Assembly (NCBI RefSeq): GCF_003334815.1 | Contig: NZ_QOWO01000013.1 | Length of the DNA: 64,000 nucleotides | From: Escherichia coli | Lineage (GTDB): Bacteria; Pseudomonadota; Gammaproteobacteria; Enterobacterales; Enterobacteriaceae | Reading direction: 5' to 3' (one strand) | The notes under the pieces: generated by a model | The model's input: the letters and a program-made list of their open reading frames with translations, nothing else | Told to the model about the DNA's origin: nothing | The model's database searches: none | Shown here: piece after piece, positions 1 through 64,000 of the stretch | Position numbering within the stretch: the first letter of the stretch is position 1 | Layout: every line of letters begins with the position of its first letter | Made by a program: the position numbers and the translations under genes

Positions 1-627
1 AATTAAGGCTAAGACCACGCCTGCCAGCAGCAGATTTTTCGGTGCGCCGAAGGTGTTATCGCTCATGGCTGCGTAACCGCCGCCAATGGACGTTAACCCA
101 ACCTGAATTAGCGACAGGCCGATAATCATCACCACAACGCCAGAAACCAGCGGCGTAATAATGCGGCGCGCCAGATGCAGAACGCGGGAGATCACCATCT
201 CGGTGCAACTTGCCAGCATCAACGTGCCGAACAAAGCCGCCATCATGGTAGGAACATCAGCACCACCGGTTTTCAGCGCGGTACCGCCCATAATCAGCGG
301 GGCAACAAAGTTGAAGCTGGTGCCCTGAATAGACAACAGCCCGGAGCCAACCGGACCCCAGGCCTTAATTTGAATAATCGATGCCACACCGGAGGCAAAC
401 AGCGACATACTAATAATGTGTTGCGTGTCTTGTGCCGGTAAACCCAGCGCCTGGCAGATTAATAGCGCTGGCGTGATCACCGCAACGAACATCGCCAGCA
501 GATGCTGACAGGCGGCAAACAGGGTTTGAGGAAGCGGCGGACGATCTTCAAGACGGTAAATCAGTTCGCTGTTTTGAGTCTGCGCAACCGGTTGCGCATT
601 TTCTGACTCGAGGGTGGAAACAGACAT
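1..627 (-). CDS. xanP: xanthine permease (NCS2 family), N-terminal part; 3' end of gene lies beyond window start
   Basis: Reverse-strand ATG at 627-625 followed by open frame to position 1 ([16 protein letters not shown]..., multi-TM permease); absent from ORF track because truncated by the window edge. Confidence 0.8.
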
Positions 628-906
628 CGAAAACAATCCCGTGGTAGCAAAGCGGGCATTTTAGCTGACCGAAAGAGAAAAGCAAACGTTTGCCACATCC
701 TCATCTAAATATTTAAATGAGATAAATGCACTTTTTTATATAACTTTTGGTATTTTTCTGCTTAAAATCCATGCCATTTGTTCATTAACAGCTGAGAATT
801 TGACCCAGGAAAGCATAACTCGATACCCGTCATAGTTCATGAAGTTGCCACTGCGCGATGAAGTATGACGAGTATGAAAGAGTGATGCGGATACAAAGGA
901 GTAACT

Positions 907-2112
907 ATGTTTCATCTCGATACTTTAGCAACGCTTGTTGCCGCAACGCTGACGTTGCTGCTCGGGCGTAAGTTGGTCCATTCCGTCTCCTTTTTGAAGA
1001 AATACACCATACCGGAACCTGTTGCGGGTGGTTTGTTGGTGGCGCTGGCGCTACTAGTACTGAAAAAAAGCATGGGCTGGGAAGTCAACTTTGATATGTC
1101 CCTGCGCGATCCGTTAATGCTGGCTTTCTTCGCCACCATTGGCCTGAACGCCAACATTGCCAGTTTGCGTGCCGGTGGGCGTGTGGTTGGCATCTTCTTG
1201 ATTGTGGTTGTTGGTCTGTTGGTGATGCAAAATGCCATTGGCATTGGTATGGCTAGCTTGTTAGGGCTTGATCCGCTGATGGGGCTGTTGGCCGGTTCTA
1301 TTACGCTTTCCGGCGGTCACGGTACGGGCGCTGCGTGGAGTAAATTGTTCATTGAACGTTATGGCTTCACCAATGCGACGGAAGTGGCGATGGCCTGTGC
1401 AACGTTCGGTCTGGTGCTGGGCGGCTTGATTGGCGGTCCGGTGGCGCGCTATCTGGTGAAACACTCCACCACGCCGAACGGTATTCCGGATGACCAGGAA
1501 GTCCCGACGGCGTTTGAAAAGCCGGATGTGGGACGCATGATCACCTCGTTGGTGCTGATTGAAACTATCGCGCTGATTGCTATCTGCCTGACGGTGGGGA
1601 AAATTGTTGCGCAACTTTTGGCTGGCACTGCTTTTGAACTGCCGACCTTCGTCTGTGTACTGTTTGTTGGCGTGATTCTGAGCAACGGTCTGTCAATAAT
1701 GGGCTTTTACCGCGTCTTTGAGCGTGCGGTATCCGTGCTGGGTAACGTAAGCTTGTCGTTGTTCCTGGCGATGGCGTTGATGGGGCTGAAACTGTGGGAG
1801 CTGGCTTCGCTGGCGCTGCCGATGCTGGCGATTCTGGTGGTACAGACCATCTTCATGGCGTTGTATGCCATCTTCGTTACCTGGCGCATGATGGGCAAAA
1901 ACTACGATGCGGCAGTGCTGGCTGCGGGTCACTGTGGTTTTGGCCTCGGTGCAACGCCAACGGCAATCGCCAACATGCAGGCGATCACTGAACGCTTTGG
2001 CCCGTCGCACATGGCGTTTTTGGTGGTGCCGATGGTCGGTGCGTTCTTTATCGATATCGTCAATGCGCTGGTAATTAAGTTGTATTTGATGTTGCCGATT
2101 TTTGCCGGTTAA
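907..2112 (+). CDS. gltS: sodium/glutamate symporter GltS
   Basis: ORF track 401 aa, ATG start; hydrophobic transporter sequence recognised as GltS. Confidence 0.93.
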   Translation: MFHLDTLATLVAATLTLLLGRKLVHSVSFLKKYTIPEPVAGGLLVALALLVLKKSMGWEVNFDMSLRDPLMLAFFATIGLNANIASLRAGGRVVGIFLIVVVGLLVMQNAIGIGMASLLGLDPLMGLLAGSITLSGGHGTGAAWSKLFIERYGFTNATEVAMACATFGLVLGGLIGGPVARYLVKHSTTPNGIPDDQEVPTAFEKPDVGRMITSLVLIETIALIAICLTVGKIVAQLLAGTAFELPTFVCVLFVGVILSNGLSIMGFYRVFERAVSVLGNVSLSLFLAMALMGLKLWELASLALPMLAILVVQTIFMALYAIFVTWRMMGKNYDAAVLAAGHCGFGLGATPTAIANMQAITERFGPSHMAFLVVPMVGAFFIDIVNALVIKLYLMLPIFAG

Positions 2113-2280
2113 CCGATGAAGCGGCGGTAGAAGTGCCGCCGCAACAAAGACAAATGCCTGATACGCTTCGCTTATCAAGCCTGCGTATTGATTCATAATT
2201 TATTGAATTTGTAGGGTGATGAATCGCATCCGGCAGGAAGGTAGGGTAACCTGAAATGGCGGTCTTCTCACTGCCGCCTT

Positions 2281-4362
2281 TTACGCATTCGAGTAACGTT
2301 CCGTCTCCGGCATCCAGCGTTCTATCAGGGCTTTTGCCTGTTGTGGGTAACGTTCGTGAATATGGCGTGCCAGGCGCTGAACTTCCGGGATCATCGCCTG
2401 ATCGCGCAGTAAATCCGCCACTTTAAATTCAGCATTACCCGTCTGACGCGTGCCTAACAATTCGCCAGGGCCGCGAATCTCCAGATCTTTTTGCGCAATC
2501 ACAAAACCGTCGTTACTGTCGCGCAGCACTTGCAGGCGAATTTGCGCCGTTTTAGAAAGCGGCGTTTTGTAGAGCAGCACGCAGTGAGAAGCCACCGCGC
2601 CACGACCTACGCGCCCGCGCAGCTGGTGTAACTGCGCCAGACCCAGACGCTCCGGGTTTTCGATAATCATCAGACTGGCGTTAGGCACATCAACGCCGAC
2701 TTCAATAACGGTTGTGGCAACCAGCAGGTGTAGCTCACCTTGTTTAAACGACGCCATCACCGCCTGTTTCTCGGCAGGTTTCATCCGCCCGTGTACCAGG
2801 CCAACGTTCAACTCTGGTAGCGCCAGTTTCAACTCTTCCCAGGTAGCTTCCGCCGCCTGCGCTTCCAGCAATTCCGACTCTTCAATCAACGTACAAACCC
2901 AGTATGCCTGACGACCTTCAGTTATGCAGGCGTGGTGCACGCGGTCAATGATGTCGGTACGGCGGGTATCAGGAATAGCGACCGTAGTCACTGGCGTGCG
3001 GCCTGGCGGCAGCTCATCTATCACCGAGGTATCGAGATCGGCATACGCAGTCATTGCCAGCGTGCGGGGGATCGGCGTGGCGGTCATGATCAACTGATGC
3101 GGATGGAAGCCCTGCTGCTGGCCTTTCTCCCACAATGCCAGACGCTGATGCACGCCAAAACGATGCTGTTCGTCGATAATCACCAGCGCCAGGCCGTTAA
3201 ACTGCACCTGTTCCTGGAAGATGGCGTGTGTACCGACAATCATCTGCACCTGACCGCTGGCGATGGCTTCCTGCTGTGCCAGCCGTGCTTTACCTTTCTG
3301 CTTACCGGCGAGCCAGCCCACTTCGATACCGAGCGGTGCAAACCAGTTGCGGAAGTTATTGGCGTGCTGCTCGGCGAGTAATTCGGTTGGTGCCATCAAT
3401 GCTACCTGTTTGCCGTGGGCAATCGCACGCAACGCGGCGAGGGCGGCGACCAGCGTTTTACCGGAACCTACATCGCCCTGCACCAGACGCATCATCGGCA
3501 CATCCAGCGCCATATCGCGCTCGATCTCCGCCACTACGCGTGCCTGTGCGCCCGTTGGCTTGAACGGTAAGGCGGCGAGGAGTTTATTTTTCAGCGTGTC
3601 ATTGGCGCTCAGCGGCTGGGCATGAAAACGCTGTGCTCCGGCACGTAAGGCTAACATGCTGAGGTTGTGCGCCAGCAGTTCTTCCAGAATCAGACGACGT
3701 TGCGCCGGATGCTGCCCGGTTTCCAGATCGCTAAGCTGTAGCGTCGGTGGCGGGCGGTGCAAAGTGCGCAACGCTTCCGGTAGCGTCATCATTCCTTGTG
3801 ACAGTTCCGGCGGCAGGAGTTCTTCAATGGCGCAGGTGTCGAGCAGATCCAGCGCCTGGTCGGTTAATTTACGCAGCGTGGCCTGCTTTACGCCTTCCGT
3901 TGTTGGATAAACCGGCGTGAGCGTTTCCTGTAATTCTGGCGTGCTGAGATCGCCCTGCACGCGGTATTCCGGGTGGATCATCTCCGCACCATATTTACCG
4001 CGCTTTGCTTCGCCATAAGCCAGTACACGGCGGCCCGCCGCCAGGCTATTTTTCATTGCCGCGCTGAAATTGAAAAAGCGCATGGTGAGGATGCCGGAAC
4101 CGTCGCTGATCTGGCAGGTCATCATCCGCCGACCGCCGAAGGAGATATTGCAGTTCAGCACTTCGCCTTCCACCGTGGCATAAACGCCCGGCAGTAGTTC
4201 TCCGATGGGGTAGAGATGGGTGCGATCTTCGTAGCGCAGGGGAAGGTGTAAGAGTAGATCCTGCACGGTATGCAGGTTGATTTTCGCCAGTTTGTTACTA
4301 AGTGCTGCGCCAACGCCCGTTAGGGAACTGAGTGGGACAGCATCTAACAGGCGACCTTTCAT
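2281..4362 (-). CDS. recG: ATP-dependent DNA helicase RecG
   Basis: ORF track 2281..4395; conserved N-terminus MKGRLLDAVPL begins at internal ATG 4362 (693 aa); Walker A GSGKT and DEQHRFG helicase motifs present. Confidence 0.93.
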   Translation of the reverse strand: MKGRLLDAVPLSSLTGVGAALSNKLAKINLHTVQDLLLHLPLRYEDRTHLYPIGELLPGVYATVEGEVLNCNISFGGRRMMTCQISDGSGILTMRFFNFSAAMKNSLAAGRRVLAYGEAKRGKYGAEMIHPEYRVQGDLSTPELQETLTPVYPTTEGVKQATLRKLTDQALDLLDTCAIEELLPPELSQGMMTLPEALRTLHRPPPTLQLSDLETGQHPAQRRLILEELLAHNLSMLALRAGAQRFHAQPLSANDTLKNKLLAALPFKPTGAQARVVAEIERDMALDVPMMRLVQGDVGSGKTLVAALAALRAIAHGKQVALMAPTELLAEQHANNFRNWFAPLGIEVGWLAGKQKGKARLAQQEAIASGQVQMIVGTHAIFQEQVQFNGLALVIIDEQHRFGVHQRLALWEKGQQQGFHPHQLIMTATPIPRTLAMTAYADLDTSVIDELPPGRTPVTTVAIPDTRRTDIIDRVHHACITEGRQAYWVCTLIEESELLEAQAAEATWEELKLALPELNVGLVHGRMKPAEKQAVMASFKQGELHLLVATTVIEVGVDVPNASLMIIENPERLGLAQLHQLRGRVGRGAVASHCVLLYKTPLSKTAQIRLQVLRDSNDGFVIAQKDLEIRGPGELLGTRQTGNAEFKVADLLRDQAMIPEVQRLARHIHERYPQQAKALIERWMPETERYSNA

Positions 4363-4367
4363 GGCAC

Positions 4368-5057
4368 TTACCCTGCAGCCTGCATAGTAGCCCACCAGTC
4401 GGCATCAGCTTCGATCTCGCCTTGCTGATTGACGTGGGGATAAGGCAGGCCTTTGCGTTTTGCGACTTTCGCCAGCACCGGATAGCCGCCTTCAAACAAC
4501 AGGCGTTGTTGCTCTGCTTCCGGCAACATGCTGTTTTCACGCAGGTACATGCCTGCATTTTGCCGCTGACGCTGGGCTTCGTAAAGAATGAGGGCTGAGG
4601 CAACGGAAACATTCAGCGACTGCACCATGCCGATCATCGGAATGATGATGTCCTGATCCGCCAGGGCCAATGCTTCCTGCGTGATGCCCGTTTTCTCCTG
4701 TCCCATCAAAATGCAGGTCGGGCGAGTGTAATCAATTTCGCGGAAATCGACAGCGTTATCAGAAAGATGGGTTGCCAGAATCTGCATGCCCTGGCCTTTG
4801 AGATGAGCGACGGCATCGCCAATGGTGCGGTGTGTTTTCACCTGTACCCAGCTGTTACTACCCGCCGCTGCCGAAGCCATGGTGCGCATGCGGCTACCAG
4901 GCCAGACGGCGTGAACTTCATGTACGCCAACGGCATCTGCGGTACGAATAATCGCAGAAACGTTATGAGGTTTGTGGACCTGCTCCATGCAGACGGTCAG
5001 ATCAGGCTGCCGCCTGGCGAGCATTTCGCAGATGCGTGCATAACGTGTTGGGTTCAT
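4368..5057 (-). CDS. trmH: tRNA (Gm18) 2'-O-methyltransferase TrmH (SpoU)
   Basis: ORF track 229 aa; SPOUT methyltransferase; sits between spoT and recG. Confidence 0.9.
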   Translation of the reverse strand: MNPTRYARICEMLARRQPDLTVCMEQVHKPHNVSAIIRTADAVGVHEVHAVWPGSRMRTMASAAAGSNSWVQVKTHRTIGDAVAHLKGQGMQILATHLSDNAVDFREIDYTRPTCILMGQEKTGITQEALALADQDIIIPMIGMVQSLNVSVASALILYEAQRQRQNAGMYLRENSMLPEAEQQRLLFEGGYPVLAKVAKRKGLPYPHVNQQGEIEADADWWATMQAAG

Positions 5058-5063
5058 AAAACA

Positions 5064-7172
5064 TTAATTTCGGTTTCGGGTGACTTTAATCACGTCTGGC
5101 ATCACGCGGATTTTGCGCATGATATTCGCCAGATGCACACGGTCACGAGCGGTCAGACGAATAAAGGCGCTGTAGACGCGACCATCTTTCTCTTCCGTAT
5201 TCAAACTTTGAATATTCGAAGTCGTGGTGTTAATTGCCGCCGTCAGGTTTGCCAGCGCACCCTGATGATTGAACATCTCCACCTTGATTTCGGTGATGAA
5301 CTCCTGCGCCGTCTCTTTATCCCATTCCACAGCCATAAACTTCTCTGGCTCTTTCTGGTAGCCACGGATATTACGGCAGGATTCATGGTGGATCACCAGA
5401 CCTTTACCGGGGCTGACGTGGGCGATAATCGGGTCGCCAGGAATAGGGCGGCAGCATTTCGCAAAGGTGATCAGCACGCCATCGGCACCTTTAATGGGCA
5501 GATGTCCGTGGCTTTGGGTTGCCGGTGGAATGGAGGCGTCCCCATGTTGCAGATTTTTCGCGACCACCACGCTCATTGCGTTACCAAGTCCGATTTCTGC
5601 CAGCAGATCGTCAAGCGTTGCCAGCTTCATGCGATCCAGCTCGCGCTGAATATTTTCCTGCGGGATTTCATTCAGCTTACGGCTACCACCCAAAGCATGG
5701 TTGAGCAGACGACGGCCCAGGCTTACAGAATCATCACGCTTGAGGTTTTTCAGCAACTGACGAATTTTGGCGCGCGCTTTCGAGCTAACGACAAAGTTCA
5801 GCCAAGCGGCATTCGGGCGAGCGCCCGGAGCGGTAATGATTTCAACGGTTTGACCGCTGGTAAGCGGCTGCGACAGCGGGTAAGGCTGGCGGTCAACGCG
5901 TGCGCCCACGCAGGCATGACCGATATCGGTATGCACTGCATAAGCGAAGTCGACGGGCGTTGCACCGGCAGGCAGCTCGACAATGCGCCCTTCCGGTGTG
6001 AAAACGTAAATCTCATCCGGGAAGAGATCGGATTTAACGCTCTCGATAAATTCAAACGAACTACCGGCGCTCTGTTGCAGCTCCAGCAGGCTTTGCATCC
6101 AGCGCTGGGCGCGGATTTGTGCGGTAGTACTGGTTTCGCCGTGCTCTTTATAAGCCCAGTGCGCGGCAACACCCATCTCCGCCATCTGGTCCATATCTTC
6201 GGTACGGATCTGGACCTCAACCGGCACACCGTGCGGGCCGATCATCGAGGTGTGCAAAGACTGATAGCCGTTCGCTTTTGGAATGGCGATATAGTCTTTC
6301 ACGCGGCCCGGACGCGGCTTGTACAGGCTGTGCATCTGGCCCAGCACGCGATAACAGGTGTCAGAATCATTGACGATCACGCGGAAAGCGTAGATGTCCA
6401 TGATCGAGTGAAAACGCTGCTCTTTGAGCACCATTTTGCAGTAAATCGAATAAAGATGCTTCTCGCGACCACTGACGCGGCACGGTATTCCCGCTTCCTG
6501 CAAACGCCCTTCGATTTCAGAAAGAATCTTCTGGATCATCTCTTTACGGTTGCCGCGCGCGGCTTTCACCACTTCTTTGATTACGCGATAACGGTTGGGA
6601 TACAGCGCCTCAAAACCCAGCTCTTCGAGTTCGGTTTTAATGTGGTGGATACCTAAACGGTGCGCCAGCGGGCTATAAATTTCGAGAGTTTCACGGGCGA
6701 TGCGGCGACGTTTGTCCGGGCGAAGTGAGCCCAGCGTGCGCATGTTGTGGGTACGGTCGGCAAGTTTGATGAGGATGACGCGGATATCCTGCACCATCGC
6801 CATAATCATCTTGCGAAAGTTTTCGGCCTGCGCCTCTTTCTTATCGCGGAACTTGAGTTTATCAAGTTTCGACACCCCCTCTACCAGCTCGGCGACGCTT
6901 TTACCAAAAAGCTGTTCCATATCCTGGTAGGTGGCGGGAGTATCTTCAATCACGTCATGCAGCAGCGCCGCCATCAGCGTTTCATAGTCGAGTTTCATCT
7001 CGGCCAGAATGCAGGCAACCGCTACCGGGTGCGTGATATAGGGTTCACCGCTTGAACGTGTTTGCCCCTCGTGAGCATCACGTGCAACGAGATACGCCTG
7101 CCGCAGACGCTTGATTTGGTCTTCCGGCAGGTAGGTTTGAATCAGTTGATTCAGGCTTTCAAACAGATACAA
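5064..7172 (-). CDS. spoT: bifunctional (p)ppGpp synthetase/hydrolase SpoT
   Basis: ORF track 702 aa; HD hydrolase motif (HDVIEDT) plus RelA/SpoT synthetase region; directly downstream of rpoZ. Confidence 0.95.
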   Translation of the reverse strand: MYLFESLNQLIQTYLPEDQIKRLRQAYLVARDAHEGQTRSSGEPYITHPVAVACILAEMKLDYETLMAALLHDVIEDTPATYQDMEQLFGKSVAELVEGVSKLDKLKFRDKKEAQAENFRKMIMAMVQDIRVILIKLADRTHNMRTLGSLRPDKRRRIARETLEIYSPLAHRLGIHHIKTELEELGFEALYPNRYRVIKEVVKAARGNRKEMIQKILSEIEGRLQEAGIPCRVSGREKHLYSIYCKMVLKEQRFHSIMDIYAFRVIVNDSDTCYRVLGQMHSLYKPRPGRVKDYIAIPKANGYQSLHTSMIGPHGVPVEVQIRTEDMDQMAEMGVAAHWAYKEHGETSTTAQIRAQRWMQSLLELQQSAGSSFEFIESVKSDLFPDEIYVFTPEGRIVELPAGATPVDFAYAVHTDIGHACVGARVDRQPYPLSQPLTSGQTVEIITAPGARPNAAWLNFVVSSKARAKIRQLLKNLKRDDSVSLGRRLLNHALGGSRKLNEIPQENIQRELDRMKLATLDDLLAEIGLGNAMSVVVAKNLQHGDASIPPATQSHGHLPIKGADGVLITFAKCCRPIPGDPIIAHVSPGKGLVIHHESCRNIRGYQKEPEKFMAVEWDKETAQEFITEIKVEMFNHQGALANLTAAINTTTSNIQSLNTEEKDGRVYSAFIRLTARDRVHLANIMRKIRVMPDVIKVTRNRN

Positions 7173-7190
7173 GGGCGACCCGCTTTGTGA

Positions 7191-7466
7191 TTAACGACGA
7201 CCTTCAGCAATAGCGGTAACGGCTTGTAATTCAGCGGCTTCCTGCTCTTGCTGTTCCTGGCGTTCGCGAACGTCGAGGATCTGGTTGTTGATCAGACCTT
7301 CTTCGATTTCGCGCAGCGCGATTACAGTGGTTTTATCGTTTTCTTCCGGTACCAGCGGATCCTTTCCGCCTACCTGCATCTGACGAGCGCGACGCGCGGC
7401 GACCAGTACCAGGTCAAAACGGTTACCAATTTTCTCTACAGCGTCCTGAACAGTTACGCGTGCCAT
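7191..7466 (-). CDS. rpoZ: RNA polymerase omega subunit
   Basis: ORF track 91 aa [31 protein letters not shown]... Confidence 0.95.
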
Positions 7467-7520
7467 ACTTAAAAAGCTCCACAGGTGAAGAAATGACTGG
7501 GCATGATACTGAAATCAGGT

Positions 7521-10698
<3,178 letters not shown>

Positions 10699-10988
10699 GG
10701 TTCTCTCCCTAAAAATCTGTCTGGCAGGGTAGCGATTTGTGCGCATTGTCACGATTGAGATTTTTTAAGGGGAGGGGAAATTGATAACTTGTAGTTATGT
10801 GAAATCGCTATTTTCTGTAGCAGAGATGCATTCTTCTGACTTCTTGTCTGAGAAAATGCATAAGAAAAAATAGGTTAAAACTGAGGGGGGAAAAGAAAGG
10901 TGCAATATTTAGCCATTGTGTTCACTGCACCTGGACCTTGGCTTACGCATCGGGTGTCTCAATCAACAAAAAGAGTTTTTAGTTTCTG

Positions 10989-11813
10989 CTATTTCTTCTC
11001 TGTAATTTTTACACTGTTTTCCAACTGCTTGATGCTGACCTGCGGGGTCGGCAACTCCTCAGGCATGGTTCCGCCAAGTTCCTGAATGGTTTGCCTCACC
11101 TTGCGACCCACGTCAAAGTGTGTGGTGTTTGCTTGCTGTTTTGAATTCACGCCATCCCGCTTGAGTTTTTCTTCTGTTTGGGTAGCTCGAAAGAGATTAG
11201 CCGCCAGTTCTGTTGAACCCATATGATCCAGGATCTTCTGATTCTTTTTCAGCCCCTTCCGCTGATGAATAGCTTTCTGATCTAATCCACCATACAGCCC
11301 CTGGTAACCATGATTCTGAAATATGGCGAAATCAGTAGCTGTCGCTACCCCAGCTTGCTGTGCTGCCTCAACCAATTGTTTGTTATGTTCTTTCAACTCA
11401 TTTCTCAGAAACAGACGCTTTTCGTCTTCACGAAGTTGCTTAAATGCTTCATCGTCAGCAAGCTCCTGCCGTCGGGTCTGGATAGCAAAATAAGTCTGCC
11501 CTGCCGCAATGACCGGTTTCGCAGGGTCGCCGTTTTGTACTACCAGGTAACAGGCATAGCGGGAGAGTACGATGTCTTTTAATGCTCTTTTGGCATTTGA
11601 GCCAATTTTGACCATATCGAGGATCTCCTCGAAATGGTCATCAATTGTGTGACCACTGTTCTCACAGGCTTCTTTGGCGCGCGTTAATACAGGTATAAAG
11701 TGACGATACTCTGAATAACCCAGTAGTTTCCCAAGTTGTCTTGCTGACCATTGTTCTGCTCCGTTTGCATTAATCAGTTTTATCTCTTCAAAAGGTTGAT
11801 GATGTTCGTTCAT
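10989..11813 (-). CDS. dinD: DNA damage-inducible protein DinD
   Basis: ORF track 10989..11825; start MNEHHQPFEEI at ATG 11813 (274 aa); LexA box about 45 bp upstream. Confidence 0.82.
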   Translation of the reverse strand: MNEHHQPFEEIKLINANGAEQWSARQLGKLLGYSEYRHFIPVLTRAKEACENSGHTIDDHFEEILDMVKIGSNAKRALKDIVLSRYACYLVVQNGDPAKPVIAAGQTYFAIQTRRQELADDEAFKQLREDEKRLFLRNELKEHNKQLVEAAQQAGVATATDFAIFQNHGYQGLYGGLDQKAIHQRKGLKKNQKILDHMGSTELAANLFRATQTEEKLKRDGVNSKQQANTTHFDVGRKVRQTIQELGGTMPEELPTPQVSIKQLENSVKITEKK

Positions 11814-11856
11814 TGCCCACTCCATGTGATATCAATTGCAAAGAAAGTAAATCTGT

Positions 11857-11876
11857 AACTGTATTTATATACAGTT
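11857..11876 (-). promoter_or_regulatory. LexA (SOS) box upstream of dinD
   Basis: aaCTGTatttatatACAGtt fits the CTGT-N8-ACAG SOS-box consensus. Confidence 0.65.
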
Positions 11877-12033
11877 GTGAGTATCTCACGTTCTCAGTGT
11901 GCTGGGCAAAAAAACATCGCAAAATCTGGAGCAGGCACGCAAAACAGAATTGAATGTTGCGGGGAAGAAAAATGCCGCTCTGTTTGAGTGGCGGCATTTG
12001 TGAAGGCGGAAAAGTAAGAATTGGCGTTACGAG

Positions 12034-12897
12034 TTATTCGATGTTCTGAATCTGCTCGCGCATCTGCTCAATCAACACTTTCAGCTCGATGGCGGAGTTT
12101 GTCACTTCGGCATTGATAGACTTCGACGCAAGAGTGTTCGACTCGCGGTTGAACTCCTGCATCATAAAATCCAGACGACGACCAACCGCTTCTTTTTTCT
12201 TCAGAATGTTGTAGGTCTCTTTGACATGCGCTTCGAGGCGATCCAGTTCTTCGGCAACGTCAATTCGTTGTGCCAGCAGAACCAGTTCCTGCTCCAGACG
12301 GTTGTTTTCCAGTTGCACCTGAGCATCTTCCAGCTTCGCGACCAGACGCTCACGCTGCCATTGCAGGATTTCCGGCATATGGGAGCGGACTTTGACCACT
12401 TCGGCGGTGACGCCTTCCAGACGCTGCTCGATCAATGCTTTCAGTGCCTGACCTTCGGTTTCGCGCGCGACAATAAAGTCGTCCAGCGTACCATCCAGCG
12501 CCGCGAGAATTTCAGCGGCAATGGCGTCAAGATCCTGCTCCTGGGCTGCCATCACGCCCGGCCAGCGTAGAATATCAACCGGGTTGATTTCCCCTTCGTC
12601 ACTCTGCATTTTTACCCAGTTCGCGGCAGTTACCAGCTGTTTAGCCAGTTTTTCGTTGAGGATCAGCTCACCTTGCGCGCTAACATCTGGCTCATAGCGC
12701 AGGGTACATTCCACTTTACCGCGCGTCAGGCGAGAACGAATACGCTCGCGAACGACAGGTTCAAGGCTACGGAACTGCTCCGGCAGACGAAAGTAAGTTT
12801 CCAGATAACGCTGGTTTACCGAGCGCATTTCCCAGGTTGCGCTCCCCCATTCACCCTTGATTTCACGCCGGGCGTAGGCGGTCATACTGCGGATCAT
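12034..12897 (-). CDS. yicC: YicC-family stress-induced protein
   Basis: ORF track 287 aa MIRSMTAYARREIK...; divergent from rph. Confidence 0.88.
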   Translation of the reverse strand: MIRSMTAYARREIKGEWGSATWEMRSVNQRYLETYFRLPEQFRSLEPVVRERIRSRLTRGKVECTLRYEPDVSAQGELILNEKLAKQLVTAANWVKMQSDEGEINPVDILRWPGVMAAQEQDLDAIAAEILAALDGTLDDFIVARETEGQALKALIEQRLEGVTAEVVKVRSHMPEILQWQRERLVAKLEDAQVQLENNRLEQELVLLAQRIDVAEELDRLEAHVKETYNILKKKEAVGRRLDFMMQEFNRESNTLASKSINAEVTNSAIELKVLIEQMREQIQNIE

Positions 12898-13023
12898 AGA
12901 CGTTCCTGTTTATAAAAGGAGAGGTGGAAGGATTATAGCCATCGATGCCTTGTCAGGATAGGAATAACCGCCGGAAGTCCGTATAATGCGCAGCCACATT
13001 TGTTTCAAGCCGGAGATTTCAAT

Positions 13024-13740
13024 ATGCGTCCAGCAGGCCGTAGCAATAATCAGGTGCGTCCCGTTACCCTGACTCGTAACTATACAAAACATGCAGAAGG
13101 CTCGGTGCTGGTCGAATTTGGCGATACCAAAGTGTTGTGTACCGCCTCTATTGAAGAAGGCGTGCCGCGCTTCCTGAAAGGTCAGGGCCAGGGCTGGATC
13201 ACCGCAGAGTACGGCATGCTGCCACGTTCTACCCACACCCGTAACGCTCGTGAAGCGGCGAAAGGTAAGCAGGGTGGACGCACAATGGAAATCCAGCGTC
13301 TGATCGCCCGTGCTCTTCGCGCGGCAGTAGATTTGAAAGCGCTGGGTGAGTTCACCATTACGCTGGACTGCGACGTGCTTCAGGCTGATGGTGGCACGCG
13401 TACCGCGTCGATTACGGGTGCCTGCGTGGCGCTGGTAGATGCGCTACAGAAGCTGGTGGAAAACGGCAAGCTGAAAACCAATCCGATGAAAGGGATGGTA
13501 GCCGCAGTTTCTGTCGGAATTGTGAACGGCGAAGCGGTTTGCGATCTGGAATACGTTGAAGACTCTGCCGCAGAGACCGACATGAACGTAGTGATGACCG
13601 AAGACGGGCGCATCATTGAAGTGCAGGGGACGGCAGAAGGCGAGCCGTTCACCCATGAAGAGCTACTCACCTTGTTGGCTCTGGCCCGAGGGGGAATCGA
13701 ATCCATTGTAGCGACGCAGAAGGCGGCGCTGGCAAACTGA
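13024..13740 (+). CDS. rph: ribonuclease PH, full-length 238-aa form
   Basis: ORF track 13000..13740 starts at TTG; conserved start [14 protein letters not shown] at ATG 13024; C-terminus ...[11 protein letters not shown] intact. Confidence 0.92.
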
Positions 13741-13747
13741 TTTTTAA

Positions 13748-13773
13748 GGCGACTGATGAGTCGCCTTTTTTTT
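13748..13773 (+). terminator. pyrE leader attenuator (intrinsic terminator hairpin + T8)
   Basis: GGCGACT-gatg-AGTCGCC stem followed by TTTTTTTT; starts 7 nt after rph stop, 33 nt before pyrE ATG. Confidence 0.8.
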
Positions 13774-13805
13774 GTCTGTAGAAAAGTAAGATGAGGAGCG
13801 AAGGC

Positions 13806-14447
13806 ATGAAACCATATCAGCGCCAGTTTATTGAATTTGCGCTTAGCAAGCAGGTGTTAAAGTTTGGCGAGTTTACGCTGAAATCCGGGCGCAAAAGCCC
13901 CTATTTCTTCAACGCCGGGCTGTTTAATACCGGGCGCGATCTGGCACTGTTAGGCCGTTTTTACGCTGAAGCGTTGGTGGATTCCGGCATTGAGTTCGAT
14001 CTGCTGTTTGGCCCTGCTTACAAAGGGATCCCGATTGCCACCACAACCGCTGTGGCACTGGCGGAGCATCACGACCTGGACCTGCCGTACTGCTTTAACC
14101 GCAAAGAAGCAAAAGACCACGGTGAAGGCGGCAATCTGGTTGGTAGCGCGTTACAAGGACGCGTAATGCTGGTAGATGATGTGATCACCGCCGGAACGGC
14201 GATTCGCGAGTCGATGGAGATTATTCAGGCCAATGGCGCGACGCTTGCTGGCGTGTTGATTTCGCTCGATCGTCAGGAACGCGGGCGCGGCGAGATTTCG
14301 GCGATTCAGGAAGTTGAGCGTGATTACAACTGCAAAGTGATCTCTATCATCACCCTGAAAGACCTGATTGCTTACCTGGAAGAGAAGCCGGAAATGGCGG
14401 AACATCTGGCGGCGGTTAAGGCCTATCGCGAAGAGTTTGGCGTTTAA
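13806..14447 (+). CDS. pyrE: orotate phosphoribosyltransferase
   Basis: ORF track 13791..14447; conserved start [13 protein letters not shown] at ATG 13806 (213 aa); PRPP-binding motif [13 protein letters not shown]. Confidence 0.95.
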
Positions 14448-14483
14448 AGAAACTCGCCGGATGAAAAGTCATCCGGCGTCATA

Positions 14484-15080
14484 TTACTGCAACTGTGCCG
14501 CAATTAGCGGCCAGCGGGCGTCAAAATCATCCGTCGGGCGGTATTTAAATTCGCTGCGGACAAAACGTGACAGCATACCTTCACAGAAGGCCAGGATCTG
14601 GCTTGCCAGCAGGGTTTCATCGGTGGTGTAACCTTCACCCTCACGCATTCTCTTTTCACGCAATACCTGGCGCAGCTGCGCTTCAATACGCTCGAACAGC
14701 TGGTTGATGCGCCCTTGCAGGCGATCCTGTTCAAACATTAGCGCATGACCAGTGAGGATGCGGGTCAGGCCAGGATTACGCTCACCAAAACCGAGAAGCA
14801 GCAACACAATCAGACGCAGGCGCGCTGTGGTGTCTTTCTCATCTTTCAGAATCAGGTTGATGCGAGTAATCAGGCTATCTTCGATAAACTCAATCAGGCT
14901 ATCGAACATGCGGGTCTTACTGGGGAAGTGGCGATACAGTGCCGCTTCGGAAACGCCGACAGAGGCGGCCAGTTTTGCCGTCGTGATACGTTGGCTTCCA
15001 TCGCTGGATTCCAGCATCAGCGCCAGAGACTGAAGTATTTCCTCGCGACGGTTCCTTTTCGCAGTTTGTTTTTCTGCCAT
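14484..15080 (-). CDS. slmA: nucleoid occlusion factor SlmA (TetR family)
   Basis: ORF track 14484..15122; start [16 protein letters not shown] at ATG 15080 (198 aa). Confidence 0.92.
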
Positions 15081-15186
15081 GTTACAAAATACCCCTGAAA
15101 ATAAGCACTTGCCAGGCGGCACCCACGCTATGACCGCAAACGAAATGTTTGCGGCTATGTTATGACGTTATTCGGATGCGTATGTG

Positions 15187-15645
15187 CTACTGACGACCAG
15201 AGTGACCAAAGCCGCCTTCACCGCGGTCGGTGGCGTCGAAATCTTCCACCAGATTAAATTCAGCCTGTACTACCGGAACAAAAATCATCTGGGCGATGCG
15301 TTCGCCAGGTTGAATGGTGAAGCTGTCCTGACCACGGTTCCACACGGAAATCATCAACTGGCCCTGATAGTCAGAATCGATCAATCCTACCAGGTTACCA
15401 AGCACGATACCGTGCTTATGTCCCAATCCGGAGCGCGGCAGCATCATTGCCGCCAGTGAAGGATCGGCAATATGAATCGCCAGCCCGGTCGGAACCAGCG
15501 TAGTGTCACCCGGAGCCAGTTCTACGGCGTCGTTGAGACAGGCACGCAGGTCAAGTCCGGCAGAGCCAGAGGTGGCATAAGTCGGGAGCGGAAATTCCTT
15601 CCCAACGCGCGGGTCCAGAATCTTAACGTCGATTTTTTTCATCAT
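15187..15645 (-). CDS. dut: dUTP diphosphatase
   Basis: ORF track 152 aa [11 protein letters not shown]...; second ATG at 15642 equally possible. Confidence 0.93.
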
Positions 15646-16843
15646 AACGGGTCACGATCTCGTCGAGTAATAATTGGCCAAGGAGCTCTTTGCGCTCAAG
15701 CGGTAAGACTTTATCTCCGTCCTGCCAGAAAAGGTGTAATGCGTTGTTGTCGCTGTTAAATCCTTGAGTTGGCTGGGAAACATCGTTCGCGCAGATCAGA
15801 TCAAGGTTTTTACGGATACGTTTTTGCCGGGCGTATTCTTCCACATTATTTGTTTCGGCGGCAAATCCAACGACGTAGGGTCGATGGTCTTTTAGTGCGG
15901 CAACGCCTGCGACGATATCGGGGTTTTTAACCATTTTTATTGTTAATTCATCACCCTGCGTGGCCTGCTTTTTGATTTTCTCTGGGGCCACGGTAGCTGC
16001 GCGATAATCCGCCACGGCGGCGCAGCCGATAAAAATATTTTGCTGCTGTACAGAAGCATTCACGGCGGCTTCCATTTCCAGCGCGGTCATCACATCAACA
16101 CGTTTAACAAACGGTGGCGTCGGTAGTGAAACCGGACCTGATACCAGCGTGACGTTCGCGCCACGACGGGCAGCGGCGGCGGCGATAGCAAAACCCATCT
16201 TGCCGGAGCTGTGATTAGAGATATAACGCACCGGATCGAGCGGTTCACGCGTCGGGCCGGCGGTAATCATAATGTTCAGATGTTTCAGGTCGTTGACGGG
16301 CGAAAAATGCGCTACCGCCATATCCACAATGGTTAACGGATCGAGCATTCGCCCAGGACCGATATCACCACAAGCCTGACTGCCACTGTCTGGCCCCCAG
16401 ATGAGCAAACCACGGGAAGCAAGCACCTCTAAATTATGCTGCGTGGCAGCGGCACGGTACATCTGCTGGTTCATGGCGGGGAGCACGGCTACAGGCGCAG
16501 GTGTAGCCAGACAAATCGTCGATACCAGGTCATTCGCCATTCCGGCAGCAACACGGGCAATCAAATCTGCCGTGGCAGGGGCGAGAATCACTAAATCAGC
16601 CCATTTACCCAGCTCAATATGGCCCATAGCGGCTTCGGCTGCCGGGTCCAGCAGACTGTCGGAAACGGGATAACCAGAAACCGCCTGCAAGCTAAGTGGG
16701 GTGATAAAGGCTTTTGCCGCTTCGGTCATGGCTACGCGGACGTCGGCCCCGCGATCGCGCAAACGACGCACCAGTTCAGGGGTTTTATAGGCAGCAATAC
16801 CGCCGCTAACGCCGAGAACGATTTTTTTACCGGCCAGGCTCAT
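15623..16843 (-). CDS. coaBC: bifunctional phosphopantothenoylcysteine decarboxylase/synthetase CoaBC (Dfp)
   Basis: ORF track 15623..16915; conserved start [20 protein letters not shown] at ATG 16843 (406 aa); 3' end overlaps dut start by 23 nt. Confidence 0.92.
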
Positions 16844-17014
16844 GATGATTTTTCCTGTAGGGTGACACCAGAAGTTGGCGATTTTATCACAATACTTTTG
16901 TTGTCGTGCCTTCACCTGAGATTCACTTTGCGAGGCGCTTTCCAGGATTGAAAACTGGCCGTCGATTTAACGAAACGGCTATGACAGGATGCGAGCACCA
17001 CAAAGGAGGTGAAG

Positions 17015-17683
17015 GTGAAAAACAATTCACAGCTGTTGATGTCGCGCGAAAAAATGCTGAAGTTTGGTATTAGCGCCTTAACGGATGTCGAGCTGCTGGC
17101 GCTATTTCTGCGTACCGGAACGCGCGGTAAAGATGTATTAACCCTGGCAAAAGAGATGCTGGAGAATTTCGGCTCTCTTTATGGCTTGTTAACCTCTGAA
17201 TATGAACAATTTAGTGGCGTTCATGGAATTGGCGTGGCGAAATTTGCCCAGTTAAAGGGGATTGCTGAACTGGCGCGGCGTTACTACAACGTGCGGATGC
17301 GTGAAGAAAGCCCTTTACTCAGCCCGGAGATGACGAGGGAATTTTTACAAAGCCAGCTCACGGGTGAGGAGCGGGAGATCTTTATGGTGATCTTTCTCGA
17401 CTCCCAACACCGGGTTATAACGCATAGGCGTCTTTTTTCCGGCACGCTAAACCATGTTGAAGTCCATCCTCGGGAAATTATCCGCGAAGCGATAAAAATA
17501 AACGCCTCGGCGCTGATCCTTGCACATAATCACCCTTCGGGTTGTGCTGAACCCAGTAAAGCGGATAAACTCATTACTGAACGGATAATAAAGAGTTGTC
17601 AGTTCATGGATTTACGCGTGCTCGACCATATCGTGATTGGGCGTGGAGAGTATGTTTCTTTTGCCGAACGCGGCTGGATTTAA
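17015..17683 (+). CDS. yicR: RadC-like JAB-domain protein YicR (UPF0758)
   Basis: ORF track 17009..17683 (GTG); second GTG 17015 lies 6 nt after AAGGAGG; JAMM-like HNHPSG motif. Confidence 0.85.
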
Positions 17684-17878
17684 CCCGCTATGCGCGATCC
17701 TTCGGGATCTTTGTCTGTTCGGGACTTGAGCACATCGCTGAGTCAGCGTATACTACGCCACCTTTGAGAATCTCGGGTTTGGCATTTGGGCCTGGCAATC
17801 GAGAGTTCACATAGAACTGCGATGACCGGGCTGTAAAGCCTGACGAGGCGCCAATACCCCATACGAAGCTCGAGCTAA

Positions 17879-18136
<258 letters not shown>

Positions 18137-18153
18137 GTACTTAGAGGAAATAA

Positions 18154-18324
<171 letters not shown>

Positions 18325-18346
18325 TTCTCGCTTTGATGTAACAAAA

Positions 18347-18372
18347 AACCTCGCTCCGGCGGGGTTTTTTGT
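18347..18372 (+). terminator. intrinsic terminator of rpmB-rpmG operon
   Basis: AACCTCGC-tccg-GCGGGGTT hairpin followed by TTTTTTGTT. Confidence 0.65.
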
Positions 18373-18421
18373 TATCTGCTTGCCCCCATATTGACTGCAT
18401 CTGTTCATTCCTGGAGATGCT

Positions 18422-19231
18422 ATGCCTGAATTACCCGAAGTTGAAACCAGCCGCCGCGGCATAGAACCGCATCTCGTTGGTGCAACCATTCTTCATGCAG
18501 TGGTGCGCAACGGACGCTTGCGCTGGCCGGTTTCAGAAGAGATCTACCGTTTAAGCGACCAACCAGTGCTTAGCGTGCAGCGGCGGGCTAAATATCTGCT
18601 GCTGGAGCTGCCTGAGGGCTGGATTATCATTCATTTAGGGATGTCTGGCAGCCTGCGCATCCTTCCAGAAGAACTTCCCCCTGAAAAGCATGACCATGTG
18701 GATTTGGTGATGAGCAACGGCAAAGTGCTGCGCTACACCGATCCGCGCCGCTTTGGTGCCTGGCTGTGGACCAAAGAGCTGGAAGGGCATAATGTGCTGA
18801 CCCATCTTGGACCGGAGCCGCTTAGCGACGATTTCAATGGTGAGTATCTGCATCAGAAGTGCGCGAAGAAAAAAACGGCGATTAAACCGTGGCTGATGGA
18901 TAACAAGCTGGTGGTAGGGGTAGGGAATATCTATGCCAGCGAATCACTGTTTGCGGCGGGGATCCATCCGGATCGGCTGGCGTCATCACTGTCGCTGGCA
19001 GAGTGTGAATTGTTAGCTCGGGTGATTAAAGCGGTGTTGCTGCGTTCGATTGAGCAGGGTGGTACAACGCTGAAAGATTTTCTGCAAAGTGATGGTAAAC
19101 CGGGCTATTTCGCTCAGGAATTGCAGGTTTACGGGCGAAAAGGTGAGCCGTGTCGGGTGTGCGGTACGCCGATTGTGGCGACTAAACATGCGCAGCGGGC
19201 AACGTTTTATTGTCGGCAGTGCCAGAAGTAA
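18422..19231 (+). CDS. mutM: formamidopyrimidine-DNA glycosylase (Fpg/MutM)
   Basis: ORF track 269 aa; N-terminal MPELPEVE and C-terminal zinc finger CRVCGTPI...CRQC. Confidence 0.95.
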
Positions 19232-19240
19232 TTCATGCGC

Positions 19241-19262
19241 GCCGGATGGCATACCATCCGGC
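19241..19262. terminator. perfect 9-bp hairpin between convergent mutM and coaD (possible bidirectional terminator)
   Basis: GCCGGATGG-cata-CCATCCGGC; no flanking T-run, so function uncertain. Confidence 0.4.
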
Positions 19263-19269
19263 ATAAACG

Positions 19270-21034
<1,765 letters not shown>

Positions 21035-21379
21035 AGTAAATAGCTGACTTATGGATGTGCTGGGGATTCTATGTATTTAGCTGTGGCTTTACCATTACTT
21101 TTCCCGTTTTTGACTTAAATAGCTTCAGTTTGGTCTGATCTGCCGCTACATCTTCTTTTTTTTGTATTTTTATGCGATTCATTGAAACTCGGCCCCATTT
21201 TCAAATCTACATAGGCCGTACTGACATTATCGAAATGCTATTTTTTATCTATTTGATTTTTATGATTAAAGTATATTTTGTGTATAAAAATCATTCGGGT
21301 CGGATTGCTGCGAAAGAAATGATACACTAGCACGTCAAAGTAAGTGCGTTATCAGTATTCAGGTAGCTGTTGAGCCTGG

Positions 21380-21391
21380 GGCGGTAGCGTG
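21380..21391 (+). promoter_or_regulatory. ops element (GGCGGTAGCGTG) in the JUMPstart-like leader of the waaQ operon
   Basis: Exact 12-nt ops consensus on the coding-sense strand, 48 nt upstream of the waaQ GTG. Confidence 0.8.
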
Positions 21392-21438
21392 CTTTATTCT
21401 GCTTAACTTAACCAGACAATCACACAAAAGAGTCGCTA

Positions 21439-22509
21439 GTGGAAAAGCCATTTCGAAAAATCCTGGTCATAAAGATGCGATATCATGGGGATATGTTATT
21501 AACTACTCCTGTCATCAGTACGCTCAAGCAGAATTATCCTGATGCAAAAATCGATATGCTGCTTTATCAGGACACCATCCCTATTTTGTCTGAAAACCCG
21601 GAAATTAATGCGCTCTATGGGATAAGCAATAAAGGTGCGGGAACTTTCGATAAAATTAAAAATGTGCTTTCGTTGATAAAAACTCTGCGTGCGAATAATT
21701 ATGACCTGGTCATTAATCTTACGGATCAGTGGATGGTGGCGCTGCTGGTACGTTGTTTACCTGCACGGATGAAAATATCGCAACTTTATGGTCATCGGCA
21801 GCATGGTATTTGGAAAAAAAGCTTCACACACTTAGCGCCAATACACGGTACACATATTGTTGAGCGTAATTTATCGGTCCTTGAGCCATTAGGTATTACC
21901 GATTTCTACACCGACACAACAATGAGTTACGCCGAAGATTGCTGGAAGAAGATGCGCCGGGAATTAGATGCCCTGGGCGTAAAAGATCATTATGTTGTCA
22001 TCCAACCGACAGCGCGTCAGATATTTAAGTGTTGGGATAACGATAAATTTTCTAAGGTTATCGATGCGCTGCAACAGCGAGGCTATCAGGTTGTGCTAAC
22101 CTGTGGGCCCTCGGCAGATGATCTCGCTTGTGTAGATGAGATTGCACGAGGTTGCGAAACAAAACCCATTACTGGCCTTGCAGGTAAAACACGTTTTCCT
22201 GAACTGGGTGCATTAATTGATCATGCAGTGCTTTTTATTGGTGTGGATTCTGCGCCGGGACATATTGCAGCGGCAGTGAAAACGCCAGTCATTAGTCTAT
22301 TTGGTGCAACGGATCACGTATTCTGGCGTCCCTGGACCGAGAATATTATTCAATTCTGGGCGGGGAATTATCAGAAAATGCCGACCCGGCATGAACTTGA
22401 CCGCAACAAAAAATATCTTTCTGTTATCCCAGCGGAGGATGTGATCGCCGCTACGGAAAAGCTGTTGCCAGAAGATGCCCCTTCAGCTGACAGGAATGCA
22501 CAATTATGA
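21439..22509 (+). CDS. waaQ: LPS heptosyltransferase III WaaQ (GT9)
   Basis: ORF track 356 aa from GTG 21439; first in-frame ATG is 21475 (344 aa), see findings. Confidence 0.88.
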   Translation: MEKPFRKILVIKMRYHGDMLLTTPVISTLKQNYPDAKIDMLLYQDTIPILSENPEINALYGISNKGAGTFDKIKNVLSLIKTLRANNYDLVINLTDQWMVALLVRCLPARMKISQLYGHRQHGIWKKSFTHLAPIHGTHIVERNLSVLEPLGITDFYTDTTMSYAEDCWKKMRRELDALGVKDHYVVIQPTARQIFKCWDNDKFSKVIDALQQRGYQVVLTCGPSADDLACVDEIARGCETKPITGLAGKTRFPELGALIDHAVLFIGVDSAPGHIAAAVKTPVISLFGATDHVFWRPWTENIIQFWAGNYQKMPTRHELDRNKKYLSVIPAEDVIAATEKLLPEDAPSADRNAQL

Positions 22510-23630
22510 TCGTGGCGTTTTGTTTATATAAATATTTTCCATTTGGTGGGCTTCAACGTGACTTTATGCGCATTGCATCAACAGTTGCCGCACGGGGCCA
22601 CCATGTTCGGGTATATACACAGTCGTGGGAAGGCGATTGCCCGAAAGCATTTGAGCTTATTCAGGTGCCAGTTAAGTCCCATACCAACCATGGACGCAAT
22701 GCAGAATATTATGCCTGGGTACAAAATCATCTCAAAGAGCATCCCGCAGATCGCGTTGTTGGGTTTAATAAGATGCCTGGCCTGGATGTTTATTTTGCCG
22801 CTGATGTTTGTTACGCCGAGAAAGTTGCGCAAGAAAAAGGTTTTTTATATCGTTTAACATCACGATATCGCCATTATGCCGCATTTGAGCGAGCGACTTT
22901 CGAGCAGGGTAAATCGACGAAACTTATGATGCTGACCGATAAGCAAATCGCCGATTTCCAGAAGCATTATCAAACTGAACCTGAACGTTTTCAAATTCTT
23001 CCTCCCGGTATTTATCCGGACAGAAAATACAGTGAGCAAATCCCAAACAGCCGTGAAATTTATCGCCAGAAAAATGGCATAAAAGAGCAACAAAACTTAT
23101 TACTGCAGGTTGGATCAGATTTTGGCCGTAAAGGTGTAGATCGCTCAATTGAAGCTTTGGCATCGTTACCGGAATCATTACGTCACAATACGCTTTTATT
23201 TGTTGTTGGTCAGGATAAGCCGCGAAAATTTGAAGCGCTGGCAGAAAAACTCGGCGTGCGGAGCAATGTGCATTTCTTCTCCGGTCGCAATGATGTGTCA
23301 GAATTAATGGCAGCCGCTGATTTATTACTGCATCCCGCTTATCAGGAAGCCGCGGGTATCGTTCTTCTAGAAGCGATCACTGCTGGGTTACCTGTTTTAA
23401 CAACAGCGGTATGTGGGTACGCGCATTATATTGCGGATGCCAATTGTGGAACGGTCATCGCTGAACCTTTCTCTCAGGAACAATTAAATGAAGTTTTACG
23501 TAAAGCGTTAACTCAGTCGCCATTGCGAATGGCCTGGGCGGAGAATGCTCGCCATTATGCCGATACTCAGGATTTGTATAGCTTGCCAGAAAAAGCCGCG
23601 GATATCATTACAGGTGGTTTAGATGGTTGA
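22506..23630 (+). CDS. waaG: LPS glucosyltransferase I WaaG (GT4)
   Basis: ORF track 374 aa; start overlaps waaQ stop (ATGA). Confidence 0.94.
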
Positions 23631-24420
23631 ATTAAAAGAGCCGCTTGCCACACTTTGGCGTGGTAAAGATGCTTTTGCAGAGGTCAAAAAACTGAACGGC
23701 GAGGTCTTTCGTGAACTGGAGACTCGTCGTACATTACGCTTTGAACTGTCCGGGAAAAGCTATTTTCTTAAATGGCACAAGGGGACGACATTAAAAGAGA
23801 TTATAAAAAATCTACTCTCATTGCGGATGCCCGTTTTGGGCGCAGACAGAGAGTGGCACGCTATTCATCGCCTGAGTGATGTTGGCGTTGATACAATGAA
23901 GGGCATTGGGTTTGGCGAAAAAGGGTTAAATCCATTAACTCGCGCATCATTTATTATTACCGAAGATCTCACTCCCACAATTAGCCTTGAAGATTATTGT
24001 GCCGATTGGGCAGTCAACCCGCCTGATATACGTGTTAAGCGTATGCTGATCGCACGTGTAGCAACTATGGTGCGTAAAATGCATACTGCAGGGATAAATC
24101 ACCGCGACTGTTACATTTGCCACTTTTTGCTTCATTTGCCATTTACTGGCCGGGAAGATGAATTAAAAATTTCAGTTATCGATCTGCATCGGGCACAGAT
24201 ACGTGCAAAAGTACCGCGCCGCTGGCGCGATAAAGACCTGATTGGTTTATATTTCTCATCAATGAATATTGGCCTGACGCAAAGAGATATCTGGCGATTT
24301 ATGAAGGTTTATTTTGGGATGCCTTTACGCAAAATATTGTCTCTTGAACAGAATTTATTGAACATGGCAAGCGTTAAGGCCGAGCGTATTAAAGAGCGAA
24401 CACAACGCAAAGGATTATAA
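23623..24420 (+). CDS. waaP: LPS core heptose(I) kinase WaaP
   Basis: ORF track 265 aa; kinase-like motif [13 protein letters not shown]; overlaps waaG by 8 nt. Confidence 0.93.
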
Positions 24421-24456
24421 AAATATTTATTAGTATGTACTGGAACTAACTTTATT

Positions 24457-25392
24457 ATGACTATTTATTTTATAAATTGGGTTGCAGATTATGAATTAAA
24501 AATGATTCAGTACCTGAAAAAAAAGTACAAGATAAAAAATATAACAACACCAAAAAAATATAACTGGATTAATAAAAAAATATCAAAAATAGGGATGGAT
24601 AATGCATGGCTGGGGCGATTATTCATCAAGCATTACCTCAATGATATTAAAAAAGATGACATAATTATCATTAATGACAGTGTTGTTAATAAAGGTATCA
24701 ATAAACAAATATTAAAAAATATTAACTGTCATAAAGTTTTGCTTCTAAGAAATACTGTTGGCGAAGATTTTATTCTTGATAACGCGAATTATTTCGATAT
24801 TATATATGATTTTGAGCATAGATTTATAGGGAATGAAAAGATCAAGGCAATAGAACAATTTTTTCCTATAGGAATGGATGAAATTAGAAATTATAGTTTA
24901 TCTGACAAAAATAACAGCCAGCCAATATGTTTTTTCCTTGGTCGTGATAAAGGGCGTCTTCAAATAATTAATGAGTTAGCCGAGAGATTAACAACACTAG
25001 GATGTAAGCTAGATTTTAATGTTGTCAAAGATAAGACATCATCTACGACTTCAAAGTATTTGATTGAAAAACAAATATCTTATGAAGAGAATATTAGAAG
25101 AACATTAAATGCTAATATAATTGTTGATATAACCAAAGAAAACCAATCTGGCTGGACTCTTCGTATACTTGAGGCACTATTTTTCAATAAAAAATTAATT
25201 ACTAATAATATAAATGTATTTGGTTCAGAAATCTATAGTGAATCTCGCTTTTTTATAATAGGTCATGATGATTGGGATAAGTTAGAGTATTTTATTAACT
25301 CATCTGTTAAACCAATGGATTATGATAGTTTATATAAATTCAGTCCAGATAAAATGATGTCAACGATTGTTTCTGATTTTATAGACAAATAA
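24457..25392 (+). CDS. waaS: K-12-type LPS core biosynthesis protein WaaS (RfaS)
   Basis: ORF track 311 aa; very AT-rich, Lys/Asn/Ile-rich; position after waaP typical of the K-12 core type. Confidence 0.8.
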
Positions 25393-25435
25393 AACCGTTA
25401 AAACAGTGAGTTTTACTCAATTAATGAGAGTTTCT

Positions 25436-26515
25436 ATGAAAATAGCGTTTATCGGCGAAGCTGTTTCTGGATTTGGCGGCATGGAAACTGTCATCCGTGA
25501 TGTTATTACTACCTTCAGGCAACAACATATCCAAAGTGAAATGTTTTTCTTTTGTCGTAATGACAAAATGGATAAGGGATGGCTGGAAGGTATTAAATAC
25601 TCATGTTCATTTTCCAATATTCGTTTAGGTTTTTTGCGTCGGGCGAAACATATTCATGCTCTAAGTAAATGGCTTCAGGAGTACCAACCAGATATCGTTA
25701 TTTGTATTGATGTGATCTCCTGCCTGTTTGCCGCAAAAGCACGTAAAAAATCAGGAATTGATATGCCAGTATTTTCATGGCCACATTTTTCTTTAGATCA
25801 CAAAAAACATGCTGAATATATCACCTGTGCCGACTATCATTTAGCAATCAGCTCTGGCATTAAACAGCAAATGATTAATCGAGGTGTAGCAGAATCGACG
25901 ATAAATGTTATTTTTAATCCCGTCGAAACTAAAGACTCAGTCATTCCCGCGCCCGAGGAAGGTGAAACGGCAACGTTTATTTATGTTGGGCGTATGAAAT
26001 TTGAAGGCCAGAAAAGAGTTAAAGACCTGCTTGATGGCTTATCACAAGCGAAAGGTAACTGGAAACTCCATGTATTGGGTGATGGCTCCGATTTCGAAAA
26101 ATGCCAGGCTTATGGTAGAGAATTAAATATTGATGATCGAATTGTCTGGTATGGTTGGCAACAATATCCCTGGGAATTGGTCCAGCAAGATATTGAAAAA
26201 GTGAGTGCGTTATTGCTCACGTCATCTTTTGAAGGTTTCCCAATGACCCTACTTGAAGCCTTGTCGTGGGGGATTCCTTGTATCAGTGCCGATTGTGTCT
26301 CCGGGCCTGCTGACATTATTCAACCTGATGTCAATGGCCATCTGTATCAACCGGGAGATATTGCTGGTTTTGTAACTCTTCTAAATAAATATATAGCAGG
26401 TGAAATTCATATCGAACATGAAAAAATTCCTGCGTCGATCGATGAATTTTACCAATCGAAGTATTACGATAGATTACATAAGGTAATTATTTCTGCTATT
26501 TCCCGGAGGAAATAA
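25436..26515 (+). CDS. waaB: LPS alpha-1,6-galactosyltransferase WaaB (GT4)
   Basis: ORF track 25406..26515 (GTG); conserved start MKIAFIGEAVSGFGGMETV at ATG 25436 (359 aa). Confidence 0.88.
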   Translation: MKIAFIGEAVSGFGGMETVIRDVITTFRQQHIQSEMFFFCRNDKMDKGWLEGIKYSCSFSNIRLGFLRRAKHIHALSKWLQEYQPDIVICIDVISCLFAAKARKKSGIDMPVFSWPHFSLDHKKHAEYITCADYHLAISSGIKQQMINRGVAESTINVIFNPVETKDSVIPAPEEGETATFIYVGRMKFEGQKRVKDLLDGLSQAKGNWKLHVLGDGSDFEKCQAYGRELNIDDRIVWYGWQQYPWELVQQDIEKVSALLLTSSFEGFPMTLLEALSWGIPCISADCVSGPADIIQPDVNGHLYQPGDIAGFVTLLNKYIAGEIHIEHEKIPASIDEFYQSKYYDRLHKVIISAISRRK

Positions 26516-27534
26516 TGCAGCAGGTGTTTTTCCAGGAAACTGAGTTTCTTAATTCAGTTATTGATTATGATCATAAAGTAGAAACAGAAAATCTTTGTCT
26601 GGACATCGCTTATGGAACTGACAAAAACTTTCTATTTGGTTGCGGAATTTCGATTGCTTCAATATTAAAATATAATGAAGGAAGTCGATTGTGTTTCCAT
26701 ATTTTTACTGATTATTTTGGTGATGATGATCGTAAGTATTTTGATGCCCTGGCGTTGCAGTATAAAACCAGAATTAAAATATATCTGATTAATGGTGATC
26801 GACTGCGCTCATTGCCTAGCACTAAGAATTGGACTCATGCAATATATTTTCGTTTTGTTATTGCAGATTACTTTATTAATAAGGCGCCTAAAGTCCTTTA
26901 TCTGGATGCAGATATCATTTGTCAGGGGACTATTGAGCCACTAATTAATTTCTCATTTCCTGACGATAAAGTCGCAATGGTTGTTACAGAAGGGCAAGCT
27001 GACTGGTGGGAAAAACGCGCCCATTCGTTAGGTGTTGCGGGAATTGCTAAAGGTTACTTTAACTCCGGTTTTTTATTGATTAATACTGCCCAATGGGCGG
27101 CTCAGCAGGTTTCTGCACGAGCTATTGCAATGCTAAATGAGCCAGAAATAATCAAAAAAATAACACATCCTGATCAGGATGTGTTAAATATGTTGCTGGC
27201 GGATAAACTTATTTTCGCTGATATTAAATATAACACCCAGTTCAGCTTAAATTATCAACTCAAAGAAAGCTTTATAAACCCAGTAACCAACGATACTATT
27301 TTTATCCATTATATCGGGCCAACCAAGCCCTGGCATGATTGGGCCTGGGATTATCCTGTATCACAAGCCTTTATGGAGGCAAAAAATGCTTCGCCATGGA
27401 AGAATACGGCGTTGCTGAAACCGAACAATAGCAATCAATTAAGATATAGCGCAAAACATATGCTTAAAAAGCATAGATATCTAAAAGGATTTAGCAACTA
27501 TCTTTTTTATTTTATTGAAAAGATAAAGCATTAA
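26515..27534 (+). CDS. waaO: LPS alpha-1,3-glucosyltransferase WaaO (RfaI; GT8)
   Basis: ORF track 339 aa; GT8 DxD region LYLDADIIC; start overlaps waaB stop (TAATG). Confidence 0.88.
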   Translation: MQQVFFQETEFLNSVIDYDHKVETENLCLDIAYGTDKNFLFGCGISIASILKYNEGSRLCFHIFTDYFGDDDRKYFDALALQYKTRIKIYLINGDRLRSLPSTKNWTHAIYFRFVIADYFINKAPKVLYLDADIICQGTIEPLINFSFPDDKVAMVVTEGQADWWEKRAHSLGVAGIAKGYFNSGFLLINTAQWAAQQVSARAIAMLNEPEIIKKITHPDQDVLNMLLADKLIFADIKYNTQFSLNYQLKESFINPVTNDTIFIHYIGPTKPWHDWAWDYPVSQAFMEAKNASPWKNTALLKPNNSNQLRYSAKHMLKKHRYLKGFSNYLFYFIEKIKH

Positions 27535-27573
27535 AACTGGGAAACTATAAAGTAATGATATAAGGGTAGCATT

Positions 27574-28590
27574 GTGGACTCATTTCCTGCCATAGAGATA
27601 GATAAAGTTAAAGCCTGGGATTTTCGGCTAGCTAATATAAATACTTCTGAATGTTTAAATGTTGCCTATGGTGTCGATGCTAATTATCTTGATGGTGTAG
27701 GTGTTTCCATCACATCAATTGTCCTAAATAATCGATATATTAATCTTGATTTTTATATTATTGCTGATGTTTATAATGATGGTTTTTTTCAAAAAATTGC
27801 AAAGCTTGCAGAGCAAAACCAATTAAGAATCACGTTATATAGAATTAACACTGATAAGCTCCAGTGCTTGCCTTGTACACAGGTCTGGTCAAGAGCAATG
27901 TACTTCCGTTTATTTGCATTTCAATTATTGGGTTTAACGCTTGATCGTTTGCTTTATCTTGATGCAGATGTTGTTTGTAAAGGCGATATTAGCCAACTAT
28001 TACATCTGGGTTTAAATGGAGCGGTTGCTGCTGTTGTTAAAGATGTTGAGCCAATGCAAGAAAAGGCGGTATCCAGGTTGTCTGATCCTGAATTACTTGG
28101 GCAGTACTTTAATTCCGGTGTCGTTTATTTAGACTTAAAAAAATGGGCTGACGCAAAACTAACAGAAAAAGCGTTGTCTATTCTTATGAGTAAAGATAAT
28201 GTTTATAAATACCCTGATCAGGATGTTATGAATGTCTTACTGAAAGGGATGACATTATTTTTGCCTCGTGAGTACAATACAATTTATACAATTAAAAGTG
28301 AATTAAAAGACAAAACACATCAAAACTATAAAAAGCTGATTACAGAAAGTACTCTTCTTATTCATTATACAGGTGCAACTAAACCGTGGCACAAATGGGC
28401 AATTTATCCATCGGTAAAATACTATAAAATAGCTTTAGAAAATTCCCCCTGGAAAGATGACTCTCCACGAGATGCGAAATCAATTATTGAATTTAAAAAA
28501 AGATATAAACATCTTTTAGTGCAACATCATTATATCTCAGGAATTATAGCAGGAGTCTGTTATCTTTGCCGAAAATATTACCGTAAATAA
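27574..28590 (+). CDS. waaJ: LPS alpha-1,2-glucosyltransferase WaaJ (RfaJ, also called WaaR; GT8)
   Basis: ORF track 338 aa from GTG 27574; paralogue of preceding GT8 (LYLDADVVC). Confidence 0.86.
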   Translation: MDSFPAIEIDKVKAWDFRLANINTSECLNVAYGVDANYLDGVGVSITSIVLNNRYINLDFYIIADVYNDGFFQKIAKLAEQNQLRITLYRINTDKLQCLPCTQVWSRAMYFRLFAFQLLGLTLDRLLYLDADVVCKGDISQLLHLGLNGAVAAVVKDVEPMQEKAVSRLSDPELLGQYFNSGVVYLDLKKWADAKLTEKALSILMSKDNVYKYPDQDVMNVLLKGMTLFLPREYNTIYTIKSELKDKTHQNYKKLITESTLLIHYTGATKPWHKWAIYPSVKYYKIALENSPWKDDSPRDAKSIIEFKKRYKHLLVQHHYISGIIAGVCYLCRKYYRK

Positions 28591-28607
28591 CATTTAACTG
28601 GTTTATT

Positions 28608-29306
28608 ATGATTCAGAAGAGCAAGATCAAAGACTTGGTTGTTTTTACCGATGAAAACAATTCAAAGTACCTCAATGTATTAAATGACTTCTTGTCTTAT
28701 AATATAAATATCATCAAGGTTTTTCGTTCTATTGATGATACAAAAGTTATGCTTATTGATACCGATTACGGTAAATTGATTCTTAAGGTTTTTTCTCCGA
28801 AAGTTAAGCGTAACGAACGTTTCTTTAAGTCTCTGTTAAAAGGTGATTATTACGAACGCCTTTTTGAGCAAACCCAAAAAGTACGAAATGAAGGGTTAAA
28901 TACACTCAATGACTTTTATTTATTGGCTGAACGGAAAACCTTACGTTTTGTCCATACTTATATCATGATCATCGAGTATATTGATGGCATAGAGTTGTGT
29001 GATATGCCCGATATTGATGATGCGCTAAAAAATAAAATTCAGCAATCAATTAATGCCTTACATCAACATGGCATGGTTTCTGGCGACCCCCATCGTGGTA
29101 ACTTCATTATAAAAAATGGTGAGGTTCGAATTATCGATCTCTCCGGAAAGCGTGCTTCAGCGCAGCGTAAAGCGAAAGATCGTATTGACTTAGAGCGTCA
29201 TTACGGTATTAAAAATGAGATTAGAGATCTAGGCTATTATCTTTTAGTATATCGTAAAAAAATGCGCAATTTTATTCGGCGTTTGAAAGGGAAACCAGCG
29301 CGCTAA
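28608..29306 (+). CDS. waaY: LPS core heptose(II) kinase WaaY
   Basis: ORF track 232 aa; small kinase-like protein (HGMVSGDPHRGNFII). Confidence 0.88.
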   Translation: MIQKSKIKDLVVFTDENNSKYLNVLNDFLSYNINIIKVFRSIDDTKVMLIDTDYGKLILKVFSPKVKRNERFFKSLLKGDYYERLFEQTQKVRNEGLNTLNDFYLLAERKTLRFVHTYIMIIEYIDGIELCDMPDIDDALKNKIQQSINALHQHGMVSGDPHRGNFIIKNGEVRIIDLSGKRASAQRKAKDRIDLERHYGIKNEIRDLGYYLLVYRKKMRNFIRRLKGKPAR

Positions 29307-29376
29307 AAAAAATCCCACAATTACATGTCTTCACCAGGACAGTTTTAAGCGGAGTTATTTATTTCACAGGTTTATC

Positions 29377-30228
29377 ATGAAGAATATTAGATACATTGAC
29401 AAAAAAGATGTTGAAAACCTGATTGAAAATAAAACATCTGATGATGTTATTATTTTTCTTTCGGGCCCTACATCGCAAAAAACACCTTTGTCAGTATTAC
29501 GAACAAAGGATATTATTGCTGTCAATGGTTCTGCGCAATATCTGTTAAGTAATAATATCGTTCCTTTTATATATGTACTTACAGATGTCCGATTTTTACA
29601 TCAGCGTCGTGATGATTTTTATAAATTTAGCCAGAGAAGTCGTTATACCATAGTAAACGTTGACGTTTATGAACACGCTTCCAAAGAAGATAAACTTTAT
29701 ATCCTCCAGAACTGCCTCGTATTACGGTCCTTTTACCGTCGGGAAAAAGGTGGTTTTATAAAGAAGATTAAATTTAATATTTTGAGACAGATTCACAAAG
29801 AACTGCTGATCTCTGTACCGTTGTCTAAAAAAGGTCGTCTGGTTGGATTTTGCAAGGACATTAGTCTTGGTTATTGCTCATGCCATACTATTGCCTTTGC
29901 TGCAATTCAAATCGCATATTCACTTAAGTATGCGCGGATTATTTGTTCTGGTCTTGATTTAACGGGTAGCTGTTCTCGTTTCTATGATGAGAATAAAAAT
30001 CCCATGCCCTCGGAATTAAGTAGGGATTTATTCAAAATATTGCCATTTTTTCGTTTTATGCATGATAATGTAAAAGATATTAATATTTATAATTTATCAG
30101 ATGATACAGCTATTTCTTACGATGTAATTCCATTTATTAAACTTCAAGACATCAGTGCAGAAGAATCAAAAGATATGACAAGAAAAAAAATGCAATATAG
30201 AACTTCAACCGATTCTTATGCTAATTAA
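29377..30228 (+). CDS. waaZ: LPS core biosynthesis protein WaaZ
   Basis: ORF track 283 aa; AT-rich; K-12-type core gene order. Confidence 0.85.
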   Translation: MKNIRYIDKKDVENLIENKTSDDVIIFLSGPTSQKTPLSVLRTKDIIAVNGSAQYLLSNNIVPFIYVLTDVRFLHQRRDDFYKFSQRSRYTIVNVDVYEHASKEDKLYILQNCLVLRSFYRREKGGFIKKIKFNILRQIHKELLISVPLSKKGRLVGFCKDISLGYCSCHTIAFAAIQIAYSLKYARIICSGLDLTGSCSRFYDENKNPMPSELSRDLFKILPFFRFMHDNVKDINIYNLSDDTAISYDVIPFIKLQDISAEESKDMTRKKMQYRTSTDSYAN

Positions 30229-30260
30229 TCATCCTGAAACTAAAATAATATGGTATAAAA

Positions 30261-31334
30261 ATGCGCTTAGGAACTTTTCACAAAAAGAAAAGATTTTATA
30301 TAAACAAAATCAAGATTAATTTCCTTTCTTTTTTATTTCGTAATAAAATAAATAATCAAATTACAGATCCAGCACAAGTTAAATCATGCCTTATTATTCA
30401 TGATAATAATAAACTTGGTGATCTAATTGTATTAAGTTCGATTTATCGTGAACTTTATAGTAAAGGGGTTAAAATAACTCTTCTCACAAATAGAAAGGGT
30501 GGGGAATTTCTCTCTAATAATAAAAATATATTTGAGTTCTGTATTAAAGAATCAACCGGTTTTCTTGAAATGCTTACTCTATGTAAGCATCTGCGGGATT
30601 TACAGTTCGATATTGTATTAGACCCCTTTGAAACTATGCCCTCATTTAAGCATAGCTTAATATTATCAAGTTTAAAAGATTCTTACATTCTGGGTTTTGA
30701 TCATTGGTATAAGCGTTACTATTCATTTTACCATCCCCACGATGAATGTTTAAAAGAACATATGAGTACACGAGCAATAGAAATACTGAAGCATATTTAT
30801 GGTGAGGGTAAATTTTCCACCAACTACGACTTGCATTTACCAGTAGATGTTGAAGATAAAATAAAAGAATTTATTGGAGATACAAGAATAGTCATTATTA
30901 ATCCATTAGGTGCAAAAAAAATATGCCGTCTTACGTTTGAGCAAATAAAAGTTATATATCAAGAAGTGAAAACACACTTTGAAAATTATCGGATTATATT
31001 TACCGGGTTACCGCAAGATTTATTGACAATACCAATACTTGAAATCGAAACACTACCATTTGATGAGTTTATTTATACCGTTGCGTTGACCAAGTATAGT
31101 GATTTTGTCATTTCTGTTGATACAGCTCTTGTTCATATCGCTGCGGCTTATCATAAACCAACGCTTGCATTTTACCCTAATTCACGTACTCCGGAATATC
31201 CCTCGCATTTAATTTGGTCCCCGAATCATCATAAATCTATACAAATAGTATCCCCAACATATACGGTAAAAGATATCGATACTGAAACTTTAACTAATTC
31301 AGTAAAGAGATTAAGTTGTATAGATAAGAAGTGA
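30261..31334 (+). CDS. waaU: LPS heptosyltransferase IV WaaU (RfaK; GT9)
   Basis: ORF track 357 aa; last gene of the plus-strand waaQ operon. Confidence 0.85.
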   Translation: MRLGTFHKKKRFYINKIKINFLSFLFRNKINNQITDPAQVKSCLIIHDNNKLGDLIVLSSIYRELYSKGVKITLLTNRKGGEFLSNNKNIFEFCIKESTGFLEMLTLCKHLRDLQFDIVLDPFETMPSFKHSLILSSLKDSYILGFDHWYKRYYSFYHPHDECLKEHMSTRAIEILKHIYGEGKFSTNYDLHLPVDVEDKIKEFIGDTRIVIINPLGAKKICRLTFEQIKVIYQEVKTHFENYRIIFTGLPQDLLTIPILEIETLPFDEFIYTVALTKYSDFVISVDTALVHIAAAYHKPTLAFYPNSRTPEYPSHLIWSPNHHKSIQIVSPTYTVKDIDTETLTNSVKRLSCIDKK

Positions 31335-31351
31335 GTTTTAACTCACTTCTT
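31326..31351. terminator. perfect 11-bp inverted repeat at the convergent waaU/waaL junction (bidirectional terminator-like hairpin)
   Basis: AAGAAGTGAGT-ttta-ACTCACTTCTT; includes the waaU stop codon and ends 15 nt from the waaL stop. Confidence 0.5.
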
Positions 31352-31365
31352 AAACTTGTTTATTC

Positions 31366-32625
31366 TTAATTAATTGTATTGTTACGATTATTAATGACGA
31401 GTAAGAGGACTATAGCGGATATAATGATAATTGGAATGCTGCGTGCCCATATGATCACATCACTGAGTCCAATCCCCACAATGCCAAGCGTTAATATCAA
31501 CAAACCCAAAGCTCGTTTTTTATATGCTATATAAAATAGTGAAAAATAGAGGAAAAGTGTGGAAAAAATTCCCATCAGACCTTTCAGTGACCCTGCTTCA
31601 ATTATCTCATTATGTAGATGTACGTTAGAAAACTCCAATGCCCCTCTTAGCCTATTGTGTTCTGCAACTAACAAATTCATACTTTCAGCGCGTGACTCTG
31701 CTGATCTAAATGAAAAAGGTGACTTTATGAATATATTTAAACCAATTTCGTACATTGCCAGTCTTGCACCTAGGGAAGTAACACTATTAGCATTGGTATA
31801 ACTGTTTAAGTCATTTAATGCTTCATTATAGCGATTCTGTATTGGTTTATTAAATATAATAACAATGCTAGCTAATATAGCAATTAGTAGAACAATAGAG
31901 GAAGTGAATTTCTTGGGTGATTTATTATAATAAGCTATTAATGCAGCAACACAAATTATAGGGAACAGGAGTAGGGTTGCTCTGGTTTGTGTTAGCGCCA
32001 GAACATAAAGTACCGCGCAACTATTTAATAAAAATAAAAAAGGATGATTTTTCTTAGTATAAAGAATCGCAACGCCACTAACTATCCCTATTAGCATTGT
32101 TGAATATGCTGCTCCTGTTGCCGTTCCTACACCAAAAGAAATGCGGTCATTTTCATGAATGCTATTAATATACATTGCATATCCAGCAATTAGAAATGAC
32201 AGAGAATACAAAGTGTATAATACACTCTCTTTTTTTGATTTTAGCTGGCTAGTTAGTGTCAAGAAAACAATAAAAGAACCAAATATAAATATTTTGGCAG
32301 TATTTAAATAACTATGGTAAGTAGCACGAAATGGCGAATTATCTACTTTAAACGCAGAATACCAAATTAAATCAAGCAAGCCTATTAAAAATATAGAAAG
32401 GGGAAGAATAAGGTTTTTTATATTATAATTTTCTTGTCTGCCACGTAAAATTAGTGACAATAAGCAAACTATAGCAGTGATATTATATATTTTTATGCTG
32501 AAAGTATTATCGACGAATGCAATTATCATTGAAAAAAAACATAATATATAAGTTATTATCTCTAAAATCATTGATGATTTCAGAGTGTAAGGTTTCAATG
32601 AATGAAGTTTAAAGGATGTTAGCAT
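31366..32625 (-). CDS. waaL: O-antigen ligase WaaL
   Basis: ORF track 419 aa; polytopic membrane protein, AT-rich. Confidence 0.88.
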   Translation of the reverse strand: MLTSFKLHSLKPYTLKSSMILEIITYILCFFSMIIAFVDNTFSIKIYNITAIVCLLSLILRGRQENYNIKNLILPLSIFLIGLLDLIWYSAFKVDNSPFRATYHSYLNTAKIFIFGSFIVFLTLTSQLKSKKESVLYTLYSLSFLIAGYAMYINSIHENDRISFGVGTATGAAYSTMLIGIVSGVAILYTKKNHPFLFLLNSCAVLYVLALTQTRATLLLFPIICVAALIAYYNKSPKKFTSSIVLLIAILASIVIIFNKPIQNRYNEALNDLNSYTNANSVTSLGARLAMYEIGLNIFIKSPFSFRSAESRAESMNLLVAEHNRLRGALEFSNVHLHNEIIEAGSLKGLMGIFSTLFLYFSLFYIAYKKRALGLLILTLGIVGIGLSDVIIWARSIPIIIISAIVLLLVINNRNNTIN

Positions 32626-32634
32626 GTTTTACCT

Positions 32635-33594
32635 TTATAATGATGATAACTTTTCCAAAACTGCTTGACTGTTGAGGTTAATTAAATTTTCTCTTGGAGC
32701 CCTACATACCATCTGATTCTTCCCATACCCACCAATTAATCCCGGATCGGTTGGTCCATAAACCGTGATATTGGGTCTATCCAGTGCCGCCGTTAAATGG
32801 CTTAACCCCGTATCCACCGACACTACAAATTTAGCCCCGGCCAGCACGCGGGCAACGCCTTCCAGACTCATCTTCGGCAATACTTCAACATAAGCAAATC
32901 CTTCCGCCAGTCGTTTCGCCCGTTCTTCCTCATGCGGCGCGCCCCACGGAAGTTTAATCCGTATTCCTGAATCAGCCAGTAAACCAATCAATTCTCGCCA
33001 GTGTTCTTCCGGCCAGTGTTTATCATCACGGGTCGTCGCATGAAGAAATACGGCATATTCGCCAGCATCTGTAGGCAGGTTCGTCAGAAAATGCTGTGCG
33101 ATAGCATAATCGCCCTGGGTTTGCGGTTTGCTATAGCCCAAACTTTTGGCAAACAGTTCGCGGGTGCGTTCTACGGCGTGCTGCTGTTTTGCAATATGAT
33201 GCTTACGATTGTAAAACAGGCTGGCTAAAGGTTCGCGAGCGGTTTGCCAGTCCATGCCATGCTTTACGCCATGCGCCAGACGCGTCACCAGCGCCGCGCT
33301 TTTTACCAGCCCCTGAGCGTCGATAACTGCGTCATAGTTCTCTGCTTGTAGCGCTTCACGAAACGCTTTGCGTTCCGCTTTTATGGGGGCCGAGAACCAG
33401 GCTTTACGCCAGCGACGTATTGCCACAGGAATAACTCGCTCAACGGCAGCGTGCCAGGAAGGAATCTGTGCGAACCCTTCTTCCACCACCCAGTCAAACT
33501 TAATCCCTGGGATTGCCTGCTGGGCATCAGTGAGTGCGGGCAACGTATGGAGAACATCGCCCATCGACGATGTTTTAACGATCAAAACCCGCAT
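32635..33594 (-). CDS. waaC: LPS heptosyltransferase I WaaC (GT9)
   Basis: ORF track 319 aa MRVLIVKTSSMGDVLHTLPA... Confidence 0.94.
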   Translation of the reverse strand: MRVLIVKTSSMGDVLHTLPALTDAQQAIPGIKFDWVVEEGFAQIPSWHAAVERVIPVAIRRWRKAWFSAPIKAERKAFREALQAENYDAVIDAQGLVKSAALVTRLAHGVKHGMDWQTAREPLASLFYNRKHHIAKQQHAVERTRELFAKSLGYSKPQTQGDYAIAQHFLTNLPTDAGEYAVFLHATTRDDKHWPEEHWRELIGLLADSGIRIKLPWGAPHEEERAKRLAEGFAYVEVLPKMSLEGVARVLAGAKFVVSVDTGLSHLTAALDRPNITVYGPTDPGLIGGYGKNQMVCRAPRENLINLNSQAVLEKLSSL

Positions 33595-33597
33595 CCG

Positions 33598-34644
33598 TCA
33601 GGCTTCCTCTTGTAACAATAGCGCGTTGAGTTCTTCCAGTACGCGCTGGGGAGTAATGTCGATTAAGCTCTGGTGATAACCCTCCGCAGCGTCACCTTTA
33701 CGCACTTTGTGATAGCCGGTAATCAAACGGATCACGCGCGCTTTATGGGATAGCGGCGGTGTGAAGTCCGGGCTACTCGGACCATACAGGGCAACCAGCG
33801 GACGATTGAGCGCCGCCGCAACATGCATCAGGCCAGAATCGTTAGTGACAATGGCTTTACAGGCTGCAATCAGGATAACCGCTTGATCAAGCTGTGTTTC
33901 CCCCGCCAGGTTCCGACACCATGCCTGCTGCTCGGTATTCAAAGCGGCAAGAATCTCATTGCCCGCTTCATGATCTTTCGCCGAGCCAAACAGAACCACC
34001 TGATAACCTTCATCAATCAGCTGCTTTGCCAGCTCCGCATAGTGGTAGTGTGGCCAGCGTTTTGCCGGACCAAACTCCGCACCCGGGCAAAAACCAATCA
34101 TCGGACGTTCTGATGAAAGCGAAAATTGATTACAGGTATATGATTTTTCACCTTCGCTCACCTGCAACTGCGGCCATAACAATGGCTGCGGCAGATCTTG
34201 TGCTGTGCGCATAATGCCTTTGTCATAGGCCAGCGCTATATAGCGTTCCACCATTAGCGGCCAGGCTTCTTTATCGAGCACGCGTACATCGTTGAGTAAA
34301 CCGTAGCGCATCTCGCCGCGCCAGCCGGTGCGATGAGGAATACCCGCGAAGAAAGGCACTAATGCAGATTTGAAGGAGTTGGGTAAGACGTAGGCGCGGT
34401 CGTAGCGCTTTTCACGCAGGCTATGACCCAGTTTGCGGCGTTCGCCGATTTCCAGCGCTCCGTGACCGAGAGGCATAGGAATAGCTTCGTTAACTTCCGG
34501 CATCCGCGATAATAATGGACGGCACCATGCCGGTGCCATCACATCGATTATCGCCTGGGGATAGCGCGCCTGGAGCGTGCGATAGAGACTTTGCGACATC
34601 ATCATGTCGCCAACCCAAGACGGGCCGATCACCAGTATTTTCAT
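33598..34644 (-). CDS. waaF: LPS heptosyltransferase II WaaF (GT9)
   Basis: ORF track 348 aa MKILVIGPSWVGDMMMSQSL... Confidence 0.94.
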   Translation of the reverse strand: MKILVIGPSWVGDMMMSQSLYRTLQARYPQAIIDVMAPAWCRPLLSRMPEVNEAIPMPLGHGALEIGERRKLGHSLREKRYDRAYVLPNSFKSALVPFFAGIPHRTGWRGEMRYGLLNDVRVLDKEAWPLMVERYIALAYDKGIMRTAQDLPQPLLWPQLQVSEGEKSYTCNQFSLSSERPMIGFCPGAEFGPAKRWPHYHYAELAKQLIDEGYQVVLFGSAKDHEAGNEILAALNTEQQAWCRNLAGETQLDQAVILIAACKAIVTNDSGLMHVAAALNRPLVALYGPSSPDFTPPLSHKARVIRLITGYHKVRKGDAAEGYHQSLIDITPQRVLEELNALLLQEEA

Positions 34645-34653
34645 GCAGAGCTC

Positions 34654-35586
34654 TTATGCGTCGCGATTCAGCCAGGCCATGTATTCCGTTACACCTTCAG
34701 CAACGGTTTTGAACGGTTTGTCGTAACCCGCCGCGCGCAGATTTGTCAGATCTGCCTGAGTGAACGCCTGATAGCGGCCTTTCAGTTTATCCGGGAACGG
34801 AATGTATTCGATCTGGCCTTTCTTGTGATAAGCCAGCGTAGCATCAGCTACCGCCTGGAAGGATTCCGCACGACCAGTACCGAGATTGAAGATGCCGGAA
34901 ACGCCATTTTCCAGGAACCACAGATTCACATCAGCCACGTCGCCCACATAGACGAAGTCGCGTTTGAAGTTCTCGCTACCTTCAAACAGCTTCGGTGATT
35001 CACCGTTGTTAAGCTGGGTGTTGAGATGGAAAGCGACGCTCGCCATGCTGCCTTTATGGCCTTCACGCGGTCCATAAACGTTGAAATAACGGAAGCCAAC
35101 AATCTGCGAGTTCGCTTCAGGCAGGATTTGACGAACATATTCATCAAACAGGAATTTTGAGTAACCGTAGACGTTCAACGGTTTTTCGTACTCGCGGGAT
35201 TCAATAAAGTCGGAGGTGCGTCCGCCGTAGGTGGCTGCGGAAGAAGCGTACAGGAACGGGATTTCACGCTCCAGGCAGTAGTGCAGCAGCTCCTTGGAGT
35301 ATTGATAGTTGTTATCCATCATATACTTGCCGTCCCACTCGGTGGTGGAAGAGCACGCGCCTTCGTGGAAAATCGCTTCGACATCGCCGAACTCTTCGCC
35401 AGCCATAATCTGGATCAGGAAGTCTTCCTTATCCATATAGTCTGCGATATTCAGATCCACCAGGTTCACAAACTTGGTGCCGTCTTTCAGGTTGTCCACC
35501 ACCAGAATATCGGTGATGCCTTTATCATTCAGGGCTTTAACGATGTTGCTGCCGATAAAGCCCGCGCCGCCGGTAACGATGATCAT
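34654..35586 (-). CDS. hldD: ADP-L-glycero-D-manno-heptose 6-epimerase HldD (RfaD)
   Basis: ORF track 310 aa; Rossmann start [16 protein letters not shown]. Confidence 0.95.
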
Positions 35587-35889
35587 AACTGTAACCTTCG
35601 AATTATGGAGTCAGAGACAATCTCAGACACGAATGTCTGTAATCATACCATCACATCCGAATCCCTTCAGCCCTTTACATAGAGGTGCAAGGATGCTAAT
35701 TGCAACAAACTAGTTTGGGTTTTAGCTAGTCCTTCATGGCGGATGTTGGTTTTGCATGTGAATAGTGCTTTAGTATCAATATTCCGATGTATGATAAATA
35801 ACGGAAGCATTTGAATGGATAATATACAGTATACATTCTATTAATATTTATGATATAATTCTTTTTTTATATTAATGGTCTTATTAGTA

Positions 35890-36747
35890 ATGAAATCATC
35901 CACCACAATTATCACTGCATATTTTGACATTGGTAGAGGGGATTGGACTGCTAATAAAGGGTTCCGTGAAAAACTAGCTCGTTCAGTTGATGTTTATTTT
36001 AGTTACTTTGAGCGTCTGGCCGCACTTGAAAATGAGATGATTATTTTCACTTCTCCCGATTTGAAACCAAGGGTTGAAGCGATTCGCAACGGAAAACCAA
36101 CAACGGTTATCGTTATCGATATAAAAAAGAAATTTAGATATATCAGAAGTCGTATCGAAAAAATTCAAAAAGATGAGTCGTTTACAAATAGACTTGAGCC
36201 TCGACAATTAAAAAACCCAGAGTACTGGTCACCAGAGTATGTTTTGGTATGTAACCTTAAGGCCTATTTTGTAAATAAAGCTATCAACATGGGCTTAGTG
36301 AAAACGCCTCTTGTTGCGTGGATAGATTTTGGCTATTGCCGTAAGCCAAATGTAACTCGAGGATTGAAAATTTGGGATTTCCCATTTGATGAAAGTAAGA
36401 TGCATCTTTTCACTATAAAAAAAGGGCTTACTGTCACATCTCAACAACAGGTTTTTGATTTCATGATTGGCAATCATGTATATATTATTGGGGGCGCAAT
36501 TGTTGGTTCACAGCATAAATGGAAAGAATTCTATAAATTAGTTCTGGAAAGTCAAAAAATAACACTAAATAATAACATTGTGGACGATGACCAGGGCATT
36601 TTTGTCATGTGCTATTACAAACGCCCCGATCTCTTCAACCTAAACTATCTGGGGAGAGGAAAATGGTTCGATTTGTTTCGCTGCTTCAGGAGTAACACTT
36701 TAGGGGCAAAAATGCAGGCGCTGAGAATTTTCCTTTCAAGAAAATAG
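35890..36747 (+). CDS. htrL: HtrL/YibB-family protein (function unknown, LPS-cluster associated)
   Basis: ORF track 35875..36747; ATG 35890 gives 285 aa (MKSSTTIITAYFDIGRGDW...); upstream ATG 35875 also possible. Confidence 0.8.
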   Translation: MKSSTTIITAYFDIGRGDWTANKGFREKLARSVDVYFSYFERLAALENEMIIFTSPDLKPRVEAIRNGKPTTVIVIDIKKKFRYIRSRIEKIQKDESFTNRLEPRQLKNPEYWSPEYVLVCNLKAYFVNKAINMGLVKTPLVAWIDFGYCRKPNVTRGLKIWDFPFDESKMHLFTIKKGLTVTSQQQVFDFMIGNHVYIIGGAIVGSQHKWKEFYKLVLESQKITLNNNIVDDDQGIFVMCYYKRPDLFNLNYLGRGKWFDLFRCFRSNTLGAKMQALRIFLSRK

Positions 36748-36793
36748 GTTTCCCTCCATTAGTGGGTAGCGTTTTGATACCAACTGAGATAGG

Positions 36794-36826
36794 AAAAATG
36801 ATGCTTTGGCATCATTTTTTCTTTTT
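36794..36826 (+). terminator. intrinsic terminator downstream of htrL
   Basis: AAAAATGATGC-tttg-GCATCATTTTT hairpin running into a T-rich tract. Confidence 0.55.
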
Positions 36827-37021
36827 ATATCAATGCAGTAAAATCAATCATCATTATGCCCAGCCAAAACTGTACAGTTTTTCTACTATCTGTAGGTGTT
36901 GAGAGACATCAAGTTACACGTTATTTATCCTGAATTTTGCAGAAGTGTTAACGCGTTATCTCGTCGCGACCTATAAGTTTGGGTAATATGTGCTGGAATT
37001 TGCCCTGTCTGGAGAATCGCA

Positions 37022-38218
37022 ATGCGTGGAGAATTTTATCAGCAGTTAACCAACGATCTGGAAACCGCACGGGCGGAAGGGTTGTTTAAAGAAGAGCGCA
37101 TTATTACGTCTGCGCAGCAAGCAGATATCACTGTGGCTGATGGAAGCCACGTCATTAACTTTTGTGCCAACAACTATCTCGGGCTGGCGAATCATCCTGA
37201 TCTGATTGCGGCGGCAAAGGCGGGAATGGATTCTCACGGTTTCGGCATGGCTTCGGTGCGTTTTATTTGCGGCACTCAGGACAGCCATAAAGAGCTTGAA
37301 CAAAAACTGGCGGCCTTCCTGGGGATGGAAGATGCGATTCTCTACTCTTCCTGCTTTGATGCTAACGGTGGCCTGTTTGAAACGCTTCTGGGTGCGGAAG
37401 ACGCCATTATCTCCGACGCACTGAACCACGCGTCTATTATTGATGGTGTGCGTCTGTGCAAAGCTAAACGCTATCGCTATGCCAACAACGATATGCAGGA
37501 GCTGGAAGCACGTCTGAAAGAAGCGCGTGAAGCCGGTGCGCGTCATGTGCTGATCGCCACCGATGGTGTGTTCTCAATGGACGGCGTGATTGCCAACCTG
37601 AAGGGCGTTTGCGATCTGGCAGATAAATATGATGCCCTGGTGATGGTAGACGACTCCCACGCGGTCGGTTTTGTCGGTGAAAATGGTCGTGGTTCCCATG
37701 AATACTGCGATGTGATGGGCCGGGTCGATATTATCACCGGTACGCTTGGTAAAGCGCTGGGCGGGGCTTCTGGTGGTTATACCGCGGCGCGCAAAGAAGT
37801 GGTTGAGTGGCTGCGCCAGCGTTCTCGTCCGTACCTGTTCTCCAACTCGCTGGCACCGGCCATTGTTGCCGCGTCCATCAAAGTACTGGAGATGGTCGAA
37901 GCGGGCAGCGAACTGCGTGACCGTCTGTGGGCGAACGCGCGTCAGTTCCGTGAGCAAATGTCGGCGGCGGGCTTTACCCTGGCGGGAGCCGATCACGCCA
38001 TTATTCCGGTCATGCTTGGTGATGCGGTAGTGGCGCAGAAATTTGCCCGTGAGCTGCAAAAAGAGGGCATTTACGTTACCGGTTTCTTCTATCCGGTCGT
38101 TCCGAAAGGTCAGGCGCGTATTCGTACCCAGATGTCTGCGGCGCATACCCCTGAGCAAATTACGCGTGCAGTAGAAGCATTTACGCGTATTGGTAAACAA
38201 CTGGGCGTTATCGCCTGA
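37022..38218 (+). CDS. kbl: 2-amino-3-ketobutyrate CoA ligase (glycine C-acetyltransferase)
   Basis: ORF track 398 aa; PLP-dependent class II aminotransferase-like. Confidence 0.95.
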
Positions 38219-38227
38219 GGATGTGAG

Positions 38228-39253
38228 ATGAAAGCGTTATCCAAACTGAAAGCGGAAGAGGGCATCTGGATGACCGACGTTCCTGTACCGGAACTCGGGC
38301 ATAACGATCTGCTGATTAAAATCCGTAAAACAGCCATCTGCGGGACTGACGTTCACATCTATAACTGGGATGAGTGGTCGCAAAAAACCATCCCGGTGCC
38401 GATGGTCGTGGGCCATGAATATGTCGGTGAAGTGGTAGGTATTGGTCAGGAAGTGAAAGGCTTCAAGATCGGCGATCGCGTTTCTGGCGAAGGCCATATC
38501 ACCTGTGGTCATTGCCGCAACTGTCGTGGTGGTCGTACCCATTTGTGCCGCAACACGATAGGCGTTGGTGTTAATCGCCCGGGCTGCTTTGCCGAATATC
38601 TGGTGATCCCGGCATTCAACGCCTTCAAAATCCCCGACAATATTTCCGATGACTTAGCCGCAATTTTTGATCCCTTCGGTAACGCCGTGCATACCGCGCT
38701 GTCGTTTGATCTGGTGGGCGAAGATGTGCTGGTTTCTGGTGCAGGCCCGATTGGTATTATGGCAGCGGCGGTGGCGAAACACGTTGGTGCACGCAATGTG
38801 GTGATCACTGATGTTAACGAATACCGCCTTGAGCTGGCGCGTAAAATGGGTATCACCCGTGCGGTTAACGTCGCCAAAGAAAATCTCAATGACGTGATGG
38901 CGGAGTTAGGCATGACCGAAGGTTTTGATGTCGGTCTGGAAATGTCCGGTGCGCCGCCAGCGTTTCGTACCATGCTTGACACCATGAACCACGGCGGCCG
39001 TATTGCGATGCTGGGTATTCCGCCGTCTGATATGTCTATCGACTGGACCAAAGTGATCTTTAAAGGCTTGTTCATTAAAGGTATTTACGGTCGTGAGATG
39101 TTTGAAACCTGGTACAAGATGGCGGCGCTGATTCAGTCTGGCCTCGATCTTTCGCCGATCATTACCCATCGTTTCTCTATCGATGATTTCCAGAAGGGCT
39201 TTGACGCTATGCGTTCGGGCCAGTCCGGGAAAGTTATTCTGAGCTGGGATTAA
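38228..39253 (+). CDS. tdh: L-threonine 3-dehydrogenase
   Basis: ORF track 341 aa; zinc-ADH motifs GHEYVGEV and CGHCRNC. Confidence 0.95.
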
Positions 39254-39262
39254 CACGAACAA

Positions 39263-39286
39263 GGGCTGGTATTCCAGCCCTTTTAT
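39263..39286 (+). terminator. intrinsic terminator of kbl-tdh operon
   Basis: GGGCTGG-tatt-CCAGCCC followed by TTTTAT, 10 nt after tdh stop. Confidence 0.7.
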
Positions 39287-39491
39287 CTGAGGATAATCTG
39301 TTAAATATGTAAAATCCTGTCAGTGTAATAAAGAGTTCGTAATTGTGCTGATCTCTTATATAGCTGCTCTCATTATCTCTCTACCCTGAAGTGACTCTCT
39401 CACCTGTAAAAATAATATCTCACAGGCTTAATAGTTTCTTAATACAAAGCCTGTAAAACGTCAGGATAACTTCAGAGGTCGTCGGTAATTT

Positions 39492-40526
39492 ATGATGAAC
39501 AGCACCAATAAACTTAGTGTTATTATTCCGTTATATAATGCGGGCGATGATTTCCGCACTTGTATGGAATCTTTAATTACGCAAACCTGGACTGCTCTGG
39601 AAATCATTATTATTAACGATGGTTCAACGGATAATTCTGTTGAAATAGCAAAGTATTACGCAGAAAACTATCCGCACGTTCGTTTGTTGCATCAGGCGAA
39701 TGCTGGCGCATCGGTGGCGCGTAATCGTGGGATTGAAGTGGCAACGGGCAAATATGTCGCTTTTGTCGATGCTGACGATGAAGTCTATCCCACCATGTAC
39801 GAAACGCTGATGACCATGGCGTTAGAGGACGACCTCGACGTGGCGCAGTGCAACGCTGACTGGTGTTTTCGTGAAACGGGAGAAACCTGGCAATCCATCC
39901 CCACCGATCGCCTTCGCTCAACCGGCGTATTAACCGGCCCGGACTGGCTGCGGATGGGGCTTTCTTCGCGCCGTTGGACTCACGTTGTCTGGATGGGGGT
40001 TTATCGCCGTGATGTTATTGTTAAAAATAACATTAAATTTATTGCCGGATTACATCATCAGGATATTGTCTGGACAACAGAATTCATGTTTAACGCGCTG
40101 CGTGCGCGATATACCGAGCAATCATTATATAAATATTATCTGCATAATACGTCAGTGAGTCGGTTGCATAGACAAGGGAATAAAAACCTTAATTATCAAC
40201 GTCACTATATTAAGATTACCCGCCTGCTGGAGAAATTAAATCGAAATTATGCCGACAAAATTATGATTTATCCGGAATTTCATCAGCAAATAACTTACGA
40301 GGCATTGCGTGTTTGCCATGCGGTGCGCAAAGAGCCGGATATTCTTACCCGCCAACGGATGATTGCCGAGATATTTACTTCCGGTATGTATAAGCGCCTG
40401 ATTACCAATGTGCGCAGCGTGAAGGTCGGTTACCAGGCGTTACTGTGGTCTTTCCGCTTATGGCAATGGCGCGACAAAACGCGGTCGCACCATCGCATTA
40501 CGCGTAGCGCCTTTAATTTGCGCTAG
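39492..40526 (+). CDS. waaH: family 2 glycosyltransferase WaaH (YibD)
   Basis: ORF track 344 aa; GT2 N-terminus LSVIIPLYNAG...IIIINDGSTDNS and DxD (FVDADDE). Confidence 0.88.
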   Translation: MMNSTNKLSVIIPLYNAGDDFRTCMESLITQTWTALEIIIINDGSTDNSVEIAKYYAENYPHVRLLHQANAGASVARNRGIEVATGKYVAFVDADDEVYPTMYETLMTMALEDDLDVAQCNADWCFRETGETWQSIPTDRLRSTGVLTGPDWLRMGLSSRRWTHVVWMGVYRRDVIVKNNIKFIAGLHHQDIVWTTEFMFNALRARYTEQSLYKYYLHNTSVSRLHRQGNKNLNYQRHYIKITRLLEKLNRNYADKIMIYPEFHQQITYEALRVCHAVRKEPDILTRQRMIAEIFTSGMYKRLITNVRSVKVGYQALLWSFRLWQWRDKTRSHHRITRSAFNLR

Positions 40527-41472
40527 CGTTAAACTTCGCCGCTTCGGGCTGTTTGCCCCAGCCTTGCCACTGATGCTGGAAGTAAACGATCAGCGTGCTC
40601 TGGCTGATGCTTTCGCTTAATACTTCAAAGAAGCGATTAGCATAAACAGGTTCTATCGGTTTCTTCGGTTTGCACAGCTTCACGCCACGGAACGGATTAC
40701 GCGGTGCATCAGGCACAGCGTTTTTCGGCGGTGTAGAAGTATCAACCTGCGGTTCATTCAGCAAGCTGCTGGCTTTCACCAGCGTAATGTCTGGCGGCAG
40801 GTTATAAACCATCTGTTGCAACACGCGTACCGTTGCAGGGTGAGGATGCCCAATGGCAATGGTCGAACCGTTGCGACGCGCCAGGTCAATTGCGCGATTA
40901 AATTGCACACGGATGTCCGCTTCATTTTGCGAATCGTCGAGGAATACCTTCCGTTTGATCACCTTCACGCCAGTGCCTTGCGCGGCGCGCATCGCCTGGG
41001 TATTACCGATGGTTACGCTGTCGAGGAAGTAAAGATTGTAACGCTCCAGCGCCTGCATCACTTTCTGCATACCAAACAGGTTAGAGGTCATCTTGCTGCC
41101 CATGTGGTTGTTGATCCCCACGGCATAGGGCACGTTATTGACCGCACTACGAATAATGCGCTCAATTTCGTCGCTGCTCATCTCCGGGCGTAGCGTATTT
41201 TTCTCCAGCGGCTGTTTACTCAACGGTGCCATCGGGAGATGAATCAACACTTCGTGCCCGCTGTTATGCGCTTTGGTCGCCATCTCTCTGGCGTGCGGTG
41301 AATCGGGTAATACAGCGACGGAGATAGCGGAAGGCATCGCCAGCACCTGGTTTTCGTTGTGCGGGCGATACCCAAAATCATCAATGACGATGGCAAGTTT
41401 GCCAGCAAGTACGGGGGAGGAGAGCGCCAACAGAGCGGCAAATGCAAGAACGTTACGACGAAATGGAAACAA
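40513..41472 (-). CDS. yibQ: divergent polysaccharide deacetylase family protein YibQ
   Basis: ORF track 319 aa with N-terminal signal-like hydrophobic segment; 3' end overlaps waaH 3' end by 14 nt. Confidence 0.82.
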   Translation of the reverse strand: MFPFRRNVLAFAALLALSSPVLAGKLAIVIDDFGYRPHNENQVLAMPSAISVAVLPDSPHAREMATKAHNSGHEVLIHLPMAPLSKQPLEKNTLRPEMSSDEIERIIRSAVNNVPYAVGINNHMGSKMTSNLFGMQKVMQALERYNLYFLDSVTIGNTQAMRAAQGTGVKVIKRKVFLDDSQNEADIRVQFNRAIDLARRNGSTIAIGHPHPATVRVLQQMVYNLPPDITLVKASSLLNEPQVDTSTPPKNAVPDAPRNPFRGVKLCKPKKPIEPVYANRFFEVLSESISQSTLIVYFQHQWQGWGKQPEAAKFNASAN

Positions 41473-41475
41473 AAC

Positions 41476-42735
41476 TTATCTTCCCAACCACGGCTGTGGA
41501 TTGACCGCCTGACCCTGGCGGCGAATTTCGAAATAGAGTGAAGGCCGACCCTGACCGCCACTGCTGCCCACCAGTGCAATCGGCTGGCCCGCGCGAACCT
41601 GCGAACCAACGCTCACCAGTGCGCTCTGATTATAGCCGTAAAGACTCATGTCGCCTTTACCATGCTCAACCACCACCACCAGACCGTAGCCTTGCAGCCA
41701 GTCAGCCAGAATCACCCGACCGTCGGCAATCGCTTTAACTTCAGTACCTTCAGAAGCACCGATAACCATACCTTTCCAGCGTAATTCACCCTGTAGCTGT
41801 TCGCCATAGCGATGCAGCGTCGGCCCGCGAACCGGCCAGAATGCCTGACCACGCGGCGCGCCCAGACCACCGGTACGGGACATCAGCGATTTTTCGCTTT
41901 CGGTCGGTTTGTAGGTGGTGCCTTTGCGCGTCGCTTCTTTCTGGCGGTCGCGAACCGCCTGGGCCTCACGTGCTTCTCGTTCTGCACGCGCTTTCGCCGC
42001 GGCTTCCGCACGGGCAATGCTGTTACGCAGACGGGATTCGTTGGCGCGCAGCTCGCTCAACTGTTGCTGACCTTGCTGGATGGAAGACTCCAGCCCTGCC
42101 AGCGTCTTTTTACGCTCGTTCAGCGCCTGAGTCAGTTTCGCCTGTTGGGCGCGCTGCTCATATAACAGCGTTTGTTGCTCGCTCTGTTTCTCTTCCAGTT
42201 CAGCACGCTGCATGGCGACTTCTTCACGCGTTTGCTTCAACTGGGCAATGGTTTCTTGTCGCGCCTGGTTGAGATAGCCGAAATAAGCCTGTAAACGCTG
42301 TCCACGCTGGCTTTCTTCACCGCTGAGAATCAGCTGAATACCGGTATGCTCGCCCTGACGGAATGCGGCATCCAGTTGTGCGGCGAGGCTGCGCTCCTGG
42401 GCGGCTTTTTGCTGCTCCAGTTTGGCAATCGACGCGTTCATCTCATCAATCTGTTTATTGAGTTGATTGAGCGTGTTTTGCGTTTCGCGCAGCTTACGGG
42501 TGGCTTCAGAGATCGCTTCTTCCTGCTTTTTCAATTGTGCGAGCAGGCTTGCGCGTTGTTGTTGCTTTTGGCGTACCGCGCGCTCTTTTGCGGCGATGTC
42601 AGCCTGAATAGATTTGAGTTGGTCACGCTCATCCGCGTGGGCGGAAAAGGCGCACAACAATACGCCAGCGCTAAGAACGCTGGCGTAGATGATGGGCCTG
42701 ATTGCAAACCTGCGCGGTTTCACGGCCCGTGTCAT
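41476..42735 (-). CDS. envC: murein hydrolase activator EnvC (coiled coil + LytM/M23-like domain)
   Basis: ORF track 41476..42759; start MTRAVKPRR at ATG 42735 (419 aa); Gln/Ala-rich coiled coil. Confidence 0.9.
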   Translation of the reverse strand: MTRAVKPRRFAIRPIIYASVLSAGVLLCAFSAHADERDQLKSIQADIAAKERAVRQKQQQRASLLAQLKKQEEAISEATRKLRETQNTLNQLNKQIDEMNASIAKLEQQKAAQERSLAAQLDAAFRQGEHTGIQLILSGEESQRGQRLQAYFGYLNQARQETIAQLKQTREEVAMQRAELEEKQSEQQTLLYEQRAQQAKLTQALNERKKTLAGLESSIQQGQQQLSELRANESRLRNSIARAEAAAKARAEREAREAQAVRDRQKEATRKGTTYKPTESEKSLMSRTGGLGAPRGQAFWPVRGPTLHRYGEQLQGELRWKGMVIGASEGTEVKAIADGRVILADWLQGYGLVVVVEHGKGDMSLYGYNQSALVSVGSQVRAGQPIALVGSSGGQGRPSLYFEIRRQGQAVNPQPWLGR

Positions 42736-42768
42736 GGTATTAATCGCCTTTCCCCTCATGGGGAGGGA

Positions 42769-44313
42769 TTATTCCACGATGAACAGCGGCTTACCAGTCA
42801 TCTCTTGCGGGATTTCCATACCCATCAGCGACAACATGGTCGGCGCGATGTCAGAAAGTTTGCCGCCTTCAACCGCTTTCACGTTCTTATCACCAACGTA
42901 AATCAGCGGAACTGGCAGGTTGGTGTGTGCCGTGTGTGCCTGACCCGTTGCCGGATCGCGCATCTGCTCAGCGTTACCGTGGTCAGCGGTGATCAGCAGT
43001 TGTCCACCCACGGACTCAACCGCTTTCGCGACTTCTTCCACGCAGTGATCCAGCGCTTCAACCGCTTTAACCGCCGCTTCCATCACCCCGGTGTGACCTA
43101 CCATGTCGCCGTTCGGATAGTTACAGATGATGGTGTCGTATTTGCCGCTCTTGATGGCCGCAACCAGTTTTTCGGTCAGCTCTGCGGAGCTCATTTCCGG
43201 TTGCAGATCGTAGGTAGCCACTTTCGGTGAGTTGATCAGAATGCGATCTTCGCCTTTGAACGACTCTTCTACGCCACCGTTGAAGAAGAAAGTAACGTGG
43301 GCATATTTTTCGGTTTCGGAAATACGCAACTGAGTTTTGTCGTTTTTCGCCATCCACTCGCCGAAGGTGTTAACCAGGGAAGCGGGTGGGTAAGCAACCG
43401 CAGTTTTGATGTCAGCGGCGTATTCGGTCAGCATCACGAAATCGACGTTAACCACTTTCTTACGCGCGAAGCCATCGAAATCAGCGTTCACGAAAGCACG
43501 AGTGATTTCACGCGCGCGGTCAGCACGGAAGTTCATGAAAATCAGTGCATCGCCGTCTTCCATTGCCGCGTCTGGCTGACCTTCAGCACGGATAACGGTC
43601 GCTTTCACGAATTCATCATTTTCGTCGCGAGCATAAGCAGCCTGCAAACCAGCAACGGCGGTATCGGCCTGGAACTCGCCCTGCGCCAGAGTCAGCAGGT
43701 CATAAGCTTTTTCTACGCGATCCCAACGGTTATCGCGGTCCATCGCGTAGTAACGACCAATGATGGACGCTACGCGGCCTTTGCCCAGCGCGGCAAATTT
43801 TTCTTCGAATTTTTTCAGCGAGGATTCAGCACTGCGCGGCGGAGTGTCGCGACCGTCAAGGAATGCGTGCAGGTAGATTTTTTCTGCGCCGCGTTCAGCT
43901 GCCAGTTCTACCATCGCCATGATGTGATCTTCGTGGCTGTGTACGCCGCCTGCGGAGAGCAGACCCATAATGTGTACCGCTTTGCCTGCGTTTTTCGCTT
44001 TATCTACCGCGCCAGTCAGCACCGGATTAGCAAAGAAAGCGCGATCTTTGATTTCAACGTCCAGACGAGTCAGGTCCTGATACACGATGCGGCCGGCACC
44101 CAGGTTAACGTGGCCTACTTCGGAGTTACCCATCTGACGGTCAGGCAGACCGACTTCCAGACCGGAAGCGTCGATTAGGGTATGCGGACGATTGGCCCAC
44201 AGTGCATCCATTACCGGGGTTTTAGCACTAAAAATGGCGTTATCCTGCTGTTCTTCGCGATAGCCATAGCCATCCAGAATCACCAGTACCATAGGTTTTT
44301 TAGAAACCAACAT
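42769..44313 (-). CDS. gpmM: 2,3-bisphosphoglycerate-independent phosphoglycerate mutase
   Basis: ORF track 42769..44457; conserved start [19 protein letters not shown] at ATG 44313 (514 aa). Confidence 0.94.
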
Positions 44314-44557
44314 TGCGACAACCTCATACTCAAGAGTCAAAATTTGCGTAATTTTACTACAGCTGAATCGATAAAATAGCCTCTGAAGATCAAAATATAC
44401 GACCGCTCGCGGCAAGCCGATGCCAGATTTACGCTTTTTTTTCGTCGCGCCCCGCAAAATTGCATTCCAGTTAACGCGCTGGCTGTATTTGCCGCACCGC
44501 GCAGGTATACTCCTTTCCTGGTTTTTTTAATCACTACGTCGGGAGTTGTTACCCCCC

Positions 44558-44989
44558 ATGCAAGAAATTATGCAATTTGTTGGCCGTCATCCCATACTGA
44601 GTATCGCCTGGATCGCGTTACTGGTGGCGGTTCTTGTGACTACGTTTAAGAGCCTGACCTCGAAAGTGAAGGTGATTACTCGTGGTGAAGCTACGCGTCT
44701 GATCAACAAAGAAGACGCTGTGGTTGTGGATTTACGTCAGCGTGATGACTTCCGTAAAGGCCATATCGCAGGTTCTATTAATCTGTTGCCGAGCGAAATC
44801 AAAGCCAACAATGTTGGTGAGCTTGAGAAGCACAAAGACAAACCGGTTATCGTGGTAGACGGTTCTGGCATGCAGTGCCAGGAGCCTGCAAACGCACTGA
44901 CGAAAGCTGGTTTTGCGCAAGTATTCGTGCTGAAAGAAGGCGTCGCTGGCTGGGCTGGCGAAAACTTGCCTTTGGTGCGCGGCAAATAA
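44558..44989 (+). CDS. yibN: rhodanese-domain membrane protein YibN
   Basis: ORF track 44546..44989 (TTG); ATG 44558 gives 143 aa; N-terminal TM then rhodanese fold. Confidence 0.85.
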
Positions 44990-45130
44990 TTTACCTGTCG
45001 TCTTTCATGATGCAGGCCGTTAGCTGCAATTAGGCCCCCAGCGACTTATTGTTATAAGCTTCTGGGGACACTCCATTTTGCTGCCGCCCTGCAACATGAA
45101 ATTTCAGGGTAAAAAAACAGGAGCTAATTT

Positions 45131-45382
45131 ATGGCCAATGTTGAAATCTATACCAAAGAAACCTGCCCGTATTGCCATCGTGCAAAAGCACTGCTGAGCA
45201 GCAAGGGCGTGAGTTTCCAGGAGCTGCCGATCGATGGCAACGCCGCCAAGCGTGAAGAGATGATCAAACGCAGCGGTCGCACCACGGTTCCCCAGATTTT
45301 TATTGACGCACAGCACATTGGCGGCTGTGATGACTTGTATGCATTGGATGCACGTGGTGGACTGGATCCCCTGCTGAAATAA
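45131..45382 (+). CDS. grxC: glutaredoxin 3
   Basis: ORF track 83 aa; CPYC active site. Confidence 0.95.
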
Positions 45383-45444
45383 CGTGTGAACGTTGGCATT
45401 ACATTGCGCAGTATTTAAGGACAACACTTAAGGGTTTTCTACAC

Positions 45445-45912
45445 ATGTCAGAACAAAACAACACTGAAATGACTTTCCAGATCCAACGTATTTATACCAA
45501 GGATATCTCTTTCGAAGCGCCGAACGCGCCGCACGTTTTCCAGAAAGATTGGCAACCAGAAGTTAAACTTGATCTGGATACGGCATCTTCCCAACTGGCA
45601 GATGACGTATACGAAGTGGTACTGCGTGTTACCGTAACGGCCTCTTTGGGCGAAGAAACCGCGTTCCTGTGTGAAGTTCAGCAGGGCGGTATTTTCTCCA
45701 TCGCGGGTATCGAAGGCACCCAGATGGCGCATTGCCTGGGAGCATACTGCCCGAACATTCTGTTCCCGTATGCTCGTGAGTGCATCACCAGCATGGTATC
45801 CCGCGGTACATTCCCGCAACTGAACCTTGCGCCGGTTAACTTCGATGCGCTGTTCATGAACTATTTGCAGCAGCAGGCTGGCGAAGGTACTGAAGAACAT
45901 CAGGATGCCTGA
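45445..45912 (+). CDS. secB: protein-export chaperone SecB
   Basis: ORF track 155 aa [20 protein letters not shown]... Confidence 0.96.
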
Positions 45913-46931
45913 TGAACCAACGTAATGCTTCAATGACTGTGATCGGTGCCGGCTCGTACGGCACCGCTCTTGCCATCACCCTGGCAAGAAATGGCCACGA
46001 GGTTGTCCTCTGGGGCCATGACCCTGAACATATCGCAACGCTTGAACGCGACCGCTGTAACGCCGCGTTTCTCCCCGATGTGCCTTTTCCCGATACGCTC
46101 CATCTTGAAAGCGATCTCGCCACTGCGCTGGCAGCCAGCCGTAATATTCTCGTCGTCGTACCCAGCCATGTCTTTGGTGAAGTGCTGCGCCAGATTAAAC
46201 CACTGATGCGTCCTGATGCGCGTCTGGTGTGGGCGACCAAAGGGCTGGAAGCGGAAACCGGACGTCTGTTACAGGACGTGGCGCGTGAGGCCTTAGGCGA
46301 TCAAATTCCGCTGGCGGTTATCTCTGGCCCAACGTTTGCGAAAGAACTGGCGGCAGGTTTACCGACAGCTATTTCGCTGGCCTCGACCGATCAGACCTTT
46401 GCCGATGATCTCCAGCAGCTGCTGCACTGCGGCAAAAGTTTCCGCGTTTACAGCAATCCGGATTTCATTGGCGTGCAGCTTGGCGGCGCGGTGAAAAACG
46501 TTATTGCCATTGGTGCGGGGATGTCCGACGGTATCGGTTTTGGTGCGAATGCGCGTACGGCGCTGATCACCCGTGGGCTGGCTGAAATGTCGCGTCTTGG
46601 TGCGGCGCTGGGTGCCGACCCTGCCACCTTTATGGGCATGGCGGGGCTTGGCGATCTGGTGCTTACCTGTACCGACAACCAGTCGCGTAACCGCCGTTTT
46701 GGCATGATGCTCGGTCAGGGCATGGATGTACAAAGCGCGCAGGAGAAGATTGGTCAGGTGGTGGAAGGCTACCGCAATACGAAAGAAGTCCGCGAACTGG
46801 CGCATCGCTTCGGCGTTGAAATGCCAATAACCGAGGAAATTTATCAAGTATTATATTGCGGAAAAAACGCGCGCGAGGCAGCATTGACTTTACTAGGTCG
46901 TGCACGCAAGGACGAGCGCAGCAGCCACTAA
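45912..46931 (+). CDS. gpsA: NAD(P)H-dependent glycerol-3-phosphate dehydrogenase
   Basis: ORF track 339 aa; NAD-binding [10 protein letters not shown]; start overlaps secB stop. Confidence 0.95.
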
Positions 46932-47010
46932 CCCCAGGGAACCTTTGTTACCGCTATGACCCGGCCCGCGCAGAACGGGCCGGTCATTATCTCATCGTGT
47001 GGAGTAAGCA

Positions 47011-47832
47011 ATGTCGTGTGAAGAACTGGAAATTGTCTGGAACAATATTAAAGCCGAAGCCAGAACGCTGGCGGACTGTGAGCCAATGCTGGCCAGTTTT
47101 TACCACGCGACGCTACTCAAGCACGAAAACCTTGGCAGTGCACTGAGCTACATGCTGGCGAACAAGCTGTCATCGCCAATTATGCCTGCTATTGCTATCC
47201 GTGAAGTGGTGGAAGAAGCCTACGCCGCTGACCCGGAAATGATCGCCTCTGCGGCCTGTGATATTCAGGCGGTGCGTACCCGCGACCCGGCAGTCGATAA
47301 ATACTCAACCCCGTTGTTATACCTGAAGGGTTTTCATGCCTTGCAGGCCTATCGCATCGGTCACTGGTTGTGGAATCAGGGGCGTCGCGCACTGGCAATC
47401 TTTCTGCAAAACCAGGTTTCTGTGACGTTCCAGGTCGATATTCACCCGGCAGCAAAAATTGGTCGCGGTATCATGCTTGACCACGCGACAGGCATCGTCG
47501 TTGGTGAAACGGCGGTGATTGAAAACGACGTATCGATTCTGCAATCTGTGACGCTTGGCGGTACGGGTAAATCTGGTGGTGACCGTCACCCGAAAATTCG
47601 TGAAGGTGTGATGATTGGCGCGGGCGCGAAAATCCTCGGCAATATTGAAGTTGGGCGCGGCGCGAAGATTGGCGCAGGTTCCGTGGTGCTGCAACCGGTG
47701 CCGCCGCATACCACCGCCGCTGGCGTTCCGGCTCGTATTGTCGGTAAACCAGACAGCGATAAGCCATCAATGGATATGGACCAGCATTTCAACGGTATTA
47801 ACCATACATTTGAGTATGGGGATGGGATCTAA
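47011..47832 (+). CDS. cysE: serine O-acetyltransferase
   Basis: ORF track 273 aa; hexapeptide-repeat acyltransferase. Confidence 0.95.
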   Translation: MSCEELEIVWNNIKAEARTLADCEPMLASFYHATLLKHENLGSALSYMLANKLSSPIMPAIAIREVVEEAYAADPEMIASAACDIQAVRTRDPAVDKYSTPLLYLKGFHALQAYRIGHWLWNQGRRALAIFLQNQVSVTFQVDIHPAAKIGRGIMLDHATGIVVGETAVIENDVSILQSVTLGGTGKSGGDRHPKIREGVMIGAGAKILGNIEVGRGAKIGAGSVVLQPVPPHTTAAGVPARIVGKPDSDKPSMDMDQHFNGINHTFEYGDGI

Positions 47833-47846
47833 TGTCCTGTGATCGT

Positions 47847-47879
47847 GCCGGATGCGATGTAATCATCTATCCGGCCTAC
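47847..47879. repeat. REP-like palindromic element between convergent cysE and trmL
   Basis: GCCGGATGCG...ATCCGGCCTAC resembles the REP consensus. Confidence 0.5.
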
Positions 47880-47884
47880 AGTAA

Positions 47885-48358
47885 CTAATCTCTCAATACC
47901 GCTCCCGGATACCCCAACTGCCGCCAGGCTTCATACACCACTACCGACACCGCATTGGACAGATTCATGCTGCGGCTGTCCGGCACCATCGGAATGCGAA
48001 TTTTTTGTTCAGCGGGCAGGGCATCAAGAATGCTCGCTGGCAGGCCGCGTGTTTCCGGGCCGAACATCAGATAATCGCCATCCTGATAGCTTACGGCGCT
48101 GTGAGCAGGTGTACCTTTCGTGGTGAGGGCGAACAGGCGCTGGGGATTTTCTGCTTCGAGGAACGCGCGATAGTCATGATGACGCGTAACGGCGGTAAAC
48201 TCGTGATAGTCCAGCCCCGCGCGGCGCAGGCGCTTATCGTCCCAGGCAAATCCCATCGGTTCGATGATATGCAGACGAAAGCCGGTATTAGCGCAAAGAC
48301 GGATGATGTTGCCAGTATTTGGCGGAATTTCTGGTTCGTAAAGTACGATGTTTAGCAT
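47885..48358 (-). CDS. trmL: tRNA (cytidine/uridine-2'-O)-methyltransferase TrmL (SPOUT)
   Basis: ORF track 157 aa. Confidence 0.9.
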
Positions 48359-48416
48359 ACTGCCCCCTTAGTGCGGGGGCAGGATAGCAGAAAATTGGTG
48401 AGCAGTGCGGCCTTTT

Positions 48417-48547
48417 CCCCTCACCCCGGCCCTCTCCCCGGAGGGGCGAGGGAGAAAAAAAGAGTGCGGTGTCGTTTCAGAGTGAGGGAGTACATACAGC
48501 GCCGAACGGTCCCCTCTCCCTGAGGGAGAGGGTTAGGGTGAGGGGGC
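48417..48547. repeat. pair of inverted GC-rich hairpin repeats (CCCTCACCC-N3-CCCTCTCC-N4-GGAGAGGG type)
   Basis: copy at 48417-48453 and reverse-complement copy at 48509-48547, between lldD stop and trmL start. Confidence 0.6.
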
Positions 48548-48555
48548 GCAAACGA

Positions 48556-49746
48556 CTATGCCGCATTCCCTTTCGCCATGGGAGCCAGTGCCGCAGGCAA
48601 CTCTTTACCCAGCCCCTGCACCAGCGAATCTTGCGTAATTTCGCTGATCGATTTCGCGCCAGTCAGCGTCATCGCCACTTTCATCTCTTTTTCGATCAGA
48701 TTTAGCAGGTTAGCTACACCCGCCTGGCCCGCTGTTGCCAGCGCATACAAGAAAGCACGACCCAGCAGTACGGTGTCGGCACCGAGCGCAATCATACGCA
48801 CGACATCAAGCCCGTTACGAATTCCGCTATCCGCCAGAATGGCTATATCACCTTTCACCGCATCTGCAATAGCAGGCAGTGCACGGGCGGAAGAGAGTAC
48901 ACCGTCCAGCTGGCGGCCACCGTGGTTAGAAACCACAATTCCATCAGCACCAAAACGTACTGCATCGCGCGCATCTTCCGGATCGAGGATCCCTTTGATC
49001 ACCATCGGGCCATCCCAGAAATCGCGGATCCATTCAAGGTCTTTCCATGAGATGGACGGATCGAAGTTATTCCCCAGCCAGCCGATGTAATCTTCCAGTC
49101 CGGTCGGTTTGCCGAGATAAGCTGAGATATTACCTAAATCATGTGGACGACCGTTCAGGCCCACATCCCACGCCCATTGCGGATGTGTCACCGCTTGCAA
49201 GTAGCGGCGCATTGCCGCGTTCGGGCCGCTCATACCTGAATGCGCATCACGGTAGCGTGCGCCCGGTGTCGGCATATCCACGGTGAAAACCAGCGTCGAA
49301 CAACCCGCTGCTTTTGCTCGCTCCAGCGCGTTACGCATAAAGCCGCGATCGCGCAGTACATAAAGCTGGAACCACATTGGGCGCTTGATGGCTGGCGCGA
49401 CTTCTTCAATCGGGCAAACGGAAACCGTCGAGAGAGTAAACGGAATACCATGCGCGTCCGCCGCTTTGGCTGCCTGAACTTCGCCACGACGCGCATACAT
49501 GCCACACAAACCCACCGGAGCCAGTGCCACCGGCATCGACAATTTCTCATTAAACAGCGTCGTTTCCAGGCTTAAGTCGGACATGTTTTTCAGAATACGC
49601 TGGCGCAGCGCCACTTCTGACAAATCTTCCACGTTGCGGCGCAGCGTGTATTCAGAATATGCACCACCATCCATATAGTGGAACAGGAACGGCGGCAGAA
49701 TGCGTTGCGCTGCGGCGCGATAATCGCTGGCTGCGGAAATAATCAT
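48556..49746 (-). CDS. lldD: L-lactate dehydrogenase (FMN-dependent)
   Basis: ORF track 396 aa; start overlaps lldR stop. Confidence 0.95.
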
Positions 49747-50519
49747 GCGTTTTTCTCCCTCGAATGCTCATTATGCTCACCGGGCAGGCGGGTAATCCGT
49801 GCGTGGCGAGCCTGATCTTCATCGAATCGTTTCATGGTGGTGTGAACAAAACTAAGGTGCGCCATCATTGCTTTACGCGCCCCGTCAGCATCACCGGCAA
49901 AAATGGCGTCAATGACAGCCTGATGTTGTTCGGTCAGTTGTGAAAAAACCGGTGGCACCAGATACATCCGCTGACGGCTATGCTTCACTGAGGATTGCAG
50001 GACATCGAAGAAACCGCGCATGGTTTGCAGCAGCACGATGTTATGTGAGGCTTCGGCAATCGCCAGATGAAAACGAACGTCCGCTTGTGAGGCGATATCC
50101 GGGTCTTCACTTAGCGTTGCTTCAAAGCAAAGCTGAATCTTTTCTTTGTCGCCAGGTGTGGCGCGCATTGCCGCATGCCATGCGGTGCTGGCTTCAATGG
50201 CGTAGCGGGCTTCCAGAATATCGAAACTGTAATCCGGATCATCGGCCATCAGTGTTTTTAGCGGCTGGACGATGTTTTGCTCCGACCATGTGTCATGACG
50301 CCAGCGAATAAACGTCCCGCCGCCGCGTCGACTGAGCAGCACGCCTTCACTCACCAGTTTTGCCAGCGCCTCGCGCAGTGAATTACGTGATACGCCGAGT
50401 TGCATCGCCAGTTGGCGCTCAGCGGGCAACTTCATGCCCGCTTCCAGGTTTTTTTCATCAATCAGCGCCCGCACACGATCGGCAACCTCGTCTGACAGGC
50501 GTCTGGGTAAAACAATCAT
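49743..50519 (-). CDS. lldR: GntR-family lactate operon regulator LldR
   Basis: ORF track 49743..50534; ATG 50519 gives 258 aa and overlaps the lldP stop. Confidence 0.9.
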
Positions 50520-52174
50520 TAAGGAATCATCCACGTTAAGACATAAGCCTGAAGCGTGGTGATCACGCCCACTATACAGGTGAAGATCAGGCTGTGTTTG
50601 ACAGTAAAGCGGAACAAATCAGACTCTTTGCCCACCAGGCCTACCGCCGCACAGGCGATAGCGATAGATTGCGGGGAGATCATCTTACCGGTGACGCCAC
50701 CGGTGGTATTGGCGGCAACCAGCAACAGATCAGAGACGCCAATTTGTTGTGCTGCGGTGGCTTGCAGCGCGGCGAACAGGGCGTTAGATGAGGTATCCGA
50801 CCCGGTCAGGAATACCCCCAGCCAGCCGAGGAACGGCGAGAAGAAGGTGAATGCATGACCGGTGTGCGCCAGTGCCAGCGCCAGTGTTGATGACAGTCCG
50901 GAATAGTTCGAAATAAAGGCGAATGCCAGCACCATACCGATGGAGTAGATGGGCAGAGCCAGTTCTTTCAGCGTGCTGCCGAAGGTGCTGATAGCGTCAG
51001 ACGGTTTCATCTTCAGCCAGACAATCGAGAGCAGTGCAGCAAACAGAATGGCGGTGCCGGTGGCAGAGAACCAGTCAAACTTAAACACGGCGGCATAGGC
51101 TGTAGCCTCGCTGACCACTGGCGGCATACGGGCAACCAGTTTATCGAGGTACGGCACCGGAATATTGATCACCCACTCATACAGCGCGCCACCCGATGCG
51201 AACAGGGCTTTAAACGGCGGGATACTCCACAGTGTTACGGTAGCTGTCAGGAACAGGAACGGTGTCCAGGCACGTAACACCTGACCCGCAGTGTAACCGG
51301 TGTGGGCCAGCGTCATATCAACCTGTGACGCCCCCAAATCACCAAAACGGAATACACGCACTGGCTGCCAGCGTTTGAGGAACAGCGTCAGGCAGAGCAG
51401 TGATACCAGCGAAGAGATAATGTCCGGCAGCTCCGGCCCAATGAAGTTAGAGCTAAGGTACTGAGCGATGGCAAACGAGCCGCCCGCAACCACGACCGCA
51501 GGCCACGTCTCTTTGATACCGCGCCAGCCGTCCATAATCGCCATGATCCAGAACAGCACGATAATGGTCATAAACGGTAGCTGCCGCCCCACCATCTGAC
51601 CAATCTCAAAGCTGTCGATACCTGTTACCTGTCCGGCAACCAGGATTGGAATGCCCATCGCACCAAATGCCACTGGCGCGGTGTTAACAATCAGGCACAG
51701 CCCGGCGGCGTACAGCGGTTTAAAACCCAGGCCGACCAGCAATGCGGCGGTAATTGCTACCGGTGCGCCAAAGCCTGCGGCTCCTTCAAGGAACGCGCCG
51801 AAACAGAAACCGACGATCAGCATTTGCAGACGCTGGTCAGGGGTTATCGAAAGAATAGACGAGCGAATGATGTCAAACTGCCCGGTTTTCACCGAGATCT
51901 TATAGACGAACACCGCTGCAATAATGATCCACGCGATGGGCCACAACCCGTAGAAGAAACCATAAACCACCGAGGCCAGCGCGTTAGCGACCGGCATTTT
52001 ATAGAACAGCAAAGCCACGGCAAGGGCGATTGCCACCGTCCACGAGGCGGCGACGTATCCTTTCAGTTTGAGCTTAATCAGCGCAAAGAAGAAAAACAGG
52101 ATGGGAAGCGATGCTATCAGACTGGAAAGCCAGATATTCCCGGCGGGATCGTAGTTTTGTTGCCAGAGATTCAT
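50519..52174 (-). CDS. lldP: L-lactate permease
   Basis: ORF track 50519..52201; conserved start [13 protein letters not shown] at ATG 52174 (551 aa). Confidence 0.92.
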
Positions 52175-52475
52175 TGCAGGTCTCCTGGAGTCCACGCACA
52201 TCGTGTAATGAGTCTGTTGCTCATCTCCTTGTCACACGTTGTGTAAAAGTGGCACTGCCAATTGTGTTGTGTAGGGATAATGACAATGAATGGTTAACTA
52301 AATGTTATGTATTGGCAACATTGATGTGAGTTTTAATTGGGAAATTGTGAACCAGAGGTCAGATAAGCGAAGAATTGGTAGGGCCAATTCTTGTGGGGGG
52401 AGATGTCTGGTAAAGAAAAGGGCAATCCTCATCAGAGAATTGCCCTTAGGTTGTTGATCCAGAGCGCCTTATCTT

Positions 52476-52509
52476 GCCGGATGCGGCGTGAACACCTTAC
52501 TCGGCCTAT
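52476..52509. repeat. REP element
   Basis: GCCGGATGCGGCGTGAACACCTTACTCGGCCTAT close to the REP consensus; downstream of yibL. Confidence 0.6.
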
Positions 52510-52545
52510 AGGAATGTGCAGAATCACCCTGTAGATACTGTGTTC

Positions 52546-52908
52546 TTAAAACGCGGTCTTTGAAAACCCAGTCATCTCCTGCAGGCCCATTTCGCGGCCC
52601 AGTGCGGTCATTGGGTGCACAACGACCAGTCCGCGAACACTTTTCTTCAGCTTGCCCATATCAGCCTGCTCTTTTTTGGTAATTGCGCGCTGGAATGGCA
52701 TCTTCATCAGCTTCTGTGCTTCTTTACTCAGTTTTTGGCTATGAACTTCACGCAGGCGAGCAATTTCTGCTTCCAGCGTGGCTTTCTCTTTTTCCAGCTC
52801 GGCATATTTGTCTGCGGCTTCAACCAGCGAAAGATCGGCCTGCTGGTGGCGGATGGCGTCCAGGCGATCGCTGAGACGTTTGATTTCGTTTTTTTCGACT
52901 TCTTTCAT
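52546..52908 (-). CDS. yibL: uncharacterised protein YibL
   Basis: ORF track 120 aa. Confidence 0.82.
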
Positions 52909-53192
52909 GTGATGGCTTCTGATAAAGATAAATTTATAGCCCCTAGTATGCGCGACCAGGTGCTTTGTTCACAACTAATGACATTGTAATAGTTCTGTAA
53001 CGTAATCATTAACATGCTCAAAAACTACGCAATTCGTTGATTAATTAAGAAATCTATAGAAAAAAGATAATAAACAGCAGCGGATGATTATTGAGGATTC
53101 AGCACGTTTTCCTTAATGTCATCTTTACCGGGAACCTAAACTAAAATTGGCGGCCGCGCATTCCCGGCGCGGGGTAATACGGAGATATCATC

Positions 53193-53402
53193 ATGGGCAA
53201 ATTAGGTGAAAACGTTCCGCTTCTTATCGATAAAGCCGTAGATTTCATGGCATCAAGCCAGGCGTTCCGGGAGTATCTGAAAAAACTTCCTCCCCGTAAC
53301 GCGATTCCGTCCGGAATACCCGATGAAAGCGTGCCGTTATATCTACAACGTCTGGAGTATTATCGTCGGCTTTATCGGCCGAAGCAGGTAGAGGGGCAGT
53401 AA
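53193..53402 (+). CDS. yibT: small protein YibT
   Basis: ORF track 69 aa; GGAG 9 nt upstream of ATG. Confidence 0.7.
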
Positions 53403-53413
53403 GCAGACGTTGC

Positions 53414-54001
53414 TTACTTTTGAAAGGCTTTTTTTAAGCTGATTTTGGAAATCAGCTCAGTCAGTGAAAGGACCATTGTTGATCGCACAGCCTGTTGATA
53501 GCGCTGAATTTGCATTGCATACAAACTGGAGTCTGCTGGTTCAAACTGTGGCGGCGGTGGTAACGCCGCCACGCAGTGCAGTTCACCAAAGGGTCCAAGG
53601 ATTTCGTCGTCGGTAAAGGCGTACTCGTTGCCGTCGTGATTTAGCTCTTCACGCAATGCCATCAGCAGTTCCGCATCTTCGTATTCCTGGCGGTTAATGA
53701 CGCCCAACCCGTAAATGAGTTTTAAACGCACAGAAAGATCGCCCAGCGGACCATCGCCGTCGAGTAACGGTTCTACAGCATACTTCACCGCGTAATCGTC
53801 TTTGCGGAATACCTGAAGCACCAGAAGATTTACCGCCTCGGTCAGGAGCTCGACGGCGGTGATCAGAAAGCTTCGCACGGTTTTGCCAGCATTCAGACGC
53901 TCAAGCACACGGTTTTCAAAGGCCTGGGTTTGTTCCATTGTTGCCTGCATATCTGACAATCTGTTATTCGGGCGCAGGGTGTCCTGCGCCTGGTCCACCA
54001 T
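53414..54001 (-). CDS. mtlR: mannitol operon repressor MtlR
   Basis: ORF track 195 aa; start overlaps mtlD stop (TAATG). Confidence 0.9.
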   Translation of the reverse strand: MVDQAQDTLRPNNRLSDMQATMEQTQAFENRVLERLNAGKTVRSFLITAVELLTEAVNLLVLQVFRKDDYAVKYAVEPLLDGDGPLGDLSVRLKLIYGLGVINRQEYEDAELLMALREELNHDGNEYAFTDDEILGPFGELHCVAALPPPPQFEPADSSLYAMQIQRYQQAVRSTMVLSLTELISKISLKKAFQK

Positions 54002-55149
54002 TATTGCATTGCTTTATAAGCGGTTACCGCCTCGGATACAACCTCGCTGTTGGCATCAAGACCGGAAATCTGTGCCAGCGCCGCCTGCGGACCTTTGTCA
54101 GCGATCAGTGCTGCCAGTTCCTGAGCCTGCGGATCATCTTCACTGCGGAAGTGCATTGCAGCGGCAATACCTTCAATCAGGTTTTTATGTGGCAGACCAT
54201 ATTCCAGCGTACCGAGCAGTGGCTTGATCAGACGGTCGCCAGCACTCAGTTTACGCAGTGGCTGACGGCCTACGCGCTCTACATCATCTTTCAGATACGG
54301 GTTCTCAAAACGGCCGAGAATTTTCTGGATGTACGCCGCATGCTTGTCAGCGTCAAAGCCGTAGCGCTTGATCAATACTGCACCACTTTCTTCCATCGCA
54401 CCTTTTACCACCGCGCGGATTTTCTCGTCGAGAATCGCGTCACGAATGGTCTGATGACCGGCCAGTTTTCCGAGGTACGCGGTTATAGCATGACCCGTGT
54501 TCAGGGTGAAGAGTTTACGTTCGACAAATGCCATCAGGTTGTCGGTTAACTCCATGCCTGGGATGTTCGGCAGTGCGCCTTTGAACTGCGTTTTATCGAC
54601 AATCCATTCGCTGAAGGTTTCTACCGTCACTTCCAGCGGATCGTTAGTTGCCGAAGCCGAAGGCGGTACGATGCGGTCAACGGCGGAATCGACAAAGCCA
54701 ACGTGTTCTTCTACCCACGCTTTGGCGTCTTCCGGCAGGGCGTTCATCACATGGCCTTTCAGCTGCGTGGTACCGCGTACCATGTTTTCACAGGCGATGA
54801 TGTTCAGCGGGGATTCATTACCTTGTTCTTTACGTTTCACCAGCCCTTTGGCGATTGCCGGAGCAATACGTTCCAGCACAACCGGGCCAACGGCGGTAGT
54901 GACTAAATCAACCTGAGCAATCAGATCAACGACATCATCACCAATGCTGCTGACAGCATTGACGCCGGAAACGGTATCTACCTGCTCGGTTTCACCAACC
55001 ACATGTACCTGATAGCTATGACGGGCATTCAGGGCATCAAGTACCACCTGATTGACATCGGCAAACGTCAGTTGGATACCCGCGTCTGCCAGCAGTTTAC
55101 CGATAAAGCCACGACCGATATTACCTGCGCCAAAATGTAATGCTTTCAT
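54001..55149 (-). CDS. mtlD: mannitol-1-phosphate 5-dehydrogenase
   Basis: ORF track 54001..55467; conserved Rossmann start [17 protein letters not shown] at ATG 55149 (382 aa); the upstream extension in the track runs through REP repeats. Confidence 0.94.
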
Positions 55150-55180
55150 AGTATTAACCTTCATCAATGTTTTTACCCGA

Positions 55181-55375
55181 GAGGGCTGGGGTGAGGCTTT
55201 TCCCTCACCCAAACCCTCTCCGTGAGGAGAGGGGCAGCGCCGGATGCGGCGTAAGCGCCTTATCCGGCCTACAAGAACGTGCAAATTCAACAAATTGTGA
55301 TGCATCCTGTAGGCCTGATAAGCGTAGCGCATCAGGCAATTAACCCCACCTTCTCCATGTGGAGAGGGTGGGATT
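55181..55375. repeat. BIME-like cluster: CCCTC/GAGGG hairpins flanking two inverted REP elements
   Basis: hairpin about 55201-55234, REP 55241-55273, inverted REP 55305-55337, hairpin about 55346-55372; between mtlA stop and mtlD start. Confidence 0.7.
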
Positions 55376-55378
55376 GGA

Positions 55379-57292
55379 TTACTTACGACCTGCCAGCAGT
55401 TCCAGCACTTCATCCACGCTGGTGGTGTGTGCCAGACGCTCGATGACGGACTCATCATCCAGTGCATTGGTCAGGCTGGTGATAACCTGAATGTGCTCGT
55501 TGTTACGGGCAGCAATACCAATCACCAGACGGGCAATGTCATCTTCTTCTTCACCGAAGCGCACGCCTTCCGGGTACTGGCAGAACACGACGCCCGTTTT
55601 CAGTACGCGATCTTTCGCTTCAACCGTACCGTGTGGCACCGCGATAGACTCACCCAGATAAGTCGGGGTCAGTTTTTCACGATCCAGCATCGCCTGAACG
55701 TATTCCGGCTCAACGTAACCGCCTTTCACCAGCTGCTCGCCAGCAAAACGAATCGCTTCTTCTTTGGTTGCCGCTTTGCGACCGAGGAAGATGTTCTCCG
55801 CGCCTAGCTTGAACAGGTTAGCACTGGAATCGTCAAAGCTGTCTTTCAGGCTGTCTTTTACTTTCTCTTCGTTTGCCGTGTGGCGTTGGGCAGCAACCAG
55901 ACGTTCGGTCAGGCTGGTGTACAGGCCGCTGTCGAGGAAGTTGGTCAGCGAAATATGCTGTGCCTGCGGAACCTGGCGCATAGCGCGTTCGGTCAGGTCA
56001 CGGTGAGTGATGACGAGGTCCACATCTGGCGGCAGGTTGTTGATCGCGCTGTTAGTAACAGAAATCTGCGACAGACCTGCATCCTGAATTTTCTTACGCA
56101 GAACGCCTGCGCCCATCGCACTGGAACCCATACCGGCGTCACAGGCAACGATGATTTTACGTACGTGGCTCAGGTCGTTAGTCACATCGCCAGCAGACAG
56201 CGGAGATGCGCCTTTAGACTCAGCTTTCATGTCCTGCATACGACGAGTTGCTGCTTCAATATCATCTTCTTCTTTCACTTTGCTGGTTTTCAGCAAAATA
56301 GCAGAGACAACGAAGGAGACAGCCATCGCCGCACACACACCCGCGATGTTAGCGAAGTAAGCACCTTTTGGTGTCATCGCCAGTACAGCAAGGATAGAAC
56401 CCGGAGATGCCGGAGAAACCAGACCACCGCCCAGGATAGTCAGCGTGAACACGCCAGTCATACCGCCGAGGATGACTGCGAGGATCAGACGCGGATTCAT
56501 CAGCACATACGGGAAGTAGATTTCGTGGATACCCCCCAGGAAGTGGATGATTGCCGCACCGCCCGCAGACTGTTTAGCGCTACCACGACCAAAGAACATG
56601 TACGCCAGCAGCACGCCCATACCTGGACCTGGGTTAGCTTCAATCAGGAAGAAGATTGATTTACCCAGTTCATGGGACTGCTGAATACCCAGCGGCGAGA
56701 AGATACCGTGGTTAATGGCGTTGTTGAGGAACAGGATTTTCGCCGGTTCAACAAAGATAGACGCCAGCGGCAGCATGTCATGGACAACCATGAAGTTAAC
56801 GCCCGCAGCCAGCATTTTGGACAGGGCTTCAACAATCGGGCCAATGCCGAGGAATGCCAGAATAGCGAGGATCATCCCGATGATGCCTGCGGAGAAGTTA
56901 TTCACCAGCATCTCAAAACCGGATTTGATCTTACCGTCTACCCAGCGGTCGAAGTGCTTAATGCACCAGCCGCCCAGCGGACCTGCAATCATAGAACCGA
57001 GGAACATCGGCATGTCTGCGCCGACGATAACGCCCATGGTGGTGATGGCACCGACTACGCCGCCACGTTCGCCGCCTACCAGCTTACCACCGGTATAACC
57101 GATCAGCAGCGGCAGGAGATAAGTGATCATCGGCCCGACCAGCTTCGCCAGCGTCTCGTTCGGTAACCACCCTGTTGGAATAAATAACGCGGTGATGATA
57201 CCCCACGCGATAAACGCGCCGATATTTGGCATCACCATGTTGCTGAGGAAACGACCAAAGCTTTGCACTTTGATCTTAATATCGGATGACAT
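55379..57292 (-). CDS. mtlA: PTS mannitol-specific EIICBA
   Basis: ORF track 637 aa [27 protein letters not shown]... Confidence 0.95.
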
Positions 57293-57435
57293 AAAAACAC
57301 CCCTTCTTATGTTTGCTGTCGCGCAGGCTGGAAGCCCGAGGTTTTTTGTTAATGTGGCGGCAGAGGTAGCCGGACCTTGTAGATACTGCGAAATCTGGCA
57401 CTGAATCGGTTAACTGTCCAGTCGACGGCCTTTTG

Positions 57436-57612
57436 TGTGATATCAATCACATAAATATAGGGGGTAGAGAGGTAATTGACGTGACGTTCATCACAAAACG
57501 CTTGTGTAAAAAAGCAACAAGGCGGCGATTTTCGCTAAAAATGGCATTTAAATGTGAGTAGTGTCACATTTTTGTTTTGATGGTTTGTTGAATCTTTGTG
57601 ATCTGAATCACA
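57436..57612. promoter_or_regulatory. mtl operon control region with four CRP-type sites
   Basis: TGTGA-N6-TCACA at 57436-57451, 57553-57568 and 57597-57612 (perfect half-sites) and cGTGA-N6-TCACA at 57480-57495; 144-320 bp upstream of mtlA start. Confidence 0.65.
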
Positions 57613-57828
57613 AGATATTTTCTTACGGCGTTCACCTGATGTGATCTACAGCATGTTATGCCTTCGTCATACAATCGTTATGTAACTAAGCAACTCATCA
57701 CCTCTAAAAATTATTCTTTGGTGTTATGGCGAGAATCGCGAACCCGGATTATTGTCAAAATATCAGCCTGACTCCCTTCTGGCTGCCAGCCCAAAAACAA
57801 CACTGATAAACGTGAATCCGAGGCAGAT

Positions 57829-58191
57829 ATGTTTCTAAACTATTTCGCGTTGGGAGTGCTGATCTTCGTCTTTCTGGTGATTTTTTATGGAATCATCGCG
57901 ATACATGACATCCCTTATCTGATTGCCAAAAAGCGCAACCATCCCCATGCCGACGCTATTCATACGGCGGGCTGGGTGAGCCTGTTTACTCTGCATGTTA
58001 TCTGGCCGTTTCTGTGGATCTGGGCGACGCTCTATCAACCGGAGCGTGGCTGGGGTATGCAGTCACATGTTGCGTCGCAGGAGAAAGCGACTGACCCGGA
58101 AATCGCCGCACTTTCTGACCGAATTTCCCGGCTGGAGCATCAACTCGCCGCCGAGAAAAAGACTGACTATTCCACGTTCCCGGAGATCTAA
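57829..58191 (+). CDS. yibI: small inner-membrane protein YibI
   Basis: ORF track 120 aa; two hydrophobic segments then a charged C-terminal tail. Confidence 0.82.
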
Positions 58192-58193
58192 TT

Positions 58194-59330
58194 ATGGATC
58201 TATTGATTGTTTTAACTTACGTGGCGCTGGCGTGGGCGGTCTTTAAAATCTTCCGCATTCCGGTAAATCAGTGGACGCTGGCGACGGCGGCGCTGGGAGG
58301 CGTGTTTCTGGTGAGTGGTTTGATTTTGTTGATGAACTACAACCACCCTTACACTTTTACCGCGCAAAAGGCAGTGATAGCGATCCCTATCACGCCACAG
58401 GTGACGGGAATTGTTACTGAAGTCACTGACAAGAATAATCAGCTTATTCAAAAGGGCGAGGTGCTTTTTAAGCTCGACCCGGTTCGTTACCAGGCGCGAG
58501 TTGACAGACTTCAGGCTGACCTGATGACGGCGACGCATAATATAAAGACGCTGCGTGCGCAGCTCACTGAAGCGCAGGCCAACACCACCCAGGTTTCAGC
58601 GGAGCGCGACCGTCTGTTTAAAAATTATCAACGTTACTTGAAAGGCAGCCAGGCGGCGGTGAATCCGTTCTCGGAACGTGACATCGACGATGCGCGGCAA
58701 AATTTCCTCGCGCAGGATGCGCTGGTGAAAGGCTCGGTGGCGGAGCAGGCGCAGATCCAGAGCCAGCTCGACAGTATGGTTAACGGCGAGCAATCGCAGA
58801 TTGTGAGCTTAAGAGCGCAACTTACTGAAGCAAAATATAACCTTGAGCAGACTGTCATTCGCGCGCCGAGCAATGGCTACGTTACTCAGGTACTGATCCG
58901 CCCAGGTACATACGCAGCTGCCTTGCCGCTGCGTCCGGTGATGGTCTTCATCCCCGAGCAAAAACGGCAAATTGTCGCCCAATTTCGGCAAAACTCGCTG
59001 TTACGTCTGAAACCCGGCGATGATGCGGAAGTGGTGTTTAACGCGCTACCTGGGCAGGTGTTTCACGGCAAACTGACTAGTATTTTACCTGTCGTGCCAG
59101 GCGGTTCTTATCAGGCGCAGGGGGTATTGCAATCATTAACGGTCGTGCCCGGCACGGACGGTGTGCTGGGAACCATTGAACTGGACCCTAACGATGATAT
59201 CGATGCCTTACCCGACGGCATCTACGCCCAGGTGGCGGTTTACTCCGACCATTTCAGCCATGTTTCGGTGATGCGGAAAGTGCTGCTAAGAATGACCAGC
59301 TGGATGCATTATCTTTATTTGGATCATTGA
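58194..59330 (+). CDS. yibH: HlyD-family membrane fusion protein YibH
   Basis: ORF track 378 aa; N-terminal TM, long coiled coil, beta-rich C-terminus; 2 nt after yibI. Confidence 0.85.
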
Positions 59331-59892
59331 GGGGGAGGGGGGAGATTATGGAACTTTGCTCCTTGTAAGGACTAATTATTTTTGCATATTACTTCATTAG
59401 CTGCGATGATTTTTCTTTAATATTCATTATGTTAATAAGTTCTGGATGAGTGTGCTCTCATTGGATTTTTTATCCGTCTTGTTCTGCCGCAGGATGAGAC
59501 TATACATCGTCGAGATCGCAATGATGATATGAGTTGTTCCTCCTGCGACGGCTCTAATCAAAAAAGAGCAGGAGTGCTTTTCCATCTATTGCGATGATGG
59601 CTTTATTATCTGAAGGATGACAGTCACATTTAAAAAATATTTAATCTATAGATCACAATGTAGGGTCATGGAATATATGTATACAACTATTTTCTTCTTC
59701 ACTTTTAATTATCGTATTCATTATAAAACTAAGTTAAAAAAACTCCTGGAGAGTGAGTTATTAATATATTTTTAAATAAAATTAAGTTATCATTCATCGA
59801 TGCACTTTATAGAATCATCAATGGCCATAATAGTACTATTAACTCTCAATTTTATATTTTTATCATCACTACAAATATTAACTGAATTTATA

Positions 59893-60228
59893 TCAATGAT
59901 TTTTTTTATTCTTATCTTTTATTTTATTTACTGTTTCAATGCAATCAGCGGCAAGTTGGAGTGGATTTAGATTTTTCAGATATGGTCTTATGATCTTTCC
60001 CTTACTTAATAAATAGCATGTATAGGATTCGGAAAGTCCAGCATCTATTTTGTACCTCATTATATTAGATAAGGATGTGAGAAATTCCTTGTTATCATTC
60101 GCAGCCATATATGCCAGTCCGAGTTCAGCCTCTGCGGCCTTACAGGCAAAATAGCTTAGTGAACACGCTTTTCGTCCCTCTTTAGTACTGGCTGATATTA
60201 GTGCCCATAATATTGCTTTGTCTGCCAA
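59893..60228 (-). CDS. hypothetical 111-aa ORF at the distal end of the rhs accessory array (possible orphan immunity gene)
   Basis: ORF track only; track start is a TTG and the first ATG is internal; AT-rich; no recognisable motif. Confidence 0.35.
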   Translation of the reverse strand: MADKAILWALISASTKEGRKACSLSYFACKAAEAELGLAYMAANDNKEFLTSLSNIMRYKIDAGLSESYTCYLLSKGKIIRPYLKNLNPLQLAADCIETVNKIKDKNKKNH

Positions 60229-60316
60229 ATCTAACTCTCTCTGAAATTGTCTTGCAGTAACTGCACTCGCAGAAATAGAGAAAAAAATACAATTGTTAAT
60301 AACCTTGCCATATTTT

Positions 60317-60610
60317 TTAGTCCGTAACTGTTAATGTGCTATCTGGCTCTGAAAATATTAACTCATTTAATTTTTGCATGTCATTAGATAAACCAGTTAT
60401 ACAACCCTCGGAACAGAATCGAGGTCCTAAAGACGGACCAAAAGCGTTTAAACAACTATGTATTGAAAATCCATTGCGATTATAAGTTCCTGTATTAACT
60501 GACGGTACTAATCGTATGCCGTCAGGTTTTCTATTGCTTGCTCCCGGGTCATTAACATTCCAACTCCATAGGCCTTGAGGTATTGGCCATCTATTTATAA
60601 ATGTGTACAA
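60317..60610 (-). pseudogene. probable remnant of an orphan Rhs C-terminal toxin tip
   Basis: ORF track 97 aa starting at TTG; lies directly downstream of the degenerate rhs core-end fragment but in a different frame. Confidence 0.35.
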
Positions 60611-60744
60611 CGGGGATTATTTTTACATTGCATATTATTACCAGAAGCGACTGGAATACTAAGCACATCATAAAAATTATCATCACATGGTATATCTGAA
60701 ACACACGAAAGCATACCTAAAGTTATGCTGTATAAACAGGTGGC

Positions 60745-60925
60745 TAATCCCAAGGGGATCGATTCCAGAAATCGGGTTCAACGGATACTGATAAAAATTC
60801 CACCTACCTTCCAGCCCAATCGGAGCCTGAGTGTTATACCGCCCCTGCTGCGGTTAATGTTACCGATAATAGTTATAGTACAGCCCTGATTCATCATCAT
60901 ACTACTGCTGCGGCAGTCTGATGAA
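60745..60925 (-). pseudogene. degenerate Rhs core C-terminal fragment with in-frame stops
   Basis: Reverse translation gives [54 protein letters not shown], a decayed copy of the rhs core end ([20 protein letters not shown]...[24 protein letters not shown]). Confidence 0.6.
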
Positions 60926-60934
60926 CTATTGCTT

Positions 60935-61396
60935 TTACGGATTCTCCTTATTCTTCCTTCTATCCATTCGCTTTAGCTTTTTGAGCTCTTGAAGTTTGCT
61001 CTTTGCATCAATATTACCGTTATTTACAGCGAATTCCATCCAATAAATAGCTCTATTCAAATTATAATATTCTGATAATGTTGGATTTGTATCTGATAAA
61101 AAGACCCCATAATTAAACTGCGCTGTAACATTCCCCTGAGATGCTGATCTTTCCAAGAATCGCAATTGTTTGTAAATGTTATTTTTAGTAAAGCAGTAAT
61201 ATTGATATAGTCGAAATGATGCCTCTGAATCACCATGTTGTGATTTATACTTCAGTTTCATCAACTTTTCTTCACTTAAATCATAGGTCATTGCTGTAGA
61301 CCCCATCATACTTTCGTTTTGTTTTATTTTCACATCAGCACCATGCAATTGACAAATAAAAGAGAAATAAAAAAATAGTAACAAGCATGCTTTCAT
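60935..61396 (-). CDS. yibG: Sel1-repeat protein YibG with N-terminal signal-peptide-like segment (putative immunity protein for the yibJ toxin tip)
   Basis: ORF track 153 aa; 12 nt downstream of yibJ stop. Confidence 0.82.
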   Translation of the reverse strand: MKACLLLFFYFSFICQLHGADVKIKQNESMMGSTAMTYDLSEEKLMKLKYKSQHGDSEASFRLYQYYCFTKNNIYKQLRFLERSASQGNVTAQFNYGVFLSDTNPTLSEYYNLNRAIYWMEFAVNNGNIDAKSKLQELKKLKRMDRRKNKENP

Positions 61397-61407
61397 ACAT
61401 CTACAAC

Positions 61408-62352
61408 CTATCTTATATCACTGGGTTTTTCTGGCGTACCTTGCATATTAGAAATGGGGTGCCCAGATGGCCCATATGTTATCCAATTACCAAGGTCTTT
61501 TGTTGTTATAGCCATTAGATCCTTATTTGAATTAAGGTTCGTTGGTGCTGTTAGCACTGTATCCATTTTTAACTTACCATTAGTTCCTCGCCCCCACCAC
61601 GTCCATAGCGTGTCAGGTCCTATTACATTTGTATGTAACTCTTTAGCTAATTGGCTAGCAAATGAATTTTGTCCTTTACCTGTATTACAAGAAAATAACC
61701 AAACTGTCATCCCATCTTTATAATTCCCATCAAATTTAATTAGATATGCTAGATCTTTAGCTGTCATGATACTGCGCGTTGCGGATTCAATAGATGTGGG
61801 GGTACCATGCCCCCCGATTGTGAAAACGCCTGGGATATTAATCTCATCAGCTACAGAATGGATAAGATCACTTTCGGGGTATAAATTTATATCAACCAAA
61901 CCTTGCGGATCTACATTTATGACCGGATTCAACGGATACTGATAAAAATTCCATCCCCCCTTCAGTCCAATCGGATCCTGAGTGATATACCGCCCCAGCA
62001 GCGGGTCATAATAGCGGTGGCGGTTGTAATACAGGCCGGACTCCTCATCATACTGCTGACCCGGCAGGCGAATGAGCTGCTGCAGATGATGCGGGTTCTC
62101 ATCACTCAGCAGGTTGCCCCATTCATCATATTCTGCGCACCACGCTGTTGCCCCTTCCGTGCTGATGAGCGCCAGCGGCAGGCCGCGATGGTCGCAGTGG
62201 TACAGGTGGATTTTTCGCGCCGGCGTGTACACCGGGTCCATCTGGTTTTGCATCTGCTCCACCGTCAGGCCGCACGATGCCAGCCAGCGGCGGCTTTCCT
62301 CACTCACCCGGTCAGCCAGGATTTCACTTTCCAGCCGGTCGAGCATCTGCAC
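61408..62352 (-). CDS. yibJ: orphan Rhs C-terminal module YibJ: rhs core 3' fragment fused to an alternative C-terminal tip
   Basis: ORF track 314 aa (GTG 62352 or ATG 62346); first ~150 aa nearly identical to the rhsA core end, diverging after DPQGL. Confidence 0.8.
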
Positions 62353-62388
62353 CGTGCCGGCGGGAATCCCCCACTGTGCATAGGCAAC
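61921..62388 (-). repeat. direct repeat of the rhsA core 3' end (second copy at 63678-64000 and beyond)
   Basis: long near-identical stretches, e.g. TTTTTCGCGCCGGCGTGTACACCGGGTCCATCTGGTT at 62211-62247 and 63964-64000. Confidence 0.85.
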
Positions 62389-62393
62389 TCACG

Positions 62394-63236
62394 CTATGAA
62401 CGCTTCAGCTTATCAATAGCGGAAGTTATAATTTCATTGTCATCAAACTTGTACAACATAGTATCTAAAACAGGAAGTAGCGTTTTATCACCTAATTCAC
62501 CCGCAGCTTCAATGATATCATCATAAACAGTATTTTTTTTTAACTCATCGCATAAAACAGATAAAACCCTTTTATCTTTTCTGTAGGAAAGTCCGATTAT
62601 TGCTTCAATACGGACTTCCTCATTTTTATCCTGAAGCATCTCCACAAAACAATCCCTAATATCACTATTATCATATTTATTGATATTTATTGCAAATGCG
62701 GCCCAGTTTCTGACATCTCCATTTGGATCTTTTAACAGATTAATCAATAGTGGAATTGTTGCTTTATCATTGATAACAGAAATAGCAAATGCTGTAGCAC
62801 GTCTGACATTAGTCGATTTATCAAAAGCAGTAATTTGAGATTGTTCTACTATTTTAGGTGAATAAATTGGGTTTTTCTTGCATCGCTGAGCCGTTGACTC
62901 GATTGCCGTAGCTCGAACGCAAGCGCTCTTATCATTCAATGCCATATTGTTCAAAATATTAAAAACATTATCTTCGCATTTTTTGCAAATTTTTATTTGC
63001 CCGAGTATAAATGCTCCGATATCTCTACGGATATAATTTTTATCAGAGCAGAACTCAATTGCCAATCTAACAGCGTCTTGCCCACCTCTTAACTGTAATA
63101 CTCTGGCAGATGAAATCCTTTTCAAGGAATTGTGATCATCAAGTAAGCGAAATAATTCATCATCATTTAGTTTCTTACATTGATTATATAAACCATACTC
63201 TTTACTTGCCTTTCTTTTCTGGTATGTATTTGACAT
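62394..63236 (-). CDS. yibA: HEAT-repeat protein YibA (RhsA-associated immunity protein)
   Basis: ORF track 62394..63251 (GTG); ATG 63236 preceded by GGAGG gives 280 aa; 20 nt downstream of rhsA stop. Confidence 0.82.
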   Translation of the reverse strand: MSNTYQKRKASKEYGLYNQCKKLNDDELFRLLDDHNSLKRISSARVLQLRGGQDAVRLAIEFCSDKNYIRRDIGAFILGQIKICKKCEDNVFNILNNMALNDKSACVRATAIESTAQRCKKNPIYSPKIVEQSQITAFDKSTNVRRATAFAISVINDKATIPLLINLLKDPNGDVRNWAAFAININKYDNSDIRDCFVEMLQDKNEEVRIEAIIGLSYRKDKRVLSVLCDELKKNTVYDDIIEAAGELGDKTLLPVLDTMLYKFDDNEIITSAIDKLKRS

Positions 63237-63256
63237 TGCAGGAACCTCCACAAGGG

Positions 63257-64000
63257 CTATCTTTTTTTATCGTTTGACTGTCTGGAGTGACGACAATTCC
63301 AGGCTTTCTGTGTGCTTTTTGCATCTTTAGCACTAATATCACCACAATCAATTAGTTCCTGAAGTACGTCACATCTGTCGGGTTTTTTCCCATCACTCCA
63401 GAATCTGTCATTTATTATGTCATTGACACGATCAGTTATCCCTGTGTCTGCAACATTTCCACGAGAAGCTATCATTGTTATATCTAATGCTAGTCCCGGA
63501 TTATTCAATATTAGAGAGTCAAATATTCTTTGTGATGCTGTATCGTTCCACCATTTTGTCAATGCTTTTGCAGCATTATCATCTGCTTGCTGCTGTGCAG
63601 GGCTTTTGGGCCATGGAATTGGCAAGGGGAATGGTCTAGGAAAAACTTCTAACCCCAGAGGATCTGTATTCGTAACTGGATTCAACGGATACTGATAAAA
63701 ATTCCATCCCCCCTTCAGCCCAATCGGATCCTGAGTGATATACCGCCCCTGCAGCGGGTCATAATAGCGGTGGCGGTTGTAATACAGGCCGGACTCCTCA
63801 TCATACTGCTGCCCCGGCAGGCGGATAAGCTGCTGCAGCTGATGCGGGTTCTCTTCATTCAGCAGGTTGCCCCATTCATCGTATTCTGCGCACCATTCTG
63901 TTGTCCCTTCCTTGCTGATAAGGGCCAGCGGCAGGCCGCGATGGTCGCAGTGGTACAGGTGGATTTTTCGCGCCGGCGTGTACACCGGGTCCATCTGGTT
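63257..64000 (-). CDS. rhsA: RhsA, 3' end only (core C-terminus, DPLGL junction and C-terminal tip); gene continues beyond window end
   Basis: Open reverse-strand frame from the window end to TAG at 63257-63259; ...[44 protein letters not shown]... Confidence 0.88.

Follow-up and report, generated by a model that had tools for sequence, protein, structure and literature searches.

The yibI-yibH pair of Escherichia coli is best explained as this species' copy of a two-gene module that is conserved and self-contained, composed of a DUF3302 protein and a YibH-type adaptor. The DUF3302 protein and the adaptor's own membrane helices may together make up the inner-membrane base of a conduit that depends on TolC, a reading to which we assign a probability of about 45%. 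The pair was analysed within a stretch of 64 kb (the window), in which the genes, their translation signals and the downstream boundary are as follows:

57829..58191 (stop included), + strand: yibI, coding sequence (CDS) of 120 amino acids (aa), a DUF3302 small inner-membrane protein (ORF list, Pfam, RefSeq, dN/dS).
58194..59330 (stop included), + strand: yibH, CDS of 378 aa, an EmrA/AaeA-like periplasmic adaptor, or membrane fusion protein (ORF list, NCBIfam, Pfam, fold match).
57820..57823, + strand: Shine-Dalgarno-like GAGG, 5 nt 5' of the yibI ATG (sequence; kept in relatives).
58182..58185, + strand: Shine-Dalgarno-like GGAG for yibH (sequence).
59331, no strand: boundary of the core genome with the variable island that carries rhsA (Megablast matches of island-free genomes end at this position of the window).

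The original prediction of a 120-aa protein with two transmembrane segments, followed 2 nt later by an adaptor, is borne out by the open reading frames and by their DUF3302 and adaptor domain matches, and the RefSeq annotation has the same two genes. The junction between them reads TAA-TT-ATG and the GGAG of yibH lies within the 3' end of yibI, an arrangement that suggests translational coupling of yibH to yibI. Both belong to the E. coli core genome and purifying selection on them is strong: the pair is found in 5,409 of 5,426 complete E. coli genomes, and dN/dS is 0.02-0.04 for the two genes alike (0.035-0.039 for yibI). Both were still classed as uncharacterised in 2024, and the literature searched, which covered a part of the papers that mention yibH, held no characterisation of yibI, yibH or DUF3302.

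The region between yibI and its divergent neighbour mtlA is a spacer of 536 bp; the neighbour and the elements of the spacer are as follows:

55379..57292, - strand: mtlA (ORF list, annotation).
57436..57612, no strand: four CRP-consensus sites, at 57436-51, 57480-95, 57553-68 and 57597-612 (pattern search).
57645..57675, + strand: candidate promoter TCTACA-19-TACAAT, 154 nt 5' of the yibI ATG (unique match in the window).
57764..57785, + strand: small, conserved inverted repeat (CAGCC-N12-GGCTG) or stem, within what is presumably the 5' leader of yibI (RNAalifold).

The four CRP-consensus sites are the only matches to TGTGA-N6-TCACA (at most one mismatch) in the 64-kb window; a fifth, weaker CRP-like site lies at 57640-55, and the site at 57597 is kept in Citrobacter and Klebsiella. 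CRP SELEX clones derive from this spacer (PMC3105977), which is bound in vitro by CRP and RNA polymerase (PMC3105977, PMC3946193), in agreement with the original prediction of a promoter region shared with the divergent, CRP-controlled mtl operon; CRP control of yibIH itself is putative. A consensus promoter scan gave nothing convincing for yibI; the RpoD SELEX table (PMC3946193) gives the same hexamers, TCTACA and TACAAT, for this spacer. The stem has five pairs, two of them with compensatory changes, and a weak energy (-4.6 kcal/mol, RNAalifold). An Rfam search of positions 57200-60300 returned no RNA-element match at E<=0.1, and a scan 3' of yibH returned no terminator.

Four segments of the two proteins are central to the argument:

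57835..58062, + strand: DUF3302 core of YibI (aa 3-78), comprising helix 1, a His/Asp-rich loop of 17 residues and the Trp-rich helix 2 (Pfam range, alignments, AF2).
58194..58355, + strand: N-terminal membrane hairpin of YibH (hydrophobic helices at aa ~1-20 and 28-50), followed by the motif NYNHPY (hydropathy, AF2).
58482..58847, + strand: alpha-helical hairpin of YibH (aa 97-152 and 161-218) with the tip loop QAAVNPFS (AF2).
59256..59315, + strand: C-terminal amphipathic helix of YibH (20 residues), kept across the clade (alignment; residues 505-524 in the fused AF2 model).

Judged by sequence and model, YibH is a membrane fusion or periplasmic adaptor protein of the HlyD/EmrA type (TCDB 8.A.1). 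It matches PF00529, PF16576 and PF13533 in Pfam and passes the NCBIfam model RND_mfp TIGR01730 with 99.9 bits (cut-off 94.9). It remains below the cut-offs of the NCBIfam EmrA/EmrK, MdtN (111 bits) and AaeA (75 bits) models and is not an EmrA equivalog, scoring 57 bits against a cut-off of 563 for NF011715 and 113 against 391 for TIGR00998. EmrA is the best match in the PDB both by sequence (E=1.7e-11) and by fold (8zal_A, EmrA in EmrAB-TolC; E=3.5e-19, TM(target) 0.66); 8zar is also among the top fold matches (E about 1e-19, TM(target) about 0.65), and the Foldseek matches of the model include EmrA, MacA and AcrA. The lipoyl (biotinyl-like) and beta-barrel domains are interrupted by the alpha-helical hairpin of 56 and 58 residues (residues 247-302 and 311-368 in the fused AF2 model, with a pLDDT of 80-95), whose tip is presumed to be the docking end for an outer-membrane factor (OMF). 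In its predicted topology YibH is anchored by two hydrophobic helices in succession (aa 1-24 and 27-50; residues 149-169 and 178-200 in the fused AF2 model), in contrast to the single N-terminal transmembrane helix or lipid anchor usual in the family. This two-helix N-terminus and the NYNHPY motif are kept from E. coli to Bacteroidota-type loci. A possible role in anti-phage defence was considered and rejected, since the pair gave no PADLOC family and only coiled-coil noise.

YibI has two hydrophobic helices and matches Pfam DUF3302 (PF11742) with E=3.3e-41 over residues 3-78, covering model positions 1-76 of 77; DUF3302 relatives form 819 clusters at 50% identity (E<=0.001). AF2 places helices at residues 2-26, 28-35 and 41-68. 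The DUF3302 core is the best-conserved part of the pair, and conservation peaks in the membrane parts of both proteins: identity to the E. coli residue averages 0.80 for the YibI loop, 0.87 for YibI helix 2 and 0.80 for NYNHPY of YibH, as against 0.23 for the YibH hairpin, the least conserved region. Packing of these membrane parts against each other was not confirmed by AlphaFold, which gave low to moderate confidence. In a single-chain YibI-linker-YibH model built on a paired alignment, the adaptor was predicted with confidence and YibI had a pLDDT of about 60-72 (pTM 0.51); a membrane-only construct (YibI core, YibH N-terminal hairpin and C-terminal helix) reached a pLDDT of 62 and a pTM of 0.35. 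Mutual-information covariation between the two proteins was uninformative, with the top pairs scattered and an Neff of 34.

As originally predicted, there is no transporter gene 3' of yibH in the 64-kb window, nor does any OMF gene adjoin the pair there. The AT-rich DNA after yibH had been taken for a spacer; it is in fact the distal end of an rhsA element, since beyond 59330 lie a frameshifted Imm57 gene, Rhs fragments, yibG, yibA and rhsA. The yibH stop codon is the exact point at which homology between E. coli genomes ends and the island starts, as would be expected if the pair were a decaying or functionless remnant of a pump operon truncated by the insertion, and yibH also serves as an integration site in strain engineering. 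In strains without the island, however, yibF follows yibH after 70 bp and there is no pump gene either. Together with the low dN/dS, the presence of the pair in nearly all complete genomes and the maintenance of the same two-gene unit across phyla, this synteny effectively refutes the remnant or pseudogene reading.

The gene neighbourhood was compared in a sample of about 170 loci (84 genome contexts and 92 further loci, not an exhaustive set), ranging from Enterobacterales to Bacteroidota. A YibH-type adaptor gene lies almost always directly 3' of the DUF3302 gene, with gaps mostly of -8 to +3 nt. This order was seen in the 84 genome contexts and, within the mostly metagenomic set L074-L168, at 74 of the 75 loci whose downstream sequence extends for 400 nt or more. 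In 12 of 96 clusters (90% identity), the tight operon also encodes a TolC-like OMF: PF02321 was confirmed at L076, L083, L084, L086 and L088, and BLAST relatives occur at L091, L097, L103, L104, L109, L111 and L136. At L088, the DUF3302, adaptor and OMF genes are 1-2 nt apart and flanked by genes on the opposite strand. No RND, ABC, efflux-MFS or FUSC pump gene adjoins the pair at any of the approximately 170 loci, island-free E. coli included, and no EmrB-like/DHA2 MFS neighbour is present among the genome contexts and further loci. Same-strand polytopic neighbours occur at only 11 of the 92 loci and belong to at least eight unrelated families. Apart from the OMF, the third genes that recur are a K+/H+ antiporter-like gene, located 3' of the OMF gene in one clade (L086, L103, L136), and the GST gene yibF, within Enterobacterales only; the remaining neighbours are heterogeneous.

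The pair thus recurs across phyla, sometimes with an OMF gene and never with a conventional pump, which makes the small protein itself a possible inner-membrane partner of the adaptor. The original prediction held that the partner pump must be encoded elsewhere, a claim that is weakened by these loci but is still a live rival, possible rather than probable in our estimation: YibH would be an ordinary adaptor, YibI an AaeX-like accessory subunit, and the real inner-membrane pump would be encoded in trans. In E. coli the candidates would presumably be the orphan FUSC-type proteins YccS and YhfK, or an MFS or ABC exporter. To our knowledge, all characterised adaptors work with a transporter. EmrAB-TolC is one example (PMC13139468), and the fold of YibH is EmrA-like; the models nearest to it, EmrA/EmrK, MdtN and AaeA, have MFS or FUSC partners. 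A yibH deletion is hypersensitive to ornidazole alongside mdtN, acrB and tolQR mutants (PMC9405208), and the K+/H+ antiporter-like gene in the operon of one clade indicates that a polytopic partner is possible. On this hypothesis, however, the partner must have remained unlinked in all lineages, even where the OMF operon is bounded by opposite-strand genes. In addition, conservation is strongest in the pair's own membrane segments and DUF3302 is not homologous to AaeX. A base made of YibI and the adaptor helices fits better, because the pair is kept without a canonical pump at every locus, three-gene OMF operons included.

The periplasmic part of YibH has an EmrA-like fold, and the membrane-proximal domain is absent from YibH and EmrA alike. 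EmrA, however, contributes one transmembrane helix around a 14-helix EmrB monomer (PMC13139468). YibH starts with two hydrophobic helices, its C-terminal helix differs in conservation, and its gene has no neighbour of the EmrB type. The resemblance to aaeX-aaeA noted in the original prediction holds for architecture: the gene of a small two-helix protein directly precedes that of the adaptor, and AaeA, like MdtN of MdtNOP, is among the best NCBIfam matches of YibH. It does not extend to homology, as the small protein of AaeXAB belongs to DUF1656, and homology of DUF3302 to DUF1656 or to FUSC pumps was rejected with an hhalign probability below 1% (0.45% for the DUF1656 protein). Moreover, the AaeXAB operon includes a FUSC/ArAE gene, absent from all DUF3302 loci examined. 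Contig L086 carries both types side by side, a FUSC-OEP-DUF1656-adaptor cluster and a DUF3302-adaptor-OEP cluster; the FUSC gene belongs to the former only, and its AaeA-like adaptor has one N-terminal hydrophobic segment against two in the YibH type.

E. coli also has a paralogous pair, YiaW-YiaV, with a DUF3302 gene and an adaptor gene 5 nt apart, about 75% identity and, again, no linked pump (aldB precedes it, and yiaU follows on the opposite strand). It differs in its locus and in the shorter C-terminal tail of the small protein (107 against 120 aa). YiaV is TCDB 8.A.1.1.4, yiaWV carries the mark 'HNS' in the RpoD SELEX table (PMC3946193), and the pair is as uncharacterised as YibI-YibH (PMC10971958). 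Small envelope proteins are known in TolC-dependent assemblies, such as AcrZ on AcrB and the lipoprotein YbjP on TolC, and assemblies with small accessory proteins (PDB 9v53, 9tg4, 9qgy) are among the fold matches of YibH. AcrZ and YbjP, however, bind the transporter or TolC and their genes are not beside that of an adaptor, whereas YibI is strictly co-encoded with the adaptor and better conserved than it.

In the proposed conduit, YibH would form a periplasmic funnel like that of EmrA, probably hexameric by homology with it (PMC13139468), in which the long alpha-hairpin counts about 2 x 56 residues. In E. coli the funnel would dock on an outer-membrane factor encoded elsewhere, presumably TolC, possibly another; in other phyla the cognate factor from the same operon would take it. 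The inner-membrane base would consist of the two N-terminal helices and the C-terminal amphipathic helix of YibH in putative contact with the two-helix YibI, with no canonical transporter at this end. The invariant His/Asp-rich cytoplasmic loop of YibI and its Trp-rich helix 2 may make up the functional core and serve either as a gate or to bind protons or cations, and we infer that YibI-YibH itself could carry out transport. Tentatively, the translocation or gating path may be a ring of two-helix proteins interleaved with adaptor hairpins, possibly proton- or cation-dependent via the His/Asp loop; this would represent a previously undescribed envelope-spanning class, with both YibIH and YiaWV using TolC in E. 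coli.

Several points count against the conduit. A two-helix protein has no known means to energise export, and the K+/H+ antiporter-like gene of one clade could be a real, non-canonical pump partner. The RLS motif (RxxxLxxxxxxS) at the hairpin tip of adaptors binds the TolC tip (PMC3391258), and it is not literally present in YibH, whose 20-residue tip has no R/L/S at the canonical spacing. Finally, no growth defect was reported for strains in which yibH had been deleted and served for chromosomal integration (PMC5852967). In favour of the conduit, mutant phenotypes hint weakly at the envelope or efflux: besides the drug hypersensitivity of the yibH deletion, yibI is induced in urine, where its mutant is less fit (PMC5404293).

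The reduced adherence of a yibI mutant would suit a module that is not devoted to transport, in which the pair would act as a periplasm-spanning tether or membrane organiser, an envelope-structural or stress module using the adaptor fold as a scaffold, with or without an OMF. The loci lack an energy-coupling component and their neighbours are very heterogeneous. Deletion of the paralogue yiaW raised Ca2+-mediated transformation efficiency, according to a report cited in PMC12844161, and IS1 insertions arose in yiaW during macrophage adaptation, with no phenotype in the reconstructed mutants (PMC5495878). We nevertheless consider such a structural role unlikely, given the repeated operon linkage with TolC-family channel genes and the complete EmrA-like funnel architecture. 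In short-hairpin relatives, moreover, the Leu and Ser of the RLS motif, though not the Arg, are at the right spacing in at least 70% of sequences, suggesting exit-duct docking rather than tethering.

The genes yibI, yibH, yiaW and yiaV are among the "y-ome" genes still uncharacterised in the best-studied of all bacteria. Should the DUF3302-adaptor pair prove to be a complete inner-membrane module, the rule that a canonical transporter goes with each periplasmic adaptor would be called into question. The TolC-dependent systems would then gain a minimal type, distributed from Enterobacterales to Bacteroidota and Campylobacterota, and there would be two new candidates for TolC-dependent phenotypes that are unexplained by the known pumps. 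If a trans-encoded pump exists instead, the pair would be a handle to de-orphan that pump.

The DNA of the window is E. coli K-12-like, and a 3.1-kb query (57200-60300) matched 5409 of 5426 complete E. coli genomes, in which the genes are annotated as mtlA, yibI (DUF3302 domain-containing protein) and yibH (HlyD family secretion protein). The ORF list, the annotation and the junction sequence agree with the original prediction on the presence and position of yibI and yibH. The two genes meet at TAA-TT-ATG; the GGAG preceding yibH is located within the 3' end of yibI, and a GAGG lies 5 nt ahead of the yibI ATG.

Features of the locus
55379-57292, minus strand: mtlA coding sequence (ORF list)
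57829-58191, plus strand: yibI coding sequence, 120 aa (ORF list)
58194-59330, plus strand: yibH coding sequence, 378 aa (ORF list)
59331-64000: distal end of the rhsA element, containing an Imm57 immunity gene (frameshifted), orphan fragments of Rhs C-termini, yibG with a Sel1 repeat, yibA with a HEAT repeat, and the 3' part of the rhsA gene

Compared with Escherichia and Citrobacter orthologues, both genes have a dN/dS of 0.02-0.04 and are therefore under strong purifying selection. They are known genes that are still uncharacterised, as a 2024 survey also lists them (PMC11551758). Urine induces yibI 5.6-fold in UTI89, and its deletion reduces fitness in urine (competitive index 0.33) as well as adherence (PMC5404293). 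In a transporter knockout library the yibH deletion was hypersensitive to ornidazole, alongside mdtN, acrB and tolQR (PMC9405208); in other work yibH was deleted and an attB site put in its place for integration into the chromosome, and no defect was reported (PMC5852967). For the paralogue YiaV the only classification is that of an uncharacterised membrane fusion protein (PMC10971958), and the literature searched contained no description of DUF3302 function.

The AT-rich DNA 3' of yibH, originally described as a spacer, is the distal end of the rhsA element. Homology between E. coli genomes ends exactly after the yibH stop codon, which is the island junction. Approximately one third of E. coli genomes are without the island and have yibF (glutathione S-transferase) in its place, 70 bp 3' of yibH and followed by selA and selB. 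The island did not cost the locus any pump gene; together with the low dN/dS, this effectively excludes a decayed remnant.

Pfam DUF3302 covers YibI end to end (E=3e-41), and no NCBIfam family matched it. Hydropathy and AlphaFold place two membrane helices at about residues 2-26 and 41-68, connected by a basic, His-rich loop; the poorly conserved tail includes a heptad-like helix (residues 90-112). Under the positive-inside rule, both ends are probably periplasmic and the loop cytoplasmic. YibH is an HlyD-type adaptor, as predicted: it matches PF00529, PF16576 and a lipoyl-like domain and passes the general NCBIfam RND_mfp model, the EmrA/EmrK, MdtN and AaeA models matching far under their equivalog cut-offs. 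E. coli EmrA is its closest PDB relative by sequence (E=1.7e-11) and by fold (8zal_A, E=3.5e-19, TM(target) 0.66). In the AlphaFold model the hairpin measures 56 + 58 residues; lipoyl and beta-barrel domains and a C-terminal helix are present, and a membrane-proximal domain is absent. Alignments of YibH-type adaptors from E. coli to Bacteroidota-like loci revealed three common elements: two hydrophobic helices at the N-terminus (MDLLIxLTYxxxxWxxFKxFKIPVNKWT...), an NYNHPY motif where the second helix reaches the periplasm, and a C-terminal amphipathic helix (HVxxxRKxLLRMxSWxxYxF).

Conservation by region (mean identity to the E. coli residue)
YibI helix 2: 0.87
YibI loop: 0.80
YibI tail: 0.23
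YibH NYNHPY motif: 0.80
YibH membrane helices and C-terminal helix: 0.53-0.62
YibH lipoyl and barrel domains: 0.41-0.45
YibH hairpin: 0.23

By these values, selection on both proteins is strongest in their membrane-embedded and juxtamembrane parts. The literal RLS motif, which binds TolC (PMC3391258), is missing at the YibH tip; in short-hairpin relatives, OMF-linked ones included, its Leu and Ser keep their spacing and its Arg does not.

The DUF3302 family is of modest size (819 clusters at 50% identity) and extends beyond Proteobacteria, with named members from Reichenbachiella (Bacteroidota) and Nitratifractor (Campylobacterota). A non-exhaustive sample of about 170 loci was gathered: 72 from species genomes, 15 via look-ups of divergent members and 80 metagenomic. 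A YibH homologue follows the DUF3302 gene in 84 genome contexts, the exceptions being locus ends only. Among the mostly metagenomic loci L074-L168, it comes next in 74 of the 75 cases in which 400 nt or more of sequence is available 3' of the DUF3302 gene, and gaps concentrate at -8 to +3 nt. In the sole exception (L113) DUF3302 is fused in frame to the adaptor's conserved C-terminal helix, the entire periplasmic part being absent. This metagenomic ORF (6740-7468), which reads into the YibH-type amphipathic helix (...RRILLRMRSWQNYIFMEGH), is either a natural mini-fusion/deletion or an assembly artefact.

Two contexts are conserved in Enterobacterales, mtlA / yibI yibH yibF selAB and aldB yiaW yiaV / yiaU. 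Further unrelated contexts occur in Serratia, Rahnella, Pantoea and Buttiauxella, with a transketolase, a MocR regulator, an aspartate:alanine antiporter two genes off, and unknowns as neighbours. In Citrobacter, only about 8.6 kb, occupied by yibF-selAB-yiaY-aldB, separates a yibIH-type from a yiaWV-type pair, both on one strand (L007, 9001-10502 and 17657-18360; likewise in L008, L010, L012, L024 and L026), and this closeness suggests that the two E. coli paralogous pairs arose by local duplication.

Outside Enterobacterales, a TolC-family outer-membrane factor (OMF, or OEP) is the single recurrent third gene. PF02321 genes adjoin the pair in L076, L083, L084/85, L086 and L088, and BLAST relatives do so in L091, L097, L103, L104, L109, L111 and L136. 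OMF-linked pairs make up 12 of 96 clusters at 90% identity (8 of 28 at 70%), ordered OMF-DUF3302-adaptor or DUF3302-adaptor-OMF; gaps of 1-2 nt separate the three genes in L088, which have opposite-strand genes on both sides. No transporter is linked to the pair in E. coli, with or without the island, in line with the original prediction, nor is a conventional pump annotated next to the pair at the other loci sampled: the immediate neighbours include NosR/RnfG-like protein, glutamate dehydrogenase, RadD, SulP, anion:cation-symporter-type MFS, DUF3300, CitMHS, HupE/UreJ and others, and none belongs to the RND, ABC, DHA-type MFS or FUSC families. Of 92 loci put through a family-agnostic screen, just 11 had a polytopic same-strand neighbour; these neighbours represent at least eight families, the only recurrent one being a K+/H+-antiporter-like protein after the OMF in one clade (L086, L103, L136).

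A DUF3300 (PF11737) gene lies directly 3' of the adaptor in two soil metagenomes (L118, 6011-7307; L135, 8751-9818). Neighbours often have a detoxification flavour, namely yibF after the pair in Enterobacterales (L001, 8202-8810), glyoxalase-family genes 3' of the adaptor in two distant loci (L082, 3292-3801; the P0214 locus) and the antiporter-like gene (L086, 10716-11933); this pattern is weak and may be coincidence.

Contig L086 carries a complete FUSC-OEP-DUF1656-AaeA-like cluster (957-5851) 2 kb from a DUF3302-adaptor-OEP cluster (8001-11933), the latter continuing into the antiporter-like gene in an order that recurs in L103 and L136. As both clusters stand side by side, the two architectures are distinct. 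The DUF3302 profile has no similarity to the L086 DUF1656 protein or FUSC pump, and the AaeA-like adaptor there has one N-terminal helix, as does EmrA (PMC13139468), whereas YibH-type adaptors have two. The proposed resemblance to aaeX-aaeA is thus limited to a small protein gene preceding the adaptor; it does not extend to the small protein's family or to a linked FUSC gene.

The best fit is a self-contained module, a tentative reading to which we give a probability of about 0.45. The EmrA-like YibH funnel would connect to an OMF, and the inner-membrane base would be formed by the YibH membrane hairpin and C-terminal helix, joined by YibI. If the stoichiometry follows that of the EmrA hexamer (PMC13139468), six copies each of YibH and YibI would supply 24 membrane helices, which could take the place of EmrB in EmrAB-TolC; in YibI, the invariant His/Asp loop and the Trp-rich helix are where a gate, or a site binding an ion or substrate, would most plausibly lie. 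Run on a paired fused alignment, AlphaFold2 was confident for the adaptor and only moderately so for YibI, a membrane-only construct had low confidence, and YibI-YibH covariation was underpowered. The original conclusion that the pump, if there is one, must be encoded at an unlinked site was right about the lack of a linked transporter. It is weakened by the total absence of linkage across phyla in the loci sampled and now seems less likely than the self-contained module, although all characterised adaptors have a transporter (we know of none without one), a two-helix protein gives no known energy coupling, and one clade carries the antiporter-like gene. An envelope role other than transport is possible, though less probable still.

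The 536-bp spacer between mtlA and yibI holds all four TGTGA-N6-TCACA matches found by pattern search of the whole window, and was recovered by genomic SELEX with CRP (PMC3105977) and with RpoD holoenzyme (PMC3946193). These data agree with the predicted promoter region common to mtl and yibIH, in which CRP would be a candidate regulator of yibIH. A promoter-like TCTACA-19-TACAAT on the yibI-sense strand (57645-57675) overlaps a weaker fifth CRP-like site (57640-57655); the RpoD SELEX table prints this element under its mtlA column, and the table's yibIH hexamers are absent from the spacer (PMC3946193). About 45 nt 5' of the yibI start is a conserved inverted repeat, CAGCC-N12-GGCTG (57764-57785), with two compensatory changes among Enterobacteriaceae (CAGTC/GACTG and CACCC/GGGTG), which might form a hairpin in the leader or serve as a binding site for a protein. 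It is overlapped by a 26-codon upstream ORF (57726-57806) whose peptide is not conserved.

Overall, the reading of yibI-yibH should move away from that of an adaptor missing its pump, and the self-contained module, if proven, would be of high interest.

Follow-up and report, generated by a model that had tools for sequence, protein, structure and literature searches.

An AT-rich, ORF-poor spacer beside yibH of Escherichia coli as the probable decayed end of the RhsA toxin-immunity array

What lies in the 562 bp that separate the core gene yibH from the RhsA array in Escherichia coli; is it a gene too small for a list of open reading frames (ORFs), an RNA, a regulatory element, or maybe the remains of something else? 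The interval, positions 59331-59892 of a 64-kb window of DNA (the whole stretch analysed here), starts directly after the TGA of yibH (58194-59330, plus strand), which, like yibI before it (57829-58191, plus strand), runs toward the interval, and it ends at yibV. From the other side it is met by the minus-strand RhsA array, which points at it with the 3' end of rhsA, then yibA, yibJ, yibG, yibS/yibW and yibV, so that yibH and the array are laid out convergently. An earlier note on this DNA had placed the interval between yibH and an rhs array, and those are its neighbours. The window is nearly identical to E. coli K-12 DNA and reversed in orientation relative to MG1655, a base g of NC_000913.3 falling at window position 59330 + 3770243 - g. 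A 1.1-kb query spanning the interval finds matches in 5405 of 5426 complete E. coli genomes, K-12 strains matching at 99.9-100%.

We consider it very probable that the interval contains no discrete gene or RNA and that it is what decay has left of the RhsA toxin-immunity array at its distal end, where the array meets yibH. The last module of the array pairs an orphan Rhs toxin tip of the Tlde1 type, now broken (yibS/yibW), with an Imm57 immunity gene that is broken twice (yibV). Read along the minus strand, the interval would then comprise the severed last 34 codons of the Imm57 gene, the AT-rich 3' flank of that gene, a 233-bp scrap of an insertion sequence (yibU) and a 64-bp junction leading to the yibH stop.

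The scarcity of ORFs is real: as the earlier note had pointed out for about 560 bp, no ORF of at least 60 aa is found on either strand, and a scan of all 64 kb makes 59331-59892 the longest such stretch of the window. Base composition predicts this poverty, because 77% of random sequences with the dinucleotide make-up of the interval also lack an ORF of at least 60 aa, compared with 6% of those with the composition typical of the window; stop triplets are 1.8 times denser in the interval than window-wide. In other words, the absence of ORFs is a composition effect and no signal in itself. The very low GC content described for the interval was confirmed as well, at 31.5% versus 48.2% for the window (4th percentile among 562-bp windows), though it is uneven, with 40.4% in 59331-59600 and 23.3% in 59601-59892. 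The lowest-GC 562-bp stretch of the window is a different one, at about 30000-30560 (26% GC), which by coordinate conversion is the waa (LPS core) cluster, where several published promoter islands are also located.

At its yibV end, the interval begins with what used to be coding DNA. The minus-strand translation of 59790-59892, 33 sense codons and a stop that are out of frame with yibV, reads IDINSVNICSDDKNIKLRVNSTIMAIDDSIKCIDE and aligns to the C-termini of intact 173-aa Imm57 proteins (P0004, P0006, P0009). Intact 173-aa Imm57 genes sit at the same place beside yibH in other E. coli (L008, L009, L010), with the same spacer of about 458 bp to yibH. In the window, the adjoining gene yibV (b4615; 59893-60228, minus strand; 111 aa), annotated in MG1655 as 'PF15596 family protein YibV', is the middle of the Imm57 gene and holds most of the Pfam Imm57 domain. 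It ends 34 codons early because one T too many has entered a homopolymer at 59897-59904, which is T8 here (A8 in coding orientation) and one base shorter in intact-gene alleles (T7 or TTTTTCT); at this break the protein alignment has DKN-KKIID in the intact relatives versus DKNKKNH and a stop in yibV. The N-terminal piece (60229-60311, minus strand), with its signal-peptide-like start MARLLTIV, is severed because one base is missing next to A7, near 60282-60289. Two one-base indels in homopolymer runs thus leave the Imm57 gene in three frames. When repaired, the 173-aa translation matches Pfam Imm57 (PF15596) with an E-value of 1.9e-47 over residues 29-126 (model positions 2-100 of 100), and in the PGAP annotation 59790-60311 appears as Imm57 with a frameshift. 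At its 3' side, the gene really ends 103 bp within what was taken for a spacer. Among database protein clusters, the truncation pattern of the Imm57 gene varies widely (for example 111, 119, 128, 139, 153 and 169 aa, next to the intact 173 aa), and some of these truncations may be homopolymer errors of long-read assemblies and not real alleles.

The partner of this gene can be recognized too. A Tlde1-domain gene stands immediately upstream of Imm57 in four other loci (L005, L008, L009, L012), and the corresponding toxin in the window is the pseudogene pair yibS/yibW. This pair (about 60317-60900, minus strand) is what remains of an Rhs toxin tip with a Tlde1 domain. In other E. coli (L005, L008, L009) the tip is intact beside an intact Imm57 gene, and in Citrobacter (L012) and Escherichia albertii (L018) it forms part of a full-length Rhs protein, again paired with Imm57; the Tlde1-domain toxin tip and Imm57 are a genuine Rhs toxin-immunity pair. 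The arrangement is that of the orphan toxin-tip/immunity modules known from Rhs C-terminal displacement arrays, and the immunity gene (Imm57) of the last module has its true 3' end in 59790-59892. In contrast to working orphan modules, both the toxin tip and the immunity gene of the window are pseudogenes, and no functional module is left.

Farther toward yibH lies a second relic. Positions 59395-59627 (minus strand, 233 bp) come from the interior of a transposase gene of the ISAs1 family (H-rpt) and correspond to the K-12 pseudogene yibU (b4652), annotated as such in MG1655 at what is 59427-59625 of the window; the similarity to ISAs1 extends 32 bp past the annotated end, to 59395. The fragment shares 77% nucleotide identity over 233-235 bp with the ISEc1, ydcC, ybfD and yhhI transposase genes (E 5e-40) and matches nucleotides 284-517 of yhhI (blastn E 4e-47). 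The NCBIfam model transpos_ISAs1 is matched at positions 96-131 of 314 with an E-value of 6.8e-5, below the full-length cut-off, as is expected of a fragment, and blastn and NCBIfam agree in assigning the piece to the ISAs1 family. An intact DDE transposase would take about 340-380 codons, and here only YhhI residues from about 96 to 172 are represented. A tblastn search with YhhI recovers residues 96-123 in one frame and 124-159 in another, and the fragment carries one in-frame stop and one frameshift. No terminal inverted repeats or IS ends were found; the match to the complete H-rptB, ends included, does not extend past the internal 233-235 bp.

The position of yibU is nonetheless that of other elements of its kind. 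Like yhhI in the RhsB array, where an H-rpt lies at the Rhs end, yibU sits at the distal end of its array and in the orientation of the array; unlike H-rpt elements of about 1.3 kb, it is reduced to 233 bp with no terminal repeats and a broken frame, and its lineage is about 23% diverged from ISEc1. In E. albertii (L018), an H-rpt with an intact left end, 96% identical to K-12 H-rptB, lies about 125 bp downstream of the Imm57 gene, and since this H-rpt also follows Imm57, an IS of the H-rpt family capping the array is a recurring layout. The E. albertii locus has its own history: the H-rpt (L018, 5900-6500) is truncated after transposase residue 161, the Imm57 gene itself is split by an IS3-family element, and a reverse-transcriptase and group II intron maturase gene (6987-8315) starts about 490 bp beyond the H-rpt, at 6987.

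Two pieces of the interval remain, and both are unique sequence. The junction piece (59331-59394, 64 bp) shows no H-rpt similarity in a comparison with the complete H-rptB; it is present as a single copy in 3730 of the 5426 complete genomes, with no second copy elsewhere. The AT-rich piece (59628-59789, 162 bp, approximately 77% AT) is the intergenic 3' flank of the Imm57 gene and occurs once per genome in 3700 of them. No paralogous copies of either piece were detected in these 5426 E. coli genomes. Beyond the Imm57 stop, the window and the E. albertii Imm57 locus have only the first 30 bp in common.

The junction piece starts with the G tract GGGGGAGGGGGGAG (59331-59344), the feature that the earlier note had reported right after the yibH stop; it indeed begins at the first base past the TGA, and it is the sole 14-mer of the window with at least 12 G (or C), where 0.28 would be expected. 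The tract differs among alleles, for example TAGGGAAGGGGGAG and GGGGGGCGGGGGAG. In strain SCU-387 (L004, 6131-6145), a G-rich tract, GGGGGAAGGGGC, also follows the yibH stop; instead of the RhsA array, this strain has an island of quite another kind, with an HTH gene and a fimbrial operon. At the empty yibH|yibF site, the G-rich tract is missing. The tract may be older than either island, or it may be a shared insertion scar.

To which side of the boundary does the interval belong? At least 80% of it is present in 3684 of 5426 complete E. coli genomes (approximately 68%), always together with the RhsA array. Further evidence comes from array-less strains (e.g. LR-58-2, L003), in which the yibH TGA is followed by 32 unrelated bases and then by the region upstream of yibF; in K-12, the other boundary of the array is just upstream of yibF. 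Because such empty-site strains join yibH to yibF, the whole interval belongs to the RhsA island, with the break at 59331. In yet other strains, yibH is followed by another island (an HTH gene and fimbrial genes) or by IS-mediated rearrangements. Thus, the suggestion that this is the edge of an accessory array gains support from the comparison of the junction across strains, which supplies both the empty site and the exact break. The fallback reading offered alongside it, that the interval is simply variable junk across strains, did not survive: the interval is a fixed component of the array, in single copy, and is at least 99% identical in about nine of ten carrier genomes. Among 5320 matching records, the best match has at least 99% identity in 3357, 90-95% in 322 and 60-80% in 1490, and this last class has ISAs1 paralogues among the matches listed.

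Divergence was measured between the window and four alleles of the divergent class (L005, L008-L010). The junction differs by 5-8%, the ISAs1 fragment by 6-7% and the AT-rich piece by 5-6%, compared with 9-10% for the Imm57 tail, 5-6% for yibV and 1-4% for yibH. By this measure the interval stands out neither for conservation nor for variability, and its evolution looks neutral. Relative to the window, the divergent alleles have one-base deletions at 59542, in the ISAs1 fragment, and at 59632, in an A run, and the frames of every larger ORF of the interval are therefore changed. Additionally, three IS events, each in a single strain (L015, L016, L017), have struck the AT-rich half: IS1A at 59615-59623 with a 9-bp target duplication, ISEc69 at 59777-59784 with an 8-bp duplication, and another IS1A, at 59802, accompanied by an adjacent deletion that runs from Imm57 through yibG. 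These insertions and this deletion fit dispensable DNA.

Composition, homologies and presence or absence across strains come from our own comparisons; for the binding of RNA polymerase and H-NS, and for silence, we turn to the literature on the AT-rich half. RNA polymerase binding is reported there both by in vitro SELEX (PMC3946193) and by work on promoter islands (PMC3661553). In the former, Shimada 2014 lists an RpoD-holoenzyme site yibV>yibU with the hexamers TTAACT and GATAAT, and the sigma-70-like promoter that our consensus scan places on the minus strand (TTAACT at 59737-59732, GATAAT at 59713-59708) consists of the same two hexamers; we count a spacer of 18 bp between them, where PMC3946193 prints 15. 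In the latter, Panyukov and Ozoline 2013 (PLoS One, PMC3661553) describe promoter islands as transcriptionally silent DNA of high AT content and horizontal origin, to which RNA polymerase and H-NS bind, and their Table 1 includes 3767592_418, yibV(+)/yibH(-), among 78 such islands of K-12. According to the same source, this island overlaps a predicted genomic island (Table 1) and is H-NS-bound in all ChIP studies compared there; a re-analysis of 5'-end RNA-seq data found, among the islands in the genome's last quarter, a single one with long RNAs, and this was not 3767592_418 (PMC3661553).

The islands are defined with PlatProm, a method of the same group, and their coordinates are given in U00096.2. 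With an offset of +1977 from U00096.2 to NC_000913.3, based on the difference in genome length, 3767592_418 presumably lies at about 59587-60004 of the window, within a few bases. The island and the AT-rich half of the interval are thus the same DNA: the island covers 306 of the 562 bp plus 112 bp of yibV, and it leaves out the half with 40% GC, which holds the junction and the ISAs1 fragment. ChIP-chip near rhs genes is prone to false positives at repeated sequence (PMC2996942), a caveat that touches the ISAs1 fragment and not the AT-rich part, because the latter is single copy. The H-NS binding and the transcriptional silence of the AT-rich half both come from one secondary source (PMC3661553), and with them the description of the interval as xenogeneic, H-NS-silenced DNA given by the earlier note is supported: there is a published promoter island, reported as bound by H-NS in ChIP, that overlaps a predicted genomic island.

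The composition of the interval is likewise that of DNA on which H-NS acts, with 23-40% GC versus 48% for the window, and the interval is missing from approximately 32% of complete genomes. H-NS silences AT-rich, horizontally acquired DNA with spurious promoters, a process known as xenogeneic silencing. The interval resembles this general case in that it is AT-rich, accessory, rich in promoter-like hexamers, reported to be H-NS-bound, and the source of no productive transcript in published reports, and it has no feature that distinguishes it from other H-NS-silenced DNA of horizontal origin. Seven promoter-like sites are found in 59000-60500, compared with 6.0 +/- 2.3 in dinucleotide shuffles (by a simple consensus scan, not PlatProm); the site density is that of composition-matched shuffles, and the promoter "island" is therefore probably a consequence of AT-richness. 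We hypothesize that the promoter-like sites, as a by-product of this composition, would be kept silent by a coat of H-NS, and that such silencing would also stop minus-strand transcription from entering yibH in the antisense direction.

Might the AT-rich piece instead be a regulatory element under selection, whether a nucleation site for H-NS, an insulator, or an antisense promoter controlling yibIH upon relief from H-NS? H-NS (PMC3661553) and RNA polymerase (PMC3946193) are both reported to bind here, transcripts from 59737-59708 would traverse yibU into the 3' end of yibH, and a minus-strand RNA would finish in the C-rich tract CUCCCCCCUCCCCC beside yibH. However, the promoter-like sites are no more frequent than in composition-matched shuffles, and the high-affinity H-NS motif TCGATAAATT (at most 2 mismatches) shows no informative enrichment either, with three weak matches in the interval and 97 matches window-wide versus 83 +/- 10 expected. 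The piece diverges like the neighbouring pseudogenes and takes up IS insertions, and it is absent along with the array from about one third of strains, which keep yibIH. We therefore regard selection for such an element as improbable. The most explicit version, in which the promoter at 59737-59708, silenced by H-NS, fires upon displacement of H-NS and conditionally regulates the yibIH membrane-protein operon by antisense, its RNA crossing yibU, entering the 3' end of yibH and ending at the C-rich tract, strikes us as decidedly improbable.

An unannotated sRNA, for example from the 3' UTR of yibH or from the minus-strand promoter at 59737-59708, could point to that same promoter with its in vitro binding of holoenzyme (PMC3946193), to the near identity of the interval in most carrier genomes (at least 99%), and to a weak minus-strand hairpin followed by a U run (about 59759-59736). 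This hairpin has a 7-bp interrupted stem, stands 30-50 nt past the Imm57 stop and scores below the threshold of the terminator scan; it may be what remains of the terminator of the Imm57 gene. No terminator inside 59331-59892 passes the scan. An Rfam scan up to an E-value of 10 gave no match in the interval and three chance-level matches overall, one of them to a snoRNA model within yibH. Folds of four sub-stretches on both strands are no more stable than shuffles (z -0.55, +0.92, -0.16 and +1.58). Thus, nowhere in the interval do a promoter and a terminator bracket a conserved, structured RNA. Moreover, the divergence equals that of neighbouring pseudogenes, IS insertions are tolerated, and the published re-analysis has no long RNA from island 3767592_418 (PMC3661553). 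The hidden sRNA that the earlier note had envisaged is in our judgment very improbable.

The same note had allowed for small proteins below the 60-aa cut-off of the ORF list, and eleven ORFs of 15-56 aa do overlap the interval. Most of the larger ones fail at once, as the 52-aa ORFs (on both strands) and a 22-aa ORF at 59529-59597 are frameshifted in all four divergent alleles, which differ by 6-7%, and three of these alleles disrupt the 56-aa ORF in the same way. Three shorter ORFs (18-28 aa), at 59446-59532 (plus strand), 59646-59702 (minus strand) and 59653-59721 (minus strand), stay open in all four alleles; each has 3-4 amino-acid changes from 4-7 nucleotide changes, so the substitutions mostly alter the protein, and 4-7 substitutions per ORF are too few to show or exclude selection. 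A six-codon mini-ORF (59349-59369, plus strand; ATG GAA CTT TGC TCC TTG TAA) sits 3 nt behind a strong Shine-Dalgarno-like GGAGGGGGGAG, but it loses its stop (TAA to CAA) in L008-type alleles and is not conserved. No ORF of the interval combines an open frame with a purifying pattern across the divergent alleles. That the ORFs look hydrophobic is due to the T-rich codons of AT-rich DNA, and a search of NCBIfam with the two largest plus-strand ORFs returned no families, the yibU ORF alone giving its ISAs1 match. The small proteins YibX and YibY, considered as products of the interval, are ruled out, their genes being antisense to waaL. Small proteins are thus hardly to be expected here, and two pseudogene remnants are found in their place.

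Neither the sRNA nor the small-protein reading, nor that of an insulator or antisense promoter, finds positive support, and we return to the decayed distal end of the RhsA array. The yibU fragment, yibV with its Imm57 domain, and the promoter island are all already annotated or published, and the interval is an ordinary one. A mobilome preprint in which rhsA is mentioned does not deal with the interval. For an AT-rich, ORF-poor spacer at the edge of an accessory array, pseudogene remnants and base composition are a sufficient account, with no candidate for a new gene. What the locus offers is a clean example of how orphan Rhs modules decay: the immunity gene is frameshifted in homopolymer runs, the toxin tip is lost and the capping IS erodes, all in DNA that would be coated by H-NS throughout.

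Follow-up and report, generated by a model that had tools for sequence, protein, structure and literature searches.

The stretch of DNA that was analysed, 64,000 nt in length and hereafter called the window, contains the rhsA locus of Escherichia coli K-12 on the reverse strand. Both the window and the curated K-12 annotation show the gene order rhsA-yibA-yibJ-yibG-yibS-yibW-yibV, and the 1.3-kb region that forms the distal end of this array is 100% identical to K-12-type chromosomes. When the coordinates of the curated MG1655 record are converted to the window, the pseudogenes yibS (60934-60683) and yibW (60681-60317) are followed by yibV (60228-59893), listed as a CDS for a 'PF15596 family protein', and by the pseudogene yibU (59625-59427), all of them on the minus strand. 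The RefSeq PGAP annotation of an identical K-12-type record lists two features, an RHS core fragment marked 'internal stop; missing N-terminus' and, at window positions 60311-59790, an 'Imm57 family immunity protein, frameshifted'.

A preliminary description made from the sequence alone had interpreted this region as the third, decayed orphan Rhs module of the array, situated at its distal end, a reading with which the alignments, the lesion map and the curated pseudogenes agree. The two ORFs that it had noted downstream of the core remnant, one of 97 aa (60317-60610) and one of 111 aa (59893-60228), are both present and both begin with TTG. They are not chance ORFs: the 111-aa ORF matches Pfam Imm57, an intact allele of the tip to which the 97-aa ORF belongs matches Pfam Tlde1, and the 1.3-kb region recurs, invariably on the chromosome, in 3,701 of the 5,426 complete E. 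coli genomes; in 3,337 genomes the identity across the region is at least 99%. As detailed below, yibS, yibW and yibV are very probably the broken remnant of an Rhs toxin tip and its immunity cassette, all three parts of which are dead in K-12.

The Rhs core fragment and the toxin tip

Most of the pseudogene yibS consists of an Rhs core-end fragment (60743..60952, minus strand), as delineated by translation, DNA alignment, the lesion map and the curated K-12 annotation. At the DNA level, this fragment aligns with the better-preserved core ends of rhsA and yibJ in the same window and with that of an intact orphan, and its translation (from 60955 to 60743) retains the PxxxxDPxG demarcation motif at the 3' end. 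The N-terminal ~1,200 residues of an Rhs protein are missing, and ~210 nt of core are left. In-frame stops are located at 60937-60935, which is the stop codon of yibG, and at 60928-60926, 60904-60902, 60862-60860 and 60856-60854; in addition, a 3-nt deletion lies near 60933. For the interval 60745-60925, a core-end peptide with three in-frame stops had been reported, and translation yields this peptide and exactly three stops (TAG 60904-60902, TAA 60862-60860 and TAA 60856-60854). The fragment had also been placed immediately downstream of yibG. It is present there, but its start has to be moved, as the homology to the Rhs core begins at ~60952 and overlaps the last yibG codons together with the yibG stop (TAA 60937-60935). 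Consequently, yibG ends on former core sequence, which underlies its last codons and its stop.

Several features assign the locus to the Rhs orphans. [quoted passage not shown] It is established that enterobacterial rhs loci contain orphan modules and that these arise by displacement of C-termini (Poole et al. 2011, PMC3150448; Koskiniemi et al. 2014, PMC3967940). The K-12 copy resembles such orphan rhs-CT/rhsI modules in having a short core up to DPxGL, a variable tip and a small immunity gene, and likewise in its position downstream of the main rhs gene, where a second orphan, yibJ/yibG, precedes it. In contrast to these modules, none of the three parts of the K-12 copy is alive any longer, and its ~210 nt of core are riddled with stops.

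The toxin tip extends on the minus strand from the DPLG motif to a TAA stop (60317..60760) and comprises the 3' end of yibS and the pseudogene yibW. It is interrupted by two frameshifts. One, of the +1 type, results from an additional base in GATCCCC at ~60758 and falls within the DPLG motif; the other, of the -1 type, is located between 60598 and 60597. These and the other lesions of the module were located base by base by comparison with an intact allele. The 97-aa TTG ORF (60317-60610, minus strand) corresponds to the part of the tip behind the -1 frameshift, its C-terminal two-thirds, and residues 59-150 of the intact tip map to its frame with 88% identity (tblastn). In divergent alleles of other strains (~90% DNA identity), the tip frame is open. 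Hence, of the eroding tip/immunity pair that had been proposed, the decay is borne out, but the 97-aa ORF, rather than being a gene of its own, is a piece of the tip cut off by frameshifts. In the K-12 tip, moreover, the invariant glycine (G61) of the RGPIP motif is replaced by W. A 9-nt in-frame deletion in a GNN repeat of the K-12 tip (60644/60643) is a polymorphism and not a lesion, because the same deletion is found in an intact full-length gene (L021).

The intact tip allele matches the Pfam Tlde1 domain (PF10908, formerly DUF2778) with an E-value of 1.2e-7 over model positions 10-106 of 120. The 97-aa ORF alone scores weakly (Tlde1, E 0.008; YkuD, E 0.038), as expected for a truncated and mutated piece. 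In the window the tip reads H-SCLNAFGPSLGPRFC-SEGC-I, that is, a His followed by 15 residues and S-E-G-C. The His, Ser, Gly and Cys are invariant among close homologues, and Glu takes the place of the second His in the catalytic motif of Tlde1a, HXX14-17-(S/T)HGCh (PMC9638812). The intact tip was modelled by AF2 with moderate confidence (pLDDT 65, pTM 0.65). When this model was compared with the PDB by Foldseek, the best 50 matches were all L,D-transpeptidases or carboxypeptidases with a probability of 0.85-1.0, yet with E-values of 0.006-0.08 and TM-scores of 0.42-0.54. Single-sequence and profile searches against the sequences of solved structures in the PDB, Tlde1a included, revealed no true relative of the tip, and the same searches of PDB sequences revealed none for the immunity protein; likewise, a search of NCBIfam returned no family for either of them.

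By analogy with the characterised enzymes, the tip is best described as a putative Tlde1/DUF2778 toxin of the L,D-peptidase type, with a predicted catalytic activity on peptidoglycan. With the T6SS effectors of the Tlde1 family (Tae5/DUF2778, PF10908) such as Salmonella Tlde1a it shares the Pfam match; a predicted L,D-transpeptidase-like fold and a His...Ser-x-Gly-Cys motif of catalytic type may be further common features. Unlike Tlde1a, however, the tip is fused to Rhs and not free-standing, and the K-12 copy is frameshifted; its motif is SEGC with a 15-residue spacer and not (S/T)HGC; its partner is the all-helical Imm57 and not DUF2195/Tldi1a; and it lacks a detectable sequence match to solved structures.

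The Imm57 gene and yibV

The stop codon of the tip (60319-60317) is followed by 5 nt and then by the ATG of an Imm57 gene at 60311. The whole gene (59790..60311, minus strand; 522 nt, ATG 60311-60309) contains two single-base frameshifts, both of them in homopolymers. The first, a -1 frameshift, lies in a T7 tract (60281..60287, minus strand) that reads T8 or C+T7 in intact alleles. Since T7 is present and not T8, the rest of the gene is out of frame with the ATG (60311) and with the N-terminus MAKLLTIVFFFSISASAVTA, which resembles a signal peptide. The second, a +1 frameshift, lies in an A8 tract (59900..59907, minus strand) that reads A7 in intact alleles; A8 in place of A7 leads to the yibV stop (TGA 59895-59893) and thus to the loss of the last 37 residues. 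The 111-aa TTG ORF (59893..60228, minus strand), which is yibV (b4615, UniProt YIBV_ECOLI), comprises residues 29-136 of the 173-aa product of intact alleles, followed by 'NH'; its start at 60228 corresponds to MG1655 position 3,769,345. From the position of these lesions, yibV is an ORF left open by chance between the two frameshifts of a 173-aa Imm57 gene.

YibV matches the Pfam Imm57 model over its entire length (PF15596; E 1.1e-48, model 1-100 of 100), and the intact 173-aa allele gives an E-value of 1.9e-47. The ORF nevertheless lacks the Sec-type signal peptide (residues 1 to ~20), which is encoded in the other frame, as well as the C-terminal 37 residues with a conserved helix and the near-invariant C147 and C170; the lost helix sits outside the Pfam Imm57 model. 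Intact Imm57 alleles and distant homologues contain the signal peptide, C147 and C170. AlphaFold predicts the intact protein to be all-helical (pLDDT 85, pTM 0.80), with a pLDDT of 93-97 for the helix 150-165, and a Foldseek search of the PDB with this model gave only non-specific helical matches (best E 0.19, TM <=0.3). A working periplasmic immunity protein would be expected to possess an export signal and to be complete with its C-terminal Cys pair, and YibV has neither.

Imm57 is located directly downstream of the LD-peptidase tip in the window, and the same holds for all E. coli loci that were inspected. The association of RHS, Tox-LD-peptidase and Imm57 was catalogued by Zhang 2012, who described the Imm57 family as 'mostly alpha with conserved D, SE, C' (PMC3482391). 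In line with this family (PF15596), the K-12 sequence matches the full-length model and lies beside a Tox-LD-peptidase on an RHS protein in a gamma-proteobacterium; it differs in that the K-12 ORF is a fragment without signal peptide and C-terminal helix. The pairwise dN/dS between alleles ranges from 0.17 to 0.40 and does not show relaxed constraint, but these values mostly reflect the history before inactivation, have little power at small divergences and do not separate a gene from a pseudogene.

Intact versions and allele frequencies

The search for an undamaged tip/immunity pair, which the preliminary description had suggested, was successful in the strains 2014C-3075, Ec73552 and 2013C-4282 as well as in other genera. 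In strain 2014C-3075, an intact orphan consists of an open 258-codon frame that runs from the core fragment into the tip, followed by the 173-aa Imm57. A chimeric DNA probe composed of 1.2 kb of the rhsA core and the intact orphan detected five genomes in which one uninterrupted match carries the annotation 'RHS element core protein'. The yibF/yibH site of Ec73552 and of 2013C-4282 harbors a single full-length rhs gene of 1,392 and 1,389 aa, respectively, without internal stops. The encoded proteins begin with MSGKPAARQGD... and end in the yibW-type tip, and the gene is followed by an intact 173-aa Imm57 with signal peptide. A full-length Rhs with the same tip is likewise encoded by PE164 (1,389-1,392 aa in the three strains), and the 1,392-aa protein of Ec73552 scores 2,628 bits against NCBIfam RHS_core, for which the cut-off is 2,000 bits. 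The single-gene arrangement of Ec73552 may be ancestral or may result from a secondary re-fusion by deletion. For PE164 at least, re-fusion is suggested by the T7-frameshifted Imm57 that lies beside its full-length Rhs-Tlde1 gene.

A protein search in a 90%-clustered database gave no match longer than 249 aa, and the members of the clusters were at most 470 aa in length. The view that no full-length Rhs bears the tip, which was drawn from this search, is ruled out by the chimeric core-and-tip DNA probe. The full-length proteins with this tip probably sit unseen in clusters whose representatives bear other Rhs tips.

A scan of one genome per species revealed ten loci with the tip in other genera. 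In Lysobacter silvestris, Pseudoxanthomonas sp., Luteimonas gilva, a Stenotrophomonas MAG and another MAG, it is located on open frames of 1,514-1,798 codons, and the three long ORFs that were checked, which measure 1,504-1,779 aa when counted from their first start, contain YD repeats and an Rhs-associated core. Each is succeeded by a gene for an Imm57 homologue that bears a signal peptide, and complete sets of Rhs, tip and Imm57 are found in Lysobacter and Pseudoxanthomonas. An Imm57 relative lies directly downstream in seven of the ten loci (tblastn), and the corresponding protein of an eighth, L016, looks homologous after alignment. Imm57 homologues beside the tip are encoded in Nitrosomonas, Paraburkholderia, Lysobacter, Stenotrophomonas, Pseudoxanthomonas and a Methylococcaceae MAG, all of them with an N-terminal hydrophobic signal. 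The non-enterobacterial homologues keep the two C-terminal cysteines, C147 and C170 being near-invariant, and all eight of those with a full-length start are predicted by their signal sequence to be exported.

Allele frequencies in E. coli were determined by means of exact probes against the 5,426 complete genomes, employing an 81-mer for T7, an 82-mer for T8 and an 84-mer for A8. The exact K-12 T7 81-mer is present in 3,207 genomes, the exact T8 82-mer of the matching allele type in 28, and the exact K-12 A8 84-mer in 998. Another 2,324 genomes match the A8 84-mer at 98.8%, and in nine of nine sampled rows the match spans 83 nt and hence corresponds to A7. As T7 and A7 are each the commonest state of their tract, the commonest combination is T7/A7, which leaves a signal-less ORF of 145 aa; products of 145 aa were also found among the matches of the protein search. 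The K-12 combination T7/A8 (111 aa) would accordingly represent one step beyond T7/A7 in the decay. With ~2,324 A7 genomes as opposed to 998 A8 genomes, the 111-aa end point is not a conserved feature.

Alternative readings of yibV and a proposed history of the cassette

Some observations count against the interpretation of the locus as a dead remnant. YibV contains the entire Pfam Imm57 domain, and its mRNA is detectable and 7.9-fold up-regulated with AZT (PMC11228462), which indicates that the gene is transcribed at least conditionally and that some product may be made. Moreover, the tip carries SEGC and not the canonical (S/T)HGC, the model of the tip has a pLDDT of only 65, and each of its fold matches has an E-value >0.001. 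Three other readings of yibV have been weighed.

First, the 111-aa TTG product could function as an orphan immunity protein that shields K-12 from the Rhs-Tlde1 toxins of competitors, a possibility raised in the preliminary description. The complete Imm57 domain, the presence of the transcript and an ORF that is open and identical in many genomes would be compatible with this function, and orphan immunity genes are a known phenomenon (PMC10539506; 10.1101/2025.05.03.651265). However, Salmonella Tlde1a is toxic only when it is directed to the periplasm (10.1101/2020.02.18.954545), and YibV has no signal peptide, its former ATG and signal lying in the other frame (T7 versus T8), whereas eight of eight non-enterobacterial homologues with a full-length start are exported. 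Functional orphan immunity is unlikely because Tlde1 toxins would act in the periplasm, a site of action documented only for Salmonella Tlde1a, and YibV is devoid of an export signal. Furthermore, the C-terminal 37 residues are gone, including C147, C170 and the confidently modelled helix; the end point varies between the 145-aa ORF of the ~2,324 A7 genomes and the shorter ORF of the 998 A8 genomes; and PGAP labels the gene a frameshifted pseudogene. The 111-aa ORF is the middle of a 173-aa gene, without signal peptide and C-terminal helix, and we consider it very unlikely that it confers immunity.

Second, the truncated Imm57 fragment might have been recruited in the cytoplasm to a new function other than immunity. 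A precedent is RhsFI, an Rhs immunity protein of EHEC turned RNA-binding regulator (PMC7618764), the yibV mRNA is inducible, and T7 is a very common allele (3,207 genomes). This wide distribution is, however, explained by shared ancestry, given that identity over the region reaches 99% or more in 3,337 genomes, and the C-terminal end point differs among lineages. RhsFI belongs to another locus (ECs0604, S-loop 44) and to a different fold and was rejected as a homologue of YibV. The literature on yibV/b4615 yielded no data on translation or function, and a periplasmic cysteine-rich helical protein deprived of two conserved cysteines would be unlikely to fold normally in the cytoplasm. We judge such a recruitment to be barely plausible. 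The related idea that a signal-less Imm57 fragment, 145 aa long in most E. coli and 111 aa in K-12, is made in the cytoplasm and might by analogy with RhsFI have acquired a new role is highly improbable as well; if it were true, the 7.9-fold induction of the yibV mRNA by AZT would reflect function and not noise.

Third, transcriptional slippage in E. coli is inefficient at runs of 7-8 bases, and phase variation or slippage rescue, by which some full-length Imm57 would still be made, has next to no probability, even though both lesions lie within mononucleotide runs (T7 and A8) and the state of the A-run differs between lineages, since two independent compensating slips would be required in one molecule, the runs are too short for efficient slippage, and T7 is fixed in 3,207 genomes versus 28 with the matching T8, which argues for inheritance. 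The T7 lesion is inherited and is not subject to switching.

We return to the interpretation of the locus as a broken cassette, for which the following history is proposed. In its intact form, the cassette encodes an Rhs protein of ~1,390 aa that begins with a PAAR-like segment, continues with a shell of YD repeats and has a core ending in DPxGL, to which a C-terminal Tlde1/DUF2778 tip of ~150 aa is attached. To judge from its relatives, it would be a T6SS-type Rhs effector that releases an L,D-peptidase acting in the periplasm. By analogy with characterised Tlde1 enzymes, the tip may act on the stem peptides of peptidoglycan in the periplasm of the target cell, with L,D-carboxypeptidase/transpeptidase activity; Tlde1a trims or exchanges the fourth residue of these peptides (PMC9638812; 10.1101/2020.02.18.954545). 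The next gene would provide the producer with a periplasmic antidote, the Sec-exported, all-helical Imm57 of 173 aa, and the immunity proteins of Tlde1a relatives are likewise exported or membrane-anchored (10.1101/2020.02.18.954545). In the K-12 lineage, newer cassettes (rhsA tip with yibA, and yibJ tip with yibG) would have come to hold the upstream positions, and the presumably oldest and most distal cassette would have been left beside yibH with ~210 nt of core. The lesions would have followed, that is, the stops in the core fragment, the two frameshifts in the toxin, and the changes from T8 to T7 and from A7 to A8 in the immunity gene. The YibV product, if any, would be cytoplasmic and C-terminally truncated; it would not meet an incoming toxin, and no immunity would be expected. 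Reactivation of the K-12 copy by recombination with the main rhs gene looks improbable. K-12 is not known to possess a T6SS.

Nothing at the locus is new in kind; its components are already known. In addition to the catalogued association of the tip with Imm57, Rhs-DUF2778 fusions have been described in Escherichia and Shigella, mainly in the Tae7/Tlde1c family (Sibinelli-Sousa 2020, 10.1101/2020.02.18.954545). The practical correction concerns yibV, which is still counted as uncharacterised in y-ome surveys (PMC11551758) and is listed in the curated K-12 record and in UniProt as protein-coding with unknown function. It is better treated as a pseudogene fragment than as an uncharacterised protein, although this matters little beyond annotation hygiene. 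Taken together, the locus presents a textbook case of the stepwise decay of a displaced Rhs cassette, from an immunity protein of 173 aa via the 145-aa ORF to the 111-aa ORF, and the rare strains with the complete weapon at the same site are a possible source of the intact toxin/immunity pair.

Toxin and immunity gene in other E. coli strains

In E. coli strain PE164 (locus L019), a full-length, stop-free Rhs gene with the Tlde1 tip (3799-7977) is adjoined by an Imm57 gene (7983-8503) that contains the T7 frameshift of the K-12 type. The toxin of this strain is apparently intact, but the adjacent immunity gene is broken. This suggests either an origin of the arrangement by a deletion that fused the old orphan to the core of the main rhs gene, or inactivity of the toxin or of its delivery. 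In strain MLI106K1 (locus L004, 5454-6233), the Tlde1 tip is reduced to its 3′ half, and an intact Imm57 gene is located alongside. This remnant is fused with unrelated sequence, and the fusion lies downstream of both a different main Rhs tip and a gene annotated as 'hypothetical protein'. The junction is a recombination breakpoint within the toxin, with the immunity gene being kept.

Boundaries and neighbors of the third module

The final six codons of yibG and its stop codon (KNKENP*; 60935-60952, minus strand) are homologous to Rhs core sequence, where they align with LNEENPH. The yibG stop therefore stands on former core sequence, and the junction of the displaced module falls within the 3′ end of yibG. 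The second array module, yibJ/rhsJ (61408-62352, minus strand), is an open frame of 314 codons with a GTG start, and consists of a core fragment and a tip differing from that of the third module, followed by yibG. Although the K-12 curation lists it as a pseudogene, it has decayed much less than the third module.

The K-12 pseudogene yibU (59427-59625, minus strand), located between Imm57 and yibH, is a frameshifted transposase remnant of the ISAs1 family (ISEc1, 'H-repeat'), with 58-64% identity to residues 96-159. Strain 2014C-3075 instead has an intact copy of ISEc1 directly upstream of the orphan.

Variation of the tip and of the Rhs N-termini

The toxin tip contains a GGTAATAAT (Gly-Asn-Asn) unit, the copy number of which differs among alleles (window site 60643-60644); K-12 has the short GGTAATAAT form, as does strain 2013C-4282 (L021) in its intact full-length gene.

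Full-length Rhs proteins with this tip are encoded in Lysobacter (L013 5702-10441), Pseudoxanthomonas (L015 5126-10465) and a MAG (L011 5927-10441), and these start with hydrophobic, signal-peptide-like N-termini. In contrast, the E. coli full-length proteins carry a PAAR-like N-terminus (MSGKPAARQGD). This difference hints that the same Tlde1 tip is exported by different routes in E. coli and in the Lysobacter, Pseudoxanthomonas and MAG Rhs proteins.

Follow-up and report, generated by a model that had tools for sequence, protein, structure and literature searches.

YibG of Escherichia coli as a predicted exported Sel1-like-repeat immunity protein paired with an Rhs-borne, clan CD peptidase-like toxin

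Genes at the rhsA locus

The window, that is, the whole 64,000-nt stretch of E. coli contig NZ_QOWO01000013.1 (RefSeq assembly GCF_003334815.1), ends in the rhsA region, which lies in reverse orientation: mtlD, mtlA, yibI and yibH come first, and beyond yibH the minus strand carries an orphan module in decay, then yibG, yibJ (an orphan tip), yibA and, last, the main rhsA with its 3′ end. The features are as follows.

59790..60901, minus strand: second decayed orphan module, downstream of yibG
about 59790-60311, minus strand: frameshifted Imm57 gene of the second module; its first ORF (60231-60311) begins MARLLTIVFFSLFL, which is signal-like
60317-60610, minus strand: 97-aa Tlde1/YkuD-like tip of the second module (Tlde1 E 0.008, YkuD E 0.038, both weak), with an HSC...GC motif
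about 60683-60901, minus strand: Rhs core remnant of the second module, with an internal stop
60935..61396, minus strand: yibG coding sequence, 153 aa plus stop, predicted from its homologues to encode an exported Sel1-like-repeat immunity protein
60947..61279, minus strand: yibG codons 40-150, Sel1-like helix-turn-helix repeats, about three in number, carrying the family motif G[DN]xxAxFRLYxYY
61280..61339, minus strand: yibG codons 20-39, ADVKIKQNESMMGSTAMTYD, charged disordered linker (pLDDT < 50 at residues 17-33), variable in length among homologues
61340..61396, minus strand: yibG codons 1-19, MKACLLLFFYFSFICQLHG, predicted Sec-type signal sequence, possibly an uncleaved signal anchor, judged by hydrophobicity and by the retention of this property in about 15 lineages
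61397..61407, minus strand: spacer between the yibJ stop and the yibG start, GTTGTAGATGT, 11 nt
61411..61896, minus strand: C-terminal toxin domain of yibJ (RefSeq 'DUF8616'), 162 aa, clan CD (caspase-fold) cysteine-peptidase-like
61687-61689, minus strand: codon of Cys70 of the toxin domain
61804-61809, minus strand: codons of His30-Gly31 of the toxin domain
61897..62352, minus strand: Rhs core remnant of yibJ, ending in the DPxGL motif (...NVDPQGL) ahead of the toxin
62394..63251, minus strand: yibA, HEAT-repeat protein that serves as immunity partner to the tip of the resident main RhsA
63257..63700, minus strand: C-terminal tip of the main RhsA of this strain, Ntox34 toxin domain (Pfam 9.1e-44)

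The yibJ ORF (61408..62352, minus strand, TAG at 61408-61410) is an orphan tip without an N-terminus, called 'DUF8616 domain-containing protein, missing N-terminus' in RefSeq, and its core remnant matches Pfam RHS (4.7e-15), NCBIfam RHS_core over positions 1111-1261 and Rhs_assc_core. The ORF at 60935..61396 bears the RefSeq name yibG, 'SEL1-like repeat protein'. The variable tip and immunity modules have a G+C content of 35-39% vs 57% in the Rhs core remnant; low-G+C tips beside a G+C-richer core are the usual signature of exchangeable rhs tips. The yibJ-tip/yibG stretch at 60935-61890 is 99.9% identical to that of K-12 derivatives and 100% identical to that of several other isolates, and the module of yibJ tip and yibG occurs in 3508 of 5426 complete E. 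coli genomes (65%). Given this frequency, and given that the frame is preserved, N-terminal segment included, in homologues with as little as about 25% identity, yibG is, on the grounds of conservation, a real gene and not a chance ORF.

Pairing of toxin and yibG-like genes across lineages

The ATG of yibG begins 12 nt past the last base of the yibJ stop codon, as the earlier note had observed, and the small gene stands straight after a tip that follows DPxGL, which is the gene order of Rhs toxin/immunity pairs. The same note took this for the canonical immunity position, and the comparison bears this out, with the same tip and a YibG-type partner found together in Enterobacter, in E. coli O157:H7, in metagenomes and in distant lineages. 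A toxin search with an 8-sequence alignment yielded 4 loci from genome contigs. In Enterobacter, a full-length 1405-aa Rhs protein ends in a tip 79% identical to the toxin domain of YibJ (YibJ-CT), with a YibG homologue (56%) beginning 11 nt further on, and two metagenomic loci repeat this layout. E. coli O157:H7 carries a YibJ-type tip on its main 1409-aa RhsA, followed by a 153-aa yibG, and the PCR-verified structure of EDL933 agrees with this arrangement (PMC7216683). Among these close loci (Enterobacter, the two metagenomic ones and O157:H7), the tips share 77-81% identity and the YibG homologues 49-67%; the 11-nt spacing between the toxin and the YibG homologue recurs in loci L002, L008 and L009 as well as in O157:H7.

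A HMMER scan returned 562 tip relatives, which lay mostly directly after the DPxGL of Rhs/YD proteins. Neighbours were fetched for distant tips (35-50% identity) from Rheinheimera, Sulfurospirillum, Variovorax and six metagenomic lineages, and the next gene encoded a small YibG-aligning protein with G[DN]xxAxFRLYxYY at all loci except L025, where the contig ends at the toxin. The pair is still together where the toxin has fallen to 35-50% identity and the partner to about 25%, and the two co-diverge over more than ten lineages in three or more bacterial classes. Because the distant tips keep a YibG-like gene next to them, the pair is old and co-inherited, and as far as comparative genomics tells, YibG is the immunity partner of the YibJ tip.

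Sel1-like-repeat (SLR) proteins serve many functions, which leaves some room for YibG to be an unrelated exported adaptor or chaperone that stands beside an rhs fragment by chance. Such a coincidence is hardly credible next to a pair that is conserved across phyla with co-divergence of both members (77-81% with 49-67% in the close loci, 35-50% with about 25% in the distant ones), and next to a gene as small and as tightly spaced behind the toxin stop codon as yibG. In Salmonella, moreover, the YibG homologue occurs alone, with no toxin, in an immunity island beside a yibA homologue, and a toxin-less immunity gene in such an island is typical of orphan immunity genes.

Some relatives of the tip sit in other architectures. 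One metagenomic locus (L016) encodes a 2449-aa toxin protein (2501-9850) that bears the clan CD tip together with its own N-terminal signal-like sequence and with TIG, beta-propeller and CarboxypepD_reg domains, and that has no PAAR or DUF6531 domain; this architecture suggests a delivery route other than a type VI secretion system (T6SS) in that lineage. Giant proteins of 3000-6800 aa (P0089, P0093, P0095, P0097, P0100 and P0110) repeat the toxin core (query residues ~22-100) in tandem, up to five times, and in this resemble the caspase-like domain arrays reported by Zhang et al. 2012.

Sel1-like body and N-terminus of YibG

YibG (153 aa) starts MKACLLLFFYFSFICQLHGADVKIKQNES / MKACLLLFFYFSFICQLHGADVKIK. 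As a single sequence it gave no more than weak TPR/Sel1 matches in Pfam and NCBIfam (in Pfam, TPR_27 8e-4; Sel1 at E 1.2, below Pfam's Sel1 threshold), and a 9-sequence family profile matched solved Sel1 proteins at 2e-11 to 1e-8. The AlphaFold2 model has a body of paired helices at residues 40-150 with pLDDT > 90, whose fold matches are SLR/TPR structures only, the top ones being all SLR and including PA5086, PA5087 and PA5088. By family profile and predicted fold, YibG is thus an SLR protein with about three repeats, in agreement with the earlier note, which had described everything behind the N-terminus as Sel1-like. Ahead of the body, the model places a low-confidence helix at residues 3-15, detached from it, and disorder at residues 17-33 (pLDDT < 50).

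The N-terminus is laid out as MK, 15 hydrophobic residues and LHG. The charged n-region consists of a single Lys, and the hydrophobic h-region follows directly (MK, then ACLLLFFYFSFICQL); residues 3-20 are uncharged, and the maximum Kyte–Doolittle mean over 10 residues is 2.5. The c-region is atypical for signal peptidase I (SPase I), with Leu at −3, His at −2 and Gly at −1 (LHG/AD), and its cleavage score was −1.0 vs a median of 12 for known sites in a home-made, poorly discriminating SPase I weight matrix. This matrix, built from 30 signal peptides, failed to tell true signals apart from ORFs of the window, gave just 0.7 to the canonical AMA/K site of one homologue (L026), and was used solely to call the YibG c-region atypical. 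The likeness to a Sec signal peptide that had been noticed at the outset holds for the n- and h-regions and is doubtful for the region of cleavage. A lipoprotein signal was rejected, there being no lipobox and Cys15, in the context S-F-I-C, being replaced by Gly or Asp in close alleles; a Tat signal was likewise rejected, with no twin-Arg and zero Arg in residues 1-20.

Export was judged by the conservation of this N-terminal design over about 16 lineages, which do not amount to a census; a profile search for further immunity homologues added few new lineages. A hydrophobic N-terminus after Lys or Arg is present in about 15 immunity lineages, and the sequence itself is not conserved. Examples with their sites are MKIKILLLLLFPLICQSQG/ED, MRFVIVFIMLIVSFYTFGG/K, MWLKFLQFSLFVFFVYQVNG/ED, MKLFFLIILVTTMTGFDA/R and MRLNRYFYIVALSSSFLLIGGAMA/K, together with MKKHQMLLTCLLVSSFNIMQA/D, whose start was missed by the gene caller. 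In the metagenomic locus L017 an NIMQA/D site appeared once the mis-called start was corrected, good cleavage motifs exist in several homologues (AMA/K in L026, SQG/E, VNG/E), and the homologue L019 has a clear lipobox, LAGC, in its N-terminus MKFIYFLLPLIILAGC. As the design is kept while the sequence differs between lineages, the N-terminal segment must be translated and under selection for its hydrophobicity. Taken together, this comparison supports a Sec-type export signal on YibG, so that the protein is probably exported and may be cleaved, and the view that YibG looks exported was sustained in all lineages found except Variovorax.

A translated and selected N-terminal segment argues against the old 132-aa annotation of EDL933 (z5018), which corresponds to a start at Val22 (PMC7216683). 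If translation began downstream, at the Val22 GTG, Met30 or Met31, YibG would be a cytoplasmic protein counteracting a cytoplasm-acting toxin. Besides z5018, two database entries (P0022 and P0041) that begin at an internal Met, the weak Shine–Dalgarno sequence before the yibG ATG of the window (TAGG) and the signal-less Variovorax homologue are compatible with such a start. We nevertheless regard it as highly improbable: homologues with no more than about 25% identity still have the N-terminal frame and its hydrophobicity, which could not persist without translation and selection, the distance of 11 nt from the toxin stop is kept, Shine–Dalgarno-like sequences precede the signal-including ATG in most related loci and are better than that of the window in other loci, and the current RefSeq annotation gives 153 aa in O157:H7 too (L029).

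With the signal-including start preferred, the question arises of whether the segment is removed. YibG could be exported and stay uncleaved as an inner-membrane anchor (N-in, C-out) with a periplasmic SLR domain, which differs from a soluble periplasmic protein only in the tether. The atypical c-region with Leu at −3 and its low matrix score fit this, as do the two or three homologues whose segments are long enough for membrane anchors and resemble true transmembrane helices (about 22 residues in L023, about 20 in L015 and P0240), and a Cell-PLoc prediction puts YibG in the inner membrane (PMC4964107). Set against this are the hydrophobic core of YibG, which has just about 15 residues, the 13-residue length of the modelled helix, and the homologues with AMA/K, SQG/E and VNG/E sites and with a lipobox, so that an uncleaved anchor seems unlikely, with an appreciable chance all the same. 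Whether the segment is cleaved or anchored, the position of the positive charge on its N-terminal side would leave the SLR domain facing the periplasm.

The Variovorax homologue (L021, L022 and P0239) showed no hydrophobic N-terminus and no alternative start upstream, and was the sole such lineage found. Since this partner has no signal, a periplasmic location is probably not universal in the YibG family. In Variovorax CP063166.1, the immunity ORF (~7605-7955) lies behind a classical VgrG-DUF2169-PAAR-Rhs toxin that also ends in the clan CD tip; in this lineage either the compartment in which the toxin acts or the way in which immunity works would be different.

Clan CD assignment of the YibJ toxin domain

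YibJ-CT contains the motifs VFTIGGHG and VWLFSC, each behind a hydrophobic strand, which is the clan CD signature of a His-Gly and an (Ala/Ser)-Cys dyad in that order. Its fold is likewise the caspase-like alpha/beta one. Among 33 diverse tip relatives, His30, Gly31 and Cys70 are invariant and Ser69 is present in all but one (32/33). By structure it was matched best to Tce1, a T6SS effector, and to the cysteine protease domains found in MARTX and TcdA; in the Foldseek search, legumain, GPI transamidase and the RTX CPD came first, at a weak E of ~1e-2. Members of the tip family gave sub-threshold Pfam matches to clan CD families only (C80, CHAT, C13, C25 and DUF4347), with 1.5e-3 for C80 and 2.2e-2 for DUF4347. 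As a single sequence, YibJ-CT had no match in Pfam even at E 10 and nothing in NCBIfam, and the toxin profile had no match among PDB sequences even at E 10. Motifs and predicted fold together point to a putative clan CD cysteine peptidase with a His30/Cys70 dyad. An alpha/beta-hydrolase reading of 'HG ... SC' was dropped: there is no Sm-x-Nu-x-Sm elbow, and the fold matches are all clan CD.

Two further properties of the domain bear on where it could act. The catalytic fold begins directly after DPxGL, with no entry, transmembrane or extra translocation domain, and in 28 of the 33 tip-family domains the catalytic Cys is the only Cys.

Proposed mode of action and site of action

The explanation that we prefer, at a probability of roughly 60%, is that YibG is an exported immunity protein that blocks an Rhs-borne clan CD peptidase in the periplasm. 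The toxin would be a 162-residue clan CD (caspase/C80-like) peptidase, normally carried on a full-length Rhs tip such as that of the main RhsA of O157:H7. The Rhs cage would carry the peptidase, autocleavage at DPxGL would free it, and the T6SS (or another route in some lineages) would deliver it into the periplasm of a neighbour, where its His/Cys dyad could cut or transpeptidate an envelope substrate. YibG, made with an N-terminal Sec signal, would reach the periplasmic side of the inner membrane, either soluble after cleavage near Gly19/Ala20 or tethered through the uncleaved segment, and its approximately three Sel1-like repeats would bind and block the incoming toxin. The assumption of T6SS delivery rests on the VgrG-DUF2169-PAAR-Rhs context in Variovorax and on DUF6531 N-termini elsewhere. 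Since the toxin copy in the window is a displaced orphan without an N-terminus, this locus may mainly supply immunity and a spare tip for recombination.

Since YibG is very probably exported, the toxin is most likely envelope-acting and not cytoplasmic, and we infer that its site of action is the envelope or periplasm. Periplasmic action is favoured by the approximately 15 lineages with exported immunity proteins, by the toxin having no entry domain, by the near-absence of non-catalytic Cys and by the neighbouring Tlde1/YkuD-like module. Tlde1/YkuD-like tips are known to act in the periplasm. The envelope-acting partner toxin that the earlier note had deduced from an exported immunity protein fits these properties.

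On the other hand, the target could be cytoplasmic, with exported YibG merely intercepting the toxin on its way through the periplasm, in which case the location of YibG would be uninformative on the target. To our knowledge, the surroundings in which characterised clan CD peptidases work are cytosol-like, and this counts for a cytoplasmic target. The signal-less immunity protein beside a typical VgrG-PAAR-Rhs toxin in Variovorax and the toxicity of the effector Tce2 in yeast (PMC13323088) count for it as well. A catalytic fold straight after DPxGL without a transmembrane or entry domain speaks against it, and the scarcity of non-catalytic Cys and the export of the immunity protein in about 15 lineages fit periplasmic action. 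All cytoplasm-acting T6SS/Rhs toxins characterised so far that we know of have cytoplasmic immunity proteins, which also counts against a cytoplasmic target, and overall we consider it rather improbable.

Several points weigh against the preferred explanation of an exported YibG blocking a periplasmic peptidase, namely the atypical c-region of YibG, the signal-less Variovorax partner, the weak Foldseek E (~1e-2) and the position of YibJ-CT outside Pfam families; in addition, Tce1 and Tce2, the solved proteins most closely related to it, lack an immunity gene and were not toxic in E. coli (PMC13323088). In the literature on YibG, z5018 and DUF8616, no experimental localisation, toxicity or protection work on the pair was found.

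A bolder and tentative reading, to which we give a little less than an even chance, is that DUF8616 constitutes the first caspase-fold (clan CD) antibacterial toxin family working in the periplasm, checked by exported three-repeat Sel1 proteins; as part of this reading, what the toxin cleaves or transpeptidates would be a protein of the envelope or a peptide linked to peptidoglycan.

As a separate observation, the two successive orphan modules of the window (yibJ with yibG, and the Tlde1-like tip with Imm57) both look periplasm-directed.

Comparison with known systems

Among known SLR immunity proteins, PA5086, PA5087 and PA5088 (Tli5b-type), the immunity proteins of the Pseudomonas aeruginosa H3-T6SS effector PldB, are likewise encoded directly downstream of their effector, and their structures (5jkp, 5jjo and 6lch) are among the sequence and fold matches of YibG. 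They have been described as direct inhibitors of PldB (PMC7216683). The likeness in sequence does not exceed that expected of SLR proteins in general (E 1e-3 or weaker, with a fold E of ~0.05-0.5), and whereas PA5086-88 have about 260 aa and more repeats and face a phospholipase, YibG has 153 aa and about three repeats and faces a predicted clan CD peptidase. Another SLR protein, Sel1E, experimentally neutralises the upstream-encoded Klebsiella pneumoniae T6SS toxin VgrG4, and its localisation predictions were inconclusive (PMC7108748). It is longer than YibG, and its partner is a C-terminal DUF2345 domain of VgrG that induces reactive oxygen species.

On the toxin side, Tce1 and Tce2 of the P. 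aeruginosa H3-T6SS (PDB 9qpe) are putative cysteine proteases with no adjacent immunity gene, which were not toxic in E. coli, Tce2 being toxic in yeast, and were proposed to be anti-eukaryotic (PMC13323088). They differ from YibJ-CT in being Hcp-lumen cargo instead of Rhs tips, and share 15% sequence identity with it. The C80 domains of MARTX (RtxA) and of Clostridioides difficile TcdA/TcdB are internal autoprocessing domains activated by InsP6 in the eukaryotic cytosol; YibJ-CT, in contrast, is shorter (162 aa) and terminal, has an immunity partner and falls below the Pfam C80 threshold. The 'Tox-Caspase' class of polymorphic toxins (Zhang et al. 2012, PMC3482391) resembles caspases in fold, has the H and C residues and is likewise the C-terminal-most domain of gammaproteobacterial Rhs, T6SS and other polymorphic toxins. 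Compared by description, the partners given for Tox-Caspase in that survey are Imm36 and Imm57, with neither SLR immunity nor periplasmic action mentioned (PMC3482391).

Tlde1/Tldi1, Tae/Tai and Tle/Tli share the logic by which a periplasmic target is recognised from the signal peptide of the immunity protein, and such a signal peptide is a routine criterion for periplasmic targets in effector surveys (PMC10469887). Their toxins are peptidoglycan hydrolases, L,D-transpeptidase-fold enzymes and lipases, whereas YibJ-CT is predicted to belong to clan CD. Among clan CD interbacterial toxins, the searches made turned up none whose known target lies in the envelope.

Novelty and significance

The pairing of a periplasm-acting effector with a signal-bearing immunity protein is already known, and so are SLR proteins in the role of immunity proteins; an earlier in-silico EHEC paper had also already named YibG "RhsAI". 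New for this pair are the conserved export signal, the assignment of the tip to clan CD and the breadth of the pairing. The 132-aa EDL933 model, by starting at Val22 (GTG), removes the signal sequence and is an annotation trap; as it hides the signal, it is probably the reason why the earlier in-silico study left export unmentioned.

In E. coli K-12, yibG is still counted among the uncharacterised "y-ome" genes (PMC11551758). It now gains a concrete and cheaply testable predicted function, and the toxin gains a predicted enzymology (His30/Cys70, clan CD) and a predicted compartment, in a module that is present in about two thirds of complete E. coli genomes and forms the active RhsA tip of O157:H7. 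As few Rhs tips are predicted to be extracytoplasmic and no envelope-target clan CD toxin was found in the searches, the substrate could expose a new vulnerability of the envelope. If DUF8616 were indeed the first periplasmic family of this fold, clan CD effectors that seemed harmless when made in the cytoplasm of E. coli may owe this simply to the compartment chosen for the test.

Other features of the window and related loci

The part of the main RhsA at 63257-63994 (minus strand) carries the resident Ntox34 tip, with YibA as its partner; NCBIfam names YibA a 'putative lyase' (PRK09687, 3e-140), which looks like a misnomer for an immunity protein. At the Salmonella locus L005, an Ntox34 fragment and a YibA homologue lie just upstream of the orphan YibG homologue. 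The yibJ/yibG locus appears to be a rearrangement hotspot: the region of yibJ, yibG and the orphan module is interrupted by IS1, IS3, IS5 or IS903 in several E. coli strains, and one fusion ORF (P0236) joins Rhs core sequence to the middle of YibG. In the gap between mtlD and mtlA (~55140-55380), ORF translations contain low-complexity runs and resemble REP/BIME-type intergenic repeats.

Follow-up and report, generated by a model that had tools for sequence, protein, structure and literature searches.

Introduction

CPD-like domains of clan CD are already known from polymorphic toxins, in which they act as toxin or processing domains; they were described as Tox-Caspase in 2012 and as Tce1 and Tce2 in 2026. 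Here we examined the C-terminal tail of YibJ, an orphan Rhs tip encoded near the end of a 64,000-nucleotide stretch of Escherichia coli DNA (contig NZ_QOWO01000013.1; hereafter the window), and structural modelling supports its placement as a further member of this kind. Tox-Caspase, as defined by Zhang, Aravind et al. (2012), combines an H, C dyad with a caspase-like fold and acts mostly as a releasing peptidase (PMC3482391). Some of its versions are toxins at the extreme C-terminus of RHS proteins, and it also forms repeat arrays in large proteins, some of which are without catalytic residues (PMC3482391). The YibJ-tail family fits this description in its predicted fold, its dyad, its RHS C-terminal toxins, and its repeat arrays. 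The immunity partners listed for Tox-Caspase are Imm36 and Imm57 (PMC3482391), whereas the presumed partner of the YibJ tail is of the Sel1 type. Neither yibJ nor yibG is named in the main text of that paper.

The CPDs of the MARTX toxin RtxA of V. cholerae and of the C. difficile toxins TcdA and TcdB (MEROPS C80) are cis-acting release modules gated by InsP6. The YibJ domain differs from them in three respects: it appears to be a terminal toxin with an immunity partner; it is shorter, with 162 aa compared with 216–251 aa in the matched CPD chains; and its family is without a conserved basic cluster. Tce1 (PA0256, DUF4347) and Tce2 (PA2372) are CPD-like effectors of the P. aeruginosa H3-T6SS (PMC13323088; PDB 9qpe). 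The toxicity of Tce2 to yeast depends on Cys115, neither protein is antibacterial, and neither is encoded with an immunity gene (PMC13323088). Both are free cargo in Hcp3 rings, whereas the YibJ domain is an Rhs C-terminal tip, and the YibJ-tail family has a Sel1 partner beside the tail in every locus that we examined. The sequence identity between these effectors and the YibJ tail is only ~12%, with the DUF4347 HMM below significance.

The Stv domain (PF21527) is associated with Rhs proteins at the C-terminus and conserves a His/Cys pair; its authors liken it to the MARTX CPDs (bioRxiv 10.1101/2022.08.23.504947). It resembles the YibJ tail in being an Rhs-linked His/Cys domain, yet the two are separate families, because neither the tail (E up to 10) nor 29 of its relatives (E up to 0.1) matched PF21527.

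The YibJ tail itself has a counterpart in EHEC. RhsA of strain EDL933 (EDL933_4854) has the z5017 tail fused to rhsA, and its partner RhsAI (z5018) is an SLR/TPR protein (PMC7216683). Vazquez-Lopez and Navarro-Garcia (2020) introduced the name RhsAI for this YibG homologue and noted its Sel1/TPR repeats (PMC7216683). Using I-TASSER, the authors obtained PDB 3HO6 as the best analogue of the EHEC tail, which is identical to the one studied here (TM 0.73), and took the match to indicate inhibition of small GTPases, which is what toxin A does as a whole (PMC7216683). This is a misreading, because the title of the 3HO6 entry concerns the InsP6-induced autoprocessing of toxin A, i.e., its protease domain. 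The study contains no dyad, family, or experimental analysis of the tail (PMC7216683); the dyad and the family are described here. A first-pass annotation of the window had held that no activity was assigned to this tip. The statement is correct for experiments, but it overlooked this in silico work on the identical tail. The Salmonella SPI-6 effector papers that we consulted contained no prior description of a YibJ-type toxin.

Results

The yibJ cassette in the rhsA region

The end of the window covers the E. coli rhsA region, in which the order on the minus strand is the rhsA 3′ end, yibA, yibJ, and yibG. The rhsA portion (63257..64000, minus strand) comprises the core end and the resident tip, and the full-length gene extends past the window. 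The HEAT-repeat protein YibA is encoded between rhsA and the orphan yibJ (62394..63251, minus strand), and is presumed to be the immunity partner of the resident RhsA tip. By analogy, this tip (63257–63600, minus strand), together with its HEAT partner, is probably an Ntox34 (PF15606) system. In a Salmonella orphan cluster (L007, 9795–10925), an Ntox34 ORF and then a HEAT-protein gene come directly after a YibJ-like/Sel1 pair, and PF15606 has been reported in the K-12-type RhsA tip (PMC7216683).

The yibJ frame (61408..62388, minus strand) is open from position 62388 to the stop codon at 61408–61410, corresponding to 326 codons plus the stop. The earliest in-frame start is a GTG at 62352, which gives a 314-aa ORF; its 5′ end is without an ATG, and neither a PAAR domain nor a YD shell is encoded. 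PGAP labels it an N-terminally incomplete pseudogene, and recent records list the product as a “DUF8616 domain-containing protein”.

Codons 1–164 (61897..62388, minus strand) constitute an Rhs core remnant. They matched positions 1111–1261 of the NCBIfam RHS_core model (E 2e-90), as well as TIGR03696 and Pfam RHS, and end in the motif DPQGL (61897..61911, minus strand), which can be read directly from the sequence as the core/tip boundary. The first-pass annotation had proposed that yibJ begins as a repeat of the rhsA core end and becomes unrelated to the RhsA tip after DPQGL, and both points were confirmed. Where the two can be compared within the window, the rhsA core end and the yibJ core agree at 107 of 117 positions up to DPxGL (91% identity). 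Past DPQGL, sequence comparison with the rhsA of the window detected no similarity to the RhsA tip, and the GC content fell from ~0.60 in the core to ~0.37 in the tail at this same point. The DPxGL-ended core arm, the unrelated low-GC tail, and the small cognate gene together identify yibJ as an orphan Rhs tip of a polymorphic toxin cassette. C-terminal autoproteolysis belongs to general Rhs biology (e.g., PMC7170923), and DPQGL would, by analogy, be the expected cleavage site.

The tail (61411..61896, minus strand) consists of 162 aa, slightly fewer than the ~165 aa of the first-pass estimate. The motif VFTIGGHG occupies tail residues 24–31, and the second motif, which includes LFSCNTG, occupies residues 64–73. 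The anticipated spacing of about 40 residues between His-Gly and Cys proved accurate, with exactly 40 residues from His30 to Cys70. Based on their conservation, His30 in GGHG (codon 61807..61809, minus strand) is the putative catalytic His, and Cys70 in LFSCNTG (codon 61687..61689, minus strand) is the putative nucleophile.

The yibG gene (60935..61396, minus strand) starts 11 nt past the yibJ stop. Its product, a Sel1-like repeat protein of 153 aa whose N-terminal leader is hydrophobic, is presumed to be the cognate immunity protein of the YibJ tail. Beyond yibG on the minus strand are a second degraded Rhs remnant and a frameshifted Imm57 gene, and next to them yibH, yibI, and mtlA. This remnant belongs to what appears to be a second, more degraded orphan cassette (60317–60610 on the minus strand, 60683–60901, and 59790–60311), in which an Rhs core remnant, interrupted by a stop codon according to PGAP, precedes a 97-aa ORF that PGAP leaves unannotated. 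The ORF contains FSIHS...SEGCITG and weakly matched Tlde1_dom (E 0.0083) and YkuD (E 0.038). The frameshifted Imm57 gene follows it, an order consistent with the Tox-LD-peptidase/Imm57 pairing of Zhang et al. 2012.

Predicted fold of the YibJ tail

Pfam searches with the whole ORF, the tail, and 30 relatives detected no significant family in the tail, using a Pfam version that does not contain the DUF8616 model. NCBIfam and PHROGs gave no match for the tail, and PDB sequence and profile searches with the tail and the family alignments gave nothing meaningful. Sub-threshold Pfam matches to clan CD families, namely DUF4347 (9.7e-3, in 2/30 members), Peptidase_C80 (0.077, in 1/30), and Peptidase_C13 (0.1), were accompanied by a few unrelated families with comparable E-values.

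We predicted the structure of the tail from a 30-sequence alignment. The model is an alpha/beta domain (pLDDT 94.9, pTM 0.91), in which VFTIGGHG lies on and after the strand 24–28, and VWLFSC on and after the strand 64–68. His30 and Cys70 are each located two residues past the respective strand. A fold search with this model, the check that the first-pass annotation had itself suggested together with structure prediction, returned clan CD peptidase folds. The top match was Tce1 (DUF4347, P. aeruginosa H3-T6SS, 9qpe_G; score 8.7), followed by the V. cholerae RtxA CPD (3fzy; 8.0), the TcdA CPD (3ho6; 7.7), Gingipain K (7.2), TcdB (6.6), and SAVED-CHAT (6.5). Ranks 7–9 were occupied by TcdA, TcdB, and Craspase CHAT (6.4–5.9).

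The model has the alpha/beta/alpha sandwich of caspases, legumain, gingipains, and CPDs, and the family conserves a His(-Gly) that precedes a Cys, each past a hydrophobic beta-strand. The predicted structure thus supports the assignment of the YibJ tail to clan CD at the level of the fold, with C80/CPD and Tce1 as the nearest branch. The I-TASSER threading of the identical EHEC tail onto 3HO6 (TM 0.73; PMC7216683) lends this fold independent support. The resemblance to clan CD peptidases that had been suspected from the motifs is in this way sustained, with the CPDs and Tce1 as the top matches. We did not file the tail under C80 or DUF4347, because no clan CD Pfam family matched significantly: the tail gave no Peptidase_C80 match at E up to 10, and no match to DUF4347 (PF14252), even though Tce1 tops the fold search.

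Two other assignments were considered and rejected. The tail does not display the features of an alpha/beta-hydrolase (an HG oxyanion motif plus a nucleophile elbow, in the order nucleophile-acid-His). The Tox-HDC HMM (PF15656) did not match; in the tail family, the conserved H precedes the conserved C, and Asp95 varies.

Conservation and domain architecture of the family

Word-based searches identified few relatives of the tail, and profile searches identified 72. A HMMER scan of 1.84 billion cluster representatives yielded 2771 at E ≤ 1e-3, including 783 at E ≤ 1e-10. In the alignment of 30 tails, which extends down to 23% identity, the sole invariant residues are His30, Cys70, and Leu83; Asp2, Asn4, and Gly31 are among those conserved in at least 90%. 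The wider family showed the same pattern. Among 236 domain copies, His was present in 224, the Gly next to it in 225, and Cys in 224, so that ~5% of the copies are without His or without Cys. Since His30 and Cys70 are invariant in all 30 tails, and each is retained in 224/236 copies, the two motifs exceed what chance would produce. Asp95 (in GPD) was rejected as a third catalytic residue, as Asp occupies this position in 87/236 copies and looks conserved only among close relatives.

Only two alignment columns contain at least 60% K/R, and the net charge of the E. coli tail is −3, as judged from the sequences. Because no conserved basic cluster is present, activation by InsP6 in the manner of the MARTX, TcdA, and TcdB CPDs appears unlikely.

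Members of the family either form the C-terminal tip of an Rhs protein or are arrayed in tandem inside giant polyproteins. The domain ends at most 40 residues from the C-terminus in 174 of the 184 single-copy proteins, and DPxG[LW], which marks Rhs/YD tips, stands immediately upstream of it in 99/214 proteins. Three to six copies are present in each of the giant proteins P0084 (3184 aa), P0087, P0088, P0089, and P0090 (3–7 thousand aa). The domain alternates with PI3/PI4-kinase-like modules (Pfam E 1e-13) in P0084, which has five strong copies plus one more match that is weak and partial. By analogy, we regard this arrangement as a MARTX-like multi-effector layout, with a putative protease module after each effector module.

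The Sel1-like partner

A Sel1-like gene follows the tail in 8/8 loci examined (E. coli, three Salmonella or Salmonella-like loci, Cupriavidus, Acidovorax, and two metagenome contigs). In the measured cases, the partners are 46–48% identical to YibG, a level similar to the 44–50% identity between the corresponding tails. The partners have the common motif L(S/N)...GD..A.FRLY.YY. The gene order in the Cupriavidus locus is VgrG, Rhs, tail, partner, PAAR.

Several partners appear to be exported. The N-terminus of YibG, MKACLLLFFYFSFICQLHG/ADV, is a hydrophobic leader according to the computed hydropathy, and those of the S. salamae (MKRILYLSMIVFFVHYKSYG/EE) and Acidovorax (MNLPKFYKIIVMIIFAINNFGVVKA/ME) partners are leader-like. 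A fourth partner has two hydrophobic segments, and no leader was seen in the two metagenomic partners. In S. enterica (L007, 8744–8850) and Cupriavidus (L009, 5421–5482), a leader-like ORF was detected just upstream of the partner, out of frame at a poly-A(9) and a poly-T(8) tract, respectively. These homopolymer frameshifts could be attributable to sequencing error, decay, or phase variation.

Immunity proteins are normally located where their toxin acts. Since several YibG-type partners bear export leaders, the periplasm or envelope would be the most likely site of action of the YibJ toxin, a placement on which our confidence is evenly balanced.

Distribution in E. coli and fusion to RhsA

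The tail DNA is present in 3497 of 5426 complete E. coli genomes (~64%), nearly always with at least 99% identity, and 3422 genomes cover at least 80% of the yibG–yibJ query. The yibA|yibJ junction, which defines the orphan arrangement, was found in ~2950 genomes; therefore, ~400–550 genomes have the tail in another context. In most tail-carrying genomes, yibG is kept beside the orphan.

In the O157:H7 strain 7386WT, the tail forms the C-terminus of a 4230-nt CDS annotated as “RHS element core protein”, which encodes a 1409-aa RhsA. yibG directly follows this tail-bearing RhsA, and both yibA and the K-12-type tip are missing. The RhsA/RhsAI arrangement of EDL933 matches this layout, and a full-length RHS protein ending in the tail was annotated in 8 of 40 evenly sampled genomes. 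The fusion in EDL933 is backed by PCR evidence: the 2001 genome showed a K-12-like layout, with z5014 and a separate z5017, whereas the 2014 genome and PCR placed z5017 in fusion with rhsA (PMC7216683). The discrepancy between the two records suggests an assembly error in the older one, at a repeat-rich locus. The tail appears to be a real toxin cassette and not junk.

A peptide-pattern scan of genome contigs returned only one 463-bp contig, from a Terrisporobacter petrolearius assembly (L005, NZ_JAHZMO010000170.1, coverage 0.79). It encodes a fragment 100% identical to YibJ at the amino acid level and is almost certainly assembly contamination.

Discussion

Together, the predicted fold, the conserved dyad, and the adjacent Sel1 gene lead us to propose that the YibJ tail is probably a polymorphic-toxin cassette: a cysteine peptidase of clan CD, of the CPD/Tce1 type and ~130–160 aa in length, that employs a His30-Cys70 dyad and is paired with YibG as a Sel1-repeat immunity protein. 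In the mechanism that we envisage, a PAAR-Rhs protein carrying the tail would be mounted on the T6SS spike, a step supported by the Cupriavidus locus, since it reads VgrG-Rhs-tail-partner-PAAR. In keeping with established Rhs biology, the Rhs aspartyl autoprotease would then cut after DPQGL, freeing the 162-aa domain, which starts with VDINLY, inside the shell. After delivery, as the fold and the conservation suggest, the His/Cys dyad would hydrolyse a peptide or amide bond in a protein of the target cell. A precedent is the Cys-dependent toxicity of Tce2, a CPD-like T6SS effector (PMC13323088). In sibling cells, exported YibG would bind and block the toxin.

The copy in the window is best seen as a probably silent reserve, an orphan cassette, because it has no PAAR domain, no shell, and no proper start. 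It also shows no excess of promoter-like sites, in that a promoter/terminator scan around the orphan yibJ gave as few sites as shuffled sequence did, a result uninformative about expression. The 492-nt core arm of yibJ could serve as a recombination arm that permits the resident rhsA tip to be swapped, and such a replacement via the core arm evidently happened in O157:H7. Meanwhile, YibG could protect the cell against neighbours that deploy a YibJ-type toxin.

We weighed three alternatives to this peptidase toxin. The first retains the fold with a different chemistry, and we judge it unlikely. Instead of serving as a protein endopeptidase, the dyad might attack an envelope substrate that is isopeptide or non-protein in nature (for instance, the stem peptides of peptidoglycan or the link between Lpp and peptidoglycan), or it might function as a transamidase or ligase. 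GPI transamidase and the asparaginyl ligases are precedents for the latter chemistry. However, the nearest structural neighbours (Tce1 and the RtxA, TcdA, and TcdB CPDs) cleave proteins, and a module repeated internally in polyproteins fits autoprocessing at peptide bonds.

Second, the domain might be an anti-eukaryotic effector, like Tce2 or the MARTX, TcdA, and TcdB CPDs, activated in the host cytosol (e.g., by InsP6) and not antibacterial. The closest solved relatives do act or become activated in eukaryotic cells, Tce1 and Tce2 are not toxic to E. coli (PMC13323088), and EHEC has the tail on a full-length RhsA. The presence of a partner gene in every examined locus of the YibJ-tail family, in contrast to Tce1 and Tce2, which are without immunity genes, renders this possibility quite improbable, as does the retention of an orphan cassette with its immunity gene, which is a signature of interbacterial polymorphic toxins; the family also has no conserved basic cluster that would bind InsP6.

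Finally, although many relatives are arranged in tandem inside proteins, flanked by other effector domains, and the caspase-like versions found in polymorphic toxins mostly function as releasing peptidases according to Zhang et al. (PMC3482391), we give the least credence to a mere releasing or processing peptidase at the Rhs end, non-toxic and with YibG as an adaptor or chaperone, because the domain is last in the Rhs subfamily with nothing downstream to free, Rhs proteins possess their own autoprotease, the small partner gene lies directly downstream in 8/8 loci as is typical of toxin/immunity pairs, and yibG is kept with the orphan in most tail-carrying genomes.

Returning to the peptidase toxin with YibG as its immunity protein, we tentatively suggest a more specific version, which is doubtful as yet: the YibJ-type tip may be a clan CD peptidase that needs no InsP6, acts in the periplasm, and kills bacteria through cleavage of an envelope protein or linkage, with the exported Sel1-repeat protein as its neutralising partner. 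We know of no characterised caspase-fold antibacterial toxin that acts on the cell envelope, and our searches returned none.

yibJ and yibG are uncharacterised y-genes, and the predicted, probably periplasmic His30/Cys70 peptidase with YibG as its putative inhibitor provides a concrete, testable activity for a “DUF”. In O157:H7, the tail is the working end of RhsA, and the published interpretation of its TcdA match as GTPase inactivation is corrected here. The analysis also links the cassette to a family of ~2800 clusters that supplies processing modules to giant multi-effector toxins as well. If the substrate lies in the envelope, the finding would widen the known roles of caspase-fold enzymes in bacterial warfare. 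If the periplasmic clan CD reading is true, the CPD-like domain and its Sel1 partner would represent a widespread toxin/immunity pairing, borne by most E. coli.

Follow-up and report, generated by a model that had tools for sequence, protein, structure and literature searches.

Direct repeats of the rhsA core end at the Escherichia coli rhsA locus, and comparative evidence for the exchange of toxin tips

The rhsA Locus: Main Gene and Orphan Modules

The window, a 64,000-nucleotide stretch of E. coli DNA, ends in the rhsA locus, where a polymorphic-toxin gene is followed by an array of orphan modules. The locus was reportedly first described by Feulner in 1990 and by Zhao and Hill in 1995, and partial core repeats downstream of rhsA are said to have been noticed already by Hill's group. 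The array is encoded on the minus strand of the window; its features, in the order of transcription, are the following:

63660..64000, minus strand: repeat copy 1, the rhsA core 3′ end, with rhsA nt 3391-3731 visible (RHS_core positions 1147-1261 of 1261 in NCBIfam; TIGR03696; Pfam RHS)
63257..63659, minus strand: rhsA C-terminal toxin tip, 130 aa (Pfam Ntox34, E = 2.9e-43)
62394..63236, minus strand: yibA, a HEAT-repeat protein, reported cognate immunity gene of the rhsA tip (NCBIfam PRK09687, E = 2.9e-140; annotated yibA in the genomes L002 and L016)
61907..62376, minus strand: repeat copy 2, the orphan core fragment at the head of yibJ (RHS_core positions 1111-1261 and Rhs_assc_core, NCBIfam)
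61408..61906, minus strand: toxin tip of the yibJ orphan, with 162 aa downstream of the 10-residue motif, intact in the window
60935..61396, minus strand: yibG, Sel1/TPR-like by annotation and by a weak TPR/Sel1 Pfam match, presumed immunity gene of the yibJ tip
60749..60953, minus strand: repeat copy 3, a decayed core fragment that begins directly after the yibG stop codon (in-frame stop codons; "internal stop; incomplete" in PGAP)
60317..60748, minus strand: third toxin tip, decayed, Tlde1-like (L,D-transpeptidase-type; weak Pfam match to Tlde1_dom, E = 0.008; stop codons after the DPLG motif)
59790..60311, minus strand: frameshifted Imm57-family immunity pseudogene of the third module (PGAP annotation in L002, L016, and others), placed through the offset window = L002 + 53299

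The window edge cuts copy 1, whose repeat runs ~130 bp beyond it, and the rhsA gene extends ~3.4 kb further. In the K-12-like genomes L002 and L016, which have the same arrangement and were used to extend the repeat past the window end, the full-length gene, which codes for the Rhs shell, is 4134 bp long and is annotated RhsA. It has the makeup of a main gene, with a large core of YD/RHS repeats whose end is the hyperconserved Rhs-associated core domain (RHS_core, TIGR03696, and Pfam RHS), and the motif PxxxxDPxGL at 63650-63679 divides this core from the variable Ntox34 tip. The immunity gene yibA lies 20 bp downstream, and the RhsA C-terminus is neutralised by yibA according to Vlazny and Hill (1995), as that work is cited in PMC3150448. 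At the N-terminus of K-12 rhsA (L016; outside the window), DUF6531 is strongly matched (E = 2.9e-18) and PAAR weakly and in part (E = 0.13, residues 2-20). No secretion genes were found among the ORFs and annotated neighbours in window 55000-64000 and its flanks out to selB and yibL. With the PAAR match weak and partial and no secretion genes in that region, delivery of either toxin by this strain is putative, and type VI delivery of RhsA is not claimed.

The orphan reading frame opens directly after the yibA stop codon and stays open for 314 codons from a GTG. It has the form that defines an orphan, namely a core 3′ end that lacks the N-terminal delivery region and is joined to an unrelated tip; the rhsA and yibJ tips share ~44% DNA identity, which is background. 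The yibJ tip matched no Pfam domain, and whereas its K-12 counterpart has a premature stop codon, the tip in the window is intact. In all arrangements examined, and at two chromosomal loci, the yibJ tip is followed by an intact yibG, its presumed immunity gene. The third module has decayed in both of its coding parts, and a ~90% identical version of its tip is annotated in strain 1190 as an intact tlde1-domain protein.

Repeats of the Core 3′ End

The three copies of the rhsA core 3′ end are direct repeats on the same strand, with start-to-start spacings of 1151 and 1753 bp. The preliminary description had presented them as three nested copies in one orientation; the common orientation stands, but the copies are dispersed direct repeats in tandem order and are not nested. 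Its coordinates for the rhsA core end (63678-64000) and its duplicate (61921-62388) fall within ~20 bp of the measured 63660-64000 and 61907-62376, and the degenerate copy it had placed at 60745-60925 was recovered at 60749-60932 in one comparison and at 60774-60953 in another.

Within the window, 63660-64000 pairs with 61907-62247 over 341 bp at a constant offset of 1753 bp, with 21 mismatches (93.8% identity) and exact runs of 77 (cut by the window end), 61, 41, 30, and 22 bp. Copy 2 appears longer than copy 1 because the window stops inside rhsA. The full repeat spans 471 bp (rhsA nt 3261-3731 against window 61907-62376) and has 94.1% identity, with 27 mismatches and 1 gap (720 bits, E = 0). 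Its exact runs measure 92, 90, 61, 41, 30, and 22 bp, in keeping with the earlier remark on exact runs of tens of bp; exact blocks lie at 63678-63718 and 63751-63811, and two of ~90 bp cover 63924-64000 and reach past the window end. Continuous identity between them starts at 63678 and 61925, at the PxxxxDPxGL motif (63650-63679 and 61897-61926). Chance or an assembly artefact as the source of the repeats is ruled out by the E value of 0 and by the thousands of independent complete genomes that carry them: in ~2480 complete E. coli genomes, a single place matches at least 80% of window 59300-64000, so that these genomes keep the orphan form, in a count that includes a variant with an RhsB tip.

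Copy 3 differs from this pair. Its identity is 72-77% (about 76%) over ~183 bp (E = 1e-34), and its longest exact run is 26 bp. The preliminary description had offered all three copies as substrate for recombination, while naming excessive divergence as a reason to give the idea up. That proposal holds for copies 1 and 2, since copy 2 is a near-identical direct repeat of sufficient length for homologous recombination. It fails for copy 3, which is a dead relic, unusable as a substrate: the sequence is too divergent, and both the fragment and the tip contain stop codons.

Swapped Arrangements in Other E. coli Genomes

Because copies 1 and 2 are direct repeats in the same frame, 1753 bp are lost when they cross over, and translation of the product shows an intact gene in which the core is joined to the yibJ tip. 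This agrees with the deletion forecast in the preliminary description, in which the rhsA tip and yibA are lost and the full core is fused to the yibJ tip. The strain comparison that it had also called for turned up such genes. In EA13, a full-length Rhs gene of 4230 bp with the yibJ tip, followed by yibG, stands between yibF and yibH, and the rhsA tip and yibA are missing. The yibJ tip is carried by full-length Rhs genes in the genomes L001 and L003-L008, and it is joined to a full-length or long core in 927 of 5426 complete E. coli genomes. The count of 927 comes from a query balanced between core and tip; a query whose tip-specific part was limited to ~210 nt did not distinguish fused genomes from orphan ones at 80% coverage. 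The sizes of the other arrangement classes are rough estimates from evenly spaced ranks.

The junctions themselves can be compared with prediction. When a product was assembled solely from window sequence and its crossover was placed in the 41-bp exact block, it matched L005 (strain Z1323CEC0018) at 840 of 840 positions. The same product has a match of at least 99% in 277 of the 5426 genomes, and the best 40 of these 277 matches are all 100% identical, ETEC H10407 and ML35 among them. A second junction type occurs in L003 and L006, where 940 of 940 positions are identical to the common orphan allele and true core sequence lies upstream, which is the expected outcome of a crossover in the 5′-most exact block. 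The difference is plain in the alleles: L005 carries those of the main gene through rhsA nt 3709, and L003 and L006 carry those of the orphan from nt 3388. Main-orphan fusion junctions are thus present across genomes, and two predicted junctions are matched exactly. Intact genes identical to the predicted products of two crossover intervals exist at the same chromosomal site in other E. coli. Among the sampled loci, the flanks of L005 are the nearest to the K-12-type locus: the upstream flank has 7 mismatches over 1255 bp, the downstream flank 3 over 2577 bp. At 31 diagnostic sites, seven fused genes display five different mosaic patterns, which gene conversion from other rhs cores could also explain.

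Proposed Origin of the Array and Probable Exchange Between Copies

The best explanation of these data, to which we assign a probability of about 0.85, is that the array derives from displacement and that homologous recombination between copies 1 and 2 loads the yibJ tip. The repeats would be footprints of C-terminal displacement, in which new tip and immunity cassettes entered through homologous recombination in the core and the old tip was pushed downstream. The two downstream modules would then be earlier modules that became dissociated, each headed by a piece of the core 3′ end. A RecA-type crossover between copies 1 and 2 would cost the locus the 1753 bp holding the rhsA tip and yibA, and would place the yibJ tip on the full-length core. 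The same homology would permit exchange in the forward or the reverse direction.

The fused genes probably arose by homologous recombination between the copies. For any one haplotype, the comparative data fit a deletion as well as its reverse, the insertion of the rhsA tip and yibA, and a fused gene may be ancestral or the product of a deletion. The analogy of Salmonella LT2 suggests that RecA, and a duplication preceding the exchange, may be involved. Because a simple deletion takes the yibA immunity gene with it, selection among siblings that use RhsA should act against it, and for the same reason the published model includes an earlier duplication (PMC3967940; PMC3150448). The swap would change the toxin delivered, given a working type VI secretion system. 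The support for switching comes from comparison across genomes, and ongoing switching in the source strain is not claimed. A divergence of 6% invites rejection of recombination by mismatch repair, and the exchange rate is therefore probably very low.

It could instead be argued that the repeats are a historical scar, left when the rhsA tip and yibA were inserted into an ancestral yibJ-tipped gene, so that the fused genomes are ancestral and the copies never recombine. In favour of a single insertion event, the orphan 5′ boundary is identical in six of six orphan copies sampled, two of them from RhsB-tip loci; in addition, the orphan arrangement is stable in the ~2480 genomes, the third module has decayed in place, and Jackson's model accounts for arrays by insertion (PMC2935791). 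However, one insertion cannot have both fused haplotypes, that of L005 and that of L003 and L006, as its ancestor. Given one 5′ boundary common to the orphan arrangement, at least one of the two junction types must be a recombinant, and on this comparison of alleles exchange inside the repeat has taken place at rhsA. Three further mosaic patterns also speak against a scar, and we hold that account to be improbable. A programmed switch, whether site-specific or in the manner of high-frequency phase variation by an invertase or shufflon, is scarcely credible. Its sole resemblance to the array is that repeats in direct orientation flank a module. No recombinase gene is present in or beside the array, there is no inverted repeat apart from a weak AT-rich 22-mer, and the junctions fall in differing intervals of the 471-bp homology and not at one site. 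With no recombinase and variable junctions, a site-specific switch was rejected.

Displacement followed by exchange is compatible with, and does not exclude, the view that the orphan is kept for a present function. yibG could provide standing immunity against neighbours with the yibJ toxin, or tip and immunity gene could form a toxin-antitoxin pair, with the tip expressed from an internal promoter and start codon, the core fragment in either case being a passenger or a source of expression signals. Salmonella Rhs tips, those of main genes as well as orphans, have internal promoters from which they are transcribed, and they function as type II TA modules; the same promoter is reported upstream of E. 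coli Rhs tips (PMC7043789). The 314-codon open frame of the orphan and the intactness of yibG in every arrangement fit such a role, and with 927 genomes deploying the yibJ tip on a full-length gene, immunity to this tip would be useful. Against it, the locus persists in K-12 despite the premature stop in the yibJ tip, and the fused haplotypes are left unexplained. Promoter-like sites in 60700-64000 number 7 against 9.5 expected, and none lies just upstream of the orphan frame; a promoter and terminator scan of this interval found no excess over shuffled sequence, a result that speaks neither for nor against internal expression. Upkeep for a present function is possible, if on balance unlikely.

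Comparison With Known Systems and Significance

The tip-swap mechanism is already published (Jackson 2009; Poole 2011; Koskiniemi 2014), and the idea is not new. In Salmonella LT2, a 522-bp repeat shared by the main and orphan rhs genes at 95% identity undergoes recombination, and Southern blot and qPCR revealed the junction (Koskiniemi 2014, PMC3967940). [quoted passage not shown] The repeats are also alike in length and identity (522 bp and 95% in LT2, 471 bp and 94% at rhsA), and recombination, in LT2 and probably at rhsA, puts the orphan tip on the main gene. The toxin tips are unrelated, and rhsA has a second, decayed orphan that LT2 lacks. Whereas the LT2 locus adjoins a T6SS island (SPI-6), the rhsA site is bounded by yibF and yibH and has no secretion genes in its vicinity, and whereas the LT2 junction was seen experimentally in evolved cultures, the evidence at rhsA is a comparison of 5426 genomes.

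The array also conforms to the C-terminal displacement model of rhs evolution (Jackson 2009, PMC2935791), in which dissociated tips form arrays and every tip is preceded by a piece of core similar to that of the gene upstream, with tips common to strains and loci and homologous recombination in the core as the engine. [quoted passage not shown] In contrast, the rhsA locus, which by the subfamily names is putatively of clade I type (rhsABCF), clearly has two dissociated tips. Reloading of orphans by recombination was proposed as well for cdiA-CT/cdiI modules (Poole 2011, PMC3150448). CDI orphans are silent tip and immunity cassettes downstream of a main gene that keep a short conserved pre-toxin stretch, and their reloading has the drawback shared by rhsA, the loss of the resident immunity gene. 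The systems differ in that CdiA uses two-partner secretion, the boundary motif is VENN rather than PxxxxDPxGL, and the stretch of homology that is kept is in most cases far shorter.

The Rhs tip determines which neighbours a bacterium is able to poison, and its immunity genes determine which poisons it withstands; a built-in route for tip exchange therefore shapes strain-level competition in the gut. A further parallel is the movement of pilS sequence into pilE in Neisseria, where, as proposed for rhsA, promoterless partial copies act as a reservoir and are moved by homologous recombination into one expression site. Pilin variation differs in that it occurs frequently, by a non-reciprocal gene conversion that starts from a dedicated structure and leaves the silent copy in place, whereas exchange at rhsA is expected to be rare, to be a reciprocal deletion or to be borne by a duplication, and would consume the intervening module. 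To the published mechanism, the locus makes a modest addition: products predicted from window sequence are common in E. coli (277 or 927 of 5426 genomes, by the definition used), two junction types point to real exchange inside the repeat at rhsA, and copy 3 is a dead relic. As a worked example the locus is useful, but it raises no new question.

Cassette Traffic Between rhs Loci

Cassettes also travel between loci. An RhsB tip with yhhH is found at the rhsA site, the yibJ tip block is present at the rpmE/priA rhs locus as well, and genomes with any match to the locus have a median of five matching places. It might be supposed that rhsA is a recurrently used natural toxin switch, with many independent main-orphan exchanges within lineages and others with rhsB and with the rhs locus linked to rpmE. 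Exchanges would fall preferentially in the blocks of identity at either end of the 471-bp repeat, and transient duplications that keep yibA might turn the exchange into reversible bet-hedging rather than a one-off event; we regard this wider picture as doubtful.

The fused gene of EA13 was considered as an exact deletion product of an RhsB-tip parent (L013), and this was rejected, the best product still showing 26 mismatches in 3000 nt. EA13 and this parent type have only the core-end allele pattern in common, and no parent was identified. The yhhH-yibA junction was likewise discarded as a counter of the RhsB-tip arrangement, as it is present in 2969 genomes and does not mark the rhsA site. 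For this junction, four intermediate full-length matches lie at record positions ~258-295 kb, in genomes with two matching places.

The rhsA Locus and Its Modules

The E. coli rhsA locus occupies the final 9 kb of the window on the minus strand, in the order mtlD, mtlA, yibI, yibH and the Rhs array, with the window edge falling inside rhsA. K-12 MG1655 differs from the window at 5 positions in 6.8 kb, and strain ETEC4090 matches window 59300-64000 at 100% identity, except for an IS element that ETEC4090 carries. The array shows the standard layout for such loci, with a main rhs gene and, downstream of it, orphan rhs-CT/rhsI modules. The rhsA end and yibJ align to the final 115-151 positions of NCBIfam RHS_core and also match the Rhs-associated core domain, and each core end carries a PxxxxDPxGL motif:

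63650-63679, minus strand, PxxxxDPxGL motif of the rhsA core end
61897-61926, minus strand, PxxxxDPxGL motif of the yibJ core end

Past the motif, the rhsA tip comprises 130 aa with an Ntox34 domain (Pfam E = 2.9e-43) and is followed by the HEAT-repeat gene yibA, which neutralizes the RhsA C-terminus according to work cited in PMC3150448. The yibJ tip (162 aa) is unrelated to the rhsA tip, returned no domain in a Pfam search, and is followed by yibG, a Sel1/TPR-like gene. The yibJ frame is intact over 314 codons in the window, where position 61653, within the tip, is a C in a CAG (Gln) codon; K-12 MG1655 has a T on the coding strand at this position, creating a TAG stop inside the toxin tip. 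K-12 thus has a dead spare tip, whereas the tip is intact in the window strain and in all sampled fused genes, in which it sits on a full-length core.

The third module (59790-60750) is decayed, with stop codons in both the core fragment and the tip and a frameshifted Imm57 gene. Its tip weakly matches Tlde1 (L,D-transpeptidase-type) and is about 90% identical to an intact annotated tlde1-domain ORF in strain 1190 (L015 7032-7960). A detail that stands out is the presence of two dissociated tips at an rhsABCF-type locus, whereas such tips are generally missing from E. coli clade I loci (Jackson et al., PMC2935791).

Direct Repeats of the Core 3′ End

The three repeats of the rhsA core 3′ end reported in the preliminary description are confirmed, all in direct orientation and within about 20 bp of the coordinates it assigned, although "nested" is a misnomer, since the copies stand one after another. 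Copy 1, in the main gene (63660-64000), aligns without gaps to copy 2, in the yibJ orphan (61907-62247), at an offset of 1753 bp, with 93.8% identity across the 341 bp that lie inside the window and exact runs of 77 (truncated at the window edge), 61, 41, 30, and 22 bp. Two K-12-like loci with the same arrangement (L002 and L016) give the full repeat as 471 bp (rhsA nt 3261-3731), at 94.1% identity (720 bits), with 27 mismatches, one gap at the ragged 5′ edge, and longest exact runs of 92 and 90 bp. The corresponding rhs-main/rhs-orphan repeat of Salmonella LT2 is 522 bp with 95% identity (PMC3967940). Copy 3 (about 60750-60950), in the third module, is 72-77% identical over about 183 bp, with a single longest exact run of 26 bp. 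It fails as a recombination substrate, because it is too divergent and because a fusion there would terminate about 20 codons after the motif.

Fused Genes at the rhsA Site

Crossover between copies had been proposed to delete the rhsA tip and yibA and to load the yibJ tip onto the full core. Between copies 1 and 2, such a crossover would remove 1753 bp and keep the frame, and the conceptual product contains no stop codons. Comparison with other strains finds this fused layout at the same site; in EA13, for example, the order is yibF, an intact 4230-bp Rhs gene with the yibJ tip at its end, yibG, the third fragment, an Imm57 pseudogene, and yibH. The fused form, queried as the yibJ tip joined without interruption to core extending 400 bp beyond that of the orphan (coverage at least 80%), occurs in 927 of 5426 complete genomes. 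In about 2480 genomes, including the RhsB-tip variant, a single place covers at least 80% of window 59300-64000, so that the orphan layout is kept.

Junction products were assembled using window sequence only. With the crossover in a 41-bp exact block (63678-63718 vs 61925-61965), the 840-bp product has 0 mismatches to strain Z1323CEC0018 (L005) and matches 277 genomes at 99% or more, the best 40 listed being all 100% identical, ETEC H10407 and ML35 among them. With the crossover in the 5′-most block, the product has 2 mismatches to two other fused loci, L003 and L006. The last 940 nt of these two are identical to the orphan allele of five other sampled K-type and RhsB-tip loci, that is, every one sampled but the K-12-like L002. 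Overall, these comparisons support the tip-swap interpretation for copies 1 and 2. The 31 sites separating these copies form five patterns among seven fused genes, and gene conversion from other rhs cores could contribute to such mosaics, since genomes matching the locus have a median of five matching places.

The orphan 5′ boundary is identical in every strain sampled, which points to a single founding event in which the rhsA tip and yibA were inserted as a cassette, in accord with the displacement model (Jackson et al., PMC2935791). This model is symmetrical: from an L005-like resident, L003-like genes are later deletion products, and from an L003-like resident, L005-like genes are. Therefore, at least one common fused haplotype needs exchange inside the 471-bp repeat either way. 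Among all sampled loci, L005 comes closest to the K-12-type locus in its flanks (7 of 1255 bp mismatched upstream and 3 of 2577 bp downstream), which fits a recent relationship and leaves the direction unset.

Mechanism and Role of the Orphan Module

In the best-supported account, the repeats would be footprints left by tip displacement and would also serve as homologous recombination substrates that reload the main gene with the orphan tip. Exchange may depend on RecA, and its rate should be low, because the 6% divergence triggers rejection of recombination by mismatch repair. In Salmonella LT2, Southern blotting and qPCR of evolved cultures revealed the fusion junction, and the authors argued that the main immunity gene is preserved by prior duplication (PMC3967940); Poole et al. 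(PMC3150448) had earlier proposed the same reloading idea, with the same drawback. The orphan could also be retained for the immunity that yibG would confer, or because it is expressed internally as a toxin-antitoxin pair, the latter demonstrated in Salmonella (PMC7043789), and these roles are compatible with displacement and reloading. A scan of 60700-64000 for promoter-like sites gave 7, against 9.5 expected, with none immediately upstream of the orphan frame, and thus speaks neither for nor against internal expression.

A swap by reloading may alter the toxin actually delivered. The RhsA N-terminus (L016 3863-4762, outside the window) matches DUF6531 strongly and PAAR weakly and partially (E = 0.13, residues 2-20), and the sequence by itself shows no evident tie to type VI secretion. 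Secretion genes were not seen in window 55000-64000 or in annotated flanks out to selB and yibL.

Traffic Between Strains and Loci

The rhsA locus behaves as published for rhs arrays. At the rhsA site of some strains, an RhsB tip and yhhH precede yibA and the yibJ orphan. This arrangement is found in L013 (7594-8924), L014 (4593-5923), and other similarly annotated window-matching loci; in the former two, all that survives of the rhsA tip is its final 30 or so bases, upstream of yibA, which is here an orphan immunity gene. The yhhH-yibA junction occurs in 2969 of 5426 genomes, several of those listed carrying it at a chromosomal position unlike the rhsA site. Strain 1190 has other immunity genes, yibA, and then a 401-bp core fragment joined straight to the Tlde1 tip, with the yibJ/yibG module absent. 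Near rpmE/priA, a full-length Rhs gene bears a block made up of the yibJ tip, a yibG-like gene, and the third core fragment (L007 640-7618; L008 859-7837), beyond which lie an ISAs1 (H-repeat) pseudogene, ybfB, and another Rhs fragment. The arrangement near rpmE/priA indicates that whole tip blocks move from one rhs locus to another.

Several strains carry IS1 or ISEc69 within the Rhs array (hits H1, H11, H100, H124, and H131), and in one the Imm57 pseudogene is split by two IS1 copies; insertion sequences seem to hit the AT-rich tip region frequently. Outside the array, the mtlA-mtlD spacer (about 55170-55450) contains several overlapping ORFs on both strands, including a long ORF upstream of mtlD that encodes repeated "SPHGEG..." stretches, and resembles a cluster of REP/BIME-type palindromic elements.
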